Assembly: GCF_000150275.1 (NCBI RefSeq)
Contig: NW_002060949.1
Location: forward strand, 4,160,449-4,224,448
Direction: 5' to 3'
Length of the DNA: 64,000 nt
From: Trichoplax adhaerens
Taxonomy: Eukaryota; Animalia; Placozoa
Numbering within the stretch: the first letter of the stretch is position 1; each line of letters starts with the position of its first letter. The notes under the pieces are model-generated. The model had not been told where the DNA came from and did no database searches. It worked only from the letters and a program-made list of their open reading frames with translations. Shown here piece by piece: positions 1-64,000 of this stretch. A program made the translations under genes and the position numbers.

Positions 1-733
1 CCAGTTGCAGTTCCATCATACATTGAGAAAGAGAAATTACTGGCTATATTTTCAGATAGAAATGTGGGAAGGTACCCTATATCTTCATTTAGGGTTTTAC
101 GGGGAAATAGAGATGCTAAAGAGTGCCGATATTTTCTTTTCTAAATATATTTCTGACTCAATAAAACTGACAAAGTATACCCACTGCCAACCAGCTATTA
201 AGCCTAGCAGAGACTATAATAAGCATACCGAAAATTTATAATTTAATATCGATATGGTAATGTTAATGAATTGAAAGAGCTCCTCTCAAAATATTCTTCG
301 TTAATCTATAGTAGTTCTATAGCATACTTTACAGGTCTATTGCTCGCTATTTCTTTCAACTCAATCACTAGAAATATAGCCAAAGGCCCCTAAGCGTTTA
401 GCAAAGAAACGATAAAGACATTATGTCTAGAGCATGAAATTAATTTTCATTAAAGTAGCGTCTCGCTAATTACTTAAAGTAATGAACGTCTTTTACAGTC
501 GATAGTAGGGGATTAACATGAGTATTAACTGTCTTTTTCTATTTTCTATACTACGGATATTGACATGAACGATAATTTCATTTGTTACATTATACGCAAT
601 TAGCTGTGTTGAAAGAATTCGTATTACGAACAAAATAATGTAATTTTCTTTTCATAGTTATTAGGTAACAAATGCCTTATGAAATTTATGTTTTGAATAT
701 CTTCATGAACTTATTTGCTTATAAATTTTCTAG

Positions 734-3571
734 GCTTTGACCTGTTTCAAAAGTCGAGAAATTATCAGGTAGATAATTCATCGTTTACTATATAATTTTT
801 TTAAAATTGCTCTTCAAAGCTATTGTATAACAAATAAGCTTAATCGAATATATCGGCCCTAAAATTAATCTAAGCCTAGTGTAAGCTAAAGGATTGATAG
901 ACCCATTAAATTGGTTCACATTAGCTATATCGAAGATAAAAAATTGATGTAGTTGACTATACTATATTCAATTCTGTAGCTTTGTCTATATTATAACTCC
1001 AGTAATCTACCTATAGAACAGCGCATCAGCAGTTATAGGACATCGTAGTAATAAATATACGCGTAAAAATATAAACTCCTTTACAGCGCAAGAGTTATGC
1101 CTAAAAATCAATGTATCTTGAAATAGGTCGACTTTATTCACTTGATGAAAATTTTATAGATATTAATGTATCTTATTTCACTTTTTGGGTATCTATAATT
1201 TAATCTAGAATGATTTATTATATATTAAATAGCCCTATTCTATATGTAAGAAAGCAAAGACTAACAGCATTTTACTTATTCAATTTTACCTATCCGTAGT
1301 CTATATTATTGCAATAAAATTTACATTAATTTCAATATAATATCAATAGCCCAATCCATAACTTAACCTATAGTAATTCTAACTAAGTATACTTTTAAAT
1401 ACCGTGATTCTATACACAAGCTACGCTGAAGACTAGAAACGTTTTACGTAATCCTATTTTAGTTTCCCGTAATCGATAGTATTACGATAAAATCTACATT
1501 AATTTCAGTACAGTTTTAATAGTTCAACTGATAATTACAATTCAGCCGTTGTGATTTAATATACTTTAAATAACTGGATTCTATACATAACCTAACGCAA
1601 ATACGAACTGCATTTTACGTAACCTAATTTAACTCACTGCAATCGGAAAATGTAATAATAAAATGATATCAATTTCAATTTAGATGTTACCAAAAGTGGT
1701 GTGGAATTATACCGAATGACTTTCCAAAAGATTTCATCACCCGTCTGGATAAGAAAATCTTTATCGAGAGATTTGTCGAAATAGCAGTAAGTCAGTCTTA
1801 AACGATTACTTTCGGCCACTTTTTCGGTATGATACTTAAGCAATTTACTGCAATTGTGATTAGTATCTTGGAGATCACTTCCGGTTGAGAATGTCTCTTG
1901 AATAAATTTAAATGAAAATGAAGCAGATTTCACGATTAGAATGAACAATATTTTAAAATTAGAGGCTAACATAATTAATTATTTATTCAAGTGTGTTAGT
2001 ATTACAGTTGCTACGAAAGAGTACATGAGTATTTGCACCCAAGATCATCGAATTTATGTAACTCATGTTGCTGTATAAATCAAGATAAATTGCTTTATGC
2101 ATATCCATATTTCACATCGATTGCATAGCATAGCACTCAAATATCGATTTAACTTTCGCACTTTCTATCCAGTGCAATCCGTTTGCCGATAGAATTTGTC
2201 ATGTTTTCTCATCATCGGAAGATACTGAAGATGGAAGCATCAATTTCGAGGATTTCCTAAATATGATGTCTGCATTCAGCGAAAAGGTACAAATATTGTT
2301 CATTGCCTTTTCTTTCGTGTTATAAATATATGATCTGACTGAACAGACTATAACGAATCTAAGATACAATTGCGCCACTCGATTTCAATTGAAATGATCA
2401 AGATTAGTACTTTATGTTTAGCAGTTTTATTTAACAGCAATTTAACCCTCAAATCCTTTTACTTTAATTCGAGAGCTGACAATACTACCTGAAACGAGAT
2501 TTGAGCTATTTATGAGCGTTATAAAATTTACACTCTATCATTTTAATGTATTTTTATCATCAAAGTAGAATTTTAATAGCAATAAAAGTCCACTTCGACA
2601 CTTTTAGTTTTATGTAGTATCACGTAAGAAGATAATAAAATTTTGGTTATTCTTTTAAAGATTGATCCGGAAGCTAAGCTTGGTTATGCTTTCAAGATAT
2701 ACGGTAATCGAATTGAAGTAATAAACTTTCAATTATTCATACTCGTATAAATTTCAAAACGATAAAGTGAATCAACGACAAAAATAATCTTTAAAATTAA
2801 CTATTTATAACTTTAGTTTACACTATAACCAATCTTTTTTAACGATTTAACATCATATTTGGTGATGATCAGATTTTAATCAAGATGGCGTTATCGATGA
2901 AGAAGATATCATTCAAATGATCCACACCGTTTGTGATGTAGATATTCTAGATGAGGAAGAAGTACAACTACTAATAGTTAATGTGAGTTTAAACGAATCG
3001 CTATAATAATGATTGTGGATATATCATTTAAATCTCAGACAATTATCGTTAATCGATACTGTTAATGTATCAATTTTGACGACTTAAAGCTGTAGAGAAA
3101 CCTTCAATTTTACTACTATGACAGATTCTTAAGGAAGCTGATCTTGATGGTGACGGAAAAATTACCTATAACGAATTCTTCAATGCCATGAGAAAATCAC
3201 CAGATTTTTATAAGTAAGGAATCTGATCTGCTGCGATTGAACAGCATAGTTTAAGAAGTTGCAAAATATACAATTAATGTCTGTACGCTGGATGATAATT
3301 TTAGATATTATCATTTCTATAACAAACCTTTCTAATTATATTAGCAATCGTATAGTCATCATTAAAATGAAATTTATAATCTCTTGCATCCTTTCGAAAA
3401 ACAATTAAAAATGATTTCGTTACGAGACAACGATTTAAGATAATCTTCCTCATACTTGACATTTAGTTACCATAATAGCATATTCAATAATTTTACTCGA
3501 AACTTTCTACTAATTATTTCCTATTTAATTTAATATTTCTTTAAATTAGCTCCTTTAGAATACGTTTATAA
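734..3571 (+). CDS. Calcium- and integrin-binding (CIB) family EF-hand protein, first coding exon not found (probably upstream of the window)
   Basis: Exons 734-768, 1684-1786, 2173-2286, 2661-2703, 2873-2982, 3125-3213 and 3550-3571 are all GT-AG and phase-compatible. The translation includes ALTCFKSREII, CNPFADRICHVFSS, INFEDFLNMMSAFSE, AKLGYAFKIYDFNQDGVIDEED and ILKEADLDGDGKITYNEF..MRKSPDFYNSFRIRL*, which are CIB1/CIB2-type motifs. Confidence 0.9.
1190..1632. repeat. Degenerate tandem repeat (about 175-bp period, 2-3 copies) in a CIB intron
   Basis: The blocks ataaaatYtacattaatttca, tactttWaaata..gattctatacaYaa and ttttacgtaa recur at about 175-bp spacing. Confidence 0.55.
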
Positions 3572-5780
3572 GAGGTTGGCTATAGGATTCAGAAATGTCA
3601 TCAATAGCAAAACATATTGCAAAATCGTTGAAATATCATGTACAGGAGACTGGGTACAGGAACAAGGATCGCTAATAATAATTTTTAAATATTTGATAAG
3701 ATGTAATTATAAATATGATTCTAATAATAACTGCGAGTAAAGATAATCCGGTTTCATGATTAAGTGACCGGAATTGTCTCTTGCGCAACTATACTTGTAT
3801 TGTAATAATAAATTGGAAAAAATGTCTTATCCTTCTATACTAAAAGGTAGTTAAAGATACTTTAATGTCGCAATCACTTGCCTATAGTTTTGTACAAAAT
3901 TTATTTTACAGTTCAAGGTAATAATTCCATCTGGTGAAAATTTATTTGACAACCATGGTAAATTAATATCATGTCCTTCTATTTATTAAAAGCAGCGTGA
4001 CGAAAATTTAATTTAAAGTCCACAGAATACTATAATTATTATCCGCTTATTCATGTAATTATAAATCATCGTACTTTATTTAGTATACCGCCAGTTTCAG
4101 AAACAGAAATTATTGCTTATATAGGAGTCTCGAAGACTGATGAATTTATTTTAAATTATTGGTCAGCTAGACATTAAATAGGACTGTCTACTCATCCGGG
4201 ACATTAAAGTAAAATACGAAAATGAAACTATCACAATAGATGATTTCTGTTTATATCATAACTGTTATGTTATTATACAATAATTTAATATTTTATATAT
4301 CTGGACTCATCAAATAAAGATGTACAGTTGAATCTGCTACCATAAATGACTTTCATTTCCATTCATATTCATGTCTATCGCAATAATTTAAGAGAAACCT
4401 ATCTGGAAATTTCTTAGCAGGCTAATCTTTCAAGTATAGAAATTTTAAGCTACTCCATTGATACTATCTATTACGTAAATAAATACATTTTATAGCACAA
4501 TCCACTCAATTTATTTTAAAATTCATTTAAAAATTAAGAACATGCAGATTTAGCTTTTCTTAACGTATAATTTTCTAGTGCATCGGTTATAACATGGCAG
4601 TATAGCAGTGAATGGGCAACTTAAATTAACATTACGTTGTGGTACGAGATAACTTATCTGAAACTATGTCGAGAGTAATGGATATAATGTAAAATATATT
4701 GGGTTACACGGAAGTGAACAAAAGTTGTTCTTTACTGATAAATGAATCTGTATGATCACTTCCCTTACATCATCATAATTAGTTAATTGAAAATGTATTG
4801 AAGTGAAGATATTGTTTATATGTAAATAAATCCAATGTTGATTATTTCTTGATACCGTATTTATCCTATATTCTTCCGTAAATATTACCATAGTGCGGTA
4901 ATAAGAGCTATTATCCTTATTCAGTAAAATCGAAAATGTGTGCTAATAAATGACTATTAGGAAGTTATATTACCATGTCTAAATTATTTAAAATTGTTAT
5001 AGACTTTGTAATATGATATCTAGTAGCTTGTTTAGAAATCATTAAAATATTTACTGAATTAGATTGAAAAACTTTCAGGTTAAAAATGAATAGATCCAAT
5101 TGAAATTTTATTACTTTTAGTTACATCTATCCGGGTTAGTAAGCCAGTAACTAGAGTCTACTTTGGAGCAATGCCCAATTATTAATTCGCTTCCAGTATA
5201 TTGATGTGTGCTATAAATCTATAGCTATCTCTTCACTTCATAGAGAAATATCTAATTCCATTTAATAACCAACAATGAACAATTTATTCTATCTAACGTA
5301 GTAGAATTCAAAAACAGAGAAACACAACGGAAATAAATTACAGTAAATGCCTATCATCAGATGGAAATTAGGGCGGAGAAGTATAAAAATAGATGCGAAT
5401 TTTAATCAAGAATATCTGCTCAAGATTCCCAAACTCATTTACTATTAAAATAGGTAATGAAATCTTATTATTATATAATTAGATTATCATTCTCTATTTA
5501 TTTACGCTTTCTGTTGTCTATTTCTTTCTTCCTGATATTAAAGATAACTTTACAATAACCTTAATCGAAGAAAAAACAGAATCATAATTCGTTTCTATTC
5601 TTACAATTCAACATTTCATTTAATAATAATTAGAATCTAATTATATGAGCTTAATTCTAATTTACGTAATTCTTATTAAGATTTCACCTTCGTAGTAACA
5701 CATTCGACTCAACGATAAAATTAGGGCCTAATTTTATCTCTTTTGTATATAAAGTACTAAATTAACATAAAAGTAGACTG

Positions 5781-5990
5781 CTCGGATTAAGTTTATTTGA
5801 ATTTATCAGTAACGCAAAATCCTCTCTCAATCATCTTACTTTCCATTTTACTCGGATTAATGTTTTTTTCAAATTCAATAGAAACGCTAAATCTTCTCTC
5901 AACTATCTTATTTCGATTTTTCTCGGATTTTTGTTTTTTCAAATTTATCAGAAACGCTAAATCCCTTCTCAATTGTTTTTTTTTCAATTT
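5781..5990. repeat. Degenerate tandem repeat, about 70-bp unit x3
   Basis: ctcggatt...aaattYatca..aacgcWaaatcY.Yctcaa recurs three times. It explains the spurious overlapping ORFs at 5793-6003. Confidence 0.7.
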
Positions 5991-8639
5991 TCTTACCCCA
6001 TAGACCGTATCATTGGTGGAGATTAATAATTTAATAGAAGCAAACCCTTCAAATCTCTAATTAGAATACACCAAAAAATCTATTAGTATCTAGTTTGTAA
6101 TTTAAATAATATATCAAATATGTATGAAATTAAAATTAATAGTTTGATATCTTGGAATGAAAATAGTCACTAAAAAGCAAGCTATCAATCAGTAAATGAC
6201 TCAATATCACTTCAGCATGAAAGCTATAACATCATTATCATGTAAAGCAAAACGGAAGCGGATTTTTAGCTATAAGTCATCTCATTTCGTATATATTTAC
6301 TGTACTTTATATAATAATGCAGATACCAGGTCCAAATAATATCCGGCGATATAATGATTACAATCAATCACTTAAAATCATGCAGTATGGGTTGATCTAT
6401 GGTACTAATAGCTTTACTTTGGTTGCCTAGCAATATAGTATATAATCTTAAATCTTAGCGTGAAGGGCTGCAGTACTATCTTACAAAAGACAGTACTACA
6501 GTGCAAAGTCTTGCTTATAGCAAAGAAAATATACCGCGTCATTCACATCAATGCAACAGCAAACTTACGCTATTTAATTATTTATACTATTTTACTAGTA
6601 CTCTACATAGCCAAATTGAAATACTGCCAATAGTGCCATACACTTACTGCTTCAATCTGTTTTCCGAACAGGGAGAAATAATCCACATTTATTATTGATA
6701 CTACTATATTTAGATTGGACGTTTCTCATTGATACTAATTTTAAATAAAGAATGACTTACATAAATTGAATAGTCTGCTATTGACTCAATTCTATATTTA
6801 CATCGATAACCATATAATCATTAATTCCAATTATTGAAATAAGCGTTAATATAATATCGCAGTAACGTAGTTGTATTGGTAGACTACAGTATTAGCGAAA
6901 CATTGATATTGAATAGGCAATATGTGATTATATATCATTTAATGACTAATATCAGATATAGTTACTAGAAAAACTCCTAAACAACCCTCATCTTAAAGCT
7001 AGAATAGAACAATCCTTCTTAATAACGAGATATACCCAACAAAGTGAATAAATGTTGAAGATTGATTATTCGATCATCTATAAATCTCAAAATACTACAA
7101 AAAATCTCTTTTGAACTTGATGAGATTACCGGTGGTATAATAATATAATTTCTAATAATCCTTGGTTGATTATTAATATTATATTTAGCCTAGAATAGCA
7201 CGTTAACATTCAATAGACAGCTAAGTGCTATAATGTAGTTTTTGTTTAGATATCAATATTGAATAATTCAATTCATCGTTATGATATAGCATTATACCGC
7301 ATGCTATTTCGTAGTTGAAAAGTATCCGTAAAATAACTATTGATCATAATTAAATGACCATAATTTATAATACCAATTCCGTTATATTATTACCAAATGG
7401 TATTCCACACAATGCCTCTTTCTAAATATTTGGAATATAAACGAGAATTTTCTGGGTTCCTGTGCTTCACAAATAGATTAATTCTAAAATATTAAGAGAT
7501 GATAAAAAGCCCCGCTAAGTAATTGGTCATCCGCGTACAGATCGCAATACCCATGTTTACTCTAATCATTTAACAGTCATAGCATCATAAGCTAATCAGG
7601 CAATATCTTGCCTTTAGGATTTTATGTTTGAGGATCGAAATATTAGCGTCATTAATATCAACATACTTCATTTATTGCTATGAATTATCATGTAACTATA
7701 AATAAAATGTAATCCATTCATTATGATAATAACCTTGGTCTCTGCTGACTATGCATATTAAAATGAATAGTAGTAGAGTAAAGCATATCTTCATTCGAAT
7801 TTTGCCATTTTTTAAATCTAATTTGCTAAGTATCCAAAAATATCCATTAAATCTCCTCCCTTTACGGATTGAAAAATAATAAAATCATAAGATATCTCAA
7901 CATTTGATATTGAGCACTCAAGATGTAGAAATTACGAAAGTGAACTTCTCTACAACTATTCTATACAACTATGTATTAATTTTCACACTGACAGCAACTA
8001 CAAAAAACGAGACTTCAACCATTTTTCAATGCATGATGCGAATGAATAATTTATCCCAACTAATAAACAGGAATTAAAAAATTCAATATTGAAATTAATT
8101 GCTAGCGTTATGATAACTATACGGTAATGTATCCTATTAAACTGACATCATTTACACCGTAATTTAAAGGAACTAAACGGTAAAGTTACCCAAGATTTTA
8201 ATGATAAAATAACAGCTTAGCACAGAACATTAAAATAATTTTGGTGCTAGCTATGTTAGTAACAGCTACAATAAAGTCAACTCTCTCATAAAATTATGAT
8301 GCTTTCATTAATTTGATATAGATTTAGTCCCAATTGACCCCAAAATATGAAGAAAATTGAAATGAAGTAGACAAATAGTCTAAAATGTTGATATACCATG
8401 AGAATCAGACCAGTTGAAACTAGATTCTTAATTAATTGCTGTCTTAAATTGAATTGTGATCATTCAGGATGAGATTTAATAATTTAATAAAGTAATATTC
8501 AGATTTAGTCATGTTTATTGACATACGCTACTAAACCATTCTCTAATGGTTTAGCAGAAAATGGTATAGCAGAAAAGTAACTAATTTATTGTCAATACTT
8601 AGCCACCTGCTTCATTCCTGATCATCGACTGAAAATGGT

Positions 8640-8728
8640 TATATAAGCAAATCTGAACGCTAATCTGAGCCAACACTCATCTCTCGTTTGAAATTCTTCA
8701 CCTTCAGTAATCACTCAACTATCAACTA
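8640..8728 (+). promoter_or_regulatory. Probable TATA box and non-coding first exon of insulin-like gene 1
   Basis: TATATAA at 8640. The exon ends at tatcaacta|GTAAGT (donor 8729), resembling the first-exon donors of ILP2 and ILP3. An AG acceptor sits at 10020-10021, just before the ATG. Confidence 0.5.
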
Positions 8729-10032
8729 GTAAGTAAACGATTTCAATTATTACGGTAAAGAAAGTAGACCAAGCTGAAGCCTAGCAATACTTGAATTCTG
8801 TTTTATTACTTCTGATCATTTCCGATAGCAAATTTATAGTAAAATTTTGTACTTGACAACATTTTCAGTTTCATTAGCGCTATACATTCAAGATGAACAT
8901 TTAGAGCTAGTTCAAGGATTGTTTATGAAAATTATTTAAAGATTACAATATTTAACTTTATCATCACCTCTACTAATATATCCTATTGTGACAGTGTTAT
9001 ATACTGTATTAGAGTAGAAATATCTATGTTAGGATAATTCTGTTAGCCTATCCTTATTTAGTTAACTTCTAATTTGGATATACTGTATTTTAATACAGCA
9101 CTGACTTTTTATGACAGTGACACATATACACATACTGAAATTAATAGTTATAATAGGGAATGCAAATCATCTTCTTACAGTTCGAATCATTGTGATTGTA
9201 ACTTACTTATGGTAGATTGTAAATTATCGTGGAAATGTTCCGTGATAAGACATATCGTAATCTGACTATTCTGTATTAGTCATCAGATGTCTATATTAGT
9301 AAATATTGTTGTCCTCATTAAGGGAGCAGTAGCTAAAATTAATATCTCATTCAGTGAATGATTCCAAAGTTAATCGTACTAGCTATGACTCATGAACTAT
9401 TGAGGAAGAGTATATAAATGCAGTATATCGTGTAATAAAGTGAATTCTTAAACTTAGTGCTTAACGTAAAATACGAGGCGTCTAAGTCTTTGTGTAGTCT
9501 GCTAGTAGAGCAAAAGTGTTTCTGATAGTGCAGATACCGTTCCTCGATACGTGGTTCAAGGAATTGACTTATTGATCGTACATTACGTTATCTTGTTGCA
9601 AAGCTGTTTTGTGACACCTATATCATTTGTAGCGCAGAATAAGTATTAAAGTAGTGGTTAATAATTGCTGTCTGATTTTACTTTGGTTTTATTACCAAGC
9701 TATTACTTATTTCTAAGATTGAGGTGATGGTAACCATACAACATTGCTTTCTGCTTCTATTACTATATCAACAAATCAAATCGCTACTACTTTGAAAGAC
9801 TCGCCAAGAATCAAAATTACTTTTTATCTCATGTTCATCAGATTAACTGTAGATATCCTTAGAAAATGATACCATCTCAATAACTTCATAAATTCACCTT
9901 TTGTTAGTAGAGTACGGTATGATTCTATAACGCAAATACTGCCTTTACTGTGCTATTTTACCATATGTTTAGCTATAGTTAATGACTTTAACTTTTAAAT
10001 TTTATTATACCTTAATAAAAGAATATTCAAAA

Positions 10033-11776
10033 ATGAATTCAAAAACCATGGTAATCTTTGCCGCTCTCTTGCTTGCCCTTGCTGTTATGCAAGCCGAAAG
10101 TTCCGATATTGTTTTAAAAAACGATGCCAAGACATCTATTTGCACACCAGAAGCTTTCGAATGGCTTATCAACCATTGCCCGACAAGATCCGCTGCTCGT
10201 CGAGCCATCCGAAGACTAGAAAGTAAGTCAATTAATCATTGACTGTCTGTAACAAATATCTAATACAAGGATACCACTCCGAATTATTTTTAACTTAAAT
10301 GTATAGCACTAGATATATTCGAGTAAATATGGATATTTAATCCTGTACTACCTCTTATCGTAATTTTATAATTTGATTTACAAACAGCCAAAGCTATCTG
10401 TATAGTTACTTAGACTATACCTAGTTAAATTCGAAACTTCTCACTTAAGTAAATATTTTAATTAGAAGTGCGCGTTGAAATGAAACCTATAATATGTATT
10501 ACAACTTTAATATTCTCTTTTACTTCAATTTTAATATCATATGCTTGCAAATCTATCTGCTTAAACGTTAGTGCCATTATACTGATCGACTTTATATGCT
10601 TAATAAGATATAAAATAGCAGTATAAGGTTTGTAGTATACAATGATATTACAAACAAATGTCACTTCTATATACTTTAATCTAGATAGTTAGCTAGCTAG
10701 TCACACGAGTTGTAACAGGTATATTACAGATTCTTCAGTAACTTCCTGTGATAAAATCCGATCATGAAAACTCAAAATCTGTAGAAAATTAGAACTTTAT
10801 TAGGTCTAATACAAGATTATCTACACACAGCTCTACTCTAGCCGAAAAAACTGCTGAAAGGCTTCTAGAAAGAACAAACAGATAATTTAATGTCGCCTGC
10901 TTTTATATTCTCCGCAACCTTCGCAGCTATAATCAGCATAGCAAAATTTTACCTTATTTTACACATAATCAATTTAATATTAAGTAACACTATTTTACAG
11001 TGGACCATCATTAATCCAATATGGGAACGATTACGGTATTTTCGTAGATATTATTCCTACCACTCAAAATATAATGAACTAACCATATCCTAATATATGA
11101 TTTACTGTTTTATTTTTACCTCTAACTTTATTAGTAGCTCAACATCTTACTGTATACAGTCATCCGTACTCTAGTATAGAGTCTGCCATTTCAGTCTATA
11201 GTTATGGGCTACTAAATATATCGTAAGATAAATATAGAAAAGACACTGCCGTACATCATACTAAACATGGTTAATTGTCTACAATCACAATACTGAGTTA
11301 CTTTATGCTTCCTATTAATCATTAATGTCCATTTTTTATTACAATTTTCCTATCCCTTATAAGAAATTATTTCGCCCTCTAAGGATAGATGCACTTTAAT
11401 TCATTCTTAGCGAGTTATTGTACAGTACATCTCTTGATTCAGAGTCCGCACTACGTCCTATGATATAGGCTGAACATGTAATACTTTTTACAATTTTAAG
11501 ATTGTTATCACGATACATTTATAATTCGGGATATTTCGATTTTATACAATGATCAATACTTTAAAAATACGGCCAGCATACTTGAAGCCAATGAATATAG
11601 TACCCTAGACTTTAAATCGAAATCTAATATATGACTATTATGTTGATCTGGCATTACTAGGAGGAGATTCTGAAGGTGCCTACAACGATATTGGCATGCG
11701 ACGCATTTTACGTAGCATCGGCGATTGTTGTGGTGTGCCAGGCTGCTCTGATTCTGAACTTCTAACATACTGCTAG
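10033..11776 (+). CDS. Insulin-like peptide precursor 1 (101 aa)
   Basis: Exons 10033-10222 and 11661-11776 with a phase-1 intron. Signal peptide, B chain CTPEAFEWLINHC (C-x11-C), basic C-peptide (RR, RR, RRILR) and A chain SIGDCCGVPGCSDSELLTYC*. Confidence 0.88.
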
Positions 11777-14700
11777 ATGTAGTTCAGACTTAGCCGAAAT
11801 TAGAGATATCAATCGGACTAGGTGCAACTCTATCATTCTACAAGAAACTGAAACACTAACCAGATAGATAGACTGCAACTGCACATATAAATACATGTTT
11901 AATGTACCTAAAAGATATTAGTTCAGTTCTGCTAGCCATTTACAGTATCTATCTGCTCTACAGCCATATCCAAATGGGTTAATGTCGTGTATGTCACAAC
12001 TGCTTACTAATTCTGTATTGTAGATTTAAAGAATAGCAATATTACGTAGTAATTCACAGTGTTATGCTATCTTCCATGTAGTAGAACTCTTCCATTATGT
12101 ACGGGTATGTTGACTTAATTCTAACATTTAAACACAAATAAATTTCACAGCTTACTTAGCATTTCGGAAGAGAATTAATGTGTCATTAAAGCCGACAGTA
12201 ACCTATAATAATCGATTAATTATAAGCATGAACTAAGATACTAAAAGTTAAATCATTATTAAGTACAGAGCGAAGAATTTTACTCTACCTCTAATGTATA
12301 AGTGCAATATGTTAGCTTGTAGCTATCGAATATCGTATATCATAAAAAGAAAAACTGTATCGAATAAAGCATATTTAGTCACCATTATTAAACCGTTGAT
12401 TCACAATTCTTTTTTATAATGAAGCTCTGAAATAGGGTGTTGTACTATACTATAAAGATATTTCAATATTTAATTTCCTAGTAGGGAAACACCTGCCACA
12501 AGGCAGCCTTTCCTTTAGGTATTGATATGACACAATTAATTCATGACTAGTTAAGAAGTATTCTAGATGCTATCCAGTTTTTATCTACGTACTAAATTTC
12601 TGCATTTGCTACAGAACTACTGCATTTCCTTTTATCAATATCTAGTGCTGATCGTTATTTTTTATTCCTATAATTAATTTCTACATATGCTCACTGTCCT
12701 ATTTTACGGTGACGATCAAGGAATCTCGAAAGCTAAGACTAAATGTCACTAAAATTGGATAGCAATTTTTCACGTCATAACATAAGCTTAATCATAACTA
12801 AAAAATGATGTAATCTTTCATCGATTAGTACGGTAGCTCCTTGTCGTAACGAAACTTAACCATATAAATATAGAACTTATGTAATGTAGATTGTAATCTC
12901 TAGAGCTTAAGGGATTTAACTTCTGTATAATACTTTATCGCAATAATATTTACCGTGTAGGAATGAATATGATCGCAATTAGAAAATCTTTCTCCGGTTG
13001 GTAATGTTAATCCTAACACGGAAGATTTTGCTACGGAGATGTGAAAGGAAACCACATCCAACGTAATTTATGACATAAATTTTATATTTGTAACGCAAAA
13101 TCTAAATTTAATCGTAATGTATTACTCTATCGAGGTGACTACAGATTTTCTTTACGTAAGATTAACCATCATCGTTATTTTTCCTTAAACTTTACCCAAA
13201 TGTAGCAAAAATTTTACCAACTTGGAGATATATTTAAATCGTGTCTTATATGACCTAAATTTATATTCCATCCTTTCTTTGCCTATAGTTATAATTATGA
13301 TCGTAGTTAGATTACAAAGGAAGTAACTAATTCATAAAGAAAATAAATTAATTAGAAAAAAGAGCATTATGATTTCCTGCAAGACATGTTAAAGATGTAC
13401 AGTACTGCTTTTGTAACTATCTATTTCACTACCTAATAAGTCAAACATTGTATCTGCCCATGAATATCTAATAACTGCAATTCATTAGATGCAAGCTATT
13501 GGAAATAAACACAGTAAACGTATTCATCCCTTACCAATAAGAATCTATTAAATTATTAGTAAGAAAGCATGATTGACGAGTATACATTAATTCTGGTCAT
13601 AATTTTTATGGTCATATTGGTAACTCTTTTATTCTGTATGGAGTACAATTATGGATAATTTATATCTTGAATGATAAAACTGATCACCATTTCCGGAACT
13701 GTTTAAAATGTTATCAAATGGCTAACAAAATTTCTTGGCATAACCAGAATAGGATTATACTGAATGTAATAATATTCATTAGGATCTCCATCCTTATTAA
13801 ATTATTCCATTAATGTAATTACCCTTGCGATCAATATTTCTTTTGTACGTTACTGTCTTTTAGCTTCTGCCTTTGTGGTATTTAAATAGAACATTGTCTA
13901 CTACACCTACCATTATGTTAGCAATTATTATGTACCAAATCTAATTCAAAATACCACTACTGAAAAACCGGCCTATGCCTCTTCTTAGCGTTAATTAAAA
14001 ACTCTCCAAGCATTTTGTCCACCACTCGAAAATAGGTACAAAGCTTTAATGTACTATCATCTACGTAATTACTTCATTATCACCATTGTCGTACAAGGAT
14101 TACATAGAGTATATCTAATATTAGTCTTAGCAATTATTAAATTACTGGTCACATATACCAGCTTATTCTCATAAACAGTCCTTGCAAGTAGTAAATAACC
14201 GAGATGATGGTACACACATACATCTGTATAACTAATCGATAATTACATGTCAAATAAAAAATATTGTGTTTAAGCGCAATAATTCTTCTACATTTATATT
14301 AAATCAATCATTATATGATTGTGAATGTTACAATTTATTTTCTTATTGTTAGTGAAATTGCAGCGCTTAATTTAATCAAGCCCAAGATGGTCTAGTTATT
14401 TTAAAATTAAATAAATTTGGATTAGTTATAATTAATACAGTAGATGTACAGTACTGTAATATTAGAGCATAAAAAATTCAGAGCTATTTATTCTCTAAGA
14501 TTTAGATTAGGATCAACATCTTTTGAATCCAGGTAAATTTTACCGATCACTAAAAAATAACAACGTATTAAATTCAGGTTATCATCTTTAAAAGTAGAAG
14601 TACAAATAAATAGTGCGTAATGAAATGACGTAATATTTTTAATTTTCTTTGAATCTTACTATATTCCACACATAGCGATCTATTAGTCCACCCACCACTA

Positions 14701-16650
14701 GAAAAGGTTTTTGTAATTCATAAAACTGTAAATTAAAATACCAGAACAAAATAGCTATATAATTATGAACTATAGGACATTCATGTAATGATATAGTTCA
14801 AGGTATAATTTAATAACTGAATTTCGCAAAAAAATCAAGTGTTATCGTGATATAGTGGATTATAGCAATGCACGACCTAACATTTAAATAATTAATTAAA
14901 ACAGGCTCATAAAACCTTATGGTGCAGGAAAAACTAAAATATGCGCCTCGCTGTATTTTGCTATACTAACAATAGTGATCAATAGTACGTCAATAACCAA
15001 AATGATCAAATATTCAAAGTGAATTTGCCTTAATTAATCTTGAACTACCGGGTGATGGAACTCTTGGTAAAGGTCAATGCAATGGATTGTATGACTAATG
15101 CATCATAATAACACTCCGGAAAACTGTAGTTATTTCATCACAGTGGCAAATTTCATCTCTATCGCAACAAAACTACAAGTTGTTACCGCTATATATCTCG
15201 GCTAAAGTAAATCAATAATAGAATCTGTTATTACCTATATCTTACCATTACAACAAAGTCAAACTAGGCTAGAGACGGGCTTTGGGACAAATACTGCTCA
15301 GAGCATAGCATAAAGTAGGAAAGTGTCATATCTAGATAAATTTAGGGTATAATATCGGATTGCTATATTTAGCTAGGTAGAATGAGTCCGGATAAATTAA
15401 GTAATCATGTTTTAATATCTTAATTTTATTGTAAAGATATTCATTAGGTCAAACATTACTTAAAAATAAATTTGACGCAATCAATAAATAACATTTGTGC
15501 AGACTGATAATTATTACATGCATGTATCAAATGCTTGAAGTTTATTTTATAGAATCCAATAGTTATATTTAGCTACGGATCTAGACACCGTATTTTCAAA
15601 ATTTTGGTACCATACGTGATGAAGCAATTTGAGTTAAGTAAAAGTTTGAAATGATTTTTTCCCATAAATTAATATTAATAAAGGAAGTTTAAATAAGTAT
15701 AAGCACCACTAATGGAACATGGTCTTGCAGCATGGTTGTATTAAAATCAGACTAAAATTAGACTAATTTTAATTATCATCTTCGTCTTAAGTTAGATAAC
15801 TGTATTAGATAATCTCTTTACTGCAAAATTTCAACCTTTCTGGTTTAAAAATGTTACTTCATGCCTAATAACTCTTTATATTATATTAGTCATGATTAAA
15901 TGTGATAATTACAGAAAATAATTCAGATTAAAAATTTCTTTCCATCCCATCAGACAAATCCTTATATTCATAATTTAAAGCTTATACACATCTGATTTAA
16001 AATAATGTTAGTTACATTTATTTATCATCATTATTTACTAAAAATAAACATATGTAACTAATAATAGAGATTAATTAATATTACTGTATGTTAATACTTA
16101 AGATCGAAAGAAATTTTTAATTCTATCGTTTAAGGAAATGCATTTATTATTTTATTAAAGTAATTTCTGTTATTAATAATTAACTTACTATATTACTAAA
16201 ACATATTCTATTTACTATAGAAGCTAATATGACGACATGATAGCTAAAAATAGCTAACAGCGTATGATAATTTCGTAGTTACACAAATACTACCCCGTGA
16301 ATACTAGAATTTCTTTCCTTTAATTGAGTTTTATTACCGATGTCTGTCGGTGTGCATCATCAACATAAAACCATAGCATGTTTACCATTTTATGAAGTAC
16401 CTGTAAATCATCAGCTAAAATTATTTAGCTTTTCTACAGTGTTTATCTGCTTTAGCATACATGTCTTTCATACTTAATCATTAACAATTCATCGAGAGAA
16501 CTTCAATTAAATAATATTTATATATAAGCTCACTAATGAAAGCATGTCAAGCCTATATTGTGATCAATTTATTGATTTGCTATTTACCGCCCTCTTACCG
16601 GATCACCTGATAACAAAAATTTTGTTTATGCATATCTCAATTTCTGAAGG

Positions 16651-16737
16651 TATAAAAGCCCAAGACTTTACGTCTATATCACAGAATTTATATCCAAACG
16701 ATCAAATCGCAAACATCAAGTAATTCTACCTTCAACA
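16651..16737 (+). promoter_or_regulatory. TATA box and non-coding first exon of insulin-like gene 2
   Basis: TATAAAA at 16651, donor cttcaaca|GTAAGC at 16738, acceptor ctAG at 16965-16966 upstream of ATG 16992. Confidence 0.65.
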
Positions 16738-16991
16738 GTAAGCTTACGAAAGAAAATTTTTAATATCTTAAATTCTTATCTACTTAATTTATACATGTAA
16801 CACTGTCAAATTGCATTAAACGTTGCAGAAAAAGCGCTTACAGAAGCATTACTATAGAAGAAATGTTAATTGTCTACTGTAAATTTTAGAAATTAAACAG
16901 TTTTAACCAATTTTTAATATTCAAATAGCATATGATTTAATCATTACTTATTTATTTCCTATCTAGCGATCGCTTAATTTTTTAAAACAAA

Positions 16992-17487
16992 ATGGGATCC
17001 CGCCAAATCACTTTAATTGCCTTGATTCTTCTTGCATTTATCATTATTGACGTCAATTGCAGTGAACCACGGCAATTCTGTGCTCCTGATTGCTTCGACT
17101 GGCTAGTAGAAAATTGTCCTCCATTTAATCCTGCCAGATCAGGTATATATAGCAATCGATCAAAAGAAGTTGCGGCTTAGTATTGTACTTCTACGAGTTG
17201 TTAGGAACTACAAGAAAATTAAGTTTAATTCCATAACAGTACGTGATAATGCTTCTATCGTAAATAGTTCTATGTGTAGAATACATCAAAGCTACATTAT
17301 TCTATCATGATTTCTTCTATATACTTAATTTTTTGAATTCTTTTAATATGTTACTGTAGCTATTGGATTAAGGCATTCCTTCCATCATATTCGAAACATC
17401 TACCGTCACGTTGCTCGAGATCTTCATGCTGACTGCTGTGAACAACCTGGTTGTACTGAAGAAACCGTTATTAATTACTACTGCTAG
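16992..17487 (+). CDS. Insulin-like peptide precursor 2 (92 aa)
   Basis: Exons 16992-17142 and 17360-17487 (phase 1): MGSRQITLIALILLAFIIIDVNCSEPRQFCAPDCFDWLVENCPPFNPARSAIGLRHSFHHIRNIYRHVARDLHADCCEQPGCTEETVINYYC*. Confidence 0.9.
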
Positions 17488-17753
17488 CATCAGAGGAATA
17501 CCGTCCAACCAATATCAAGATCTAATCTATCAATAATATTTAAATAGATTGACTGAAATTTATATTATGTAAATTTTTCTCCATTTCAAGGGTAACAAAT
17601 TTCATTTAATCGATCAGCGTTTTACAGGCCAACTTAGTAAATTGCTTCCATATATTTTGCGGAAATCAAGAGCCAGTATGATTTTCAAATCTTAGTGTAT
17701 CTATTTTAAATTTATTGCAGAAACATCCTACGTCACCAATGCGTTTCTATACC

Positions 17754-17862
17754 AAGATAAAGCTCTATGGAAAAATCCATAAAATGTTAATAAAGTAAAT
17801 TTCAAATAAGATAAAAGTTCTATGGAACAATCCATTAAATATTAATAAAGCAAACTTCAAAT
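17754..17862 (+). repeat. 54/55-bp tandem duplication containing AATAAA downstream of ILP2
   Basis: aagataaagctctatggaaaaatccataaaatgttaataaagtaaatttcaaat is followed by a near-identical copy. Confidence 0.8.
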
Positions 17863-20800
17863 CAAATGATTGTGGACTGTACAAAATAGAGATTTAATTC
17901 CATCGCTTATCCATCATAAGAGAATTACTATTCCAACGAGATGATTTTTGCGTCTTTAATTTAAAGTAATTAACTACCCATATCCTAAAGTACCTAATTT
18001 TCGTCTACAATGTTATATACCGATTCCATATTCTACATGTAAACTTTTCTAGAAATAACAACCGAGCCTTTACTACACCTACAGATTTTTACTAATCTTC
18101 GGAGATACTCATATACTGTATATAAAGATATACTTTCTCGTCTATAGTACGCCGTCATTTATGCTAAATGTTTAAGTTATTACCGTATTTGCCATATATT
18201 CTGAATTTGGATATTGAATAGCCTATAATATTAGTATAGTCACGCGTGGCTTTCATACATAGCCGAGATCTATAAATCTTTATTTCTATCCATCAGCGAT
18301 CTTAAGTCATATTGCAACTATTTAAGCTACCATTATCCGATCATAAGTCCCATAATATTAGTCACAAGTTTGTTAAATAGAGTAAATGTAATCTTATTTT
18401 ACTTGTTTAATAATTACTATATTAATAATTTAATTAGTATCATTAATAGCTAATTTTTGATGGCTTTCATAAAAAGATACATAACAAAGGAAAAATAGTT
18501 GTGGCATCAATACTGAAATATTATCCATTTAAAAATTATCACCTGCTACTGTAATTTCATGTTGTCCCGTACTACAGTAAAATCTGTAAATTCTAGGATA
18601 CGATACTATAGCGTAACACTCTAAACATGTTGTAGGATACCTCATAATCAAGTGATTTCTTTAATAATATAATCTTGGCATTCGCTACCTGCTTCATATA
18701 CTGTATATGCTGCAGTGTTTATGGTTACACATTAAAGTTGGTTTTCCAGGAGTATGGTAGTCATCATTCAATACCCATATACCACACATATTACAAATGT
18801 CACAAAATCATCCTATGACATTCTAAATTAGCTAATTAAGTATTCTTAGAGTAAGTAATTCAAATTAAATAATATTTTAAATGGAAGCTTTACATTTCAG
18901 TCTTGGAATGTTAGTATTCATTGCTGGTACCATCGCAGGGTAATCTCATACCTATCTTAGGTTATCGTATTAAATGCATTTTAAGCTAATATCAAGTGTT
19001 CAAATCATGCTTTTAACGAGAAATACTATCTACTACCCTGCAATACAGTATTAATATTCGTCATTATTGTAAACTGTATCTTATAATATCTTCATTTTAG
19101 CTAATTAATTTCTTTACGAGTTAGTATTTAAGGGTTAACGTACGAGCCAAATTTCATTTATTTTTCACCTTCGAAATGTCATCTCATTATGATATAATTC
19201 CATCGAAGGCTTAGATTGCGAACAATAATTATGATAGCAAAGTATTCAAGGAATATGTAAATATTCTCTTTCAGCAAAGAACCTATTACGACAAATTTTT
19301 TCTTTTAATAATGTAATAATCGAAAACCAAGTATTCGTTTTCAAATCGTTTCAGTTACTAATAATTTGTATTTTTAATCGTTTTCAATACTGTCTCAGTA
19401 GACCTGAGAAAGGTTCGGTTCGGTTTAATACATTTATGTTCTATGCCTGTCTGTACATACATACTGTACATTTTCCAGTTCATATTTACGATTAAATCTG
19501 CAATTAAATCACCGTATAACTCTTTATTTTTTGCTAGATATTAATTCGTGAGCTTTCGATCAATACTATAAAATGCATTTATATATTTAAACTAACACAT
19601 CACCATGTATGCAATCCAATTAGATACCGATGCTTAATATTTTATCCGGTGACGTTATAAAATGTAACTCCTGTGCTGTATATTGCTAAGACAGTGTAGC
19701 TATTACCTCTCCGATTTTAAAATTTGTTAATAGACTGCGAAACTTGTCCACCTTACATAATATTTTCCAACATGATATTATTTATTTTTAGGACAGATTA
19801 AGCTTAATACCATAGCTTTTATTTAGAAATATTATTTACAATCTGTTATTCTATAAAGTTTCTTGCACATCATAATTGAGTTCGAATGAAGTAAATAAAT
19901 GATTAGATGAAGTGGGAATAAAGCTTTGGATGCAAAAAAAATTTTTTATTTAGTTTATCAATGGTAATAATAAAAATATAATATAAATTATGATGTCATA
20001 TAGTATAGTGTACAAATATACAGAACTAATATTGATATACAGTTACATAAAAATACATTTAGAAACACGCTATCCACGCATATGAAAGCCAATTGAAATA
20101 TCATGTTTACATCAGGCGTTCTATGAGCCTGTAATAATAAGGCCAGTATTTACCTTTTCTTGAAAATAAGACATTACGATATTGTAGAAATTAACTCTGT
20201 TCACTACTTACCAATACTGTTAATGATCATAAATCATTGCTGATATTTTTATAGCGCAATATTAAATAAAAGATGCATTGTTATTTATAGTTTTTAAAAT
20301 CAATACTCTATCTTATCTTAGAACAGAACATTTCTAATATCAATTCTAGTCCATTCTTTTCTGTATGCATTTAATCAAAAATTCAGTTGGAGCTAAAATT
20401 AACACCTTAAGGTAACTATTCAGCTGCTTCATACTAATGTTGACTTCAAGATATTAAAAAATCAGGTATCCTAAAAATATTTATCTTCTACTAAAATGCT
20501 TTAGCTTTAATGATGTTGTATAGCCATAATGCTCGTCAATAGCTTTAATTAGAAACAGATAGCATTCTTTAAGCGAAAATGTCATCAAAGAAACTATATT
20601 ATAATCTAAAAATATTTTCCCGGTATATCATTGTAGCACTCAATCATTTGTGCATAGAATTAACAGGATTAAAAGCAGTAATAAATTAAGCTACACTCAT
20701 TACTTTTACGATTTTGATTTCCGTAATACATTTTTAATTCTTCCATTATTTACTTTTGTCGTGAACTTAAAAGCTATTTTTATTCATCCTCTGTACAATT

Positions 20801-21154
20801 TAGATTTAATCAAACCTTAACTGCAACCTAACTACTAAGAAAATACTCATAACAATACTATACTAAAACTATATATATCAATTTTATCTAGTTAAATAAT
20901 AATTGCAAAAGCATGATCTTGGTGCGCCATCCTACGATATTTGTATTTAATCATTAATATTGTATATATTTTACACTATCATTTATATCTTTTTCTTTTA
21001 TTAGCACTGTTATTTATAAGTCGAATAAGAGTAGTAAAATACTTAAAACATTCTAATGCTGTGATATGGAATTGCAATCCATTAACTTTGAATTTTATCA
21101 TAATATTGATTCTATTTTTAAGATTTTTACACCTGCCACTGCGAAATGTGAAAC

Positions 21155-21244
21155 TATATAAGGCGGACGAAAACAGTCTAAGATCATTTACTATCACATT
21201 AACGTAGCCAGACTTTGAAAGATCCTCAAGACTTATCTTCAACC
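21155..21244 (+). promoter_or_regulatory. TATA box and non-coding first exon of insulin-like gene 3
   Basis: TATATAA at 21155, donor cttcaacc|GTAAGC at 21245 (nearly identical to ILP2), acceptor ttaAG at 21449-21450. Confidence 0.65.
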
Positions 21245-21475
21245 GTAAGCAAAATAGAAGTTGATCAAACGATTAATTCTTATTACTAATGTTTCATTTC
21301 TTATACAATTGCAAACTATATTAACTTGTATTTTCTACCTTACTTAAATTTTATTGCTATAAAGTCTATAAGTAAAAGAGTCATTGGCTCTTATGTTACA
21401 GCTAGAGTAAATTCTGATCAATTTCCATTAAACTGTTCTACTTTCTTAAGATCAAGTGATACCTTACCTATAAAA

Positions 21476-21984
21476 ATGAAATCTCAAGTATTCGCCATTA
21501 TCGCTTTGGTTGTCGTAGCCATTGTCATCGTTGATGCTACCGGTACACAGCAGCAATTTTGTGCTCCCGATGCATTTGACTGGCTAATTAACAATTGTCC
21601 AACGAAGCGCCATGTAGCAGTAAATGGTATGATGTAACTACAAAATCTATTGATGATAGCAGTAATGACTTGAAAATAGGCTTGAAATCAGTACTGAACT
21701 TATAATTATATTTCAAAAATCGTTGATGATTATTTATGGTTTAACTGCATAATATATCACTTTTTATCTTTTCAACTTTGAGACTAAAGATTAACCCTTT
21801 TCGGTTTATGAAATTATCGATTAACAATTCTACATCATTTTAATTTCGTCTTCTAGGCTTACGATTCCGACGCAGTACACTTCGTCTTCGCCATCTTTAC
21901 CAAAACATAGCCCGAGATCTTCATACGGATTGTTGCGGACAGCCAGGCTGTACTGAAGAAACTGTCATACAAAACTATTGCTAA
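21476..21984 (+). CDS. Insulin-like peptide precursor 3 (92 aa), closest paralogue of ILP2
   Basis: Exons 21476-21626 and 21857-21984 have the same coding lengths as ILP2 (151 and 128 nt): MKSQVFAIIALVVVAIVIVDATGTQQQFCAPDAFDWLINNCPTKRHVAVNGLRFRRSTLRLRHLYQNIARDLHTDCCGQPGCTEETVIQNYC*. Confidence 0.9.
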
Positions 21985-23930
21985 AACAGCAAGAAAATAT
22001 TCAACTAACATGGGAATTTGTTTACAATATATACATGTACTAAGCAATATTGATGTTAAAGCAATTATGCTATAGTTTTATGTTGTGTGTATCAGCTCTT
22101 CCTGATATAAACGGCAAAATTATCCGTTCTCTAATATAGTACTTGCTATATATTGTTAGCTACAGTAGGAGTAGACACTTAGATTATCAATATTTAATCC
22201 ATTAAATCGTGTATTTCATCATCATTTCAGTGGATTGTTGAAAATTTAATAGCTAGAAGTCTGACACTTAAGAATTGGTTAGTGAAATAAAGATATTCAT
22301 CATTAATCAAAAATTGCCTGACATAGATCTAAGATCCCAAGGTTGATAAATAAAGTGATTGATAAAGTTAGATTGCATCTCAATTAAAATTCGTCTAAAT
22401 TTATTTTATTTCTCAATTGGTGACAATTACGTAATCAAGACATTCAAGAACATTCACATAAATATTAATTTCAGATTTGAGACAGCATAAAAAATTAGAC
22501 AACATAGCTGGTATAGCAGTACTGATCTTCCATAAAATTATTAAATATCAGCTGTGATAGTTATAAACTCAGTTTTAATTTGCATCTTTTCACACTATAA
22601 TTCTTCATCTATCACTTAATAAAGATGTATAAATTATCTTATTCGCACTGCACTATCATAAAGGGGCTATTTATTATCAAGGGATAGCCGTATAGTTATT
22701 AACTGTTTTGGAAGTAACAGTACAACTACAGATTAACGTTAGAATTTATTCAAAAATTCATTTATTCTTTTATTCGCCTTCATTGCTTAAAATAGTTTGG
22801 ATATAAAGATGTACTGTAATACTACTCTTGAACCTTATGGAATACCTACTGTGAACTAATTTCATGATTTTTTTGTCTTTCTTATGTTAAATTTAGCTAG
22901 TATAATTTCTGTATCATACTACTACAAATCAACTTAGTAAAACTGAATTAATCGATGCAATATTATGGACATTTGCATGTTTAGTCTAGCCAACAATTCA
23001 TCACAATTTCTAATGATTAACAGGATGATTGCTGTGATGTTCAGATTTTTAACCTATCCGAAGGGATTCAGTTCTAATCCTGTTCCTAGAGTGTTTTTTT
23101 CAAAATATGCGTATATATAGAGTTTACTTAGCAAAGTAAAGCCGATGTTATTTTTATGGTATTGTCACAACCCTCACTTGTGGCAAAGGAAAGTAAAGAA
23201 CTCTAGTGTAGTTACTTAAAACTTGGGCTATTTCTCCCAGTACTTTCAGTTTCTATGAGAGAAGTATTTGAGAACTCGCTTTCTCGGCTGATCTCCACAG
23301 ACAACTGACTAATTATTACACTATTCTTCACGATATGAGTCTTGCCGTTTCTTGAGTAATTACTTACTTTATTCTACAAACACACGCGCTTAAATAGGTT
23401 TCTACAGTGAATCCCAATATTAACGAGTGAGAATTCATGCTTTATAAGTTACATTAATTAGTATAATACCATTACTAAATATACATGTCGATATTCTCAG
23501 ACTTAGATAGCTACAAGCTATCAGGTGTTAAGACGCTTAACCTTCGTCCATATACAGCTCAATTTTTAGAGATTAACACACCTTATAAACCTACAGTAAA
23601 TTAACTGCTAACAACTTCTATTTTTATCTCATTTCTACCATCCTATTATCAGCTACAAGCGCATTAAAACATAGCACATAACCTTATCTTATCTATTCAT
23701 AAGCATTCATTAATTTACAGTTACTTAATTAGTAACGGCGTACCGTGACAGGTATATACGTCAATTCGACAGTCTATAACATGGAATTTTATACTACGGG
23801 AATAGCTATTAATCACGTTGCCAATGCACTTATGCAATTTTTAATAATATTTTATTTCTAATACGAACATACCGTATACTCATGGAATAAGGGATCGTAA
23901 TACGAACACCAAGTTTTACTATCACCTTGA

Positions 23931-24108
23931 TAATTCTTCCTATTATGTAATTGAAAGTCGATTAATGTAATCATTACATATAAGGGTTTATAATTTTATT
24001 AATCTTATCGCTGTACTATAGCTTTAATAATTCCTCCTGTTATATAATTGAAAATCGATTAACATAATTACTATATAAAAGGGTTTTATAATTTTATTAA
24101 AAAGATCG
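23931..24108. repeat. Direct duplication, about 97-bp period
   Basis: taattcYtcctRttatRtaattgaaaRtcgattaa...aagggttt(t)ataattttattaa occurs at 23931 and 24028. Confidence 0.75.
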
Positions 24109-25382
24109 AACGATAGTAAATTAATTAATACAAGCAAAGGTGTGTTGCACTTTCGAGAATAAATTACTTACCTTGGAAAATACGAACGAACCTTTGCAAT
24201 TGAAGCTTATTAATCTGGCCGATCACGAGGTAACCTTATGTTTGTTTATTTATGATAATACTAATCACAATTAAAACTTTTTTTTATCGTTAGCCTTGAT
24301 TATCAAAGAAGCAATGCTTTGGTAGCTTTACATTTGTTCTTTAGGAATATTTTCTGTACGCAATTGTACTTTAAAGTCAAAAATGATACTTATATCGATT
24401 TAATTTTTACTATAAAATTCTTGAATTATATTAAGATTTAATATGCGGCCTGATTAAGTGTACATGAATCGGCTCGATCCTATATCTTTACGAATATTAC
24501 TGATAGCATAGAATCGTATACAGGCACCACGTATTTTAGGTTATTTATTTTAACGCTTCACGTACTAGACATATGTATCAGTACAGAAGTAGGTTTTAGA
24601 TTAACATAGACAACATTTTGAATAGCTAAAAGATCAGTTATTTTTTAACTATTACCTGAGTTATCGTCATTTTAAGAATATGAACTATAGGGTTTTCGAT
24701 GCTACGAGTATTCGACTATTACTGTATATTATTATTTGATATTGAATTATTAAATGGCTTCTTCACTTTGACGGGTATCATAGTACGGTATCAACTCTTT
24801 AACATGATGTAGGCAAGAAAGTTCATTCAAAAGGGATAATTTTAGAGCACTATGTATTTGCGAACGAATGCTTATCCATTAGAACGAAAGGATTATCATT
24901 TAGATTATAATAAATCCATAAGAAACGTCTCCTTATTAATGACAGTCTTAAATTACTTCCTTGTTTTTAACCTAACAATTCACAATTCACTTTCGATACT
25001 GCCATTTTGATACTTAATCCATTACATAACCTTTATTTAGCGTATGAGTTTTAACTTAATCAACACTTACTTTATTGACATTCAGCTCTACACCACATAC
25101 TATCGCCGTATTTCGTAACACATAATTACTGTAATTAGCTGAAATTATTGCACGTTTCTAAAAAAATGAATCATTATTCAAAACGATACGCAATAATGTT
25201 CACTAATGAACGACCATTCAAATATCCTAGGGAATATGTCATTCTATGAATAGTCAAAATTCTTTCTTTTTCTAACATGATTTAATATAAAAGGAGAAAA
25301 GTTTCTAACAATCATTTAGAGGATTAGCACTTGATTCTTGTGTAGTAAAATCAACTGAATTATAAGAACAAAGTTGGTAATA

Positions 25383-26465
25383 ATGCGGTAAGCTATACAC
25401 ACCGAAGAAGCTTAAATGTAAAATGCATCATTAAAACATATTATAGCATTTTTCGGATAATTTAGGGTACAAATGGTATTATACTTAAAGCTGTTATAGC
25501 AAATTTAGACTCTATACGTTATTTCCTACCATATTAAGTAGCTAGCAAGCATAATGATAGTTTCATAATCGAATCAGGATCGCCTGTTATGGCTTTAACT
25601 CCAAACAAAAAGTAGCGAATAGTCCCTGGCGGTAGTAAGAGATTATATTGTTATTTCTGTTTCACCGTAGGACAATTACGGTATTAATTCTATCGCATGA
25701 TTTTCGATATTTATCAACATCGATTTCTCAGCTGTCTTAACTGACCAAACACAGTATACACTAACTTTCTGATTCATTATTGACAGTAGGAGAAAGCAGA
25801 TGAGATACATTGTGATCTTTTTTCTCATGTAAGAGGATAACAATTACTATTTTTTTAGCTATAAAGCTATAGGATATTGCCTGGCAATCTTAATATTGAT
25901 AACAGTACCTGGCTTGCAGGGAGAAACTGTTAGAAAGTTTTGCTTTCCAGATGTTGCTCAGTGGCTGATAGAACATTGTCCTATACATGGAAAGTCAGCA
26001 TATAATTCTCGTAAGTACGAAATTGATCGTTTATTATGAGTATGATACCAAAAACTTGCTTCCCTTCATCGTTTGCGATTTTACCCAACGAATATTCCTA
26101 GTATCGACTTAATAGACGATCGTTGACATAAAATAGACTGATAATATAAAGTACAGTGTATCTGTAATACTACTTTCACATAAGGAAAAATTAATTTTTA
26201 TAGCTCCGCTATTATCGATCTTTATTCATGATCTAGTTTTCCTGTTGAACATCGTAAGCTGCTGTATGCCAACTAATTAATCTTAAATGATGCGAAAAAT
26301 ATCAAAGCCTACGCCAAAGTAAAGTTAATATCTACCTCTTTTTAATTTACTTTTAATTTAGGTTATCTGACCAAATTTATCGTTTCCTCTCTCAAAAACC
26401 TAAACGAAGAGTGTTGTTATACCGCAGGATGTACCGCTGCTAACGTTATTAAAAACTACTGTTAA
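25383..26465 (+). CDS. Insulin-like peptide precursor 4 (86 aa), absent from the ORF track
   Basis: TATAAAA at 25286. Exons 25383-25387 (ATG CG|gtaag), 25859-26010 and 26362-26465: MRYKAIGYCLAILILITVPGLQGETVRKFCFPDVAQWLIEHCPIHGKSAYNSRYLTKFIVSSLKNLNEECCYTAGCTAANVIKNYC*. Confidence 0.85.
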
Positions 26466-27137
26466 AATTTAAAGGTTTTTTTTAATTATAGAGTAAAAGT
26501 GCAAGTACAGTATACAGCGAGGATTCGACTAGTTTAAAATAATAAGAAAAGAGTGCCACAACACTAATCCGCTTGTTATTGACATGCCTTTTTCTTGATA
26601 ATAATGATTAAATTAATTTACAGAAAATAGCTATATTCGGTCTTACTTCTACATAGCGTAGTACCTTAACTGGCTACCATTTATTGCACAACTCGTGATC
26701 ACGTACCGAAAAACTGTAGTGTGCATGTTTATTGGATCCTGATAATTTTATAAATCTTTCGCATAATAAAGAGAATGCATGGTAAACTTAACCAAAACTC
26801 TTTTTAATAAAGCAAAGACTTTTTACTATCTCATTGTCCTCCATTACATAGGCGTTATGTTCAGTAGTAGTTGCAATGACGCTTCCAATTTCCTGGCTAG
26901 ATTTCGTTCGTGTCTTGATTCTTTATCGCAATATTCATAGAAAAGAGTACGTGAATTTAAAATCCAAGCAATCTAGGTCATCGCGTGCAAGATAGCCCTG
27001 ATAATTATATTTAATTATATATAATGTATAACGTATGATACCATAGACGGAAAAATGAGGAAATAAACGTGTATAAATCAGTACTTTCTATCTCGATTTC
27101 CTATTGTATTACCCATAGCAAATAATTAATATACTGT

Positions 27138-27495
27138 ATTAAATTTCAATTTAATCAATGTACGTAGTTACTATATATACATGCTATTGGTCCCATTCGA
27201 TTCTTGATTTCCAATAGCAGTGTTTATGAGGAATAATTTATACGACTGAGTTGGATATATTAAATTTCATTTCAACTAATGTACTGTGCGTAGTTCCTAT
27301 ATACATGCGATTGATCTCTTTCGATTCTTGATTTTCAATAGCAGTGTTTATGAGAAATTATTCATGCAGACGAGTACGTCATATTTCAATTAACTAATGC
27401 ACGCCGTTACTATACACAAGCTATTGGTTTCTTTCGATTCTCGATTCCCAATAGCAGTGTTCATGAGAAATCATAATTTATCCAACCGAGTTGCA
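27138..27495. repeat. Tandem repeat, about 120-bp unit x3
   Basis: ttcgattctYgattYYcaatagcagtgttYatgag occurs at about 27197, 27320 and 27433 with similar flanks. Confidence 0.8.
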
Positions 27496-28080
27496 ATTTA
27501 TTAAGCGATGCATATCCATTGTCCAATTGTAGAGTGTATATAAGTTGGGCTAGTACTGTGTATTCTCCATGTTGCAGTAAAGATGTATTGTAGTAGTCCC
27601 TTTCGTATCTCAATTTACCATTGCAATATCCCTAAATGGACATACTGTAATTTCTCACATATCGAATTTCATTCCATTTAGCCGAACCTTTCTCAGATCG
27701 AACACATCATCAATTTAATATAAGAGATATTATGCAAGCATACGCTCGCGGACTGTGACGACACTTGCTGCATCGATTGCAATAGTAGAGTACAGTATCG
27801 TGAAATTGGACAAGAAATTATACAGTACACTCATGTATAGTTGCTTTCATTCTACGAGGAATGATTTTCTATATTGCACTGCAATCAAGCACAGCAGTCC
27901 ATTCTTGTAGAGGAAAAGTACCGGTCTTCTCCTCATTCTCAATATCTCAATAAATTCAATCTTCTTTTTAATATCTTAAATGGCGAAAGCATCGTTGACA
28001 GCTGTTTGTGCAAGCGATAGTCGGTCGATCAGTGCAATCAGTATGTTACTAGGAAAGAAGTACAGACGTCTAGGATGGAC

Positions 28081-28310
28081 AGTACCTCGCAGTACAGTAA
28101 CGCTGACAGTACTGCACTGTACAGTGTAGACATGTGATGCGTTTTTTCTTATGCTGTACAGTACTGTACATACAGTACATCAGCGTTGTTGATAATATAA
28201 TGTTTAATATGGATCACTACACTGTACTGTACAGTGTACAGTACATATGGATCACGATGGAGTCACAGTACTGTACGTACGGTACATGTACTGTACACGA
28301 GCGATAGTAC
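28081..28310. promoter_or_regulatory. CAGTA/TACTG-TGTACA array upstream of MRPL13
   Basis: Dense tgtacagtactgtaca-type palindromes immediately 5' of the first exon. Confidence 0.55.
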
Positions 28311-28361
28311 CGCACTAGACGCGCTGGTAGCTTTGCTCTCCCGTTCATCGCACGATGCAAT

Positions 28362-29899
28362 ATGTCTTCCTTTCATCGAGCTAGTCAGGTAAGCTAGGAA
28401 ATCATGCTACATTAATACTTCATGAAAGAGAGATAGAAAGCACTACAGCGTTGAGATAGTTGGATAGAAAAGCATACATGATGAGACTAATAGAATCTCC
28501 TATACTTCTCTTTCGACACGGATGCAACTCTGCAGAGTTTGCGTACTCATGCACGTATGTGGTATTTAATCGATGCCAAAGATCAAAAAGTTGGGAGATT
28601 AGCTACATTTGTTGTTAAATTATTGCAAGGAAAGACCAAACCTATCTATCATCCTGCCGGTAATAGTTTAGTTAAATGATATAGAATAAATTGTTGCAGA
28701 TTGTGAGTGGTTTAATTGACTTTTTTCTCCCTTCGTATTGATTCAAAAGCTGATGTAGGAGATTTCGTTGTCATTGTCAACACTCAAGATGTTGTATTCA
28801 CTGGCAAAAAGTGGAATGACAAGTTATATCGACATCATACGGGGTACTTCAGATGATTTTATAGCTATGGCTATACATCTAGCTTATCTTTTAATTGCTT
28901 ACCTTTATTTCGCTGGAATAGTTCAGTTTTTTGATTAAAATATTGTCGTTTATTACAATCAAGATATCCTGGTGGCTTGAAAGAAATTAAAGCCAAAGAT
29001 CTCCACGCAAAAGATCCCCGAGAGGTGGGTTACTATTTCCTCTTGAACTGGTTGTATCATTTTACTATCTTAGTAAAGTAATTGCAAACATCCATAATAC
29101 TAGTTTTTGACATAGAAGTATGACAATCATGCCTCTCTTTCCCTTCTATCTCATAAGGCTATCAATATCAAACACATGTAAAATGTGTATCAATTTTAAT
29201 AAAAGCTGATCGTATTCGAAGTTCATGTACATAAATTACTCACATTTAATCCTTTGTAATGCATGTAACATTCCTGCTTACCAATACTTATCCCACCGCA
29301 GGTTTTAAGAAAGGCTATCTATGGCATGCTGGCAAAGAACAATTTACGGTACACCTTTATGCGCCGTCTATATTTATACAAGGACAAGGTTAGGTGCATC
29401 ACCAGTCGTACATCGTAATTATGCTGTAGAATGGTCGTGTACTGTATACTGTATCATATTGAAGCTTTAGCAAATTAGCCGTATCGAGAATCTCCATCAA
29501 CACCTAGAATACCGTATTTTTAATGATAGCAATAGCTTTGATGACAGGAAGATCCTTTAATAACTTGTAATCATTTTATGCTTTATCGTATACTTTTATT
29601 AACCCAAAAAACTATTGCAATATTAATCTCCGTCAACACCTTCTAGAATACCGTATTTTTAATGATAGCAATAGCTTTGATGACAGGAAGATCCTTTAAT
29701 GACTTGTAATCATTTTATGCTTTATCGTATACTTTTATTAACACAAAAAACTATTGCAATATTTTGATTAAATTCACAGAAACATCCATATAAAAACAAC
29801 ATTACACAGGAATTAACAGGACCATGCAAACCGGCTAAAAAATTACAAGACTATACACCCGCTGAAATTGAAAACTACCCTTATAAGAACTTATTTTAA
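28362..29899 (+). CDS. MRPL13: Mitochondrial ribosomal protein uL13m
   Basis: Exons 28362-28388, 28536-28659, 28750-28843, 28964-29024, 29302-29388 and 29780-29899: MSSFHRASQ..ARMWYLIDAKDQKVGRLA..LQGKTKPIYHPAADVGDFVVIVN..KWNDKLYRHHTGYPGG..AIYGMLAKN..LQDYTPAEIENYP. Confidence 0.95.
29489..29763. repeat. Recent tandem duplication (about 136 bp x2) in the last MRPL13 intron
   Basis: Two near-identical copies of ctagaataccgtatttttaatgatagcaatagctttgatgacaggaagatcctttaat...aaaaaactattgcaatatt. Confidence 0.92.
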
Positions 29900-30238
29900 T
29901 GTTTTATATCTATTAAACTAAGAATGTTATGCTACAAATAAAAATTTCTCAATGCGACTGTTGATTATTATTTCTTAATTACTATAGTTATTGGGGCTAT
30001 TCGGTATTTATTATAACCCTCATACAGATGATTATCTTAACGATCAGTTTAATGATTTATTTAGTATTCAAAAGTATTCAGACACCATCGATTAGTTATA
30101 CAGTACTTCATTCTACTATAGCTCTATTCTGTAATCTGTATAACAGATGATATACATAATAAAAAATGTGGCACCTGAGGCAATCATCTACAGGTATCGT
30201 TCTTATACAACAACTTCTTACAAGTCAGAATTTTGATA

Positions 30239-32379
30239 TCAATGAGATGGAGAATACAAATTGATAACATGACGAAAATAGCCAAGCTTAGAGTATGAAA
30301 CAGCATTGTTTTTTAAATCTATTGAGGCAATAACATCTGCTGGCTCATCCAGAACTTCGAATCTATAATATAATTTATCGCGCTTTTCATCGATATTCGC
30401 TATATTTCCAGAGAATACAGGTCTAAATGCACCTATTATTTTGAAAAAAAAGACATACATATTATTCATAACGATAAGTACGAGTATTATAAGTATTAAA
30501 ATATTGCAAATCGTTCCAGAAGGTATATAAAACTATATTGCAACTTAAGCGGTAGTTTATGTCATAGTAGGATAGCTTATCAATTTACTGTTGAAACTAT
30601 GTATTTTGTATTAAATTAAAAATCAAGCATAAATCTGATTTCTAATAAGAGTACATAACTAGTACGATAGTAATATCCTTAAAAACAGTTATCAATCGAG
30701 GAAGTGATTAAATATGAAAGACGTGATATTTCAATTGTTGCATTACCATTAGGTGCAATCTGAAATTTCTTTGTTATGTGTCCATTTTTAGGATTGACGC
30801 TAACTAGGTACCATTGCGGTGCACGCTTGAAATCCTTTCGAGGTGCAACTCCAGGAGATACAGCCAATAGCTCTCCAGTTTTCTTATAGAACTATAGTCC
30901 AAAAATAAAGTATACAAATGCTGAACTATATAGCTAATCCAAATTTATAATGACTAAGGAGTAATGTAATCTATAAACTAATAAATAATTAACTGAGTTA
31001 ATATGGACAGTTTTATAAAAATAATCGTGAGAAGCTCATATGCATAAAGTATGAAATTGTAAACTAACATGAATGGCTCCTATCGTATATCTGGATACGT
31101 TAAGGTTAACAATTTCGATCCCCGGTTGAGTTCCGTAGTGAACAACGTAGAGTTTTGCTAACAACTTATCAGCTGAATTTTCATTCCCCATGAGTAAATA
31201 ACAGATTTTATTTTTGGTATCTAAAGTTGACCATAAAAAGTTGACGTATAAATTTTCCGGTTGAGAATTTATGATTGGTTGGAAGAGCTTAGGTTTTAAA
31301 TTCATTCTTGACACTAGAAAGGAAAAGTAGCCAGGTTTTCTCGGCAATTTCACTATTTGTAAAGTAATAAATCCTCCTTCTTCATCATCCATGATAGCGT
31401 TTATCGGGGCAATATTTACAGCTTCTGCAGCGAGTGAATCATTTGCTTTAGTGTTGCCCTTTGCTCTGTCGATAGCAAACAACTTATTAGCAGTTGCATC
31501 GGCATTACTCCCTTTATGAACGATGGTGTACATCATGTCACTTTTGTAAACGTAACAGAACGCTTGAATAGCAACATAATCGATAACTTGCTTGGCCGAA
31601 TATACTCGAAATTGATTGGTTAATGGGGCACTAAGTGTTGATAATTTAATAATTTCTCCAGTAGCAGTGTCAATTTTAACATAATTCGCTTCATCAAGAT
31701 CGAAAGGGCTTGCAGAAATACCATAGATGTAATTACCCGAGCTAGCAGCAGAAAATCGATCAGATAATAAAGCAGCAAATTTTAAATAGTCACTTGCTTG
31801 CTTTGGTAACGTCATCCTTTGCGATCGCCACTCCTTCCAGCCTTGATACACTTCCTCCTCAGCTTCATGATGATCATCATTACTCTTCTTATGACTGAAT
31901 GATACATCAGAACATTGAATAAACGTTTGTTCTCCAGGTTTATGAGAGTTATATCGTATACGTAATACGCAGTGGGAACAGTTAATATTTGGGATAGTAA
32001 TTGGTACCGTGTAGTTTTGTCTATTACTTTGGGCATAAGCGTAAAAATCCATAATGACAGCTAAAACCACAAACGGTTTGCTATCGTTGCCAGCTGCATA
32101 AGAAATATCCATATAGCCTGGATATCCAATTTCATAATGGTTATAATTTTGTTGCCATTTAATAAAAAAGGTCTGGCCAGGAGTGATATGCTTCTTAATT
32201 TTACCGTCGAATTTTTGTCCACCACAAGGTTCACCGTGGCGAAAACAGGTTGGATTACCGGCAGTGGAAATATCAAATTTTCCTCGTTGCTTTGGATTGA
32301 TCATACAAATATGTGCCTCAATTTGGACTAACAAGGCTAAACTGATCAGTATAATCGCCACAGAATGTATCAATTTCAT
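30239..32379 (-). CDS. Secreted protein (549 aa): LPMO-like His-brace domain plus probable beta-propeller
   Basis: Exons 32379-31069, 30891-30747 and 30432-30239 join three ORF-track pieces in phase. A 22-aa signal peptide ends IEA|H. Motifs include HICMINPKQRG, PCGG, WQQNYNHY..PGYMDIS, ITIPNINCSHCVLR and FIQCSDV. The C-terminal half has repeated blade-like motifs (YVKIDTATGEI, LFAIDRAKGN, TLDTKNKICYL, LVSVNPKNGHI, IDEKRDKLYY). The gene model is solid; the function is inferred. Confidence 0.8.
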
Positions 32380-32995
32380 GATGTTCTACCAATACCGATG
32401 ACTATCTAACTCGTAAAAATAATTTGAGATCAAAATGTCCGAGCTAGAAATTGCATGCACGGTAATACGGATACTCCAAATTAATTCAAGTTGTATCGAA
32501 ATCCTACAGTACCTTCACACACTAAATACGCTTAGCAAATAGAGAAGAAGAAAATTTCCACTTGTACGGTTGCTACTGACGACGAGTACTGTGAAATACT
32601 GTATTACAATATTGACCAGTGCAACACTGCATAGACTACTACTGTAGATATCTGCAGTAGTATTCCATGAACGCTGGTATACTAACCTAACCTTAATTAA
32701 TTAATTAATTAATAACATCTAAAATTCCACGACGCGGTACAAAAACGGTTTGATACACAAACAATACCATCTGCCAGTCAAACAGATAGAAAACATAGCA
32801 AACTACCGTTACATATGAGATTGTATACGTAGAACTTGCATACTAAAAGGAAAATCTTTCTCAATTTAGTCTTGATATATCATTCCAGTCATCACATCTG
32901 ATGACAGAATAGTTTAATTCAATTTGGAAATGAGCTAATTTGGAGGATTAACTGTTAATTTTCTTTTCTTGTCTATCTATTGATCAGAAATTGAT

Positions 32996-34046
32996 CTACG
33001 CTGTGACCTTTAAGGCTTTTTCCGTCACGTGCCTCTCACATTCTAGAAGAGTCGTAAACTTATTGCAGTCAAAGAGCTCTCTCCACTGCCTAGAATTGAT
33101 GGCGTTGCATAGCTGTAATTAATGATCTGTTTATTGCTTAAATGAAATAATACTATTAACAATAATAAAATAGCAATTACAATTAATTGAATAAATAACT
33201 GCAGCACACTAGTTAAGCTATAGTATCATTCACTATTTTCTATAATATCTGACCTGATGTACTGTTGTCGAGTAGTAACTGAGTAATCCCGCTAGGCCCC
33301 CATAATACGGTAAATCATCGATCGATTTACTAGCAATATATTAATAAAGTACGTATGCTGTTACAATAACAGGACTAGTAATACGTACGCCAGTAAAATA
33401 CGCCGATACATTATGGTATATAGAATCTGTAGACAAGGCAAGAGAAATTATCGAAATATATTATAAATTCACTACTGGGCTAGATGAACGTATAACGGTG
33501 TATTAGTAGTGATTACAAAGCATCATAATAAAGTGCTCTAGAGTTTCTCATTTGCTCGTTTAGTTCATCTCCTGCAGTAGATTCAAACCGCTAAATTCTA
33601 CATTGTTGTAACTGGAGAAGCCTTTATAACGGGTACATAATTTGCTGTACTTTATGAGAGTGTATCTGGACTGTCATCTTTTAAAATCTATTAAGTGTAC
33701 TAAAACAAAGACTGAGATTTTCTACTACAATATGCTATTACGAAGGCTTTCCTTCTCCGAGAATTACTAAGTATTAATATATTCGAACTAACAGTCAATT
33801 GAGGCACAGTTATAATATTTCCTTCTATTTTATGCAGAGATATCAAGTGTAATAGAGACGATCAGTATTAATATCTGTCTTCATCTTCGAAGTATGTACT
33901 CTAAAAAAGCTGATCATACGCTGATTCTATAACATTACGAGTAGCAAATACACTTCTACTGACGTACTGTATCACCCATCATAAAACATATACAAACCTT
34001 TATCTAGTGAATTAGCCAAGTTGAAAACTATCAAGCATAATGCCAT
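32996..34046 (-). CDS. Candidate small secreted orphan protein (about 115 aa, 5 short exons)
   Basis: Exons 34046-33998, 33824-33793, 33590-33517, 33329-33254 and 33112-32996 are GT-AG, phase-compatible and stop-free. I recognise no homology. The last three exons are the more convincing. Confidence 0.42.
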
Positions 34047-34814
34047 TAATAGAATACAGCATATTAGCCACTCGGCTTAACTGCTTTATCTCATATCGAA
34101 AAAACAAGCTTGCAGCGGATACGAGGCATTAACGATAAACTATGTCTTCGTATATAGCGTCTGTTGATCAGAATTAACCATATTTTATTTAATTTTTAAT
34201 TGTAATGAGTGATACACTATTGCAGACAAACAAACATTGTTACCAAATAATTACTTCATAATTTCAAAGGATGGTTACGCATTTTATTAGCTATACTTTA
34301 AAACTGTGATTTTTAACAGTTATAATCTCTATATACGCAAGTACTAAAGTATTATACTCTGTATATTAATTTACCAATATAAGATACGAATACGCTTTTA
34401 AAATTAACCACAAATAATAATGTATTTACATCACTGTAATGAGACCTAAACGTACAGCAAATGTGTATCAATTTGACAAAGAACGATTAGGAAGGTATAT
34501 AAGATTTGTAGATATTATTTTTGATTTATAAATTGGATGCTATAACTAATTACATTAGTTAGCGTATTCGCGATTATATTAAAAGATATTACAATTTACA
34601 AGGATTCATAACTCACAGTGTACAGATATATATAAGAGCTGCATACTAAATTGTACATTCATTTCACAACTTTCATGTTAACATTCGTACGCATTAGCCA
34701 TATCATATAAATTACTGGCAATCTCAGTTATGCCATATGTTCAAGTCTAATAATTAATATAATGAAAGACAGTGCAATGTTAAATTGAATACAAATATAT
34801 CTAGCTGATGAAGT

Positions 34815-37807
34815 CTACTCATCTTGTATAGCCGTCATTATGATTAAATTAATAGTAGTAGGATACTGGACGATTAAATCAGCAACTTCAGTATGAGACC
34901 ACTCTAGGACACATTGATTATTAATTGATACAATAACCTGGCCAGCCTAGTATAAGACGATGCGTCAGCTTTTAAGTAAAAGTTGTACATAATCTAAAAC
35001 TTCTCATACAGGCATATTAGCCATAATCACATATTCGTATATTGCTAGAGACGCTGTAAATATGCAAACCTTAAGACCGGCAGCATAACCTGGGCCATTC
35101 GGATCGACAGTCTGTACGTAGACAGGAGCTTTACCTCGAACGACAAATCCAAACCCAACGTTATCACGAATAATCTAACGATAGAGTAAAATAGTATTGT
35201 TGTCATTTTTTAATAGAAAACCTTATCCTCTACATATCACAAGATGAGTCTATAAAACCTTTATATTTTTCTTGACATAAGGTGCATTTGGATCTCGCAA
35301 TTCTTTGAGCGTAATAGGTTTCTTTAAAACTAAAACATTGAAGAAGTTTATTGTACGCCATAATGTTTTCAATCGTAAAAATGCAAATAACTAGAAAGTA
35401 GTTCGTTACCTGATCCAGTCTTATCAACGGGTTTGGTTAAAAGATCTTCATCTGTAATTGGTCTAGTATTTTTATCTAGCAGTTTTCAACATTAAAAGTT
35501 TTTACTATAAATATAAGCATATTTACTTTTTCTTTAACTAATTAACTAAAATCTCTACTGTACCCACTATCTAAAAATATCGGATATTGAAGTGATAAAT
35601 AGTACCAATATTGAGCAATGATTGAATAAAGCAACCAATTTCATTACGTTAACAATTCTGACCGATATGTACTGTACAAGTAATGCATAATAGGTTGGTC
35701 TGTTTAAACTTACCAATAGAGGATCCATCAACGTGAAAATTTGCTTTAGTAGTATGCGAAATTGATGAAGCATCATTTTCGTCGCACAAGTCGCCTATTT
35801 TGACATTTAAAGCATCCAATCGGAACTGGTAGAATATCTTTTGATCCTTAAAATGGTGGTCGTCAGTGACTAGTATTAAAAAAAGAAGCACATTGAATAA
35901 AAAGTTAATAAAATTAAACTAAGGAGGATTACAGTACCAAAAGTAATCAAAAATTGCGAAATAGTGGCATAGAAAGCAAAGCTTCGGGTAAAGTATTACC
36001 ATGTCTGATAACTCCGTTTTCAAGAAGTTTTCTACATGACGCTTCTGCCTCTGGCCTGAAACCTGCACGTCCTTGTTGCACGAACCAAGTTACCAAATCC
36101 GAGCCCAAAAAACATTTAAAAGTTTTTTGAGATTTATGAGGGGTATAGTCACGAAACAAGCTGCCATACTCTGCATGTAAGCTAAATGTTGATAATTAAA
36201 CGTTCAAAGTTAACACCAGAACGTTAATTATACAGTGTCAATTAGTTCTAAATCGAAGCAACTGAAGAGTAGATATTCTGTATGCTTTCTACTTTAGTAT
36301 TATGTTTGTAATCATGAACTAAGTAAGATTTCCTTCATGTGATACTAAGGTTTAACCAAATTATTTCCAAGAGAAGACTAATATGGAAACTCTCAATGAC
36401 TAAGCAACGCCATTTTTTCAAAATTATCCGTTGTACGAGCGTACTTACAGGTAACGCAGTCTTTCACCTTCTAAAAGTACATCAACTTCAACATTGGTAT
36501 GAAACGTTTCATCGTCGACACGAAATCGATAATATAATCGTTCATCTTTAAATTGATGATCATCGCAAACTATAAATGGGATAAATGTTAATTTATTTGC
36601 TGTAGTCGGATGGACAGAAATTTTCAAGTAGGCAATAAATTATCAAGTTTATTTTAGCTGTATAGCGCTGTATAATAAGGCAACTTACTAAAATCATGCC
36701 TATGATAGCGAAATAAAGCAAGAACTGGATATAAAGTCAATTTTATCCTTTTGAACGATTATACTCGTATGCTAATTTTATTATATTATCTAATTGTTAC
36801 CGCGTTCAGTATAATTAGACTTCCGCGATCAGAATATCACAATCACAATATCACAATATCTCTACGGTACAGTATACAGCGATATTGATATGTTGTAATT
36901 AATTATTGATCAAGATAGTTTATTAACTTTTGCAGTCAAGCTTTGCATTTTAAAATCAATTCGCAGTATTTTCCATCAGTTGATGGAAAATAATGCCAAA
37001 TTAATTAAAGATGATATAATGAAAACACTTGACGTTGAGATTGGTGTACCTTAGGATAGTACCATACTCTACTTTTCGACAAGAGATCGTAAGTATACAG
37101 TCGATCGATCACTGTAGTCCATACTAATTACTCTACTACATACCGTTTATTACTCATTCGTTTAAATCATACGCGTATTTCTGTATCTTACAAATATTCG
37201 AAAAAAAAAGAAGAGGATCTGATCTATTACAAATCTGGCTGTATCACTTACCCTTTGATATCAATATTTTTAAAGGTAAAATAATAATACATGAATACGA
37301 ACATAATAAGAACTATTCGTATACGTGACTTGGAAACTAGCAATAATGTCAAGTACACCTAGAGTATTTATTTATTTATCTCTTTATTGGTGTAATTACA
37401 GTACAGTAAATAAAAAAGTCTCAAAAGTCATCCTAGGAAGGTATGATGATTGATTTTAATGCTATAAAATTTATAAATGAGAAGTCATGAAACAAACCGA
37501 TATCAATCTAATTTTTTTACAATAGTTTAATTCACATACCATGATGAATGATATTCTTCTCTAGTAATTTTTGCATTGAAGCGATGGCATTTTGCCTATT
37601 TAAAACTTCTTCATGTAGTACTAACCAATCGATTAGTTCTGTGCCTTCAAAGCACTTAGGATAGGAACGTAAATGATATCGTCTATTTTGAATAATAGTC
37701 TCACTGCCAGCTTTATCATGAAGTCTTAAACGTAAATTTTCACCTATCATTATCAGATCTCGATCCGATAAGCTGTCTGCAATAGTAGAACTTCTCCTTG
37801 TTTCCAT
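34815..37807 (-). CDS. DEPTOR: DEP domain-containing mTOR-interacting protein (DEP-DEP-PDZ)
   Basis: Exon 1 (37807-37540) IGENLRLRLH..IQNRRYHLRSYPKCFEGTELIDWL; VCDDHQFKDERLYYRFRVDDETF; second DEP CFLGSDLVTWFVQQG; VLKKPITLKELRDPNAPYVKK; PDZ GFGFVVRGKAPVYVQTVDPNGPGYAAGLK; stop at 34815-34817. Confidence 0.93.
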
Positions 37808-38340
37808 AGCCCTGCTATCAAGTTACGTCCAATCCACGGTTGTCTGTAACGAATAAGAATACACGATCAACGACAAGCCACAACGATTTTCTTTTTTCAA
37901 CGTATTTTGAATCACCAATGAATACTAACTACTGTGTATCGCGTTGAATGCAAATGAAATAGGCCAGATGTTCACTATCATCAATACAAAATATTGCGCA
38001 CCCTTTCCTTTTGCATGGAGCGGTCAAACTACCAGACATAAAAGAGGATTTTGCAGTGGAAAAGTGACAATACAGTAGATTAAACGACGCGTCTGATCGC
38101 TATCGAAGGACTCTCTATTGGCAAAGTTTCGAGTGCTGATACGTATGAAGTAATTTGAACTTTAATTTCGCAAGCTCTTTATTTCCACAACGTCTGGTAG
38201 ATTAATGATTGAACTGTTTGCGATTGGATAAATGATTTCAAGTAGAAAGTCAATAAATCTGCTGCAATGATTTAAAACTGCTCAAGTGTGAAGCTGCTCA
38301 ATTACCTGGATCTCGACAAAAGTCTGCAGTACTCACTCAG

Positions 38341-39330
38341 CACTACAGTACTGTACTGTACTGTACAGTACTGTACACCCTTTTACAAACCAATTGTCAC
38401 CCCCTGAAAGTACTGTATGTACTGTACTGTAGCGAGTTTGGTTTGTACTGTACAGTACAGTACAAGATACTGTACTGCAGTTCAGTCAATGTCTTGTAAA
38501 TAAATCAATAGGATTCAAACTGAAAAATTGGGGGACGGTACGGGACGCCGTACAGTACTGTACTGTACTAAGAACAATAGCTATCCCGTCTCGCCTTGCA
38601 CTGTCTCTACTGTACATTTAGTGTGCAATCGTTTAGGGAAATGACTGGGTCTAATGGACGGTTTGAGTGGGTATTCTATTTGGTGATAGGAATGGAATGG
38701 AAAACATTCAAGATATACAATAGTGACGATCATGGGACTACTTACTCATTTTCTGCCTTCCTCTCTCTTTCAAAATTTCAACTGCTATAAACTCGGTGCT
38801 ATTGAGTAATTGTATGCATAAAGGTAAATAAAGCGATCTTTCGGAATGCTAGAAATTGGGGATTTTGGACTTTGGAGTACTGTCAAGAAATGACCATTTC
38901 ACAGAACTCTACAGTACAGTATATATTTAGTGATGTACAGCTGTACAGTACTGTAGAACAAGTACCAGAAGTGCCTACTGTACATGTACACAACCTTACC
39001 ACACACAATAATATTGCACTTTAATCTGAATTAAAAAGTTTTCTGTAAGAATGGTGTGTTAAAAACAAAACTTTGCAAAGTCTAGCAAATCCAATCAAGC
39101 TTTGAATATTATTACTTATTTATTTATTGCTAACTAACTACTGAGTGTATGGCAAAATACCCTCATCATCATTTGGGCTCCAAGTACAGTACTGTACTGT
39201 ACTGTACTGTAGTGAATTGAAATTAATTAACAGTTAAAAGTACAGTACTGTACTGTACAGTGCACAGTACAATGCATTGTATTGCACAGACCTGCACAAA
39301 AGTACTGTAAATCACGTGATAGTGTACAGT
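38341..39330. promoter_or_regulatory. Divergent DEPTOR/DSCC1 promoter region with CAGTA/TACTG arrays and a TCACGTGA E-box
   Basis: Long (tactg)n/(cagta)n tracts at 38341-38570 and 38875-39330, and TCACGTGA at 39311. Confidence 0.55.
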
Positions 39331-39378
39331 AAGTGAAAGATCTCTGATCCAGTCGACTCATCATCCACTTTAACCAAG

Positions 39379-42300
39379 ATGGCGGGAAATTTGAAGAGGT
39401 ATGGACAGTCAGAGTAATTTGTTTAGGATGGAGAGAAGAAATGATTCCACTTATTGTAGTGTACTATGAAATATTCTAGTTGGATGTATTGTATTGTATT
39501 TGTGACGAACTAAAATAGTCTCCATTGACCATAGACATAGTATTAATATTGTAGGCATACAGTAATTTCGCAAACTAAGATTGTTTTGATGCTACTGTAC
39601 AGTATAAGGTACAGTAGAACAATTCGTATTGTCAATAATTAATTAATGGCTACGTAAGGACAGTAGATAAATGATGTAACCTTTGGCTTATATGGATAAT
39701 ATCAAGGGATTATACGCAAATTAGCCAAAGTGCAGAGCAAGCTGGTTTATCTTCCCATCTCAATTTAGTCCAAGAATTAGTCCTATCACCCGATAATAAT
39801 CGACAATTTCAATTACTGGAAGCAACACCAGAAATTTTAGAAGCCATTGAAAGTAGCCGAAAGTACGTACAGTATGGGCGTCATCACTGACTCGCAGTCC
39901 AGTCCATTGATTCTGTTGCTTATACATTGAACAAATTTCCAACATGCACAATCAACGTTAAATCTCAACAGCACCATATACTCAATTCTTTATCTATCAT
40001 AGGATTGTATTTCGTGGAGAAGAAGAGGACGATGTCACTTTATGCGTTGACAACGCTACATTCGATGTACGGATTGCCGAAACATCAAATACCTTATTAC
40101 TAAGCCCCAATTGCATATGGCCTCAGCGAGATCACGGTAGAAATAGAGTACAACTCACGTTACATTATTTACCTTTCTTCACATCTTCAATTGTACTTTA
40201 TAAACTACAGTTGATGAATCATAGAATTTCGAACTATGTAGATTAAAGTAATACGAGTACTGTATCTTATAAAAAGAGATCACGATAGCTAAAGAGTGTG
40301 TACGTAGTTCACATCACATTACAGTATTTGCCTTTGTTGTGCTTTGTCAATATCACTTTACGAAGCAGAATGTGGAATGGATGAATATTTTCGCTTTTAG
40401 ACTTGCACACTACAATAGTGATGAAAATTTCAAAAATCATTTTCTCATACTGTAGTATTCCCTGATGCATGTAATGGATCCTAAATTCTTAATTGCTTTA
40501 AATTATTAATTTAATTATCAAAGGTTCAATTTTGTTATTTATTTCAGTCATCAGTCTATTTAGAAGTTATTGAGCTGGGCATGATATTTATTATTCGTAA
40601 TTAACTGAATAGGATCATCATTTCAAGAGTGTAAAGTTCAAGAATGTCAGGTTAGTAGGTAGCTGTTGAAGATCACTTCTGGATCCTCTAAGCTGATATT
40701 AAATATAAATTCTGCTATCTACTTGACATATTCTTATCTATGCTATCCTGGTGTGCTAAAATTAACTTATTTCACCGTTAAATTAACAAATCTATCTTGG
40801 ACCTCAATATTAGAAACTTGAATATCACTACTCTATTAAATTACTCAAAAGATATATATCATTTCCTACTTACTAGACATGGGCTATACCTAAATCATAC
40901 CTAGAATTAAGAAAATGTGGGCCTCGAATTCATAAGCTGAAGAGATTACTACAAGAAAACCCATTTAAAGGCGTTGATGACACAAAAGAAAATAAGGTAG
41001 CATCTACAATTTATTTCAGTTGGACAAACTTTAGTATTAGCAGCTCCTTATACAATTGATAATACGCTACTTGATCGACATTTGCTATCTAATATTAAAC
41101 CGTCTAGCTAGATCGTTACGCGCATTAATTATTTATCCTAACCTCGTACAATAAAACACTTATTCATAATACTAATAAATAGATATCATTTAATTAATTA
41201 TCTAATGATAGCCATTGACAATGTTGTGCATATCTAGTATACATTAAAAGATTTATTAAATAAAGTTCAAGCGAGTGAAGGCGAGCTGCTGGCAGCAATT
41301 GAGGCTATGAATGCCTGCAATATCGACGGTAAATAAAAATACCAATATAGATCTGACTTGTACATTTATCCTATTTCTAAATATTATCATTCTCATAATC
41401 TGCTAAATCTCCAATTATCGAAGGTTATTGGCGTATTCTGGATGAGAGCTACAAAGAACAAGTATTTCAGTGCATTATTAATCTAGTAGAAGAGAAAGAT
41501 TGGAATTTTCACAATTTCTCCCTAGGTGAATGTTGTGATATACTAGAAGAGCTTTATCCACGGTAAACAATATAGATAATATGTTGTTGGTTTATTAATT
41601 ACACCAAGTAATCAATCTTACTTATTAATATCCTGATATATAATTTGTAAGTTATATACGTGATTAATTGACCATGAAAGATATAAATTTCCCGGATAGG
41701 TATATCATAAACCATTGCATCAAGTGTTATGGAACTATCGATGAAGGTAAAGCTATGAGCGCTGATAGTCTGTATTGAGTTTAACTAGCCATATTACAAA
41801 GGTTGCTTACTGCTCTTATACATTTATGTCTGATCGCTTGCAATAATTTTCACAGACAAATGTTTCCTAGATGAAGATAAGGTGTGCCGGCAATGTGCTA
41901 TTTCGATCCTTAAGCCTGCCGGAAAGGTTCGTTTAATAAGACATAATATTTAAACATAGTACTTAACGCCTAGTAAGATCTTATTGTTATAACAAAAAAC
42001 TCCGGCTTCTAGTTTTACGAAATTATCAAATATTAACAAAAAATAGTTCAACTATGAGGAATTCATGCAATGCTGGGAAAGTAGCGTGCCAATAGGAATG
42101 CATACAAAGATCGAACAACTTAAGGTTATCCTTAAAATCTTGACGTGGTTTATTCTTATCTGATAATAATTGACGTAACTAAAACGTAGATAAATTACAA
42201 CAATTTCAGTACACTGTTTAATTTTATATGACTTAGGGTTATGCTTTAACTGATACAACATCTAAACCTCCTGTCATTTGGCTCTTTCAAGTTTCAGAAT

Positions 42301-42722
42301 TACCCCCTGACCCATACGTTCGGTAAGTTTTATTATACCTCAAGCCAAAGTGAGAACTGTGATGTCAAGAACCAGTTAATATGCTCAAATTGGAAAATTT
42401 ACTAACACATCATTTACAAATTTTTCGTAAATAGATTTAATAAATTATTTAAAGTTAGAACAAAGTGGAGCTTGGAAGAAATTGAACCGTATATAAAGTT
42501 AGTCGAATTTCTTTGCAAAATTTTTCACATGCAATATTATATGTTTTATATTAAAGTGTTCCCTACTTGTTATGTACAAAATGTGTACTATTCTGACCTT
42601 ATCAATATAGGGATTTAGCAACGGGTAGTCAATCATTAAATACAATTTTACTGAAGTACACCCGGACGTCAACTGACCTGGTTAGAGGTATTAAAGTTTA
42701 CAGCTCCAAGAAACTAGCATAA
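39379..42722 (+). CDS. DSCC1: Sister chromatid cohesion protein DCC1
   Basis: About 13 exons. Motifs include FQLLE, IVFRGEEEDDVTLCVDNATFDVRIAETSNTLLL, YLELRKCGPRIHKLKRLL, VQASEGEL, CNIDGYWRILD, FMQCWESSVPIGM, RFNKLFKVRTKWSLEEIEPYI and VYSSKKLA*. Confidence 0.92.
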
Positions 42723-43491
42723 CTTCGTGCGTGAAAATTATTTCCATTCATCGAAGCCTATTTTCGTAGATACTTACACACATTGGTCATAGCTGTTTCA
42801 TAGAATTACAGTGACTATGTAAACTATTAATATTGTGCTCCACTAATATTTTAGTAGTACCGCCCTTCATCTTACACTTTTAAACAGCAATTACTCTATA
42901 TTCTGGTAAAGTTTTTTTTACGAAAAATATGGAATAGTAAAGGTCATAGTTCTTTATATCGTTGCGAATTCTACAGCTGGAGATTATAAATAATTCATAT
43001 TGAAACTCATTCCATTAACTACGTCGTTAAAGCAATATTAATATTAATGTCTGTATAAAATTAACACAAAGATTATTAAGTTAGTCCCACCCTATTTTCT
43101 AACGATACATACTTTCAATCTCAGAGATGGTAATAAGTAATAGACAATAAAAGTAACCTAAAATTTTTCTGTCAGCTAAACCGTGATATGTTTGGATTTA
43201 TGTGTAGACTTTGTTCTCTAAATGCACTCTCATAATTGGATTTTACGGTTGCAATGCCGAACGTAATACTGATTATTTCACAGAAAGAAGATAATGCAGA
43301 TACGCGTAGAAGTAATAAACAAGTTTTCTCGAACAAATTATTCTTTATTAGTAGCCAACTTATCTAGCTAATTTCTGAGGTCAGATTCAAGCTAAAAATC
43401 TAAATTTACCGCGATGCCATTCACCATAAGTGTTACTGGCATGATGCGCGGCAATCAATACTACTAATATAAAGTAACTACGATCGTTTAA

Positions 43492-45778
43492 TTACAAAAC
43501 GATAGGATAAGCGGAAGCGACTCTACCGGTACCAGTATTCTTCCAAGTTTGGATATTAAGGTTGAGCTGGTCAACGTACATAGAGCATTTGCCACCACCA
43601 GTAGCAATAAAGCAAGTAGAGTAGACAGCGAAATCATATTCGGGGCTAGTACCAATGAAACCACCGCCGATCTTCTTGATCATATTGTACCATTTAAATT
43701 GGAGAGTCAAAACACGTGGAGTGTTTTTGGGGTACTATATTACCAACACAAAAAAGCCAACAAAAATTAGATTGCACAAATTTTTTCAAGCACTTTTTGA
43801 GTTATATATTAGCAGCACATATAGTATTAGTTCACTTCAGATTATCATAATCTTGCAATTTGAACATTATAAATAGTTGGCGATACTTTGGCATATTCTG
43901 TTATATAATAGGACTTACAGTTCCAATGTAACCGTGGTAGTTGAGGTTATTGGCTTTTTCTTCCAAGTAGAATTGGATCCAACTGTGAAATCCAGTAACA
44001 CTGGAGCTGCATTTCAATTCACCAACGAAAACGTGTTCGAAACCAGAAGTGTCTCTAAATCATGAAATATGGATGCAAAATTTTCAGTATTGTTTTCTAA
44101 TAATGTATATTGCCATATAGCCTCAAAAATGAGACAGTGTAATAGCAAAATCAGTTTCATTCTAAAATTTCGAGTATTAGAGTACCGTATGTAACCTTCT
44201 AAAGCCAGTCATGAAATAATTAATTTGCAAACTCTGTCTATATAGATTATTCAGAAATTCACGGTATGGTAATCAATTAGCACGTATTTTTATACTACTA
44301 TTTCTTTATATAATCGGATATATTAATAAGATTATGCGCTGATTAATGTGATGAATATACTCAAATTAGCAATTTCGTGCATGGAACCAATTGAAGTCTT
44401 CTATCTATACCACAGTATAACAATTTTTATGTACGAATCCACATAAACTTTTATCCAATTCTAATGCTAATCAGTGGACGCGGAATATGGAATTAGTTCG
44501 CTTAGTGATTGTTATTGGTATTTGGATCTACGTAATTTGACCTTCCTCAATGGCTACTACTAGTATTAATCCATCGTATGCAACAAATAATCTTAGCTAA
44601 ATTCTTATTTATGTGGATATATGAGACATAAAAATGTTATTATATACGTTCCTGCTGTAAAAATATAGCTATTATAGTATTTTTGAGATGCTAATTAGGT
44701 ATCAAATATCCTAACGCTCCTTTATGATAGTAATGCTATCAAATTCAACTACGAAATCCCGGTATTATGTATCGTATTTAACTCAATTACAATTATTGAT
44801 CTATTGAATCCATACAGTAACATAGACCTTGACCTCTAACCTACCCGGAAACTTTTCTCTGGTAGGGTTCAAACCAGATTTCATATAATTCATCTTTGAA
44901 AGTAGCAACGTTTGATGAAGCAAGACCATGTGAAACCAAGAAAGAATGAGCATCCTTCATTACTTGGGTTTTCATGATTTCATCCAAGAAAGCCCAGATT
45001 TCATTGACTTCATTGTTGGAGTAGTTTTCAGTAGTACCAGTGCAATGAACGTAGTTGTCCATTAAGGCACTATAAAGATCGATAATAAGATTGAAATATG
45101 TCATTTTTTGATTTAATTAACTTTTGATATTTCTTATATCTGTTATACTATAACCATGAAATTAAGAGAGAACTAAATAAAAATGACGAAGCTACCCTTA
45201 TCTTAGATTATTCTGTAAATAGTAGCATAATAAATAAAATATCGTTGTATAAAAATTTTATAAAATCATAATTTATTTTTTTTAAGTAATTTTTAAATTT
45301 TTTATACAACACAAGTACTAACATATATTTGGCATAAGTTGGCCTGGCGAAAATTTTATTTTCGTTTACGTATTGGAAAAGTGGTTGAGAAGATTTGTCA
45401 CTTGTGCTGGAGCTAGTAGTTGTAGATTGCTTAGAGATGTGGAAATCAGATCCAGCATAGGCACGATTGTAATCGACATTCCAAAAGCCATCTAATGCCG
45501 CTTTAATTTGGCTACTGCTCACACTGTTATATCAGCAGAAAAAAAGTGGTTATATGAACATACATATCAAAAATAATTTATTATGCCATTAATAATTTTA
45601 CGATTTCGAGTTTTCACTTCATGAAACCGATATTCACACACAATATCTAATGATACTCATCATAAACAGTTCAAATTAGGAAGACAATATCGTAATAAGT
45701 ATGTTACGTTCGCCTTTCTTACGCTAAAGCTGGAGTAGCAATAAGAGCAAGGATGCAGAATACTAATTTCATTGCCAT
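43492..45778 (-). CDS. ENDOU: Uridylate-specific endoribonuclease (EndoU/XendoU/PP11 family) with a signal peptide
   Basis: Five exons. Signal peptide [19 protein letters not shown], then [64 protein letters not shown] and SAYP. The catalytic His/His/Lys motifs are present. Confidence 0.92.
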
Positions 45779-48700
45779 AGCGATATATCCAAGAGACTAG
45801 GTCCACCGCAGATGAAAAAAGGTATCAACTGATAACTTCAGCTCTTTTTATACATTTCTTGACTGTGATGACCTTATAACTGTTTGCTTAACTAATTTAT
45901 TGACACGAGAATTGTCAAATAACAAATCGCATATATTCATGATAGCAATATTGTTAATCAAAGAGAGTTCATGAATGATTCATATCCTGTAAATGACAAG
46001 AGTTTACTATTCGCTTAATGAATTTAACTATGTAAATAAACTAACTGTATAGACTCTACCCTCGCGGAGTAAGGAGTTAGTTTAGACATAAAAAGAGTTA
46101 TAATATCCAAGTTATATCATATAGCGTTACTGTTCGTACATGAGTTCATGAGATGATAGCATGCATAAACTATAGTTAAATAATTATAAATTTAAAAGCT
46201 ACCGTATACTATATACTTTCAATAAAGTCATGCAAAATTTGATAGATTTTTTCTTCGTTGTGTAATACCGATAACACGTCGTGATATTGGAATGTTTATT
46301 GTATAATAAAATATTATATTAATTACCGTATCATGCAATGGTACTTAAAAAAGTGTTTTCCTTATTTAGCTCAAAAAATAGCCAGCTATTGATTCCATTC
46401 TCTGATAAACAAGCATAAGATATATTTGTCAAGCAACAAAGATTTGCCATGGTTTCAAATTTGTAGCAAATAAATAAGAAAATGTTTCCGTAACGTTTAA
46501 ACCATTTACATTCGATCACTTGAATTATTTAGTCGAAAATTCAGATAAAAGAATACAATTAATATACTACTTAATGTCAATTACAATCTATTATTCACTT
46601 AATTCTTTATTGATTAGTGAATTATGGTAATCAATTACGTTTACAACGGATTTAAATTATCATAAAATATAATATATCTACAGAAAATTTTTCAACCAGT
46701 GAAAAGTTGTGATATGAATAAGTTTGCTACATAAATCTTTTTATCCTAAATCAGTTATTGTATGCGAATAGATAATCTCCTATTTTGAATGTTAGATTCA
46801 AATAGAATTGCTAATTACAGGAATAAAATTATATTTCTTCAAATATTTAATTTCCTGGAATAAAATTGCCTCCAAATTGGTATCCCTATTATCGTGCCAT
46901 CATCATCATTTTTATTTTAATGCATTGTTGTAAGCACATACTCGTATATAATGTTGGTTAACCTCACTGCTTAATCCATGATATTTAAATGAGAATATTA
47001 ACTAACCGAAGATCGTATACTATAAATCAGCTACTTAGAAATTAGGAATTTCATATACAGCAGTTGATAACTAGTAGGTAATTTTTTGTACATTCTTCTC
47101 TATAGCCATTCAGCATACATCACAAGACGGTGAGGAAACATCCTTGCAGAAATTAATATCTTTCAATATCATGCCTAGACGTTTCAGTTTCTATATTTCC
47201 GTCACGATGCATACATTAATATTTAAGATAGTGAAAAAATTTTAACCTATTGCAGCTTACATTAATGTAACTAATGCAAGTAATTAATGTAAGCACGATT
47301 ACAAACTGTATGCACCGTATACCTAATGTAGTTCTTATCTACAGTATTTGATCCTTTACTGACTTTACTAAAAGTTTTTTAACTTTTCATCGACTGATCA
47401 TGGTAGTACAAGAGGATAAGACTGATATCTTATTCAAAATGTGTATTTCTGTACTATCTAACCAGGGATTACTAAGAGAGAAAAGATGGATTGGAAGTGG
47501 CTCTTCAGTCTAATAAACGTGGGGACCTATATTCTGTACAGTACAAGCTAGCCTTGATCTTACAATATACAGTATGTAAAAGCAATTAATAAAGACATAA
47601 TAATGGTTAAAGATATAGCGTATACCATATTATAATCGATAGATTTATTAACAGAATAAGCTTTCAAATTTTTGACGGTAGCTATTACTGTATTACGCTC
47701 GAATCTGATAACTTTTCGATCCTTTTGTATTTTACTTCGTCGAAGAGTATGGGATTGGCGTCACACTTCCCCAGTTTCATATTAATGCTGATTTACTCAG
47801 GATTGGATCGTATATGGGTAAGAAACTACTATTACGCTCACTACAGGTGGGACCACTTCATGGCTTTAAAAGCGAGCATTTGTAGAGCGGTATATGTGTG
47901 CAGTACAGTATTATAAAAAAGTTAATATACACTGTCTAGAATTTAATGAAGTCATTAAATTTTCAACGCATTTAGGACATGAAGTTTGGTGTACGAACTT
48001 AGCGTGCATTTACGCTGAATTTTCTATCTTGTTATGTAATTTGCAGTTCAAAATTATTAATTACATTTGAACTGAAAGAATTTACTTGTCTATTTAGACA
48101 GTAAAAAGCTATAATTTCAATATCATCGATAATTAATTTATTAACATATCACATTTTGTTCAAATTATTATACATATAGCAATTAATAGCATCAAGATTG
48201 TAATATAAATTTCTTATACTTAAAAAGCATAGACAATACGATCTTCTAAATATTGCTAACGTTAATAATTGATAGGCAATGATATCAAGTAGATGTAGCT
48301 TTAAAAGAGCAGTTTATCTTAACACGGTACGTATACCCATTGGGTGATAACTATGTCAATTAAATGATTATTATCTATGAGAATGTCTTAGAAGAGGCGA
48401 TTACAATTGGTTTGCCTGAAATTATCAAGTCTGGTAATAAATTTGGATACTTAGGGTTCCATTTAAATCTTCACGATGATCATTATTGTGGAGTAGCGTC
48501 ACATCATCAAATTAAAACATTTCCAACTAGTACAGCAATACTCTGTCACCAACTACAAGAATAAGCCAGAAAACATTGCTAATAATTATTGTATATAAGT
48601 TTCATACGTAGCAAACTTATGTCTAATAGCATCATATTACCGCAACGTACGGTCATTAAAATTAAAATTTTACAATTGCAATTAAATGAATTATAGTACC

Positions 48701-49375
48701 ATGTACTCATTTTAATGCAAACATTAGTACGTATGCAATATCGCATATAGGAGGTAGTTTTCAAATTTGATTTCATTTTGTAAGGAAAATTGTTAATAAT
48801 AGAGTCTGACTAATCTGCTATAATTTCTATGCCCAAAATATATAGCCTTAGCGGTAAAACAAAATGCAAAATAAAATAGATCACAGTTAAATTGAAGCTA
48901 ATTAATTATGCGTTAGGAACTGTAAATTACTTCGAAGATAAATATAAGCATTGCACACACGAAATTGCACCTAATAAATAAAGGTTTACACTAAAATAAT
49001 TGTTAATAACTGTCCTAGTATTGGCATAATATAGTTCTCTAGGCAATGCTTAGATTAACTTATTTCCCCTAAATGCTAATCTATACGAAACTTGTAATTA
49101 AAATAACTCTCAAGATTTGTTCAAATGAACGTACTAATACAATTATTAATTGTAGTAAATAAATGATTAAGAATAAATACTACGTAAGCGCTCACGGAAT
49201 GAGAGAGTAAATTCAGGATTGCAAGGTGAAATGTACCAATTTCTTGCTATATAAACACTTACTTTATGAAATTGCAATATCAGTAAATATCACAATACGT
49301 ATCAAGGTCCATTTCATTAATATTACAATGTCATATAATTTCTATTAAATATTTTAAACTACAATAAAGTTAATA

Positions 49376-51325
49376 CTACGTATCGTTCACTATTCCATTA
49401 TTATCTTCCATTGCAGTAAATGATTTCCTAATATTACTTCCACCGAAGCCACGAGCACCAAACCGTTGAATAACTTCCATAAAAAACGATCTTTTCTTAT
49501 CAAGAAGAGGTCGAGTAAACGCTTGCAATAAATACCTGATATAAAATATAAAATCAAGCCAACGTTATCAAAGATCTGTCAGCCATTCCATACTGTTACT
49601 TTGTTTTAGGAATAGAACTTGTATTTTTACTTTGCATCTGGTCTTCTTTGGCCATTACTATTATGACCCTCATTCTCGCATTTATCAAGCTCAAAATCAA
49701 GTAAGACGTTATTCTCTTTAAGATCTTCTGCAGATAACTTGACAGTTTCATGGATATCAGCTTGTTTAAGCTAAATAGTAATAATTTATCATTTCGGTAA
49801 GGGTGTTAGATTATACGTGTATCATTTCAATATCTTTTACACCACACCGTAGGTTAAAATATTGAGAAAAGTACATCATTTTAGCAAATTGATTTACAAC
49901 TCGCTACTTCTCAAATGGTCATATTAATCATAATATCTATATTCATTTTAAAGTCTTAATGAGCTAATTTTTTTTACTAGACGTTGACTAGTAAACTTAC
50001 GTTATTGTAGTATGTATCAGGTGGTGTAACAAATGCTGTACCGGCAGCTTTCATTTGGCCGACAGTATTAGTGATATTTTCCGTATGGAGAGCTATATGT
50101 TGTATTCCTGAGCCTTCTTGTTCCTTAAGGAATCCATTGACATGGTTGTTAACTATAAATTAGTCAATTATATAATTACTATATTAGAAACGTCATTAAT
50201 CGATGTAACGAGCTTCTATTTTGCAATGTTCTCCATCCTGTAATTGTTTGTAACATTATATCTGCCATATTATCAAAATGATACCAGCGCAGTCCATTAC
50301 ATTCTTGATTGATACAGCAAAAGCTAAGTTTGACACAAGTCTTTTTATTTATTTAATACTCTAGCTTATAAGTCAAGTTTACCGTACATTTAATAAATCT
50401 ATAATTACTGTACTCTTCCATGATTACAAACATCATTAGTTGCAAATCAACCGATGATGCTTGTAAAAATATACATACGAGTATTCACGTCAGTATACTG
50501 GTATACATTAATGCACTAAGGAAGTGCTCCATTACGAGGCTTTCTATACTACGACTAGATTGATGACGAGGTTAAGATTGAAAGTGCAAAGGAATCATTT
50601 GTTGTTTTACCTGATATATCTAATGGTTCTGCAAGAAGGAACTTAAAACGACCATTAGACGATTGAATACCTTGTTCGGTACATAGCCAATATTGAGCTG
50701 CAATCATTTTGATATGTAAATCATTTAATGTATACCCATCTTCTTCTTCATCGGCATTAATAGTGAATCGACTAAAATTGAAACATTTCTGATACCAATT
50801 TAACAGCGGAACGGTCGTATTTTGATGACAGATACAAGTAACGTGATCGATATGCGTTACCAGTTGATGGTTGGATTCAGTCGTAGGTGAATTGACATTC
50901 TCCACGTCATTGATAGGCTGATAGCCAGGTAAAAATTGTCCACCATAATGGCTAACATCTAAAAGTGTATGTTGGATGTTTCCGGCAGGCACTTTAACTA
51001 TAGCATAATCGATATAACCATATTGATCTTCAATCCGAGTTGGCGATTGAATAAAGTGTGCTCCATTTTTAACCGCTGTTGCATGTTTTTCAACAAAATC
51101 CTCCACCACTAAGGCGACATCATAGACACTATCATGCGATGCATTTTTCGGTCTTTCCTCAAAAACTGCTACAATATCATCGGAAATCTTTGCAGCAATT
51201 TTAACACCTTGACCTAGTTGCTTGCAAATAGCAAATTTTCGAAAAGAAAATTTCTGGCAAAACAGTTCACATGTCTCGCTAGGACTGCGACAAGAAATAA
51301 CAAAGTGATGTATCGACACCGCCAT
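49376..51325 (-). CDS. HPDL: 4-hydroxyphenylpyruvate dioxygenase-like protein
   Basis: Exon 1 is 51325-50611 (SVYDVALVVED, THIDHVTC, WYQKCFNF, LLAEP). Later exons encode GSGIQHIAL, FVTPPDTYY, VLLD and YLLQAFTRP..FMEVIQRFGARGFGGSNIR. The NIR ending favours HPDL over HPD. Confidence 0.8.
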
Positions 51326-51679
51326 GTTCGATTCAATATCGTCGTGTTGAGGCTGCTAACCAACCCGTTTCAACCCTCTCGGGCTCGTTTGCCTTCGTTG
51401 CTTCTTGTTTGAAAGCTTCACAATAATGCACATGCAGCTCGCCGGTTCCTTATGTATACTCTACTTACAGTGTACAGTAAGGGCACTTCACGTAATCATG
51501 CGTCACCCACTAGCCGCGTAGGACATAAACGACACATGCAATCCCTCGGGGGTCCGATCCGTACCGGTGCTACACGTTTTATTGTAGTGTACGTACAGTA
51601 CAGAAAGAGCCAATGACCAAGGTTGAACTCAATCAACAATCGGATTGTGCAGTACTGTTAACTATCCAGTATGTCACGG

Positions 51680-52270
51680 TGAATGTACAGTACAGTACAG
51701 TGTACAGTGTACAGTACAGCACTGTACGGTACTGTACAGTATTGTACAGTATACTGTACTGTACTGTACGCCTAATGCTGTAATGTTGCCTCATTCATCC
51801 CCTCGCCAGCCCTGCCACTCATAAACTGCCATTGAATTAGACCTGAGTGATTGAATGGATCCATTTATGGATTGGATTTATCGTTAGTGCTTTGTGTCAA
51901 ATAACATCACCAAGTTTCTAGCAGACATGCAATAAAAGCTGAAATCATTTTTTCCAGGTTAACGATTTAAGCTTCTCGCTCTTGACCCGGCCGTTACAAT
52001 TTTTTGCACTTCTATTAACAATCATTTGGATTAGAGGTAGAGATGCATACAGTATGTCATATACTGTAGTACCAGTGTTGACTGGTAGCCGATTCTAACC
52101 CCCGGTCAAATAACCCAAGAATTCAGTACAAAAGTACTACCTAAGCTGCAATAAAGGGTTATAACCCAAGTCAACCACCAGCAATCACCAATAAGCCTTA
52201 TACAGTACTGTACTGTACAGTGCACAGTGTACAGTACAGTATACAGTAGTGCACCACAGTGATGAGACAG
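51680..52270. promoter_or_regulatory. Divergent HPDL/NAE1 promoter region with CAGTA/TACTG arrays
   Basis: Arrays at 51680-51770 and 52200-52270 lie between the divergent start codons. Confidence 0.55.
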
Positions 52271-52374
52271 TATTGCACTGTGATAAATTCGGAATTACTG
52301 CGCATGAACGCTTCAACAACTTAACATCCCAGTCATTCCCAGATCCGAGAAGCCTGAAACTGCACTTGAGCTAA

Positions 52375-55300
52375 ATGGCTGCTGATACTAAATTGGATAG
52401 AAACAAGAAGTATGATAGACAACTAAGGTGAGTAGGAAAGATTTGAATACTTGCACTAATATAGAATGAACTCTGGCACTTTTTGAACTATTTTATATTA
52501 CAGACTATGGGGAGACCACGGACAAGATAAATTGCAGCGAGCCAAAGTTTGTCTAATTAATGCCACTGCAACTGGAACAGAAATTCTCAAAAATTTAATT
52601 TTACCAGGTACTGCAGTAGCTACTTGCGCTGTGTAATTAGAATAAGCAACATAGTTTACTGTTGATAATGCAATCTATCCTGCTTAACTCATTATAATGC
52701 AGGTTCAATCTTATATTGGATACTGTATTTAATATAAATTACCGATTAATCCATTAGGCATTGGCTCCTTTACTGTCATTGATGGGCACCAAGTTACTTC
52801 AGAAGACGTCGGTAACAAGTAAGCAACTAGCATCACGATTTACTATACTGTACAGTACTGTATATGTATAGCACTCGTAAACTGATCAGATGTCTTCCGT
52901 CAGCGAGATAACTCGTGTGAATATCATATCAACACAGTACACACTTCCCAATCCTCGATACTATCATTTCTTAATTAATTATTGCTATTATTGCTCTTCT
53001 ATGATTGCTGCTTTACGTAGTCTGCCGTAACCTTCAAACTAATTACTGTACCTTTAATCTTGAACAAGCACAAATTAAGAATTCAGTTCGAGACGACAAT
53101 GTTAAAACTCCAAATCTACTATTAACTTCCACGGAAAGTTCAGTACCACAAATGCAGTCCCGGTATATACGCCATAAAGCTATAAAAATCTTGCTAACCT
53201 AAAAGCATGTACATCATTTATCGATACAGTAAATTGTACTCAACAATCTAACAGCAAGACTACCTATAACCAACAATAAAGCTTAAGCCCGAAGACATAC
53301 TTTCGTATAGCAACGTGAAACAGAAGCCGATGCATTTAGTATTAGTACAGTAATTATCGTCTAATCTGTTCCATGGATACTAAAGAAACACCTTTCGTAG
53401 GTATTTCTTTAGCAGCCGATGTCTGTTCTTACGCCATGACATACTTTAACGATATGTACATTTGTAGACATATCTTGACTTACAGAAATTACCAAATATA
53501 TCTGATACGCTTGATAATTCTGAAAATTGCGCGCTGATCTCGAGTACTTCAAATGCGAATAATTAAGATCTGCCAGTTATTCGCATTACACGGTACTAAA
53601 AAACGTCTTCGTATACGCGTTTATGCGTAAATATGTTGCTTCAATATTTACTACTGCAATTGGACCTACCGCTTAATAGCTTAGACTATGATATGCGTAA
53701 TTATCTTGCATTTCTTTACTAACTGTCATTTATCCTACCAACAGCTTTTTCTTAGACAAGAATTCGATTGGCAAGGTTAGTAAAAATTACCTCTAACTTA
53801 TAGTTATTATTTAGCAATCACATACCCATATATTATAATTACGCGTATTTTCTCTATAAACTATAAAATTATAGAGCCGCGCAAAATATGTAACACAACT
53901 ATTGCAAGACTTAAATTCCGATGTCAGAGGAGATGCAATCGAAGAGGTTGGACGTGTGATTTATAACCCTCTTTGCATGAATCCCATCACATAGATATAG
54001 ACACTGTACTTAGTGGATAATGTTCGGTAAAAATCAACAAGCTTAAGAATCAGGATTGCATCACGGTTATTCGTAAAAACATACCGTATCAAACTTCGCT
54101 GATCCACAGCTCAATATAGCAGCAGACTGATTTTTTTATTGTCTCAGACTGTAAATATATGTTGAGATCATTGCTGTAATTCTTTTACAATATTTTTAGC
54201 ATGTAGAGAACTTATTACAGAATGATTCTGAATTCTTTATGACCTTTTCCATTGTCATTGCTACCAGCTTGCCGGAAAGGTACCTTTATGGTTATTTTTC
54301 ATACTTACTGTATTCCTCTACTAGTGTAATGAAATTTACGTTTATTATAACCTGTGACACACTGATTATACAAATCCTTATTCTCTTTAAACTATCAAAT
54401 TTTTACTAGAGTGTTATTAAAGCTAGGAGAAACCTTATGGAAGCAAGATATCCCCTTTATAATTTGTCGTTCGTATGGAATGGTTGGTTACATTCGACTT
54501 GTTGTTAACGAGCACGCTGGTACAGTATTGACTTACTTTTAATACTACAAGGAAATCTTATAAAATACAATATCATTTCCGATATGACGTAAAATCGCTT
54601 ATATAATATAATACGATGTTCTGACTCAGCTATTGAGACGCATCCTGATAATAGTCACCACGATTTAAGACTGGACAACCCATTTCCAGAGTTAAGAGCA
54701 TATATTGACCCAATAAACTTATCAGCTATGGATAAAAAGGTATTTAACATTATATATTTTAGTCACGCTATCAAAAAGTAAAACAAATATTATAGTTGAA
54801 TCTAATGCATTTTTAACTAACACTTTACTAGGAACATTCCCAAACTCCGTTTATTGTTATCTTATTGAAATATATGGACCAATGGCGAAATTTAGTAAGA
54901 GATGTTAATTAGGCTGTTAAATCTGTTTACATATAAGTTATATTAATCAAAATTTTCGAATAGCATGATGGTGCTCTACCTAAAACGTACAAAGAAAAAG
55001 ACCAGTTCAAACAAATGATTGCTAACGGTAAGTCAGTCTATTTTGCCTATATATAATCTGTATCATTAAGATAGCAAAACTAATTATTAATGATATAGGC
55101 GTATATGCTCAGCAATCCAATTGTAACTTATATTGAGTGTACTGTTAATATTATAGGCATTATGCAAGACAGTGAAGGCAGGTCTGAGGAGGAAGATAAT
55201 TTTCAAGAAGCAATAAAAAATGCATTAATAACTCTTGTTCCTACTAAAGTAAGACAAATTCTCAGAAAGACGGTGACTCACAAAATTTCTTTGTAGACCT

Positions 55301-57093
55301 AAAATTTTCATATGGAGATACACGAGTTCATTCTATTGCAAAATTACATCTGGTAACTACCTCGTCAATATCATCACCTGTTTATTCTTAGATTCCCAGC
55401 TCAGTTGAAGCGTTACTGAAAGACGAAAAATGTTTGAACATGTCACCAGATGTAAATAGATTAAGTCTACTAATCAACTAGCAATAACACATATATGCGT
55501 ACACAGAATGATTGTATGCATACATTTATGCATACTTTCTTTATTTCCAGAGTTCTAACTTTTGGATTTTAGTTCGAGCTCTAAAGGAATTCGTGGATAA
55601 AACTGGTTAGATATTATAAATCACGAAGAAATTAACTGATTTTCTTCTATAGGTGTGTTATTAACATAAAATGCTTTTATAATATAACTGTAGGTACGCT
55701 TCCAGTTCGTGGATCTATTCCCGATATGACTGCAGATTCTACTCGTTATATCAACCTTCAAAGAATGTACGTATAAATGCACCAGTAACTGAGCTATGAA
55801 TATAATGCTGCTGCCTTATAATTATATAATTTGTAACATAATTATACAGCTATCAAGCCAAAGCAAATGAAGATGCAAGTAAAATGACTGAATATGTTAA
55901 GAATATACTCGAATCCTTGGGAAAAGTAGGCTAAAATATTACGTTAAACCCTAGCATGAGTTTTGTCTCCTTGCTAATACCCGTATAACCTACGCTCTTG
56001 TAACGAATTTACATTAGGGTGTTAATTCTATTAGCGTACAGGAGATATCAAATTTTTGTAAGTTTAAGCGAAGATCTTGTCTTCCTTTTTCATCTACATA
56101 CGATCGACATGGGACATAATAAAATTGAATTTAATTTCTATACAGTAGTCATAAATTTTCATTCTTAACTTTAGGTAAGAATGCATTCTTTTTGAAAGTC
56201 ATAAGAACTCATTCGTTAGCCGATGAGTATAACCCTTCTACGATAGATGTATCTGAAATACGTTAGTAATATAAGAGCTTTAATAATGTAACCGTCAATT
56301 GTAATTATTAACCGTACAATCCTACAATATAGCTTAATTTATTGAATTATATGTAATAGGCGGGTATTTGGAAAGTGGTTCCCATGAAGCTAACTTTTAC
56401 GTACTTTTGCGAGCTGTAGATAAATTTTTCGAACAATACAATCGATATCCTGGTCTGTATACAATTTTTTAATTATCAAGAATTTCTGTCAGAATATTAT
56501 AACTTGATTGAACGTTCGCTATTTCAGGGATGTTTGATGATCAGGTAGAAACGGACATATGGTCTTTGAGGGTACGGTGAATTTGTTTTACTATTAAGTG
56601 TTGATAACTGGCTTAATGTTCAACTTTTTTTTTCCATTGATTTAAATTGTTTATATATCATTACTATTTTATTTTGTAGAATTGTGTCAATGGATTACTA
56701 CATGATTGGTCGCTCCCAAATACAATTTCGGATGATTACATACATGAAATGTATTAATTATAATTTACCAGTATCTGCTATCTTTAACTAGTGTAGCGTA
56801 ATCAAGTTACTGACTTTTGAATTGACGTACTTCCGTAGGTGTCGTTATGGTGCTTCAGAATTACACACAATGGCTGCATTTCTTGGAGGTATTGATAGTA
56901 GTTTCATGAATTACGGTATCTATTTTACTTAACTTTAAACTACTACTAAGGCTATCAATATAACTTCTTGAATTAACTCATAGGTGCAGCCGCTCAAGAA
57001 GCCGTTAAAATCATTACTCATCAATTTGTTCCGTTTAATAATACCTTTATTTTTAACGGTATATCTGCTTCTTCGGTTACGTTCAATTTATAA
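52375..57093 (+). CDS. NAE1: NEDD8-activating enzyme E1 regulatory subunit (APP-BP1)
   Basis: Many short exons: [122 protein letters not shown]. Confidence 0.96.
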
Positions 57094-58340
57094 CAACCTT
57101 AGCTTATTTTCTTAGCTAGTATGTTTACTACATCATTAATAAGCCTACCAGGCCATTAGTATTTTGATATTATGATGGAGTTTCTCTCACCTAGATTGAT
57201 AATAATGATCCTATTAGCAATTTTCATTAGCACCGATTACAATGTAAACTATCGATCCTTATAAGAATGGCTGTGCCTTTGTATGATGACAAATAAAACA
57301 AAATAGGAGCCTGTTTTAAAATTGTTGTAGATAAAAACTTTTCAAATTTTGCCATCAACTGTAACTGTCCATAAGAACAATTCCTCTACATGCGCATTGT
57401 TGTGTTTTAAAAGTTAATCTATTAAATAATGTTACGAAAATAAGCAAATAAATTCTTGAAGACTGCAATATATTGCGGCAATACTACAGTGCACGTCATC
57501 CGATATACGAGTATATTTATAAAATCCTCAATTACAGCTTATTTACGTGTTATAGCAAATGTACTAACTGAAAAGTTACATTTCTCATCAGTAAACCAGC
57601 CTACGCAATGCGAAGGTGGTAAACTAGCAAGCAGAGTTCAATCTTTCAGATAACCATAGAAAAGGTGTTTTACTCATCTGAATCTAATTGCAAGCCATTA
57701 CCGCGACGGTTGATTATAATAATACAATCAACTGATGATTACGGTAATGCTCAGTCGTTTCAATATCGAGGGACCATCACAATCAATATCCATAACAAGT
57801 GAAGAATATTAGTAAAAGTGAAATTCACTATCATCATAAATTGGAAATAAAACGCTCACATCGCATAGGAAGCTCTCAGAAATGAACTACTTTGTGTATT
57901 ATTATAGTACTTCAAAAAATTCTAGATTTATACGATACAGTATGTGCGTATAGGATCGGTTTATACTGTTCACAATTAAATTATGCGAGCACGTACAGTA
58001 CTTATACGTTTCTAGTAAGCGACAATGCTTTCCTGATGTGACGTAAACGCCGTATCCGTCTATCATCTGATATAGCTCATTACAAACCAGCATAATTTAC
58101 ATATAAATTATGTCAGCAAGATCGCAATATTGCACCCATGATGTACTCTATCGCTGCTCAGTACCACTGTACAGGCGCGATCATGTAAAGAAAGAAATAT
58201 TCCTACTCTGTTGTAGCGTACAAAATTTGCAGAAATTGTGTCATACAATACAATGAAATACTGTAAAATAGTTTAAACTTTATTATCAATATAGGCTATG
58301 TTGCTATAACAAAGCATGCTTGTTTGCCCCGGATAAAAAA

Positions 58341-58547
58341 TTCAAAGTTTCAATGTCGCCAACCGAAATTTTGAATCACAATCTAAAAAGTTCAGCCATT
58401 CAAATAGTTCAACTATTGCAACACTTTTGAAATGCTGTCGTCAGCTTGTTTTGGTAAAAGTGAACATATACAGAGTAGGTTCGATTTGAGTGAGGAAGAT
58501 TACTGTGTGTTTTTAAGGCGTCAGACGGCTAGTGTCGAGTATTTGAA
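58341..58547. promoter_or_regulatory. Cluster of CHR-like TTTGAA elements upstream of the geminin-family gene
   Basis: TTCAAA at 58341 and 58399; TTTGAA at 58370, 58426 and 58542. Confidence 0.45.
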
Positions 58548-58935
58548 AGAGCTTTGACCCAAAGAACTTGATTCGACACTCGAGTCAACGTACCATTATT
58601 ACATGAGTGAGCGTGACAACTACCAATTTCCTTGCAAGTTTCAATCTCTTTTACACGTCTATCTATTTAAGGATATGCCATATAAAGCAAGGTAGACAAG
58701 CGGTATTGAATTAATACACAACAGAGTGATCTAGCTGAAGAGAAATAAATAGGACCAGCCATTTCACGATAGCAGTAGACTAATAAGAAGGGATAATTTC
58801 ACAGAAAAATATTTCTTTGGAAATGAGTAAATCTTTTGGCGAAGTAAATATCGACACTGGTTTGAGCATTATGTAAATCGTTTATACCCGTATACTACTG
58901 AACCGACTTTTTTATATGATTTAACGGTATGTTAG

Positions 58936-59766
58936 AAACGGTCTTCGACGGAAGACAACGACGGTGAATACAGCAGTGCTAAAGATCACTATGAGACAGC
59001 AGAGCATCCTGAAGTGGTAGGTTTCAAGCATGATGATATCACAGTCATTACATTAATATAAGAAACTTGGCTATTTCTTTGTGAAGTATTTATGATAATA
59101 GAGCTGACAGCAATCTTTTACACATTAGACAAGTTGGACGGAATGCTTTGAAGAAACTGAACGGATGCTTAAGAGTGGTAATGTGCGGAGATTGCACCAC
59201 TTAACACTATATTATGCTATATGTCAGTTTAACATTTTGCAAATACGCGTACTCGCCTAATAGTAATTAACATTATCTTAGTCGCTATTTGCGCTTTTAT
59301 TTTACGCGAGAACGTAATAGCCGCAGCGTGGTAATTTAAATAATCCTATCTTAGAATCTCCCCCGGAGCAATACTGGAAGAGTCTTGCTGAGAAAAGACG
59401 AAGTGCTTTGATAAAAACAATGAAAGAAAATAAAAAGGTATACAAGTACAGTATGTCATATGTGTATGTATAACACCCAAAATGATCAAAATTTACTACT
59501 GTAGTAGCAATATGCAAAATTGAACATTAACTATAGTAATTTTAGAATATTTATGTAAGCCTTTAAATAACTTCTGTTACTATCACAATTACTAGCTATA
59601 TCTACAGAAGAAGCGCATACTAAGTAAATTGCAATCCATGCAGAAAGCAGCAGATTACTTTTCACTCATGTACTTTGTACTTAAATCAGTTTCTGATAAA
59701 TCAGAAGAAGCTCGTCGAAAAGAAAGAACTTTTAAATTTGCGAGTATACGTCATTTAACTGTCTAA
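58936..59766 (+). CDS. Geminin-family coiled-coil protein (5' and 3' ends unresolved), absent from the ORF track
   Basis: Exons start at 58936, 59129, 59355 (to 59437) and 59596. ESPPEQYWKSLAEKRRSALIKTMKENKKL aligns by eye with human geminin [29 protein letters not shown]. A further 3' exon near 60098 is possible. Confidence 0.75.
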
Positions 59767-60664
59767 TTTGATTCTAAGCTTATTGATGCTAAAGTTTTCA
59801 AAATAACAGTTACAACTACAGTATATAACACGTATTGAAGTGTTATCAGCCTAATCAGTGTTGGTTAAATTAAATTAATTACCATACCAATTGCAGTAAT
59901 ATCTTTCGATAATGTAATTCATTAAAGCAGTTTATTAAGGTGTTCTAAAAAAATAATTTTACCTTGCACAAGCTTTGACGATTAAAGTCATCAGTTATTT
60001 ATACAGTTTACAAAAGTTAATAAGACTAATGTAAATACTAACGCTCAGCATTGTATACGTAAATACTGACTGTCACAATTAATTAATTCCCTGTAAGGCA
60101 TAGTTCCCGATTTGAGGAAATTTTATCTCGGAATTCGGGTCGCAATCAGTGACTCTGCCGTGCAATGGTATTATCCGTGTAATGAATTAATGAATGAATG
60201 AATTTAATTTAATTACAGCAATCCTGTCCAGGTTTTGTTATTAATTGCGCAATCATCTTTACGTATACGTATCAGTACAGTAAATAAAGCTCATTTACTG
60301 ATTATATTATAGCTTTTAATTCAAATTCAAAGCTGAATCATGACTTGTTGCTCAGTGCAGTACTGTGATTTAATGTACTACGCATATATATACAAATGTA
60401 CAATATACTGCATATCATTCGGACCCGGAAGAATGACAAACTTTTCTTCTTACCCGTAGTCTAAAAAAAGGTAATCGCCCGTTTAATTCCTTCTTAACAA
60501 CATGCTAACACTGAACTCTATGTATACTCCCCTATATGTTCGAGGTCTGAAGTTTCAGATTCGGATTAACGATTTGACAATACGAGTATTCCATATTTAG
60601 TACGATAGATTGATTCATTGTGTAAAGGCTGGGTGTCCATCCGTCCTGTACACTATTCCTATAG

Positions 60665-60780
60665 CAGTACTGTACTGGACAATTCAGTGTACTGTACAGT
60701 ACAGTACTGTAGAATTTCTAGTACGGTAACGTACAGTACAGTGCGTATTAGCAGTACTGTACTGTATTGTACACTACTGC
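60665..60780. promoter_or_regulatory. CAGTA/TACTG array upstream of PPM1G
   Basis: gtactgtacagtacagtactgt-type tract about 450 bp before the ATG. Confidence 0.5.
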
Positions 60781-61221
60781 GCTGCATCATGAAGTACCCA
60801 GAGAGGGAAGTACCACATGTGATAAAGCTTTATTGTTCTAGTACATAGGATGGATGGATGGACTGCGTGGCGGGTACTTTTTTTTTACGAAAACGCAAAC
60901 GAGACTTGGCTTAACAACTTGGTGATATTGAAGACCCTTGATATAAAACGTGTTGCTTGTGCCAAGTGCCTAGTGTGTGAGTAGTACTGTAGCGTGGTCC
61001 ATCCGAGAACCGGCAAGGATCCTCATTGAATATACCTACACGTAGTTTAGTAATTTTATCATTATTGCTGCTGCTTATAGTCAGTAAAACGTTTATGTGC
61101 TTGATATAAGTATTACATTAATTGAAGTCAAGTTACTGTAATTTAGTTCTGGAAGCTTTTGCAATCCGCAGAGAATATCTTTGTGCTGGACCTGTGTTGA
61201 AAATCGAACGATAATAGTAAG

Positions 61222-63873
61222 ATGGGTGCCTATCTATCTCGTCCAAAATTGGAGAAGACAACCGAAATCATTGAAACAGCAAAACTTAGATGCTACGCTT
61301 CTTGTATGCAAGGATGGAGACTATCGATGGAGGTTATTGCAGTACTTCGTATTTAGAAGAAATAAAACTAAAAGAGTCACATTAATTCTACTATAGGTCT
61401 ACAGCAAAGTTTTATCGCGCCACACGCAATCAAGTAGCATAATGCTCACGTACAATACAGTACAGTACTTCACAGTTCCTTCTCGCCTGGTTTACAGATA
61501 CTCCAGACGACTAGACTGTTCAGTACTGCCCTGTCCCAATTTTTGAGCTTTTATTTCTTTATAGGCAGTACAGTACATTATAATTAATGTATGTATTATA
61601 CGTTCAGATATTGACCTTGTGGAAACATTTAGAAATTTGTAGTCTATGTGTTTTGGAGTGCAAGTACACAACTACAACGTATTTATTAACGTATTAAACG
61701 ATTAACATGCAAGTCAACATTGATTTACCTTTGGAATTAATAACTGCAATTATTATATTATTAGTCCTTATTGATTAACAGCGATACTAGTGCTACAAAC
61801 TTTGACTACTGTGGTAGCAATGAAGTCAGCTTCATTTTAGCACTTGCAAAGATCACACTGCTGTATAGAGATTTATCATGTCATACATGCTCCTGCTGTA
61901 ATCAATCATGACCCTACCTACTCATTCGTACTCATGTGATGAAAGTATCAGTGCTCTCAAGTCTTAACAACTTCACTTCACTGCTTCGAGTAATTGATAA
62001 GTAGTTCCGCCTTGTTTTACGACTAAAATTACTAAAAATTGCACTCGAACAAATTTAATACTGTATTGAGCATTAAGTAGTTGAATATGGCCAAATTCGA
62101 GATTTGCGCCATAGTCCATAGGTGCATGGTTCTTAGGATACAGTCAAACGCGTTTTGCGTTTCAATTTATTTTGCATAGCTTAGCTCTCATTGCTATAAT
62201 TTGGCGATGGGTGCATTGAGAAATAGAAAGATTTTCGCAACGCACGCTGTTTACATTTATTCACTCTTGGCACGCTTTCGCGATAAAATCCGTGTACTAT
62301 AAACTACGTTGTTGTCACTATACTCTATCAAATAGTATTTAGTATTTAAACGTGCAACTTGACTGAAAAGGAAAAGTTTCATTTTAGGCTGAGAATGACT
62401 TCAGTTTAGTCGAATATATGATTACAATTAAATTGAATGATAAACAAAAATATCGATCGACATTTACGCTAACACGATATAATTCTTCGATCGAAAAGAT
62501 GCAGCTACATACGTACATAAATCTAAATGTATATATCGTGTATATCGTGTATATCGTGTATGCCCAAGCTGCGATAATTAATGTGCTAATGATCATTACA
62601 TTTATTTCATCGACTAATTATTCCATGTCCTTGAGCTACAGTAATACTTATCCTTATACTGGTATTTCAGGTATTATATAAAAAATGTCTCAATGTATTC
62701 TTCTAATTATATTTTAGGATGCTCATAATTGCTCTCCTGACTTTGATGATAATACGTCATATTTCGCCGTTTATGATGGACACGGAGGTACAGTACACTA
62801 AATTTAAGCTTATTAAAACTATACAGCAGTTTTGTAATTACAGTAATACTGCTTATACTTTTGTTAATGCTGATTCAACATGGTACCATAGCAACAATAG
62901 TTGCTAATCATTAGTTTCCATTTGTGAATAATAATTTATAATCTCCGTTTAACAGTTTTACAACAAATATATTTAATACTACTGATAATAGGCGCCGAGG
63001 TGGCTTTATATTGTGCGGAATACTTACCGACCATCCTTAAAAATTTACCGACATATAAGGAAGGCAATATCAGCTCTGCACTATCGGATGCTTTCTTGAA
63101 AATTGATGACATTGTTATATCACCAGATACCAAGATAGAATTGGAACGTTTAGCAGCCTCAACGCAGACTGACAATCAAGGAAGTAATGAAGAAGTTGAA
63201 CCTAACGACGACGACGAAGTAGATGATGTTGAAGCCTTGAATGAAGATGCTGCAACTCCTTTGCAAGATATACTAAAGAAATATGAAAACAACGGTATAC
63301 ACTTAATCAGTTGTTTCAATCGTAGCATGCGTATACTTAAACAACTACCTGTATCAATAAGAATGTACTATATGGATACAGTGATCGTAGTTGTTATGCT
63401 AAAGTTACTGTGGAATTTAGTAGGAGATTAAACAATACTGTGATATACGCGCACAATCAATTTTTATACATTTCTTATCGTGCTGCTCTTCGCTATGATT
63501 GATAAGCTCACAATTTAAATGAATGATTTAAATTAGTATCTACCGGTCTTTCTTGTTGATAGTAATAACGTATTGTAAATTACTTGAAAAAGACTTTTCA
63601 CTTCATTTCTAGGATACAAGCTTGATGGTGCAGCAAAAAAAATTGTTATGCATTTACATCGCAACTTGCATCTACAAGGTGAGAAAAGCGATGGAAATGG
63701 ACTTGCGGATACTACTGGTGATGACGCTATTGCGAACGACCAAGAGTGCGATAGCGATGATGATAATGATGAGGATGATGAGGACGATGAGGATACTAGT
63801 TCTGAGAGTTCCGAGGATACCGATGAATGTGCTGGTGAATTCAGTGACGTAAATGATACATTCGAATATAAAG
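61222..63873 (+). CDS. PPM1G: Protein phosphatase 2C gamma, 3'-truncated by the window end
   Basis: MGAYLSRP..CMQGWRLSME|DAHNC..FAVYDGHG|GAEVALYCA..LSDAFLKIDD, followed by the long acidic insertion characteristic of PPM1G (exon 63613-63873). Confidence 0.93.
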
Positions 63874-64000
63874 GTACAGTATATTTCATTGCTGGTTATC
63901 GAATATAGTCTTTATCATGTTAGGCTCATTTAGACGTCTGCATGTAGCTATGAATTATTGTGTCATTCGTCAATCAATTATCTCCCCTTGTGCAGTATTC

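What the first reader, a model, noticed from the sequence alone, without database searches (positions are those of the whole stretch)
30239..32379. Secreted LPMO-like histidine-brace domain fused to a probable beta-propeller in an animal genome
Seen: a signal peptide ends just before His23, making His the mature N-terminus. A second His (H81, NHY), a late F-x-Q-C-S-D motif (F153/Q155) and six Cys lie within about 140 aa, followed by a His/acidic linker (HKKSNDDHHEAEEE) and about 330 aa of repeated beta-hairpin motifs. Established: an N-terminal His, an internal His and an axial Tyr/Phe form the copper histidine brace of lytic polysaccharide monooxygenases and of non-catalytic LPMO-like copper proteins such as X325/Bim1. 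Inference: the motif order (H..P..R, PCG, H..PG..IS, P...C..C.L, F/Y..C.D) looks more like the bacterial SCE4755-type monooxygenase-like proteins, as I recall them, than like the known animal AA15 family. I know of no characterised His-brace plus propeller fusion. It could be a secreted oxidative enzyme for external digestion of algal or biofilm polysaccharide, or a copper-handling protein, with the propeller binding substrate or supplying redox partnership.
Basis: partly seen in the sequence, partly recalled or inferred. Interest (0 to 1): 0.85.

Follow-up and report, generated by a model that had tools for sequence, protein, structure and literature searches.

The report
Secreted copper His-brace protein with propeller
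This Trichoplax gene encodes a secreted protein whose N-terminal half looks like a copper-binding "histidine-brace" oxidase of the LPMO kind, joined to a six-bladed propeller; it belongs to a strongly conserved, unstudied family found widely among eukaryotes.

Summary
The gene is Trichoplax adhaerens TRIADDRAFT_58259 (549 aa, minus strand, three exons). RNA contigs from four runs confirm both introns.

After a signal peptide, His23 opens an LPMO-fold domain (aa 23-162). Its best solved structural match is AA15 (Z 14.3), followed by X325, AA11, AA13 and AA10. No solved structure is a sequence relative.

In the homologues fetched, His23 is kept in 131 of 132, His81 in 148 of 149 and Phe153 in 165 of 167. 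The one exception lacks both histidines. In all 146 complete homologues the residue before the His is A, G, S or C, as signal-peptidase cleavage requires.

Residues 215-549 form a six-bladed propeller with no specific kin.

By sequence the nearest named family is the uncharacterised bacterial SCE4755 family (hhalign 97.8 %). The protein scores below that family's cut-off, so it is not a member.

The same fusion occurs in sponge, echinoderms, amphioxus, molluscs, an annelid, choanoflagellates, Gefionella and Ancoracysta. Dictyostelids carry the brace domain alone, and several protists join it to a different tail.

I found no paper on the family. Copper binding, catalysis and substrate remain untested. 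The most likely reading is a secreted copper oxidase with a propeller as holder.

The parts
32380..32476 (-). 5' untranslated region (approximate)
   Evidence: Transcript contigs extend to 32441-32476 upstream of the ATG (table 8).
32314..32379 (-). Signal peptide, aa 1-22 (ends QIEA)
   Evidence: Hydrophobic leader. In 146/146 complete homologues position -1 is A/G/S/C and position -3 is small or aliphatic; the His sits at median position 20.
32311..32313 (-). Codon of His23, predicted mature N-terminus and first brace ligand
   Evidence: Translation. H in 131/132 homologues. Aligns with the His after the signal peptide of a bona fide SCE4755 protein and of the Trichoplax DOMON-fused paralogue.
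31894..32313 (-). LPMO-fold histidine-brace domain, aa 23-162, with six Cys
   Evidence: Pfam LPMO_10 26.7 bits, cut-off 23. NF043005 40 bits. AF2 model pLDDT 87. VIA-align: AA15 5msz Z 14.3, X325 12.0, AA11 11.7. Foldseek lists LPMO families at the top.
32137..32139 (-). Codon of His81 (motif QQN-x-NH-Y/W), predicted second brace ligand
   Evidence: H in 148/149 homologues; the only exception (P0038) also lacks His23.
31921..31923 (-). Codon of Phe153 (motif E-x-x-F-x-Q-C-x-D), predicted axial residue
   Evidence: F in 165/167 homologues. The motif aligns with the FYNCSD end of an AA10 catalytic domain and with Tyr in SCE4755.
31738..31893 (-). Linker, aa 163-214, including HKKSNDDHHEAEEE
   Evidence: Not conserved in sequence or length among orthologues. 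Modelled as two helices with pLDDT of about 52-64.
31069..31737 (-). Six-bladed beta-propeller, first part (aa 215-437, rest of exon 1)
   Evidence: About 24 strands in groups of four. VIA-align aa 215-549: ROS1 YWTD propeller Z 20.8, rmsd 3.3 over 262 residues; Kelch and TolB Z about 17-18.
30892..31068 (-). Intron 1 (177 nt, GT..AG)
   Evidence: Skipped in contigs of four runs (table 5).
30747..30891 (-). Exon 2 (145 nt), propeller continued
30433..30746 (-). Intron 2 (314 nt, GT..AG)
   Evidence: Skipped in contigs of four runs; the cut is shifted by 2 as the tool notes. Sequence read.
30239..30432 (-). Exon 3, last propeller blade, ending with stop codon 30241-30239

Best explanation
The gene encodes a secreted protein with two folded parts.

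N-terminal part. Signal-peptidase cleavage after Ala22 exposes His23. Its amino group and side chain, together with His81, hold one copper ion in a histidine brace on an LPMO-type beta-sandwich. Phe153 lies under the metal, and Glu150 or Gln155 acts as a second-sphere residue. I take this domain to be an oxidative catalyst that uses O2 or H2O2 after reduction of Cu(II) to Cu(I). Its substrate would be extracellular, most plausibly a glycan of food organisms or of the cell surface.

C-terminal part. The six-bladed propeller is the less constrained accessory part, which holds or positions the substrate or a partner.

Shown here: the gene model and its expression as spliced RNA; the fold of both parts; the conservation pattern; homology to SCE4755-type proteins; and the wide eukaryotic range.

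Inferred only: copper binding, catalysis, the substrate and the role of the propeller.
For: Cleavage rule met in 146/146 homologues.

H23, H81 and F153 are kept in 131/132, 148/149 and 165/167 homologues. Both histidines are lost together in P0038.

The top structural matches are all LPMO or LPMO-like copper proteins and align from residue 1: AA15 Z 14.3 with rmsd 2.4 over 130 residues, then X325, AA11, AA13 and AA10.

The C-terminal motif aligns with that of AA10. From my own knowledge, this Phe is the axial residue in CBP21.

E150 is kept in 164/168 homologues and aligns with Glu in SCE4755. A conserved second-sphere Glu or Gln is typical of catalytic LPMOs (abstract of PMC10472438, listed).

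The brace domain is far more constrained than the propeller. Identity to Trichoplax is 42-56 % for the brace domain against 17-33 % for the propeller in a sponge, choanoflagellates, Gefionella and Ancoracysta. Of 46 columns that are at least 85 % conserved, 39 lie in the brace domain. That fits a catalytic core with an accessory module.

The full-length model has pTM 0.83.
Against: No coordinates were available, so the distance between His23 and His81 was not measured.

No assay or metal analysis exists.

Pfam BIM1-like matches in 20 of 33 orthologues keep a non-catalytic, X325-like role open.

The unusually high conservation of many polar residues is atypical of polysaccharide-surface LPMOs and may point to a different, more specific substrate.

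The domain-domain test gave no verdict.

No cell-type expression data were found.
Confidence: 0.5

Rival explanations
1. A non-catalytic copper-binding or copper-handling protein, working like fungal X325/Bim1. The brace captures Cu from the medium and hands it on, and the propeller docks to a receptor or transporter.
For: The N-terminal motif (H, then P-x-Q-R-G, then P-C-G-G) and Pfam BIM1-like matches in 20/33 orthologues, best E 4.2e-7. X325 is the second-best structural match, Z 12.0. Invariant acidic residues D111 and D158 could supply an extra ligand.
Against: P0001 itself has no BIM1-like match at E <= 0.01. It has no C-terminal hydrophobic tail of the kind a GPI signal needs. The axial Phe and the conserved Glu near it resemble catalytic AA10 sites. 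Copper scavenging alone would not be expected to demand 42-56 % identity over the whole domain across distant eukaryotic lineages.
Confidence: 0.25
2. An ordinary member of the animal AA15 family: a chitin- or cellulose-cleaving LPMO with an unusual carbohydrate-binding appendage.
For: The best solved structural match is TdAA15A. The Pfam LPMO_10 score is just above the cut-off. UniProt calls it a chitin-binding type-4 domain protein. An axial Phe is seen in chitin-active AA10s and in a few AA15s (PMC5823890).
Against: Only the C-terminal half of the LPMO_10 profile matches (positions 82-183 of 183), at 26.7 bits. No PDB LPMO is found by sequence profile. Identity to 5msz is 18 %. The SCE4755 profile fits better and over its whole length. 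The family motifs H-[ILV]-C-x3-P-x-QRG and QQN-x-NH gave no sequence-profile match to any solved LPMO.
Confidence: 0.12
3. A metal-free binding or adhesion protein in which an LPMO-like sandwich and a propeller act only as lectin-like or matrix modules.
For: Beta-sandwich carbohydrate-binding modules also appear lower in the structural lists. The propeller's closest structural matches are extracellular receptor propellers such as ROS1, Sevenless and LRP6.
Against: It does not explain why the residue right after the signal peptide is His in 131/132 homologues, together with H81 and F153. It also does not explain why both histidines disappear together in the one exception.
Confidence: 0.08

Closest known systems
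SCE4755 family polysaccharide monooxygenase-like proteins (NCBIfam NF043005; bacterial, uncharacterised)
   Same: A signal peptide followed directly by His, with the same order of motifs: H...P..R, PCGG, internal His, C-x-x-C, E-x-x-[FY]-x-Q-C-x-D. NF043005 is the best-scoring library family and is matched over its whole length. hhalign to a bona fide member (P0230, 146 bits) gives 97.8 %, E 7e-13.
   Different: It scores 40 bits against a cut-off of 75, so it is not a member. It is eukaryotic, has a Cys at position +2, the motif QQN-x-NH and an axial Phe where P0230 has Tyr. It carries a six-bladed propeller. The function of SCE4755 itself is unknown.
AA15 LPMOs (TdAA15A, PDB 5msz)
   Same: Closest solved fold: Z 14.3, rmsd 2.4 A over 130 residues, aligned from residue 1. 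Both occur in animals. Both match Pfam LPMO_10.
   Different: 18 % identity and only a half-profile Pfam match. Its own family motifs. A propeller fusion. No activity data.
X325 / Bim1 LPMO-like copper proteins of fungi (PDB 6ibh/6ibi; Pfam PF20238)
   Same: Similar size and fold (Z 12.0). The N-terminal motif resembles the BIM1-like profile, which matches 20/33 orthologues weakly.
   Different: No GPI-type tail. P0001 is below Pfam's cut-off. Conserved axial Phe and nearby Glu. Propeller fusion.
AA10 LPMOs (CBP21, ScLPMO10C, AsLPMO10B)
   Same: The C-terminal strand motif F-Y-x-C-x-D aligns. Axial Phe. Z about 10-11.
   Different: No significant sequence match over the N-terminal half. Eukaryotic. 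Different accessory domain.
Six-bladed extracellular propellers (YWTD of ROS1/Sevenless/LRP6, Kelch, TolB)
   Same: Fold and blade number: Z 17-21 over about 260 residues.
   Different: Identity is 13 % or less and no Pfam propeller family matches P0001. Only 2/33 orthologues touch DUF6923. No YWTD or Kelch Pfam family matched.

Membership tests
LPMO superfamily (histidine-brace copper proteins) | His is the first residue of the mature protein after signal-peptide cleavage | tested here: met
   Leader plus the (-3,-1) rule in 146/146 homologues, with His at median position 20. This is a prediction, not protein sequencing.
LPMO superfamily (histidine-brace copper proteins) | A second conserved His and an axial Phe/Tyr | tested here: met
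   H81 in 148/149 and F153 in 165/167 homologues; co-loss of H23 and H81 in P0038.
LPMO superfamily (histidine-brace copper proteins) | Immunoglobulin-like beta-sandwich LPMO fold | tested here: met
   Model pLDDT 87. The top 18 VIA-align matches are LPMO or LPMO-like structures, Z 9-14. Foldseek E 1e-5 to 1e-4.
LPMO superfamily (histidine-brace copper proteins) | The two His side chains and the amino terminus converge on one metal site | not testable with these tools
   The tools return no coordinates. The only support is that the alignments start at residue 1.
LPMO superfamily (histidine-brace copper proteins) | Copper binding and oxidative cleavage of a polysaccharide | not testable with these tools
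   Needs protein chemistry.
Pfam PF03067 LPMO_10 (AA10/AA15) | Score above the gathering cut-off over the domain | tested here: inconclusive
   26.7 bits against a cut-off of 23, but only profile positions 82-183 of 183. 19/33 orthologues match at E <= 0.01.
NCBIfam NF043005 SCE4755 family | Score above the curated cut-off (75 bits) | tested here: not met
   40.4 bits over profile positions 7-145 of 146. It is homologous (hhalign 97.8 %) but lies outside the family.
Pfam PF20238 BIM1-like (X325) | Score above the cut-off (27 bits) | tested here: not met
   No match for P0001 at E <= 0.01; weak matches in 20/33 orthologues, best E 4.2e-7.
Pfam PF20238 BIM1-like (X325) | C-terminal GPI-anchor signal | tested here: not met
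   The protein ends in a polar stretch after the last propeller strand, with no hydrophobic tail.
Six-bladed beta-propeller | Six four-stranded blades closing a ring | tested here: met
   About 24 strands at aa 217-545, pLDDT mostly 85-97. Z 17-21 to six-bladed YWTD, Kelch and TolB propellers.

The most novel reading that the evidence does not exclude
The family is an ancient eukaryotic copper oxygenase with a defined substrate that is not a crystalline polysaccharide. Candidates are a specific glycan, lipid or peptide group met during feeding on microbes or in surface defence. The propeller would be its dedicated substrate-presenting partner. That would be a new functional class of histidine-brace enzyme, present in the closest relatives of animals and in early-branching animals, with no vertebrate, insect or nematode member among the hits that carry a name.
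Probability: 0.25. Interest if true: 0.85.

Novelty: new variant of a known kind. Interest (0 to 1): 0.64.

Why it matters
Histidine-brace copper proteins are a small and intensively studied group, and each new LPMO family has opened new biology such as biomass digestion, moulting, virulence and copper uptake.

This family has hundreds of members. Its copper-site residues are nearly invariant, and its core is 42-56 % identical between Trichoplax and a sponge, choanoflagellates, a malawimonad and Ancoracysta. It has a fusion partner not described for any LPMO in the papers I could search. It has no solved structure and I found no paper on it.

The stand-alone form in Dictyostelium, and the fused form in Trichoplax and choanoflagellates, sit in tractable organisms. 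The question of what a copper oxidase of this kind does in phagotrophic and grazing eukaryotes is therefore directly testable.

If the protein turns out to be catalytic, it would also be a new source of oxidative enzymes.

Tried and rejected
Domain-domain docking: complex prediction with aa 23-165 against aa 210-549 gave no verdict (score 0.03). This is neither for nor against.

Bacterial relatives in their genomic context: two related-loci scans of genome contigs, one with the N-domain alignment and one with the SCE4755 member P0230, found nothing. I could therefore not read bacterial neighbourhoods.

PDB by sequence profile: no relative found. A KIBRA match at E 0.17 is chance.

Close stand-alone relatives by single sequence: only two fragments.

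Cell-type expression: gene id 58259 does not occur in the held supplements of two placozoan single-cell papers.

Literature: eight searches and four papers searched for key terms gave no description of this family. The signal-strapping paper PMC12537917 treats other, bacterial N-terminal-His proteins.

Redox-partner idea for the propeller (PQQ or sugar-dehydrogenase type): no Pfam match and no such structure among the top matches. Unsupported, though not excluded.

The His/acidic linker as a conserved metal site: rejected, because the linker varies in sequence and length among orthologues.

Protein Atlas hits for the propeller (DUF5074, DUF4394, DUF6923 and phage proteins at 0.90-0.91) are leads only.

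Full report
**What is there**

The window is AT-rich eukaryotic DNA of about 30-35 % GC. At 32379..31036 on the minus strand lies a 447-codon ORF, the only ORF of 90 aa or more in the 11 kb around it.

A search with exon 1 by reference returned a 100 % identical 549-aa database protein, TRIADDRAFT_58259 of Trichoplax adhaerens (P0001).

Exon pieces were searched by reference, and for full-length work I used the database protein by its id.

Contigs of four public runs from three studies, two of them on record as RNA, skip 30892-31068 and 30433-30746. Both skipped stretches have GT..AG ends on the minus strand. The contigs reach 32441-32476 at the 5' end.

The gene is therefore exon 1 at 32379-31069, exon 2 at 30891-30747 and exon 3 at 30432-30239 with the stop codon. 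It is transcribed and spliced as annotated.

**The N-terminal domain**

Residues 1-22 are a hydrophobic leader ending QIEA, and residue 23 is His.

No signal-peptide predictor was on hand, so I used comparison instead. In 146 complete homologues the equivalent His lies at median position 20 (range 14-43). Position -1 is A, G, S or C in all 146. Position -3 is small or aliphatic in all. Every leader has a hydrophobic core. That is the (-3,-1) pattern expected for signal-peptidase cleavage directly before the His.

Library matches were as follows:
- Pfam gives LPMO_10 at 26.7 bits (cut-off 23), but only over the second half of the profile.
- NCBIfam gives the SCE4755 family at 40 bits over the whole profile, below its cut-off of 75.
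- Among 33 orthologues, 20 touch BIM1-like and 19 touch LPMO_10, all weakly.

An AlphaFold2 model of residues 23-170, built with a 35-sequence alignment, has pLDDT 87. Foldseek finds AA11, AA10, AA15, X325, AA16 and AA9 structures at E 1e-5 to 1e-3.

The search that does not depend on Foldseek ranks TdAA15A first (Z 14.3, rmsd 2.4 A over 130 residues). Next come X325 (12.0), AA11 (11.7), AA13 (11.2) and many AA10s (about 10-11). Each alignment begins at residue 1 of both model and chain.

No solved structure is a relative by sequence profile.

**The brace residues**

An HMM of the domain was aligned to all proteins fetched. It gives:
- His23 in 131 of 132 sequences
- His81 in 148 of 149
- Phe153 in 165 of 167
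- Glu150 in 164 of 168
- four invariant Cys (25, 45, 52, 156)
- a pair of Cys (134, 137) that is kept or replaced in most cases together

The one protein without His23 (P0038, Gln) also lacks His81 (Tyr). That is what one expects if the two histidines serve one site.

His48 and His146, which are conserved in animals, are not conserved outside them.

The C-terminal motif aligns with F-Y-N-C-S-D of an AA10 catalytic domain. From my own knowledge, the Phe of this motif is the axial Phe187 of CBP21.

I could not measure the His-His distance, because the tools give no coordinates.

**The C-terminal domain**

The full-length model has pLDDT 81 and pTM 0.83. It shows a poorly defined, partly helical linker at 163-214. 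This linker contains the His/acidic stretch and is not conserved.

About 24 strands in fours then follow, from 217 to 545.

Foldseek and VIA-align place residues 215-549 on six-bladed propellers. ROS1 and Sevenless YWTD give Z 19-21, Kelch about 18, and TolB and LRP6 about 17, all at 13 % identity or less.

No Pfam propeller family matches P0001. Two orthologues touch DUF6923. The propeller has no recognisable specific kin.

**Relatives and range**

A profile search of 1.84 billion cluster representatives finds 735 at E <= 1e-3 and 149 at E <= 1e-30.

The brace-plus-propeller form occurs in:
- Trichoplax
- a sequence labelled scpid, which I take to be the sponge Sycon
- amphioxus, echinoderms and a crinoid
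- many molluscs and the annelid Owenia
- the choanoflagellates Salpingoeca macrocollata and Mylnosiga, the malawimonad Gefionella, and Ancoracysta

A second form joins the brace domain to about 200 other residues with faint Ependymin likeness. It occurs in Chromera, Entosiphon, Vermistella and a marine alga.

The domain alone, at about 165 aa, occurs in dictyostelids and Physarum.

No vertebrate, insect or nematode is among the named hits. This is not proof of absence.

The brace domain is 42-56 % identical between Trichoplax and these distant lineages, while the propeller is only 17-33 % identical. Of 46 highly conserved columns, 39 lie in the brace domain.

A bona fide SCE4755 protein (P0230, 146 bits) aligns to the family profile at 97.8 % probability. 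His aligns on His twice, Cys-x-x-Cys on Cys-x-x-Cys, and Glu150 on Glu. Phe153 aligns on Tyr.

**How it most likely works**

The pattern is that of a secreted mononuclear copper site of the histidine-brace type on an LPMO sandwich.

I rate an oxidative enzyme as more likely than a pure copper carrier, for these reasons:
- an axial Phe
- a conserved carboxylate three residues before the axial Phe
- an unusually constrained set of polar residues: Q31, R32, Q76, Q77, N78, N80, D111, R140, R142, Y143

The propeller is much freer to vary, and I read it as the holder of substrate or partner.

The substrate is unknown. The default guess is a glycan of prey or of the cell's own surface. However, the high conservation would also fit a more specific substrate.

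**Comparison and novelty**

The protein works like an LPMO or LPMO-like copper protein.

It is not a member of SCE4755 or of BIM1-like, since it falls below both cut-offs. It is at best a fringe match of Pfam LPMO_10.

Eight literature searches found no paper on this family or on any brace-propeller fusion. One phylogenetic note mentions early-branching LPMO_10 sequences with DOMON and EGF domains (PMC6950343). That fits a second Trichoplax family I met in passing, not this one.

I class the finding as a new variant of a known kind.

**What failed**

The docking test gave no verdict. Two genome scans for bacterial relatives were blank. No cell-type data were found.

Noticed in passing
G000:C1392, loci L006:2968-5298 (-), L007:4365-7043 (+), and a third match at G000:C1392:174368-174667 (+): Trichoplax has a second, distantly related family of at least three genes, two of them about 6 kb apart. 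After a signal peptide comes His (HIRL..P.AR) and an LPMO-like domain. It shares 24 % identity with the finding's domain, E 2e-7, with the two His and the Phe aligned, and scores 38 bits to SCE4755. Then come a Cys-rich EGF-like stretch, a low-complexity repeat region, two or three DOMON domains (Pfam E 1e-40 to 2e-57, with a faint CDH-cytochrome match) and a hydrophobic C-terminal tail. A brace domain tied to possible haem or electron-transfer DOMON modules deserves its own look. Voshol 2019 (PMC6950343) notes such DOMON/EGF plus LPMO_10 sequences as an early branch.
   Followed up: partly
proteins P0119, P0174, P0132, P0123, P0149: In Chromera, Entosiphon, Vermistella and marine algae the same brace domain is joined to about 200 residues with only faint Ependymin likeness (E 3e-4 to 4e-3), instead of to a propeller.
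   Followed up: partly
protein P0151 (Synstelium polycarpum): Here the brace-type domain lies at the C-terminus (aa 312-460) behind a PA14 domain. Its His cannot be the N-terminus unless the protein is processed or the gene model is wrong.
   Followed up: no
protein P0038 (Logan assembly): A full-length brace-plus-propeller paralogue of unknown animal source has Gln, Tyr and Tyr in place of His23, His48 and His81. It is probably a copper-free derivative.
   Followed up: no
window 26000-37000: Exon 1 of this gene (1311 nt) is the only ORF of 90 aa or more in 11 kb of otherwise short-exon DNA. Both introns lie in the last fifth of the coding sequence.
   Followed up: no
window 30156-30158: Transcript contigs of three runs carry four extra bases (G, AC, T) in the 3' untranslated region compared with the assembly. 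This is a strain difference or a small assembly error.
   Followed up: no
window 29900-30238 and beyond: Two transcript contigs run about 500 bases past the left end of the stretch laid (29900). This is either a long 3' UTR or a read-through into the next gene. Not resolved.
   Followed up: no
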